Below the pieces are notes generated by a model. The model had not been told where the DNA came from. It saw only the letters and a program-made list of their open reading frames with translations, and did no database searches. A stretch of 26,484 nt of DNA from Macrostomum lignano. Taxonomy: Eukaryota. Location: NCBI GenBank assembly GCA_002269645.1, contig NIVC01005091.1, positions 1 to 26,484 of the forward strand, in the 5' to 3' direction. Below, one piece after another: positions 1 to 26,484 of this stretch (positions within the stretch are counted from its first letter, which is position 1; each line of letters begins with the position of its first letter). The position numbers were made by a program, and so were the translations under genes.

Positions 1-11061: not shown

Positions 11062-11830
11062 GAACCAAATTGGCTCAGTCGGACCCTTCGAAGAAGGGAC
11101 AGAGACATGGATTCAATACCAGGAGCGCATTGAACAGTTCTTTGTTGCCAACGACATTGCAGACGAGAAAAGGAGAGCAGTGTTGCTAAGCACGTGTGAG
11201 AAACAAACATACGAGTATTACATATCAGTTGCTCTGCAGCCTTCTGTCGCCGAATAAGCCAGCCCAAACGTCTTACGCTGACATCTGCAAAACACTGAAG
11301 GAACACTTCGACCCAAAGCCGCCAGAAATCGTTTTGCGCCATCGCTTTTACACTCGAAACCACCAGCCTGGTGAATCCATTGCCATCTTCTTGGCCGATC
11401 TCCGCAAGTTCGGCTGCAATTTCACCAACCTGAACGGAATGCTGAGGGACAGGCTCGTGCTGGGCATCAACGATGACGGAATCCCGCGGAAGCTCCTTGC
11501 TGAGAAGGAACTGACTCTAGCAAAGGCACAGTCAACTGCACAAGCCCTCGCTACGGCCGCCGAGGGCACTCAACTTGTGATGAAGGGCACCGAGCCAGAG
11601 GCTGTTCATGTCGTTCAGCAGTCGGCAGCTGCCAGACGCTGTTTCCGGTGTCTCTCACAGCGGCACCTGGCGGCCAAGTGTGCCTTCTTGAGCAAGAATG
11701 CTTCAACTGTTCCAAGCCGGGGCACACGGCAGCTGCATACAAGTCCCAGGCAGCCAGTGGTCGATGCGAGAGCCAGGTGGCGGTGTGCGAAGTCGAGTCG
11801 GAGATTGAGGAGACACACTCTCTGCACGTG
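11060..11830 (+). pseudogene. gag: Ty3/Gypsy (Mag-like) gag, frameshifted
   Basis: Typical Mag-type N-terminus (W..Y.ERIEQFFVANDI) and MLRDRLVLGI. CCHC knuckle CFRCLSQRHLAAKC at 11640-11681. A second knuckle (CFNCSKPGHTAAAY, last Cys lost) is in another frame. Frameshifts at ~11212-11224 and ~11690. Confidence 0.9.
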
Positions 11831-13721
11831 ATGGCCAAACGGAAGGGCAAGGTCCCGCCTATTGAGACGACGGTTACAATTGACGACGCACCCGTCCGTA
11901 TGAAGATTGACACAGGTGCGTCATTTTCGCTCATATCTGCCAGGACCTATCGCTCACAGCTGCTGGGGCGGCCCAAGCTCGAGCCTGCTGGCACGATGTT
12001 ACGAACGTACTCCGGCGAGCCGGTCCACGGCAGGACCCGCGTTGGCGTGCGCGCCGAGGAAACTGCCAAGGTCCTGCCACTGCTCGTGGTGGATGGCACC
12101 GGTTCAGATTTGATTGGGCGAAACTGGCTGGCCGATCTGCCCCTGGACTGGCGCGGGATCAAGCAGATGCAGTTACATCAGAGCGGTGAGCATCTGAAGA
12201 TCCGCGACCTGCTGAAGCAGTATTCCGGTGTGTTCGAGTCCGGACTCGGCCAGTACAGAGGGCAGCCGGTGCAGCTGCGACTGAAGGACGGGGCCCGGCC
12301 TCGCTTTCTGCCTTTTGCCTTTTGCCAAGGTTGAGGCACAGCTGGACAAGGAGATTGAGCAAGGTGTGCTCAAGCCCGTGAGTAGCTCTGACTATGCATC
12401 GCCTATTGTTCTGGTGCTCAACCCCGATGGATCCGTTCGCATCTGTGCCAACTTCAAGCGGACGGTGAATCTCGACGTGGAACCAGACAAGTATCCGCTG
12501 CCTCGGATTGACGAGCTATTCGCTAAGCTGGCCGGAGGGCAGAAGTTCACGAAGCTTGACCTCTCACAGGCGTATTCGCAGATGCCTCTGGATGAGGCTT
12601 CTCAGCAGATCTGCACCATAAACACGTCTAAAGGGCTGCTGCGCTACGGCTTACGTTTGGCGTGGCGCCTGCGGTCGGAATTTTTCAGAGGCACATGGAT
12701 AGCCTGCTGCAGGCCATTCCGCACGTCGAATGCTTCATTGATGACCTCATCATCACCGGGAGCGACGACGAGAGCCACCTGCGTTCACTAGAGCTGGTTC
12801 TACAGCGCCTGCAGCAGAATGGTCTGAAGTGCGGACCGAACAAGTGCAGCTTCATGCAGGAGAGCGTGAGCTATCTGGGACACCGAATCGATGCCACCGG
12901 CTTGCACCCGCTGCCAGAGAAGGTGCGGGCCATCGTGGATGCGCCAACGCCCAAGGACGAGACTCAGCTCCGCAGCTTCCTGGGGTTGGTCAACTACTAC
13001 GGAAAATTCCTGCCGAACCTGTCCACCGAGCTGGCCCCACTGCATCGTCTACTGAACCGGGACGCTGGCTGGCGCTGGGGCACCGCACAGGATGTTGCCT
13101 TCCGTAAGAGCAAAGAGCTGCTCAGCAGGGCGCCCATGCTCGCACATTTCGATGAGCGGCAGCCGCTAGTGCTGGAGTGCGACGCTTCTCCATACGGCAT
13201 CGGCGCTGTCATCAGCCATCGAATCGACGGAATCGACAGACCGATCGCCCTTGCCTCGCGCTCGCTGCACGAAGCCGAGACTAAGTACTCCCAGCTGGAG
13301 AAGGAGGCGCTGGCAGTGGTGTTCGGAGTGAAGAAGTTTCACATGTTTCTATGCGGCCGGCAGTTCACGCTGATCAGCGATCACAAGCCGCTGTTGGGGC
13401 TGCTGCATGAGTCGAAGCCGATTCCTGCCATGGCTTCCAGCAGAATCCAGCGGCGGGCGCTCACCCTGGCCGCCTACGGCTACTCCATGGTGCACAGGGC
13501 GGGCAGGTCGCTGCTGCGTGCGAATGCTCTCAGCCGTCTGCCGCTGCCAGAGAGGCCGAAGGATTCACTGGTGCTAGCGGATGTCGTGCTGCTCATGGAC
13601 ATGCTGGACGAAGGTCCAATGACGGCACGACACATTCGAGCATGGACAAGGACGGACCCCGTGCTGTCCAAGGTGTTGCGATCAGCCGAGTCCGGCCAGT
13701 GGCCGGCGAGACCGCCTCCGT

Positions 13722-13723
<2 letters not shown>
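11831..13723 (+). pseudogene. pol: Ty3/Gypsy pol (protease, RT, RNase H), frameshifted and truncated before integrase
   Basis: Protease IDTGAS (Asp at 11909). RT motifs SPIVLV, YPLPRIDELF, KLDLSQAY and FIDD (12734-12745). RNase H motifs CDASPYGIGAV, EKEALA, SDHKPL and ANALSR (normally ADALSR). Frameshifts at ~12320 and ~12655. Confidence 0.95.
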
Positions 13724-14886
<1,163 letters not shown>

Positions 14887-15842
14887 TAACACGAGTAGTT
14901 TATAGTATCGGTGGCAGACAATAAAATTTATAGTAAGGCTGTTGTCAAGCATGGTGGTGTATTTGATTATTGAAAAAACTGGACCTTCTTAGAGTTTAGC
15001 GCAGCTATTCCAGTTCTTGAAATCGTAAACAACTTGATTTATTTTGACGCTCGTAGAAATTTTATAAACAAATTAAAAAAACATTTACGCATTTAAACTT
15101 TGGTCAAGCCTTTTTCGAAAAAAATTCTGCTAACTGGGGCGGCGAAAACGCGATTAAAGCAGGTGTCAGACCAGTGTATAAACGTGCTGTGTCAGCGGGA
15201 TGAAACTTACAGTAGAAATATTGTAGTAAAATGTCTAAATAGTCTGATAAAAATTGGTTTTTGTGGGCTATTTTAGTTTCAACATGAGCAGATGCAGAGT
15301 GCAGAAATGTTGAACGCTCATCATAATTAGTCTCTGCTTTTTCGCTTTGCTAATCACGTCCGGGACCTTCAGGCGGCGTGGCTGTCCGGCCTATTGGTGC
15401 CGGGGCCGTCCACTGGGTCGTAGAACTGAGCCCTGTCTGCAATGTTGGGAAAAATTGTTTGCTATTATATTTACTAATTATACTGTATTAGTGAATAGTG
15501 ACTGTGTCCTTGATCTGACTGTCTTAAGACTCATCGATTTATCATGGCTTGTTTACCAGATTTGGGATATTACAAATGCCAAACATAACAAGAAATAGAA
15601 ATAATCTGACATGGGCATGTAGGGCATGTAAAGCGGATGGCTGCTGCACTGGCAGATAGCGCCAATCCTGGAGGCCGGCTGTGGCTGCAGAACGCATTGG
15701 CAAAATGGGAAGCTCTCAGCTTTTGTCATCAATTCTCAATATTTCACCTTCTGAACATCCGAATCGCAAATCGAACAAATCTAAGTTTTGCTCGAGCTGA
15801 GCTCATGAGTTTATTGAGCTAGCTTTTATGAAGTGCTACCTC

Positions 15843-16235
15843 GCTCACTCACTCACTCACTCACTCACTCACTCACTCACTCACTCACTCACTCACTCAC
15901 TCACTCACTCACTCACTCACTCACTCACTCACTCACTCACTCACTCACTCACTCACTCACTCACTCACTCACTCACTCACTCACTCACTCACTCACTCAC
16001 TCACTCACTCACTCACTCACTCACTCACTCACTCACTCACTCACTCATTCACTCACTCACCCACACTCATTCACTCACTAACTCACTCACTCACTCACTT
16101 ACTCACCCACTCACTCACTCACTCACTCACTCACTCACTCACTCACTTACCCACTCACTCACTCACTCACTCACTCACTCACTCACTCACTCACCCACTC
16201 ACTCACTCACTCACTCACTCACTCACTCACTCACT
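15843..16235. repeat. (ACTC)n microsatellite, ~390 bp
   Basis: Read directly. The left half is perfect and the right half has scattered variants. Confidence 0.97.
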
Positions 16236-16653
16236 TTAATCAAACATCAAACAGCAAAGAAGAAAACCTTGCTCGCCTGCATGAAGCAGTACTTTCAGTT
16301 CAAGGCTTTTGAAGCTGGGGAGTAAAAATGAGAAAAATTTCTATTTTTGTTGAACCCAGCAGAACATAAATATAGAAAGAAGAATTGTGATTCCATTCCG
16401 GCACTATTTTCCATTTGTCCTATTTTCAAACCCAAATTTCGGTGTCGCAGTTCGCTGTTTCTCTGCTTTCAGTAGCAAAAGGAAGAACGCATAGGCTATT
16501 TTATAGAAGAAAGGCAGCTGGATGACCCGTAAAGAACTTGCTGTCGGTGCAGCAATAAAGAAAATTGTCATTCCAATTCGAAATTGAGCTATGCCTAATA
16601 GTGAAGCTTCCATTCTCAATTGCTGGCTGTGGAAAAAGCAAAAGGTTTTACTT

Positions 16654-16899
16654 TCAATTTTGAAGCTGTGCATATGTATGGAGATAGATTTTCCTACACA
16701 TCTCGTGCTTTGTTTTTAAATTGTAGACATCCGAAAAGGTGCAGCTAGTTTCTAGCGGCTTGCTTGTAACCAAGGTTAAGAAAGAACAATCTAAATCCCC
16801 ACGCTGAGTCCCCAAACCTGGTCCGTACGGCTCCTCAATCCGGTAGTTCGTCTTCAAGTTCAGTTCGTCCCTCAGGCGCCTGGTCTGCACAGCGTAGAC
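16654..16899 (-). CDS. Exon o: end of TM helix and cytoplasmic tail (3' boundary uncertain)
   Basis: Acceptor CTGCAG at 16900-16901, then VYAVQTRRLRDELNLKTNYRIEEPYG. Basic residues follow the TM, as expected on the cytoplasmic side. Confidence 0.7.
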   Translation of the reverse strand, partial: VYAVQTRRLRDELNLKTNYRIEEPYGPGLGTQRGDLDCSFLTLVTSKPLETSCTFSDVYNLKTKHEMCRKIYLHTYAQLQN

Positions 16900-19800
16900 C
16901 TGCAGGTTTTAGGAGGGTTTGTGCGGTTTTAGCGGACTTCCCATATCACCCAGTTGCTTAGGAAATAGCTTTTGCGAGCTTCTTCATGTAACTAAAACAA
17001 GGATTTTAGTTGTCCCCGACTGCTACTTAGTCGGTATAAGCAAAGAAGCACAGCTAATGGGCACAAGCGCTAGTGCAGTATTGCATACAGCAGCATTCAA
17101 GTCGCTTACGATGATAAAGATGACGAGGACAAGCAGGAAAAGTCCGCCAATTACTGCAACCAGAATGATCAGGATGGTGTAATCCTGCGACACGGCCTCT
17201 GTGCCACCGCTTGTGGCTGTGCCGGCACTGGCTGCCGCAGTCGTGGCCGCTGCCCGAGTGGTGGATTCGACGGCCGTTGTCGTTGAGCTGGTACTGGTGA
17301 GGCTTGTGACGGCTGTGAAATTAGGGAACCATTCGAAATTATTTCATATGGTATATACATGTCAAAGGCACAAAAAGCGCTTGCAATTTAAGCTGCTTTG
17401 CTCACCCGAAGATCCAATGTTATCGATGATGACACCACCCAGATCTGTTGCTTTCAAACCTTTTGTGAGAAGCTCGATAATAGAAGCTGCTGTGTTTGTA
17501 GACGTGTCTCGAACCACAAGGTTTCCACTGATGACAACACTTCCCGACTTAAACTGTAAGTTCACTGCGTTTTGCAGTTCACCATAAAGCGAAGTTGACC
17601 TGGATGATTTCATAACGGTCTCGAAGGCGTAGTTAGCCAGCTGCTTGTAGCGCCAACTGTTCGGGTCTGCATAGTCATCGAACCACTGCAAATTTGAAAA
17701 GCGGAACGAGAACGGCACGGTCTTGACGTTCTTAAACACAGGCTGGTAGTTGGACGGACAGATGCAAGACGTCGTTGTGGGCGCAACAGTCGTAGTTGTA
17801 GTCGGAGTTGTAGTAGTTGTAGTCGTCGTCGTTGTTGTTGTGGTGCTCGTAGTCGGAGTAGTTGTGGTAGTAGTCGGAGTAGTTGTGGTAGTAGTCGGAG
17901 TAGTTGTGGTAGTAGTCGGAGTAGTTGTGGTAGTAGTCGGAGTAGTTGTGGTAGTAGTCGGAGTAGTTGTGGTAGTAGTCGGAGTAGTTGTGGTAGTAGT
18001 CGGAGTGGTTGTGGTAGTAGTCGGAGTAGTTGTGGTAGTAGTCGGAGTGGTTGTGGTAGTAGTCGGAGTGGTTGTGGTAGTAGTCGGAGTGGTTGTGGTA
18101 GTAGTTGGAGTGGTTGTGGTAGTAGTCGGAGTGGTTGTGGTAGTAGTCGGAGTGGTTGTGGTAGTAGTCGGAGTGGTTGTGGTAGTAATCGGAGTGGTTG
18201 TGGTAGTAGTCAGAGTGGTTGTGGTAGTAGTCGGAGTGGTTTTGGTAGTCGTCGGAGTGGTTGTCGTAGTAGTTGGAGTGGTTATTGATGTAGTCGTTGT
18301 CAAACACACTGCTGGAATTGTCGTAAAGCAGCCGTTGATGATGAGGTACATCTGGAAATTTGTGCTCGTCGCTGAAGCTGTCTTAAGCGTGCGCGGCAAA
18401 ATGATGAACTGAGCTACTGGAAAGCCGATGTCAAAGCACAGATCCGCCGCAGTGTCTGAGGATACCAAGCTAGCAAGATTTTGGAAAGGTGCCGCATAGA
18501 ACTGCTTGTATCGAATCGTAGCCTCTCTAACGTTTCCGGAGAGACACAACTAGAATTATGGCAGGGTAGAGCATTTACCGTCAGACTGATGCGTTCTCTG
18601 CACTGCTTAGAGAAATAAAGCTAAAAAATTTAGAGCTTACCCTGTCAATATAAATTCCACTACGACAGTTATTAATGGTAAGATCCACAGTCAAATATCC
18701 ATCCGTTCCGGTGCGAATATTGAAGCCAGTAGCATCACTGAAGCTGGTAGCCCCCGTGATATAGTCCATTGGCAGGAGCAATGGGTTCGAAAGAGCGTTT
18801 ACCATTGGACAGACTGAATAAACAATTTGTTTTTAGCCGTTAGTGTTTAGAATAAACAAACAATTTTGTCTTAACATAAAGGATAGTGCATTTGACTTAC
18901 ACGTGGTTCCCACAGTCGTAACGGTCGTGGGGTTTTGGCAGTAGATGAACTGCTAGTCATCGTGCTTGACGTGGTTGTGCTAGTGCTTGTCGTCGTGCTG
19001 GTTGTTGGAGTGCATCCCGGAATCGGCATGAAGCAGCCATACACCGACAGGAAGAAGTTGTAAGTGCTAGATCCGGTGGCTGTAGAAGACTTCAGTTCCT
19101 TCGGTGCGATGATGATAGTGCTCACGTTGAAGTTCAGGTCGTAGCACAGCAGTCCTGGACCGTCTTGAATAATAGTTGTGGACTGAACCAGTGGCAGGTA
19201 TGACTGAGATGCCGATGTCTGGTAGATGAGGTCAGCTCTCTTTACATTGCCGCCGATAAGGCAAACCTAAAAAGTGCAAGGATTTTTCGGTTACAGATTG
19301 AATCGTTACGCGACTCTAATGACCAATTAAATAAATGCTACAGAGCCTAATTGTACCTGTGTGATGTATTCTGGTCTGCGGCAGTTGTTGGATGTCAAAT
19401 CGATGAAAAGTCCTTCGCCGGGTGCTCTAGACATTGTGTAGCCCAATACAGGAGAGAATGTTGCTCCACTGATGGCCCAGGAAGGCAGCAACGATGTATC
19501 AGCGATCGCATCGACAGCAGGACAAACTAAAAGTAATATTCAAGTTCAGTATACGATAACAAAAAGATTGAAAGAAATTAAGCCAAAGTACGAGCTACTT
19601 ACATGTTGGCTTTGGTGTAGTAGTTGCTGTCGTAGTTGAACTTGTTGTTGTCGATGTGGTGGAAGCTGTTGAAGTAGTTGGTGTTGTTGTTGCAGTTGAC
19701 TTTGTTGTCTCAGTTGTGGAAGCAACTGGTGTTGTAGTTGTAGAAGATGTTGGCAGTGTAGTAGTTTTCGTTGTTGGTGTAGTTGTAGTTGTAGAACTTG

Positions 19801-22800
19801 TTGATGTTGACAATGTGCTTGAAGTTGTAGTAGAGGTCGAAGTTTTAGTTGTTGGAGATGTAGTCGATGTGCTGGTTGTCGGAGTCGTCGTTGTTGAGGT
19901 CGTCGTTGTGGGTGTTGTAGTCGTTGTACTCGTTGTCGTTGAAGTCGTGGTTGAAGTTGTCGTTGGAGTAGTAGTTGTGGTGGTAGTCGTTGGAGTCGTG
20001 AGGCAGGCGCCTGTTAGCGGCGTGAAGCAGGCATCGACTCTAACAAAGAAATTGAACATACTGTCGGTCGAGAACGATTTGAGTCGCAGAGGCACAATTG
20101 CTATTTTAGCTACAGTCTCTTTGTTGAGAACTGTGTAGCACCACGGACTCGTAGTGTCAACTGAGATGCTCGAAGCAGACAAATCAGGCGAGTACTTTTC
20201 AGTGCTTAATCTTGCAAACAGCAAGTTGGCTTCTCGCACGTTACCAATCAGACAAATCTGAAAGAATAAGCGGACATTCCAGTGTATGGAAACATGTGAG
20301 GAAAATATAGTTCAAGACACGTCATAAATGACATACAAACGCGTACCCTATCAACGACTATTGGCGGCCGACATGAGTTTACAGTCAGATCAATCTCAAG
20401 GCTTCCGTTCTTCAGAGGAAGTCTGTAGCCATAGAATGGGTCGTATTCTCCACCAGTTACAGCGAATGAAGGAATCAAGTTGGACTGGTAGAAGCCGTCA
20501 ATAGCGCAAGACGTTGTGGTTTCCAGTGTTGTGGTCAGAGTAGTTCTTGTTGTCGTCGATGTCGTAGTGCTGGTCGTTGGAGTCGTCGTAGTGGTAGTTG
20601 TAGTCGGTGTAGTTGTAGTAGTGCTTGTTGTAACAGTAGTCGGCGTGGTCGGCGTTGTAGTAGTTGTAGTCGTACTGGTAGTGCTGGTGCTGGTCGTTGT
20701 GGTCGGCGTGGTCAGACACGTGGAGTTAAGAGGATTGATGCAGGCCATGAGAGACACGAAGAACTGGTACTCGGTTGAGTTGTAGCCAGGCTTTGTAGCT
20801 TGAGGAACAATCATTAGTTCAGAGGTGAGTCTATTAAGATCATAGCACAGAGGATCTCCAGTTGAAGAAGTCTTTCCTGGCGTGTTGAAGTCGGGTACCA
20901 GTTTGTCGCTGGTTGGCTCTCGGATCAAGATTTGTGCATTGAACACGTTTCCAGCGATGCACAGCTGCAATCACGATCGTTGACGATTAGTTAGATTAAT
21001 GTTATATACGAGCGTAGTTACTAAGCGAGTAAGCATATCCATATCGGAAACAGGAATACAACATCTAAACTTTACCCTTGAAATCACAGCAGCGGGTCGG
21101 CAGCCAAAGACAGTAAGATCGATTTTCAATGCGGCTTTGAGGGGAAGAATGTATCCAAAAAGCTCTCTGTATGTGCCACCAGTGACTGCGAATGATGGCA
21201 GCAAGTCCGAACGACTGAAGGCATCAACGAGGCATGCTGAAAATCAAGTAGTCAGTTTGCACAAATGATTAATCGCATCTTGTAAGCTGGGTTTCCAAAG
21301 AAACTGGAGAACAAAAACTAAAAAGTTTCTTTTTAAACTTTGTTTTAACTTACAAGTAGTAGTAGTCGGGGTTGTTATTGTAGTTGTTGGAGTCGTCGTC
21401 ACAGTCGTGGTGGGCGTAGTTGTAGTTGTAGTAGTGGTAGGTGTAGTTGTTGTAGTGGAAGTCGAAGAGGTGCTTGTCGATGTTGGCGTTGTTGTAGTTG
21501 TAGATGACGTTGGTAGAGTAGTTGGCGTTGTGGTTGTCGATGATGTCGTTGTGGTTGTTGTAGGAGTTGTTGTTGGCGTTGTAGTTGTTGAAGTTGTGGT
21601 CGGTGTTGTTGTGCTTGTTGTTGTGCTTGTAGTGGGAGTTGTGGGAGTTGTGGTAGTAGTAGTGGCTGTAGTCGTTGTGGTTGTGGTTGTTGGTGTTGTT
21701 TGGCATGTGTCGTTAAGCGGCAAGAAGCAAGCTTGTATAGTCAAGAAAAACTGATAGTTCACTGCAGGAGCTTGAAGAGCAGTAGGCTTGACTTGGAGCT
21801 CGACCATGTCGATGTTCAAATTGTAGCATAGTTGAGAACTACTAGTTTCATAGTTTATTGAGTCGGCGAAGATAACCGGATAGTCGGAATATGTTCTTCG
21901 ATAAACCACGTTTGATCTTTTCACATTTCCTCCTATCAAGCAAACCTGAAATGTTCCAAGCGTTTTAAACGGAGTATCTGAAGACAAAATTCTCGTAGTC
22001 TATAGTAAGCACACTGCTTAGCTGTTAAAACTACTACATCATTCGTAGAAAAGACTTTTGACTCAGAAACAAAAAATATTCAAATAGTTTTACGTGATAA
22101 ACTGTTTAGGTTTGCTCTCAACACTAACTGTCGAACAAAAACTATAAGAGTTTAACTATAGTTTAACTAAACTATAAAAGTAGTACTTTGTACTAATTGC
22201 TTAATAGTACTACAAGGGTGTTCAAAACGTCTTAGGACGTTTTCTCATTACTGTTGGGCTGCGCCCTTCCAGTGCTTGTGTACTTTGTCTTGTTTTCATT
22301 TTTTCAGGCCGCCCCGCCCCGTCCCCCGTCTCGCGCCCGGGCCAGGGTTTGTGAGAGGCGTAAGCCTCAACCCTGGCCTCGCCCTTTCTGCACCCAGCCC
22401 CGGCCCAACTTCTGTCCAATCTGGTTGCTGACCCTACCCCCTCCCTCTTTGCCCGCCTCACCCTAGGGCTGCTCGTATTGGCTGGCTGGCTGATAAGCCG
22501 GCTGGGCCCCAGGGTTTGGCTCGCCCTCTCCATTCTGCCCTACCCCTCCCCTTTTTGTGTAAATATTATGTAAAGGCTAGCCCTGAGCGGGCTGCGCTCC
22601 ACGCTTTTCGTTCTTTCTGATTTTCCGTTCTTCGGCGTACCTCTGCCATTTGCGTACCAATAACTGCTTCGTGCCAATAACTGCTTTTTACCAATAAACG
22701 TTCCGCCAATTCTAACGCTTCGTTAATAAGTCGATACATCAAGAAGAGGTGAGCGCGTGCTTTCTTCTTTCGGGTTGCCGCGTAGGGCCGGATCTGCAGG

Positions 22801-25800
22801 GACCGGGACCGGTGAACACTCGCTGATCCCAGGGTCGTCGGAGTAGCCAGGGAAGGGCTGGGACCGGGGTGTCTCAGGCGGGAGGGCCCGAACCATGACC
22901 CGTCCAGTGGCCATTAGGCCGAGACACAACATTACTCTTTTTAACAGTCAGCAATAGTACTCCTTGCTTGGCACATCTTTCGTTACTCTGTAATATACGT
23001 ACCTGATAAACAGTCAAGGCTCCCCGGCATCCACGAGCTGTGAGGTCAATCGCTATGTATCCACCGCTGGAAACTGGAATGTTCCAGCCAGTAGCGCCGT
23101 CAAACGTCGCACCAGTGATCGTAAATTGCGGCAAGTACACAGGACTCGATAAACCATTAACGACGGGACAAACTGTAATGACAACGTGAAAATGTCTTAT
23201 TTATTAAGTTATTAATACACTACTTCTCGAATACAGCTCTCAATAACAATTGGGCACTTAAAAGAATCATGTAACGATCTTATTTACTTGTTGTGGGCAC
23301 TGTTGTAGTACTTGTACTTGTCAGAGTAGTTGTAGTGGTAGTGGTCGACGTTGTCGGTGTAGTTGTTGTGGTTGTTGTGGGTGTTGTAGTTGTTGTAGTG
23401 GTCGTTGTTGTCGGAGTTGTCAAGCAGGTATTATTCAAAGGTGTGAAGCAAGCCTTGATTGTGATGTAAGCTCGAAATGCCGTGTCGGAGCTGAAAGCGC
23501 TCTTCAACTGTTGCGGTGAGATGCGCACACCAGTGAGCATCATTCCTGTAGGCGGAGTGAAGCACAACGGATCGGAAACCCCAGTAGCTGACTGGCTTGC
23601 AGACGGAAGATTCGGACTGAATGGTCCTCCGTATGTAGTTTGATACAGGATGTAGGAACTCTGAATGTTTCCTAGTAGACAAATCTGCAAAAACCGTTGT
23701 GTGGTACACAATGTGTATTGTCTAGTGGTATGTCTGAAACTTATTAGCAAAGTGTCACGTTGTAACGAAATTCCTGCTCAATACTCACGCTCTCAACAGT
23801 AATTGGCATGCGGCAGCCAAACACGGAGATGTCCACTGTCATTGCGTAGGTACCACCAGTTCGAATCATGTACCCTGAAACAGTGTAATTGGCTCCACTG
23901 ACTGCAAATGATGGAATAAAGCGCTCATCCGACAAGCCATCAACTGCACATGAAGGCGTAGTTGTAGTAGCAGTGGTCGTTGTGCTCGTCGTCGTGCTCG
24001 TCGTTGATGTCGACGTGGTGGGTGTAGTTGTCGCTGTTGATGTTGTCGTCGGTGTAGTCGCAGTCGTTGTTGTGCTCGTCGAAGTGGTTGGTGTTGAAGT
24101 TGTCGTTGAGGTAGTCGTCGTAGTACACGATACTGGCAGAGGAGTGAAACAGGCCTCGATGGAAAGGAAAAACTGATACAACGAATCGCCTGAGGCTGCG
24201 CTTTTAAACTCTTTCGGAACAATTCTCAGCTCGGAAATGGGAAGCATTGGGTAGTAGCACAGCGGTGTAGCAGTGTCACTTGTATTGTACAGCGACTGCT
24301 CGAAGAAGTCCCAGTAGAGGGTGGAGCCTTGACGGATGATAAGATCAGCTCGTTTTACATTACCGCCGAACAGACAAATCTAAAACGGAACGCATCTAAT
24401 TTTAGCATTTGAAATTGCTATTTTATTTAAATATCAAGAAAAGAACAAGTTACATACCCTATTAATTAGGATCGGTGTGCGGCAACCGGATACAGAAATG
24501 TCCACATAGACGCCTTCCACTGAGCCTCTGGGTACATTATATCCTGTTAACGGATTATAACTAGGAGCATTGATAGAAGAACTGGGAATCAAGACGCCGT
24601 TGAGTCCGTTCACCAAACAGGATGTTGTTGTCGACGGAGTGGTTGTAGTAGTGCTAGTTGCTGTTGTGGTCGATGTCGGCGTTGTGCTAGTAGTTGTGGG
24701 AGTTGTTGTTGTGGATTTAGTAGTCGACGTTGTAGAAGTCGTCGTTGTCGACGTCGTTACAGGTTGCGTTTGACAGGCCGTAGTTAGAGGCGCGAAACAG
24801 CCCTCAAGGCTCAGGAAGAATGAATAATTCGTTTCCAGCGACGAGCTGTTCAGTAGTGCGACTGGCGTGATTGCAATGCTAGATATGTTTGCCCCGAGAG
24901 TTATGCAAAGAGGAGTCAACGAAGACGAGACAGATACCAAATTGGATTCCAAGACAAGATCGAACCGACCGGTCGGATAAGTCGTCTGGGTAGACACCGT
25001 TACCTGCCTTACATTTCCTGTCACACAAACTCTCGTTAGGTATGTAGGAACAGGATTACATCCTCCAGCAGTCAAATCTATGATAAGATCTCGTCTCGGA
25101 CTCACTGGCATCTCGTATCGACCAGTTACATAAGTGGCGCCGGTAATGGCCCAATCAGGTATGTACTTTCTATCACTAAGGCCATTGAGTGCTGGACAAA
25201 TTGTAGGCTTGACAGTAGTTGTAGACGTTGTTGTCGTTGACGTTGTCGTAGGAGTTGTAGTTGTGCTGGTAGTTGTAGGTGTTGTAGTGGTTGTTGAAGT
25301 AGTCGTCGGTGTTGTGGTAGTGCTACTAGTTGTAGTAGGCGTTGTAGTTGTGCTTGTAGTACTCGAAGTTGGAGTGGTTGAAGTGGTAGATGTAGATGTT
25401 GAAGTGGAGGTTGTTGGTGCGACTGTGGTAGACGTCGTCGTTGGAGTTGTAGTGGTAGTAGGAGTAGTCGATGTCGATGTTGTTGGTGTAGTTGTGGTTG
25501 ACGTCGTCGTGGGTCGTTGTCGTTGACGTCGTCGTGGGTGTCGTTGTTGTGGTGGTGGTTGTTGTAGTCGTAGTAGTGAGACAGCTGGCATTTAAGGCAG
25601 TGAAGCAGCCGTAGATATTCATATAAAATGTGAAATCTGATCCTGTTCCAGGAGTCATTGTCTGTGGCATCAGCTGCAAACCGGTGATGTCTCTGTTCAC
25701 TTGAAGACAAAGCAGCCCGTTTCCACCCGTAACGGATGCAGGGAAAAGCACAAGCCTAGAATCCAGATTGTTCTGTACTGAAATCAGAGTCGTTTGCACA

Positions 25801-26484
25801 TTTCCACCGAGACAGACGCTAAAAATTCGAATTGGCGCACGACATCCGCGAGCAGAGATATCCACCACAATAGAACCAAGTGGTTGAACAACGAATGCTC
25901 CTGCTCGATTAATAGATGCCCCAGAAATGTCTTGATCTGGTATAAACTGCGCGCTTGTCATTCCGTCGACCACAGGACAGTCTAAAAATCATATTTTTAC
26001 AGACAAATGATGATTATAACAAAAAACAATAAAATGAAACGAAAGGTTAGATTTCTATTACTACTAATTCTTACAGGTCGTAGGTGTAGTTGTAGTAGTA
26101 GAAGTTGTTGTCGGTGTCGTCGGAGTAGTGCTTGTCGTTGTGCTGGGTGTCGTTGAAGTAGTTGAAGGCGTGGTTGTAGCTGTACTGGTTGTTGTAGGAG
26201 TTGTAGGGGTTGTTGTTGGTTCTTTTGTTGTTGTTGATGTTGTTGTGCTTGTTGTGCTTGAAGTTGGTGTTGTCGTCGGTGTAGTGGTTGTTGGGGTCGA
26301 TGTCGTCGGTGTTGTTGTGGTTGATGTTGTTGTTGAGGTTGTGGGAGTAGTTGTAGTTGACGTTGTTGATGTCGTCGTAGTCGTTGTAAGACAGGACGCG
26401 TTTAAGTTGCTGAAGCAGCCATATATCGATAAGAAGAAGTAGTAGGAACTTGCTGTCGTCTTGTAAAGCTGCGGTTCTACCTGA
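16654..26484 (-). CDS. Large type I membrane mucin-like protein (5'-partial): tandem six-Cys domains alternating with Thr/Pro tracts, SEA domain, TM helix, cytoplasmic tail
   Basis: 15 exons joined by 14 GT-AG introns with compatible phases, apart from two local frameshifts (~25513 and ~18930). Exons are listed separately below. Confidence 0.9.
17110..17312 (-). CDS. Exon n: Ser/Thr/Ala stalk plus transmembrane helix (frame absent from the ORF track)
   Basis: Hand translation gives AVTSLTSTSSTTTAVESTTRAAATT...QDYTILIILVAVIGGLFLLVLVIFII. Phase-0 donor GTAAGC at 17109. Confidence 0.9.
17406..18549 (-). CDS. Exon m: C-half of D9, long (T6P)n tract, SEA domain
   Basis: SEA-like segment PFSFRFSNLQWFDDYADPNSWRYKQL...FKSGSVVI. 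Phase-1 donor GTGAGC at 17405. Confidence 0.9.
17851..18270. repeat. 21-bp coding tandem repeat (~20 units) encoding TTTTTTP
   Basis: AGT(A/G)GTTGTGGTAGTAGTCGG is repeated with very few substitutions. Confidence 0.9.
18641..18813 (-). CDS. Exon l: N-half of D9
   Basis: Reads CPMVNAL...VDLTINNCR. Donor AGG|GTAAGC at 18640. Confidence 0.85.
18901..19266 (-). CDS. Exon k: C-half of D8 plus short Thr/Ser tract; apparent 1-nt frameshift near its end
   Basis: Starts VCLIGGNVKRADL. Donor GTAAGT at 18900. Confidence 0.8.
19357..19526 (-). CDS. Exon j: N-half of D8 (absent from the ORF track)
   Basis: Hand translation gives CPAVDAIADTSLLPSWAISGATFSPVLGYTMSRAPGEGLFIDLTSNNCRRPEYITQ. Donor GTACAA at 19356. 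Confidence 0.85.
19603..20257 (-). CDS. Exon i: C-half of D7 plus Thr tract
   Basis: Starts ICLIGNV. Phase-1 donor GTAAGT at 19602. Confidence 0.85.
20347..20964 (-). CDS. Exon h: C-half of D6, Thr tract, N-half of D7
   Basis: Starts LCIAGNV. Donor AGG|GTACGC at 20346. 206 codons. Confidence 0.85.
21076..21236 (-). CDS. Exon g: N-half of D6
   Basis: Reads CLVDAF...IDLTVFGCRP. Phase-0 donor GTAAAG at 21075. Confidence 0.85.
21354..21945 (-). CDS. Exon f: C-half of D5 plus Thr tract
   Basis: Starts VCLIGGNV. Phase-1 donor GTAAGT at 21353. Confidence 0.85.
22252..22931. mobile_element. Solo LTR (680 bp) inside the intron between exons e and f
   Basis: TGTTG...CAACA termini with a 4-bp TTAC duplication on both sides. 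GC-rich relative to the intron. AATAAA at 22693 and repeated CCAATAA on the plus strand suggest + orientation. Confidence 0.8.
23003..23172 (-). CDS. Exon e: N-half of D5
   Basis: Reads CPVVNGL...IDLTARGCR. Donor CAG|GTACGT at 23002. Confidence 0.85.
23288..23684 (-). CDS. Exon d: C-half of D4 plus Thr tract
   Basis: Starts ICLLGNI. Phase-1 donor GTAAAT at 23287. Confidence 0.85.
23789..24379 (-). CDS. Exon c: C-half of D3, Thr tract, N-half of D4
   Basis: Starts ICLFGGNV after TTTTAG. Donor GTGAGT at 23788. 197 codons. Confidence 0.85.
24458..25981 (-). CDS. Exon b: domains D1 and D2, N-half of D3, Thr tracts; one frameshift
   Basis: Acceptor at 25982-25983 and phase-0 donor GTATGT at 24457. 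Joins ORFs 25326-25973 and 24434-25591. Confidence 0.85.
26075..26484 (-). CDS. Mucin-like gene exon a (5'-partial): C-half of domain D0 plus Thr tract
   Basis: Reads YYFFLSIYGCFSNLNASC then T-rich. Phase-1 donor GTAAGA at 26074. Confidence 0.85.

What the first reader, a model, noticed from the sequence alone, without database searches (positions are those of the whole stretch)
16654..26484. Beads-on-a-string membrane mucin: at least 10 divergent globular domains on Thr-rich stalks above a SEA domain and TM helix
Seen: the hand-spliced product alternates a ~130-aa Cys domain with Thr/Pro tracts of roughly 20-170 aa, then SEA, stalk, TM and tail. It is ~2,470 aa in this window and continues off the right edge. 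Established: SEA plus TM plus PTS tracts defines membrane mucins such as MUC1 and MUC16. Inference: interspersing a different variant of a folded domain after every PTS tract is not the usual architecture. It could be a multivalent adhesion, glycan-binding or microbe-binding surface protein of the glycocalyx.
Basis: partly seen in the sequence, partly recalled or inferred. Interest (0 to 1): 0.8.

Follow-up and report, generated by a model that had tools for sequence, protein, structure and literature searches.

The report
Flatworm membrane mucin with discoidin-like beads
This is a real, very large cell-surface mucin gene of the flatworm Macrostomum lignano, in which sugar-coated threonine stalks alternate with divergent copies of a previously unnamed, discoidin-like binding-type domain. 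It is an uncharacterised variant of a known kind of protein rather than a new kind.

Summary
On the minus strand, 15 GT-AG exons (window 26483-16654) encode about 2,472 aa. The product has one partial and nine complete 133-142-aa domains with six invariant Cys. These are separated by Thr-rich tracts of 37-179 aa, followed by a SEA domain with a GSVVI motif, a stalk, one TM helix and a basic tail. It is private to this assembly and probably an assembly error.

The locus is 97.4% identical to a Macrostomum lignano contig. That contig shows the 5' end: a signal-like segment and five more domains, about 14 in all.

The repeated domain has no Pfam or PDB sequence match. Two AlphaFold models (pLDDT 86 and 90) match F5/8 type C (discoidin) domains: neuropilin b1, factor V/VIII C2 and lactadherin C2, with TM 0.5-0.69.

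Only 20 related clusters turned up among 1.84 billion proteins. They include a chiton 'mucin-2-like' protein and an unidentified eukaryote, both with the same domain/PTS alternation.

Verdict: an uncharacterised SEA-type membrane mucin carrying a new discoidin-like domain family, so a new variant of a known kind. A ligand-binding role is inferred, not shown. Interest is moderate.

The parts
16654..26483 (-). The part of the mucin gene that lies in the window. There are 15 exons (high..low): 26483-26075; 25981-24458; 24379-23789; 23684-23288; 23172-23003; 21945-21354; 21236-21076; 20964-20347; 20257-19603; 19526-19357; 19266-18903; 18813-18641; 18549-17406; 17312-17110; 16899-16654.
   Evidence: GT-AG boundaries with consistent phases. 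The junction 23789/23684 is the same as in the database gene model PAA49141.1. A domain spliced at 20347/20257 folds with pLDDT 92-95 across the junction.
26391..26483 (-). D0: the C-terminal 31 aa of a domain cut by the window edge. It corresponds to domain 'e' in L001.
25581..25979 (-). D1: discoidin-like domain, 133 aa, no intron.
25514..25516 (-). Frame-breaking 2-nt (AC) deletion relative to the Mlig_3_7 contig, inside the D1-D2 PTS tract.
   Evidence: The other assembly is in frame here and carries seven private frame-breaking deletions of its own at sites where the window is open.
24773..25198 (-). D2: discoidin-like domain, 142 aa, no intron. This is the domain used for the first structure model.
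24125..24619 (-). D3: two exons with a phase-0 intron at 24457-24380.
23424..23950 (-). D4: two exons with an intron at 23788-23685.
   Evidence: The junction matches PAA49141.1.
21703..23170 (-). D5: two exons separated by a 1,057-nt intron (23002-21946).
20716..21234 (-). D6: two exons.
20003..20508 (-). D7: two exons. This is the domain used for the second structure model.
19012..19524 (-). D8: two exons.
18304..18811 (-). D9: two exons.
17767..18303 (-). Longest PTS tract: 179 aa, 82% Thr. Its core is a 21-bp tandem repeat (PTTTTTT, 20.7 copies, 96% matches, at 17849-18283).
17407..17766 (-). SEA domain. It carries a G-SVVI motif (17544-17530) at the position of the autoproteolytic G/SVVV site of SEA mucins.
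   Evidence: Pfam PF01390, E 2.4e-9. For a profile of three paralogous copies, five of the six best PDB hits are SEA structures. Motif located.
17182..17406 (-). Ser/Thr/Ala-rich juxtamembrane stalk, about 44 aa, spanning the intron 17405-17313.
16891..17181 (-). Transmembrane helix YTILIILVAVIGGLFLLVLVIFIIVYA, spanning the intron 17109-16900.
   Evidence: Single Kyte-Doolittle peak of 3.47. The exon boundary is the same as in paralogue P0021.
16654..16890 (-). Cytoplasmic tail, starting QTRRLRDELNLK. Its end is uncertain: read-through to the stop at 16654-16656, or an alternative donor near 16822.

Best explanation
This is the 3' two-thirds of a type I transmembrane mucin gene of the flatworm Macrostomum lignano (or a very close relative).

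The full protein is about 3,500 aa by my estimate. It starts with a signal-like hydrophobic segment. About 14 divergent discoidin-like beta-sandwich modules follow, separated by Thr-rich, presumably densely O-glycosylated, stiff spacers. A SEA domain with a canonical-looking G/SVVI self-cleavage motif, a short stalk, one TM helix and a short basic tail complete it.

Shown: the architecture, the fold class, the conservation and the relatives.

Inferred:
- The protein forms an extended glycocalyx rod on an epithelial surface.
- The SEA domain makes it a non-covalent two-chain molecule that can shed its ectodomain under force, as in vertebrate SEA mucins.
- The discoidin-like modules act as ligand-binding sites held at graded heights above the membrane. 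Each may have its own specificity for glycans, lipids or proteins of food, microbes, substrate or neighbouring molecules.
For: Gene model and architecture.

SEA, TM and motif.

Organism and 5' end:
- The window is 97.4% identical over 3.2 kb to contig NIVC01003964.1 of GCA_002269645.1.
- That contig shows IFAAAALLAVLTLPVAG, then DPFCSCVPLTTKYFF, a PTS tract and five more domains upstream.
- Paralogue A0A1I8HA14 starts with a Met-led signal peptide followed by the same motif.

Coding constraint: between the two assemblies pN/pS is 0.31 in the domains (16 synonymous, 15 non-synonymous, against a neutral expectation of about 1:3) and 0.23 in the PTS tracts.

Fold:
- AlphaFold pLDDT 86.0 and pTM 0.82 for D2; pLDDT 89.7 and pTM 0.85 for D7.
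- Foldseek top hits are almost all F5/8 type C domains (NRP1/2 b1, FV/FVIII C1/C2, lactadherin C2, CASPR2, muskelin) plus CBM32. E is 1e-4 to 1e-3 and TM is up to 0.69.
- hhalign against a FVIII-C2 orthologue profile is colinear over 126 columns. It pairs the first Cys and the 'ACF' Cys with the discoidin N- and C-terminal Cys (E 1.3e-3, probability 18%).

Module individuality: D4, D6, D8 and D9 match colinear positions of the paralogue at 44-54% identity, against 27-42% between copies within the protein. The array therefore diversified before the gene duplicated, and each position has been kept.

Variable regions: residues 31-40 and 71-90 are the least conserved, and 71-90 is also a low-pLDDT loop.

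Conserved architecture: the same domain/PTS alternation occurs in a chiton protein (XP_064614628.1) and on a 107-kb eukaryotic contig.
Against: - No expression, localisation, glycosylation, cleavage or binding data. The gene id was not found in any searchable paper or in the supplements checked.
- One frame-breaking indel lies in the window.
- The SEA match is lost to bias correction when the whole protein is scanned. Its matches to solved SEA structures are weak (E 0.05-0.3).
- No Pfam F5_F8_type_C match, and the hhalign probability is only 18%. Discoidin membership therefore rests on predicted structure.
- The initiator Met was not located.
- A discoidin-like fold does not by itself prove ligand binding. 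IFT25, for example, is among the hits.
Confidence: 0.8

Rival explanations
1. Same protein, but the discoidin-like modules are structural. They would mediate homotypic or lateral contacts that cross-link neighbouring mucin rods into a gel-like glycocalyx, as proposed for CysD domains in gel-forming mucins. In that case they would not recognise foreign ligands.
For: The placement of Cys-rich folded domains inside PTS tracts parallels CysD in MUC2/5AC/5B (established knowledge). The best-conserved parts are framework motifs: the N-terminal C..DG...IP..ITG, DLT..GCR, CL.GNV and ACF.PL..C. In the chiton relative the copies are nearly identical to each other, which does not suggest many specificities.
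Against: In M. lignano the copies are only 27-42% identical yet conserved by position in the paralogue. That is easier to explain by position-specific functions than by a generic cross-link. The nearest structural neighbours are ligand-binding discoidin domains and CBM32.
Confidence: 0.3
2. The ectodomain is mainly a shed or secreted product. After SEA cleavage it would be released into surface mucus, gut lumen or adhesive/egg coverings, so the protein would work as a secreted lectin-mucin rather than as a membrane glycocalyx component.
For: There is a canonical-looking GSVVI motif in the SEA domain, and SEA mucins are known to shed (established knowledge). Related domains occur in proteins with TIL and VWC modules typical of secreted mucin-like proteins. 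Lophotrochozoan gel-forming mucin-like proteins carry F5_F8 domains (PMC4948705).
Against: The TM helix, positive-inside tail and exon structure are conserved in the paralogue. Two other paralogues have diverged motifs (GSVKA, GSVAF), so cleavage may not be a family-wide requirement. M. lignano adhesive footprints were reported to lack glycocalyx lectin label (PMC6410801).
Confidence: 0.15
3. The locus is a decaying pseudogene or an assembly artefact of a repetitive region, not a functional gene.
For: There is a frame-breaking 2-nt deletion at about 25515. The surroundings are repeat-rich, with retroelement remnants and long microsatellites.
Against: Every other exon is open over about 7.4 kb of coding sequence, with intact splice sites. 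The indel is absent from the second assembly, which has its own private indels at sites where the window is intact. pN/pS is about 0.3. Independent gene models use the same splice junctions.
Confidence: 0.05

Closest known systems
SEA-type transmembrane mucins of vertebrates (MUC1, MUC3/12/13/17, MUC16)
   Same: Type I orientation, long PTS tracts, a membrane-proximal SEA domain with a G/SVV[VI] motif, one TM helix and a short tail. MUC16 also alternates a folded domain (SEA) with PTS linkers.
   Different: There is no sequence relationship outside the SEA profile. The interspersed folded domain is discoidin-like, not SEA or EGF, and the copies are deeply divergent rather than near-identical tandem repeats. 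The host is a flatworm. The architecture is probably assembled independently.
F5/8 type C (discoidin) domains: factor V/VIII C1/C2, neuropilin b1/b2, lactadherin/MFGE8 C2, CASPR2, DDR, bacterial CBM32
   Same: Predicted fold (TM up to 0.69), size, a Cys near each end of the domain, and weak colinear motif resemblance (C..GM...I.D..IT..S, then .VDL., then .I.P, then GC).
   Different: No match to PF00754 or to any PDB sequence. The domain has its own signature (invariant G-N after the central strand; four extra Cys in the flatworm copies). Ligands are unknown.
Hemolectin-type and lophotrochozoan gel-forming mucin-like proteins with F5_F8_type_C domains (Lang et al. 2016, PMC4948705)
   Same: Mucin-like proteins of protostomes that combine PTS regions with discoidin-type domains. 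Some distant relatives of the present domain sit next to TIL and VWC modules.
   Different: Those proteins are secreted, VWD-C8-TIL based, and carry canonical F5_F8 domains clustered in one region. Here there is no VWD, C8, TIL or CK, the domains alternate regularly with PTS tracts, and the protein is anchored by SEA and TM.
CysD domains in MUC2/MUC5AC/MUC5B, and chitin-binding (CBM14) domains in insect intestinal mucins and peritrophins
   Same: A 'beads on a string' layout in which small disulfide-bonded domains interrupt PTS tracts.
   Different: Unrelated folds, and secreted rather than membrane-anchored proteins.
Database relatives: M. lignano A0A1I8HA14 ('Membrane-associated protein'), PAA49141.1 (BOX15_Mlig023086g3, this locus), A0A1I8IX78; Liolophura sinensis XP_064614628.1 ('mucin-2-like')
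   Same: The same domain family (E down to 5e-194). A0A1I8HA14 has the same overall architecture, including signal peptide, SEA and TM. The chiton protein has the same domain/PTS alternation.
   Different: All are automatic, fragmentary and uncharacterised gene models. A0A1I8IX78 has four domains without PTS tracts. The chiton copies lack the internal Cys and are near-identical to one another.

Membership tests
SEA-type transmembrane mucin | One or more long Pro/Thr/Ser-rich (PTS) domains | tested here: met
   Ten tracts of 37-179 aa, nine with Thr 63-82% and one (37 aa) with Thr 38%. Thr is 32% of the whole product. One tract is a 21-bp VNTR.
SEA-type transmembrane mucin | SEA domain next to the membrane | tested here: met
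   PF01390 at 37.7 bits against a cut-off of 26.4, E 2.4e-9, on the isolated segment. For the paralogue profile, five of the six best PDB hits are SEA structures, at weak E of 0.05-0.3. The match is not reported in a whole-protein scan.
SEA-type transmembrane mucin | Autoproteolytic G/SVVV-type motif, and actual cleavage | tested here: inconclusive
   GSVVI is present at aa 2278. Cleavage itself cannot be tested with these tools. Paralogues have GSVKA and GSVAF.
SEA-type transmembrane mucin | Single TM helix with a cytoplasmic tail, type I topology | tested here: met
   One hydropathy peak (3.47) followed by QTRRLR. No dedicated TM predictor was available.
SEA-type transmembrane mucin | N-terminal signal peptide | tested here: inconclusive
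   This lies outside the window. The sister contig L001 has IFAAAALLAVLTLPVAG upstream of the first PTS tract, but the initiator Met was not located. Paralogue P0021 has a Met-led signal peptide.
SEA-type transmembrane mucin | Dense O-glycosylation of the PTS tracts | not testable with these tools
   Inferred from composition only.
F5/8 type C (discoidin) domain, Pfam PF00754 | Significant match to the family profile | tested here: not met
   No PF00754 hit for any of 18 family members even at E up to 10. No PDB sequence hit.
F5/8 type C (discoidin) domain, Pfam PF00754 | Distorted beta-barrel / jelly-roll fold of discoidin domains | tested here: met
   Two independent AlphaFold models (pLDDT 86.0 and 89.7). 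Foldseek gives 7 and 32 PDB hits at E<=1e-3, dominated by F5/8C domains, with TM 0.5-0.69. This rests on predicted structures only.
F5/8 type C (discoidin) domain, Pfam PF00754 | Remote sequence homology by profile-profile comparison | tested here: inconclusive
   hhalign of A2 against a profile of 31 FVIII-C2 orthologue sequences gives probability 18% and E 1.3e-3, colinear over 126 columns. Against a single sequence the probability is 1.5%. The template profile was narrow (FVIII only).
F5/8 type C (discoidin) domain, Pfam PF00754 | Disulfide linking the N- and C-terminal ends of the domain | tested here: inconclusive
   C1 and C134 are the only Cys conserved across the extended family, and hhalign aligns them to the two FVIII C2 Cys.
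Gel-forming (VWD-type) mucins | VWD-C8-TIL assemblies, CysD, C-terminal cystine knot | tested here: not met
   No such Pfam hits in the 2,472-aa product or in paralogue P0021. The six-frame reading of the 5' part in L001 shows only further copies of the same domain. That reading was not scanned with Pfam.

The most novel reading that the evidence does not exclude
This could be an old spiralian class of mucins, seen so far in a flatworm, a chiton and at least one more animal. In this class PTS stalks are regularly punctuated by a distinct, unnamed branch of the discoidin superfamily. In M. lignano the roughly 14 modules would have become position-specific lectin-like receptors with different specificities, displayed as a 'ladder' on a cleavable SEA anchor. 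That would make the protein a multi-specific capture or sensing device of the glycocalyx, for example for food diatoms, microbes or the animal's own adhesive secretions.
Probability: 0.3. Interest if true: 0.65.

Novelty: new variant of a known kind. Interest (0 to 1): 0.5.

Why it matters
Membrane mucins have been studied almost entirely in vertebrates, and the protein components of invertebrate glycocalyces are largely unknown. M. lignano is a transgenic, RNAi-amenable model. Its glycocalyx is known only through lectin staining (PMC6410801).

A gene that combines a cleavable SEA anchor with about 14 individually conserved discoidin-like modules gives a concrete, testable candidate for how a flatworm epithelium presents binding sites above a glycan brush. 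It also defines a domain family that current domain libraries miss, so these proteins are at present annotated as 'hypothetical', 'membrane-associated' or 'mucin-2-like'.

The finding does not overturn any current view. Its value is as a new domain family and a new mucin architecture for comparative mucin biology.

Tried and rejected
- Pfam on single domains, on all 18 family members, on paralogues and on the whole product: nothing for the repeated domain.
- PDB sequence search with the domain profile: nothing.
- Word-indexed homology search with the 9- and 18-sequence profiles: 0 and 1 hits. Only the exhaustive HMMER scan found relatives.
- UniProt-style names of relatives ('ZP domain-containing', 'PKD domain-containing', 'REJ domain-containing', 'DUF3707 domain-containing'): I saw no support for these in Pfam scans and treat them as low-complexity artefacts. 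One hit, P0011 (a bacterial-looking repeat protein), matches only profile positions 9-53 and looks spurious.
- SEA segment against PDB by single sequence: no SEA hit. The three-paralogue profile was needed.
- Literature: no paper mentions Mlig023086. It is not in the supplements of two M. lignano papers that use these gene ids. No paper combines discoidin, SEA and PTS in a mucin.
- A small intron to bridge the frameshift: rejected, because the two T-rich frames abut with no room for one, and the other assembly simply has two more bases.
- Locating the initiator Met in L001: not resolved.
- Finding the end of the tail by homology to the paralogue: only the first 19 tail residues align.

Full report
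**1. What is in the sequence**

The window is eukaryotic DNA. It has long microsatellites, retroelement remnants and short GT-AG introns.

Between 16654 and the right edge, the minus strand carries a string of long open segments. In these, Thr-rich stretches alternate with non-repetitive Cys-containing stretches. For each pair of neighbouring open segments I listed the GT..AG combinations that keep the frame. In every case the top-ranked or an equally plausible pair gave a short intron of 76-117 nt (one of 1,057 nt) and a regular phase pattern. Each module begins in phase 1. Seven of the nine complete domains are split by a phase-0 intron at the same position (...R | [ILV]CL.GNV...). Each module ends, after its PTS tract, in phase 1.

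The 15 exons give a 2,472-aa product ending at a TGA at 16654-16656.

**2. Anatomy of the product**

- D0: the last 31 aa of a domain cut by the window edge.
- D1-D9: nine complete domains of 133-142 aa.
- Linkers of 106, 128, 51, 58, 46, 117, 69, 134, 37 and 179 aa. Thr is 63-82% in all but the 37-aa one.
- A SEA domain.
- A 44-aa Ser/Thr/Ala stalk.
- One strongly hydrophobic helix (Kyte-Doolittle 3.47 over 19 aa), followed by QTRRLR.
- A tail of up to 78 aa.

The last PTS tract is a true VNTR: a 21-bp unit encoding PTTTTTT, 20.7 copies, 96% matches. The other tracts are irregular.

The nine domains share six invariant Cys plus invariant P14, D41, G61, N62 and P112. All 36 pairs are significantly similar, at 27-42% identity and E from 2e-9 to 2e-35.

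**3.

*The frameshift.* The frame is broken once, inside the PTS tract between D1 and D2. Alignment with a second assembly shows that the window lacks two bases (AC) there. That assembly in turn has six private 1-nt deletions and one 2-nt deletion in exons where the window is open. Private indels scattered between two assemblies of the same locus are what long-read assembly errors look like. Allelic differences would also produce this pattern. The consensus of the two assemblies is an intact ORF.

*The 3' end.* The 3' end of the tail is not settled. There is a plausible donor near 16822 (ACCAG|GTTTGG). The paralogue's tail aligns only for its first 19 residues.

**4. Source organism and the rest of the gene**

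An exhaustive HMMER search with the nine-domain profile against 1.84 billion representative proteins found only 20 clusters at E<=1e-3. The best are Macrostomum lignano proteins.

One of them, PAA49141.1 (BOX15_Mlig023086g3), is nearly identical to D3c-D4 of the window. It is spliced exactly at my junction 23789/23684.

Its contig is NIVC01003964.1 of GCA_002269645.1. I fetched part of it as L001. It is 97.4% identical to window 26204-22991. It extends about 8 kb further upstream. There it shows, in order:

- a signal-like hydrophobic segment (IFAAAALLAVLTLPVAG);
- a short motif DPFCSCVPLTTKYFF;
- a PTS tract;
- five more domains (a-e, where e = D0).

The full gene therefore has about 14 domains. 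I estimate about 3,500 aa. I could not find the initiator Met.

A paralogue, A0A1I8HA14 (1,617 aa, a gappy gene model), starts with a Met-led signal peptide and the same FCSCVPLTTKYFF motif. It ends with SEA, TM and tail, and its TM/tail exon boundary is the same as here.

**5. Is the gene under constraint?**

Between the window and L001 there are 40 exonic substitutions.

- In the domains there are 16 synonymous and 15 non-synonymous changes, over 455 synonymous and 1,378 non-synonymous sites (pN/pS 0.31).
- In the PTS tracts there are 6 and 3 (pN/pS 0.23).

The sample is small, but it argues for purifying selection and against a pseudogene.

**6. What the repeated domain is**

*By sequence it is unnamed.* There is no Pfam hit for any copy, for paralogues or for distant relatives, even at E up to 10. 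There is no PDB sequence hit.

*By predicted structure it is discoidin-like.* I modelled two copies, using the nine window copies as the alignment.

| Copy | pLDDT | pTM | Reference |
|---|---|---|---|
| D2 (unspliced) | 86.0 | 0.82 | |
| D7 (spliced across my junction) | 89.7 | 0.85 | |

Both are all-beta. In D7 the spliced junction lies inside a confident strand.

Foldseek against the PDB returns almost only F5/8 type C (discoidin) domains and their carbohydrate-binding cousins. These are neuropilin-1/2 b1, factor V and VIII C1/C2, lactadherin C2, CASPR2, muskelin, IFT25 and CBM32.

- For D2, seven hits reach E<=1e-3, with TM 0.44-0.57.
- For D7, 32 hits do, with TM up to 0.69 and rmsd 3.4-5 Å.

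*A profile-profile test.* I compared the family with a FVIII-C2 orthologue profile. I first confirmed my recalled FVIII C2 sequence against the PDB, at 465 bits. I then built the profile from database hits. The comparison gives a colinear alignment over 126 columns with E 1.3e-3 but only 18% probability.

It pairs these elements:

- the first Cys and the GM...I.D..IT motif;
- the ..VDL. strand;
- the .I.P strand;
- the final ACF/GCE Cys.

Across the extended family (flatworm, chiton, unknown eukaryotes) the only conserved Cys are C1 and C134. These are the positions that form the N-to-C disulfide in discoidin domains. The family's own hallmark is an invariant G-N.

My reading is that this is a very divergent branch of the discoidin / galactose-binding-domain-like superfamily. 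It is not a member of Pfam F5_F8_type_C as currently defined.

**7. Evolutionary pattern**

Within the protein the copies are 27-42% identical. D4, D6, D8 and D9, however, find their best matches at colinear positions of the paralogue, with 44-54% identity. The array therefore diversified before the gene duplicated, and each position has since been kept.

The least conserved stretches are residues 31-40 and 71-90 of the domain. The second is a long, low-confidence loop in both models. Variable loops on a conserved jelly roll are how discoidin domains and CBMs usually build their binding sites (established knowledge). That these particular loops do so is inference.

Outside flatworms:

- The chiton Liolophura sinensis has a 'mucin-2-like' protein with seven nearly identical copies alternating with PTS tracts.
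- A 107-kb eukaryotic contig from an ENA assembly (L002) has at least six divergent copies, one per exon, alternating with TTTVAP-type PTS tracts.
- Transcript-like JGI contigs encode proteins with TIL and VWC modules followed by three or four copies.

The domain/PTS alternation is thus a conserved design, not a peculiarity of this locus.

**8. The SEA module**

The isolated segment matches Pfam SEA above the curated threshold. A profile of the three paralogous M. lignano segments picks out SEA structures as five of its six best PDB matches, though only at E 0.05-0.3. These are the TMPRSS11D SEA domain (two entries), MUC16 SEA and MUC1 SEA (two entries).

The window copy has FKSG-SVVI at the expected place. 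This fits the G/SVVV autoproteolysis motif of MUC1-type SEA domains (established knowledge). The paralogues have GSVKA and GSVAF. Cleavage is therefore plausible here but unproven, and perhaps not general.

**9. How it most likely works**

*Shown:* this is a type I membrane protein with an enormous ectodomain, in which stiff PTS spacers separate about 14 compact disulfide-bonded beta-sandwich modules.

*Inferred:*

- The PTS tracts are O-glycosylated and extended. The modules would then be displayed at intervals along a rod that could reach hundreds of nanometres.
- The SEA domain gives a force-sensitive, non-covalent joint near the membrane.
- The modules are the functional 'beads'. They would either be ligand-binding sites with position-specific specificities (my preferred reading, about 0.4 on its own) or homotypic cross-linkers of the glycocalyx (about 0.3).

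The tissue is unknown. M. lignano has a lectin-positive glycocalyx, including on the microvilli of the adhesive organs (PMC6410801). I found nothing that links this gene to any tissue.

**10. Comparison with what is known, and novelty**

The C-terminal half of the design (PTS, SEA, TM) is that of vertebrate SEA mucins (PMC1552070). Folded domains interrupting PTS tracts are also well known from MUC16, from CysD domains and from insect intestinal mucins. Canonical F5_F8_type_C domains are already noted as characteristic of lophotrochozoan gel-forming mucin-like proteins (PMC4948705).

What I did not find described is a SEA/TM mucin whose PTS region is regularly punctuated by discoidin-like modules. 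I also found no domain model for this family.

The proteins are in public databases, but only as fragmentary automatic gene models. I rate the finding a new variant of a known kind, of moderate interest.

Noticed in passing
window 10976-13720 (+): Remnants of a Ty3/gypsy-type retroelement: zinc knuckle, aspartic protease, RT and RNase H, spread over three frames and therefore degenerate. It ends abruptly at a 1.16-kb (GATA)n array at 13722-14886.
   Followed up: partly
window 5276-6871 (-): An uninterrupted 532-aa ORF with no Pfam or PDB sequence match. It may be a large exon of a neighbouring gene or part of a mobile element.
   Followed up: partly
window 5-3563 and 15840-16235: Very long microsatellite and minisatellite blocks. 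(TATC)n arrays alternate with a 22-bp repeat (TAGACACAGATCCCTAGCCTGT). A (CTCA)99 array lies directly 3' of the mucin gene.
   Followed up: no
window 21946-23002 (intron inside D5): The only long intron of the gene. It holds a GC-rich block of about 700 nt (roughly 22220-22930) with no other copy in the window. The Mlig_3_7 contig stops aligning at 22991, about 120 nt before its own end, so the two assemblies cannot be compared here.
   Followed up: partly
L001 2774-3600 versus L001 7480-8201: In the sister contig the second domain (b) and the fifth (e = D0 of the window) are almost identical: 1 difference in 59 aa of the N-terminal half. This points to a very recent internal duplication or an assembly duplication. 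The true domain count (13 or 14) needs checking.
   Followed up: no
L001 8061-11253 versus window 26204-22991: The Mlig_3_7 assembly carries six 1-nt and one 2-nt frame-breaking deletions in exons of this gene. This explains why the public gene models of the locus are short fragments with out-of-frame tails.
   Followed up: yes
L002 (ENA ERZ25069853 ctg28616l, 3904-24410): An unidentified AT-rich eukaryotic contig encoding a giant mucin-like gene. It has one discoidin-like domain per exon, alternating with TTTVAP/TPTPGTTTTA-type PTS repeats, with (TA)n microsatellites between them. The source organism is unknown.
   Followed up: partly
P0013, P0018, P0025 (JGI/IMG transcript-like contigs): Long proteins from an unidentified eukaryote. 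A different ~110-aa domain alternates with PTS tracts, followed by TIL and VWC modules and then 3-4 copies of the discoidin-like domain. This may be a secreted counterpart of the family.
   Followed up: no
window 4098-4616 (+/-): A G+C-rich 60-bp tandem repeat (3.2 copies at 4387-4572) inside a strongly GC-skewed segment. No function is assigned.
   Followed up: no

What the first reader, a model, noticed from the sequence alone, without database searches (positions are those of the whole stretch)
18310..25981. Unassigned six-cysteine repeat domain, possibly a remote discoidin/F5-8-like beta-sandwich
Seen: nine complete copies share the pattern C-x-(V/I)(D/N)(G/A)...(I/L)P-x-(F/W)-x-(I/V)(T/S)G...G(Y/W/F)...(I/V)D(L/I)(T/S)...CR...(V/I/L)C(L/I/V)xG(G)NV...LC(Y/F/I/L)...(I/L)xP...(Y/F)xF(F/Y)(L/V)x(I/V)x(A/G)CF...C. 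Loops between these motifs differ strongly, so the copies are old or diversifying, unlike the near-identical Thr repeats. Inference: the VDL...V...G core and the terminal 'RIxP...LxIxGC' recall the F5/8 type C (galactose-binding-like) fold. I cannot name the family, so it may be undescribed.
Basis: partly seen in the sequence, partly recalled or inferred. Interest (0 to 1): 0.75.

Follow-up and report, generated by a model that had tools for sequence, protein, structure and literature searches.

The report
Discoidin-like six-cysteine domains in flatworm mucin
The repeats are real: a flatworm (Macrostomum lignano) cell-surface mucin gene in which sugar-coated threonine-rich stretches alternate with compact six-cysteine domains that no domain library names but that are very distant relatives of the discoidin (F5/8 type C) binding domain.

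Summary
Observation confirmed. On the minus strand, 25979-18304, there are nine complete copies (133-143 aa, 6 Cys, 23-41% identical) plus a cut tenth. They alternate with Thr/Ser/Pro linkers in a spliced gene that ends in a SEA domain, a transmembrane helix and a short tail.

The DNA is 97.4% identical to a Macrostomum lignano contig, which carries five more copies upstream.

No Pfam family or PDB sequence matches any copy. An AlphaFold model (pLDDT 86.8) is an eight-stranded sandwich. Its best PDB matches are discoidin/F5/8 type C and CBM32 domains.

A scan of 1.84 billion proteins found only Macrostomum paralogues and two-cysteine relatives, in a chiton "mucin-2-like" protein and in unidentified eukaryotic contigs. 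Those relatives also sit between Thr-rich stretches. The model of one relative hits neuropilin b1, factor V/VIII and DDR2.

A family profile aligns end to end with factor VIII C2 (P 1e-4 to 1.6e-5; permuted decoys reach far lower scores). Cys1 and Cys5 fall on the canonical discoidin disulfide.

The ligand is unknown. Moderately interesting: a new variant of a known kind.

The parts
26391..26477 (-). D0: C-terminal end of a tenth domain copy, cut by the window edge (..YYFFLSIYGCFSNLNASC)
   Evidence: HMM positions 109-140, E=1.2e-5; translation
25581..25979 (-). D1, complete six-Cys domain with no intron
   Evidence: HMM 1-140, 150 bits; coordinates
25199..25580 (-). Thr/Ser/Pro linker between D1 and D2. 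The reading frame shifts here: the window lacks an 'AC' near 25515 that the M. lignano contig L001 has.
24773..25198 (-). D2, complete domain with no intron
   Evidence: HMM 1-140, 159 bits
24125..24619 (-). D3: N-half 24619-24458, phase-0 GT..AG intron 24457-24380, C-half 24379-24125
23424..23950 (-). D4: N-half 23950-23789, intron 23788-23685, C-half 23684-23424. Nearly identical to PAA49141.1 (P0005).
21703..23170 (-). D5: N-half 23170-23003, unusually long intron 23002-21946 (1057 nt, with a GC-rich insert at about 22246-22950), C-half 21945-21703
20716..21234 (-). D6: N-half 21234-21076, intron 21075-20965, C-half 20964-20716
20003..20508 (-). D7: N-half 20508-20347, intron 20346-20258, C-half 20257-20003
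19012..19524 (-). D8: N-half 19524-19357, intron 19356-19267, C-half 19266-19012
18304..18811 (-). D9: N-half 18811-18641, intron 18640-18550, C-half 18549-18304
17770..18303 (-). Long Thr-rich (PTS) stalk. It includes the 21-nt TTTTTTP tandem array at 17849-18283 (20.7 copies, 96% matches).
17406..17769 (-). SEA domain carrying the G|SVVI self-cleavage-type motif (..LQFKSGSVVISGNLVVRD..)
   Evidence: Pfam PF01390, E=2.2e-9, 37.8 bits, above the cut-off of 26.4; 55% identical to the SEA domain of paralogue P0016; exon end read
17110..17312 (-). Exon after a 93-nt intron (17405-17313): Ser/Thr/Ala-rich juxtamembrane stretch and the transmembrane helix ILIILVAVIGGLFLLVLVIFII (17175-17110)
16654..16899 (-). 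Cytoplasmic-tail exon (VYAVQTRRLRDELNLKTNYRIEE..). Its start is fixed by the acceptor CAG and by similarity to the P0016 tail (VYAVYSRRMRSDLKQK..). Its 3' end is uncertain.

Best explanation
The region is the 3' two-thirds of a Macrostomum lignano gene for a membrane-tethered mucin.

Shown:
- The extracellular part is a string in which Thr/Ser/Pro stretches alternate with at least 14 folded domains of about 140 aa. Ten lie in the window and five more lie upstream in the sister contig.
- It ends in a long TTTTTTP stalk, a SEA domain with a GSVVI motif, one transmembrane helix and a short cytoplasmic tail.

Shown by predicted structure and by profile comparison:
- Each domain is a very divergent discoidin (F5/8 type C, galactose-binding-domain-like) beta-sandwich.
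- Cys1 and Cys5 are the ancestral pair that ties the N- and C-termini together in discoidin domains. Distant relatives keep only these two.
- Cys2, 3, 4 and 6 are found only in the Macrostomum copies.

Inferred:
- Cys2, 3, 4 and 6 form two more disulfides that lock the loop after the IDL strand and the C-terminal tail.
- The Thr/Ser/Pro stretches are heavily O-glycosylated.
- Because the two ends of a discoidin domain lie side by side, each domain hangs off the glycosylated string like a bead and presents the loops at its far pole.
- The array acts as a multivalent, low-affinity binding surface within the apical glycocalyx. The most likely ligands are glycans (the mucin's own, a neighbour's or microbial), by analogy with discoidin I and CBM32.
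- The differing loops give different copies different preferences.
- The SEA domain lets the ectodomain be shed under force.
For: Gene structure:
- The frames are continuous across domain and Thr-rich parts.
- Seven introns are canonical, phase 0 and at the same codon.
- The SEA domain matches Pfam at E=2.2e-9. The TM helix and tail match paralogue P0016.

Organism:
- 3.2 kb is 97.4% identical to NIVC01003964.1 of GCA_002269645.1. Five more copies lie upstream there.

The gene looks functional:
- pN/pS between the two copies of the locus is 0.31 within the domains (15 non-synonymous and 16 synonymous changes).
- Copies D4, D6, D8 and D9 are 44-54% identical to the positionally matching copies of paralogue P0016, in the same order, against 23-41% to their neighbours in the same gene. 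Each position has therefore kept its own sequence.

Fold:
- AF2 model with pLDDT 86.8 and pTM 0.81.
- Foldseek top hits are muskelin discoidin (E=6e-5), CBM32, NRP1 b1 (TM 0.65), a Bacteroides F5/8 type C domain and DDR1.

Homology chain:
- The Macrostomum profile finds chiton and unidentified-eukaryote relatives at E=1.7e-27 to 1.4e-9 in 1.84e9 proteins.
- hhalign between the two groups gives probability 98.2% and E=2.9e-14.
- The model of relative P0012 hits NRP1 b1, FV, FVIII C2, DDR2 and CASPR2, with 52 hits at E<=1e-3.
- The whole-family profile against FVIII C2 gives P=1e-4 and 1.6e-5 end to end. Decoys reach at most 17.1 against the real 31.9. Cys1 pairs with the first Cys of the FVIII C2 domain and Cys5 with its last.
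- One relative (P0014) gives a sub-threshold Pfam F5_F8_type_C hit, E=1.1e-4.

Shared architecture:
- The chiton protein and the unidentified-eukaryote gene on L002 also alternate this domain with Thr/Pro-rich stretches.
Against: - No ligand, glycosylation or expression data exist for this gene. Every functional statement is an inference.
- Outside the Cys residues and the strand cores, almost nothing in the loops is conserved among copies. There is therefore no sign of one shared binding site. That fits diversified binding, but it fits no binding at all equally well.
- The Macrostomum copies have lost about 10-17 residues of the region that forms the first ligand-binding spike in factor VIII C2 (alignments).
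- Sequence similarity to true F5/8 type C domains is below every curated threshold. The hhalign probability is only 57%.
- The window copy has a 2-bp frameshift in the D1-D2 linker, so this particular allele may be broken or mis-assembled.
Confidence: 0.6

Rival explanations
1. The fold assignment is the same, but there is no ligand. The domains would be inert, disulfide-locked knots that interrupt the glycosylated rods. They would set spacing, stiffness or protease resistance, or give weak self-association, as proposed for the CysD domains of gel-forming mucins.
For: Conservation is concentrated in the Cys residues and the strand cores, and the loops differ freely in sequence and length. The first spike region is shortened relative to factor VIII C2. 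Four extra cysteines point to selection for stability.
Against: Each array position keeps its own sequence between paralogous genes (44-54% against 23-41%), and pN/pS is 0.31. That suggests constraint on more than the core. Nearly all characterised discoidin and CBM32 domains bind something (established knowledge).
Confidence: 0.25
2. The domain is not related to discoidin domains. It would be an independent six-cysteine beta-sandwich that converges on a common jelly-roll topology, and AlphaFold and Foldseek merely report the nearest common fold.
For: There is no Pfam or PDB sequence hit. Foldseek E-values are modest (6e-5) with TM 0.5-0.66 and 10-18% identity. The Macrostomum profile alone does not align significantly with FVIII C2 (P=0.27).
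Against: The whole-family profile aligns end to end with FVIII C2, far above 60 decoys. The terminal Cys pair falls on the canonical disulfide. Two independent models give the same family of hits. One relative almost reaches the Pfam F5_F8_type_C threshold.
Confidence: 0.08
3. The locus in the window is a decaying duplicate, one of several homeologous copies in a partly polyploid genome, and encodes no functional protein.
For: The window has a 2-bp deletion that shifts the frame in the D1-D2 linker relative to the sister contig. It also has a 1-kb intron with a GC-rich insert in D5, and a retroelement fragment and microsatellites nearby.
Against: All nine domains are open. All seven in-domain splice sites are canonical and in phase. 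The SEA domain, TM helix and tail are intact. pN/pS is 0.31. The single frameshift lies in a low-complexity ACx tract, where assembly errors are common, and the sister contig itself shows many 1-nt gaps.
Confidence: 0.07

Closest known systems
F5/8 type C (discoidin) domain, Pfam PF00754: factor V/VIII C1-C2, neuropilin b1/b2, DDR1/2, lactadherin, retinoschisin, muskelin, bacterial CBM32
   Same: It has the same predicted eight-stranded jelly-roll sandwich of about 140 aa. A Cys at the very start and a Cys at the end of the last strand align with the canonical disulfide pair. The N-terminal C-x-x-x-G-(M/L)...I-P-x-x-x-I-(T/S)-G-A segment resembles C-x-x-P-L-G-M...I-x-D-x-Q-I-T-A-S-S. IDL aligns with WLQVDL, and I-x-P...x-A-C with R-I-x-P...L-G-C. 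It is extracellular.
   Different: It falls below Pfam's threshold in all nine copies and in the consensus. The Macrostomum form has four additional invariant cysteines. The region of the first spike is shortened, and the conserved Trp and TQG motifs are missing. It occurs in arrays of 14 or more copies embedded in mucin-type Thr-rich sequence, an architecture I did not find described for discoidin domains.
Two-cysteine relatives: chiton Liolophura sinensis XP_064614628.1 'mucin-2-like' (P0008) and unnamed genes on unidentified eukaryotic contigs from environmental or sequencing-run assemblies (P0012-P0015, P0021-P0024; locus L002)
   Same: They are homologous over the full domain length (hhalign 98.2%, E=2.9e-14). 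They share the invariant G-N-V after the fourth strand and the I-x-P...A-C ending. The domain alternates with Thr/Pro-rich mucin-like stretches.
   Different: Only Cys1 and Cys5 are present, and the loop before the conserved Trp is longer (..P-S-D-L-R-P..G-W..). In L002 many copies occupy a single open stretch and a few are split. One group (P0013) combines the domain with a VWC domain and His-rich linkers rather than with SEA and a TM helix.
SEA-domain transmembrane mucins (vertebrate MUC1, MUC13, MUC16, MUC3/12/17)
   Same: It has the same Thr/Ser/Pro tandem-repeat ectodomain, a juxtamembrane SEA domain with a G-S-V-V-(V/I) motif, a single TM helix and a short cytoplasmic tail.
   Different: The vertebrate proteins have no discoidin-like domains between their PTS blocks. 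There is no detectable sequence relation outside the SEA domain.
CysD domains of gel-forming mucins (MUC2, MUC5AC, MUC5B)
   Same: They have the same position in the architecture: small Cys-rich globular domains that interrupt PTS regions.
   Different: The sequence and cysteine pattern are unrelated (CysD has 10 Cys and a WxxW motif, from established knowledge). There is no Pfam hit to any mucin domain. Here the carrier is a membrane mucin, not a VWD-polymerising secreted one.
Macrostomum lignano paralogues: A0A1I8HA14 'Membrane-associated protein' (P0016), A0A1I8FZS0 (P0004), A0A1I8IX78 (P0006), and PAA49141.1 (P0005, the same locus)
   Same: They share the six-Cys domain and the PTS-SEA-TM architecture. 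P0016 also has an N-terminal signal peptide. The order of copies is collinear with the window gene.
   Different: They are separate loci (the SEA domain is 55% identical). The public gene models are fragmented or read Thr-rich DNA in the wrong frame, and their automatic names (ZP, PKD, DUF3707) do not reflect this domain.

Membership tests
F5/8 type C / discoidin domain (Pfam PF00754) | Match to the family HMM at or above the curated gathering score (28.2 bits) | tested here: not met
   None of the nine copies or three family consensus sequences hit it at E<=10. The 11 relatives scanned do not either, except P0014 at 22.7 bits, E=1.1e-4, below the cut-off.
F5/8 type C / discoidin domain (Pfam PF00754) | Eight-stranded distorted jelly-roll beta-sandwich (galactose-binding-domain-like fold) | tested here: met
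   On predicted structures only. The D5 model has pLDDT 86.8 and eight strands. Its best PDB matches are discoidin and CBM32 domains at E=6e-5 to 1e-3, TM up to 0.66. The model of relative P0012 gives 52 hits at E<=1e-3, led by neuropilin b1, FV, FVIII and DDR2.
F5/8 type C / discoidin domain (Pfam PF00754) | Cysteines at the first residue and at the end of the last strand, forming the disulfide that joins the N- and C-termini | tested here: met
   Cys1 and Cys5 are invariant in all copies and are the only Cys kept in distant relatives. hhalign pairs them with the first and last Cys of FVIII C2. The bond itself is not testable here.
F5/8 type C / discoidin domain (Pfam PF00754) | Statistically supported sequence-profile similarity to bona fide members | tested here: inconclusive
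   Against the FVIII C2 orthologue profile, the whole family scores 31.9, with P=1e-4 (local) and 1.6e-5 (global), probability 57%. Sixty permuted decoys averaged 11.5 (sd 2.2, max 17.1). The Macrostomum copies alone give P=0.27.
F5/8 type C / discoidin domain (Pfam PF00754) | Ligand binding through the loops (spikes) at the pole opposite the termini | not testable with these tools
   These loops vary in sequence and length among copies. No binding data exist.
SEA-domain transmembrane mucin | Long Thr/Ser/Pro-rich tandem-repeat (PTS) regions | tested here: met
   There are Thr-rich linkers between all copies and a 21-nt TTTTTTP array of 20.7 copies. O-glycosylation is inferred.
SEA-domain transmembrane mucin | Juxtamembrane SEA domain with a G|S-V-V-V-type cleavage motif | tested here: met
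   PF01390 at E=2.2e-9, 37.8 bits, above the cut-off of 26.4. The motif GSVVI is read in the sequence. Cleavage itself was not tested.
SEA-domain transmembrane mucin | Single transmembrane helix, a cytoplasmic tail and an N-terminal signal peptide | tested here: inconclusive
   A 22-residue hydrophobic helix and a tail exon are present and match paralogue P0016. The 5' end of the gene lies outside the window, so the signal peptide is seen only in paralogue P0016.
Mucin CysD domain | About 110 aa with 10 conserved Cys and a WxxW motif; matches the Pfam mucin CysD model | tested here: not met
   The domain has six Cys, no WxxW and no Pfam hit.

The most novel reading that the evidence does not exclude
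The array is a germline-encoded panel of diversified lectin-like discoidin domains displayed on a sheddable membrane mucin. Each position would have its own glycan or microbial specificity. The mucin would either cross-link its own glycocalyx or act as a decoy that captures bacteria. In the adhesive organs it might instead be the docking surface for the worm's secreted glue. Together with the chiton and unidentified-eukaryote relatives, it would define a previously unrecognised, spiralian-wide class of 'discoidin mucins', functionally parallel to CysD-containing vertebrate mucins.
Probability: 0.2. Interest if true: 0.65.

Novelty: new variant of a known kind. Interest (0 to 1): 0.45.

Why it matters
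Mucin biology rests almost entirely on vertebrate proteins, where the only folded modules known inside PTS regions are CysD domains. This locus shows a different solution: arrays of a discoidin-type binding fold threaded through a membrane mucin. It occurs in at least one flatworm, and related forms occur in a mollusc and an unidentified eukaryote.

The finding gives a name and a fold to a set of flatworm proteins that now carry empty or misleading automatic names. It supplies an HMM-ready family that Pfam does not cover.

It also gives a tractable laboratory animal (M. lignano, with RNAi and transgenesis) in which to test what folded domains inside a mucin do. It does not overturn anything, because the fold and the mucin framework are both known.

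Tried and rejected
- Pfam-A on all nine copies, three consensus sequences and 11 relatives gave only noise: Hanta_Gn-H at E=0.005, Hint, Flavi_glycoprot and several DUFs, all far below their cut-offs.
- PDB sequence-profile searches with the Macrostomum profile and with the relatives' profile found nothing meaningful.
- The word-indexed protein search with the nine-copy profile found one 81-aa fragment. With the relatives' profile it found five proteins.
- hhalign of the mixed alignment against a single FVIII C2 sequence was not significant (P=0.17). A signal appeared only with a broader family alignment and an orthologue profile.
- P0010, a bacterial type-IX-secretion repeat protein, was listed at E=8e-13. 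I rejected it as repeat-inflated noise, because each stretch scores 7 bits or less over 45 columns.
- CysD, MAM, CUB and lectin families were considered and dropped for lack of any hit.
- Rfam and tRNA scans of the window found nothing.
- Literature searches for the gene id, for Macrostomum mucins and for discoidin-containing SEA mucins found nothing relevant.
- The contrast between strand and loop conservation is weak (0.52 against 0.49 mean column identity), so I do not use it as evidence.
- Disulfide pairing could not be read, because model coordinates are not exposed.

Full report
**What is in the sequence**

The window is eukaryotic DNA with microsatellites, a retroelement fragment and spliced genes. 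The finding lies on the minus strand. Six-frame translation shows long open stretches in which a cysteine-containing domain runs directly into Thr/Ser/Pro-rich sequence and then into the next domain.

An HMM built from the nine copies, run over all six frames of the window, hits only the minus strand. It finds nine complete copies between 25979 and 18304, plus the last 30 residues of a tenth copy at the window edge (26477-26391).

- Each copy is 133-143 aa with exactly six Cys.
- Eleven columns are invariant: six Cys, P14, D42, G64, N65 and P112.
- Pairwise identity is 23-41%.
- In leave-one-out tests every copy scores 97-141 bits against the other eight, while 200 shuffles of it never exceed 8.2 bits.

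**Gene structure**

D1 and D2 have no intron. D3-D9 are each interrupted at the same place, one codon before Cys3, by a phase-0 intron with GT and AG ends. Six of these introns are 78-111 nt and one is 1057 nt.

After D9 the gene continues as follows:
- A 178-aa Thr-rich stalk, which contains a 21-nt TTTTTTP array of 20.7 copies at 96% identity.
- A SEA domain (Pfam PF01390, E=2.2e-9) with a GSVVI motif of the self-cleaving type.
- A 93-nt intron.
- An exon encoding a 22-residue transmembrane helix.
- A tail exon beginning VYAVQTRRLRDELNLK.

The 5' end lies beyond the window.

**Organism and relatives**

A scan of 1.84 billion representative proteins with the nine-copy profile found only 15 proteins at E<=0.001.
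- The strongest are Macrostomum lignano proteins.
  - One, PAA49141.1, is almost identical to the D3-D4 part of the window.
  - Its contig (NIVC01003964.1, assembly GCA_002269645.1) is 97.4% identical to window 26204-22991. The window is therefore the same locus in another haplotype, homeologue or assembly.
  - That contig carries five more copies upstream, so the gene has at least 14-15 domains.
- Paralogue A0A1I8HA14 (P0016) has a signal peptide, the same domains, PTS, SEA, TM helix and tail.
- Window copies D4, D6, D8 and D9 are 44-54% identical to the positionally matching P0016 copies, in the same order. The array is older than the gene duplication, and each position has kept its own sequence.
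- Between the window and the sister contig, the domains show 15 non-synonymous and 16 synonymous differences, giving pN/pS of 0.31.
- One defect exists. The window lacks an AC dinucleotide at about 25515 in the D1-D2 Thr linker, which shifts the frame. In such a tract this may be an assembly error.

**What the domain is**

No Pfam-A family matches any copy or the family consensus at E<=10. No PDB sequence matches the profile.

Predicted structure of D5:
- AlphaFold2 on D5, with the nine copies as the alignment, gives a confident model: pLDDT 86.8, pTM 0.81, eight strands.
- The D5 sequence used carried two extra intron-derived residues at the exon junction, which I corrected later. This affects one loop only.
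- Foldseek against the PDB ranks the muskelin discoidin domain first (E=6e-5). CBM32 modules of a clostridial GH89, neuropilin-1 b1 (TM 0.65), a Bacteroides F5/8 type C domain, CBM29 and DDR1 follow. More remote galactose-binding-like folds (SUN, APC10, IFT25) come after those.

Distant relatives:
- The non-Macrostomum hits are a chiton protein named mucin-2-like (seven copies) and unnamed proteins from unidentified eukaryotic contigs.
- These align with the flatworm domain over its whole length (hhalign 98.2%, E=2.9e-14) but keep only Cys1 and Cys5.
- A model of one of them (P0012, pLDDT 78.6) hits almost only metazoan F5/8 type C domains: neuropilin b1 at E=7.7e-6, then factor V, factor VIII C1/C2, DDR2 and CASPR2.

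Direct profile comparison:
- I compared a 30-sequence family alignment with a profile of factor VIII C2 orthologues.
- hhalign aligns the two from first to last residue, with score 31.9, P=1e-4 (local) and 1.6e-5 (global).
- Sixty column-permuted decoys averaged 11.5 (sd 2.2) with a maximum of 17.1. The reversed profile scored 10.1.
- Cys1 and Cys5 fall on the two cysteines that close the discoidin domain.
- One relative (P0014) nearly reaches the Pfam F5_F8_type_C threshold (22.7 against 28.2 bits).

I conclude that the domain is a very divergent member of the discoidin / galactose-binding-like superfamily. It is not a member of PF00754 as that family is curated.

**How it probably works**

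Shown: this is a membrane mucin architecture in which folded domains alternate with PTS.

Inferred from what is established for discoidin domains:
- The two chain ends lie together, tied by Cys1-Cys5. Each domain therefore projects sideways from the glycosylated string and exposes the loops at its far pole, which is where discoidin and CBM32 domains bind glycans, lipids, collagen or peptides.
- The four Macrostomum-specific cysteines probably form two more disulfides that rigidify the domain in an exposed marine or brackish surface coat.
- My preferred reading is a multivalent, low-affinity binding array within the glycocalyx, most likely for glycans. The SEA domain would allow shedding under force.

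The main rival is that the domains are inert spacers. The loops show no shared conserved site, and the first spike region is shortened. Against this rival, position-specific conservation between paralogues argues for more than a scaffold. Neither reading can be decided from sequence alone.

**Comparison with what is known, and novelty**

The fold (discoidin) and the framework (SEA transmembrane mucin) are both known. What is new:
- A six-cysteine subfamily that no library used here covers.
- Its use in arrays of 14 or more copies inside PTS sequence, the place held by CysD domains in vertebrate gel-forming mucins.

The chiton protein and the gene on locus L002 also interleave the two-cysteine form with Thr/Pro-rich stretches. 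L002 has at least nine domain copies plus PTS exons. I found no paper describing any of this.

I rate it a new variant of a known kind, of moderate interest.

Noticed in passing
window 11196-13723 (+): Fragment of an LTR-retrotransposon-type pol region. It holds a CCHC zinc knuckle (weak hit), an aspartic protease, a reverse transcriptase and an RNase H, in three shifted frames. It stops abruptly at a (GATA)n microsatellite, and no integrase is seen in the window.
   Followed up: partly
window 13722-14886; 1659-3563; 15840-16235; 5-686: Very large microsatellites: (GATA)291 at 99% identity, three (TATC)n blocks interleaved with a 22-nt satellite (TAGACACAGATCCCTAGCCTGT), and (CTCA)99. They create long spurious ORFs (SIYL.., SLTH..).
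   Followed up: partly
window about 25515 (-): A 2-bp (AC) gap relative to M. lignano contig NIVC01003964.1 shifts the reading frame inside the D1-D2 Thr-rich linker. It is either a real allele-specific frameshift or an assembly error. The sister contig in turn has many 1-nt gaps inside domains.
   Followed up: partly
window 21946-23002 (intron of D5): This intron is 1057 nt, while the six equivalent introns are 78-111 nt. It contains a GC-rich block (61-65% GC, about 22246-22950). The sister contig stops aligning 12 nt into this intron. It is possibly an allele-specific insertion, but I found no repeat ends or matches.
   Followed up: partly
window 5273-6814 (-): A 513-aa open reading frame with acidic and Gln-rich stretches and only a sub-threshold Pex19 hit (E=0.007). 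It may be an exon of an unrelated gene.
   Followed up: no
window 4115-4615 (-) / 4387-4572: A Pro/Ala-rich ORF built on a 60-nt tandem repeat (3.2 copies) in a GC-rich island with strong GC skew. It has no family hit.
   Followed up: no
D0, D1, D4, D5, D6 (e.g. window 25592-25584, 23435-23427): An N-x-S/T sequon sits directly before Cys6 (..LNASC, ..LNNTC, ..LNDTC, ..LNSTC) in five of the ten copies. This suggests a recurrent N-glycan at the domain-linker junction.
   Followed up: no
L002 (ENA ERZ25069853, ctg28616l, 3904-24410): A contig from an unidentified eukaryote (GC 36%) carries one large gene with at least nine two-cysteine discoidin-like domain exons spaced 1-3 kb apart, plus exons of Thr/Pro-rich repeats fused to a domain. 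This is the same mucin-like logic in another lineage.
   Followed up: partly
P0002, P0003, P0004, P0007, P0016 (UniProt M. lignano models): Public gene models of the paralogues read parts of the Thr-rich DNA in the wrong frame (long N/H/Y/D-rich stretches), skip half-domains, and carry automatic names (ZP, PKD, DUF3707, Membrane-associated) unrelated to the real domain content.
   Followed up: partly
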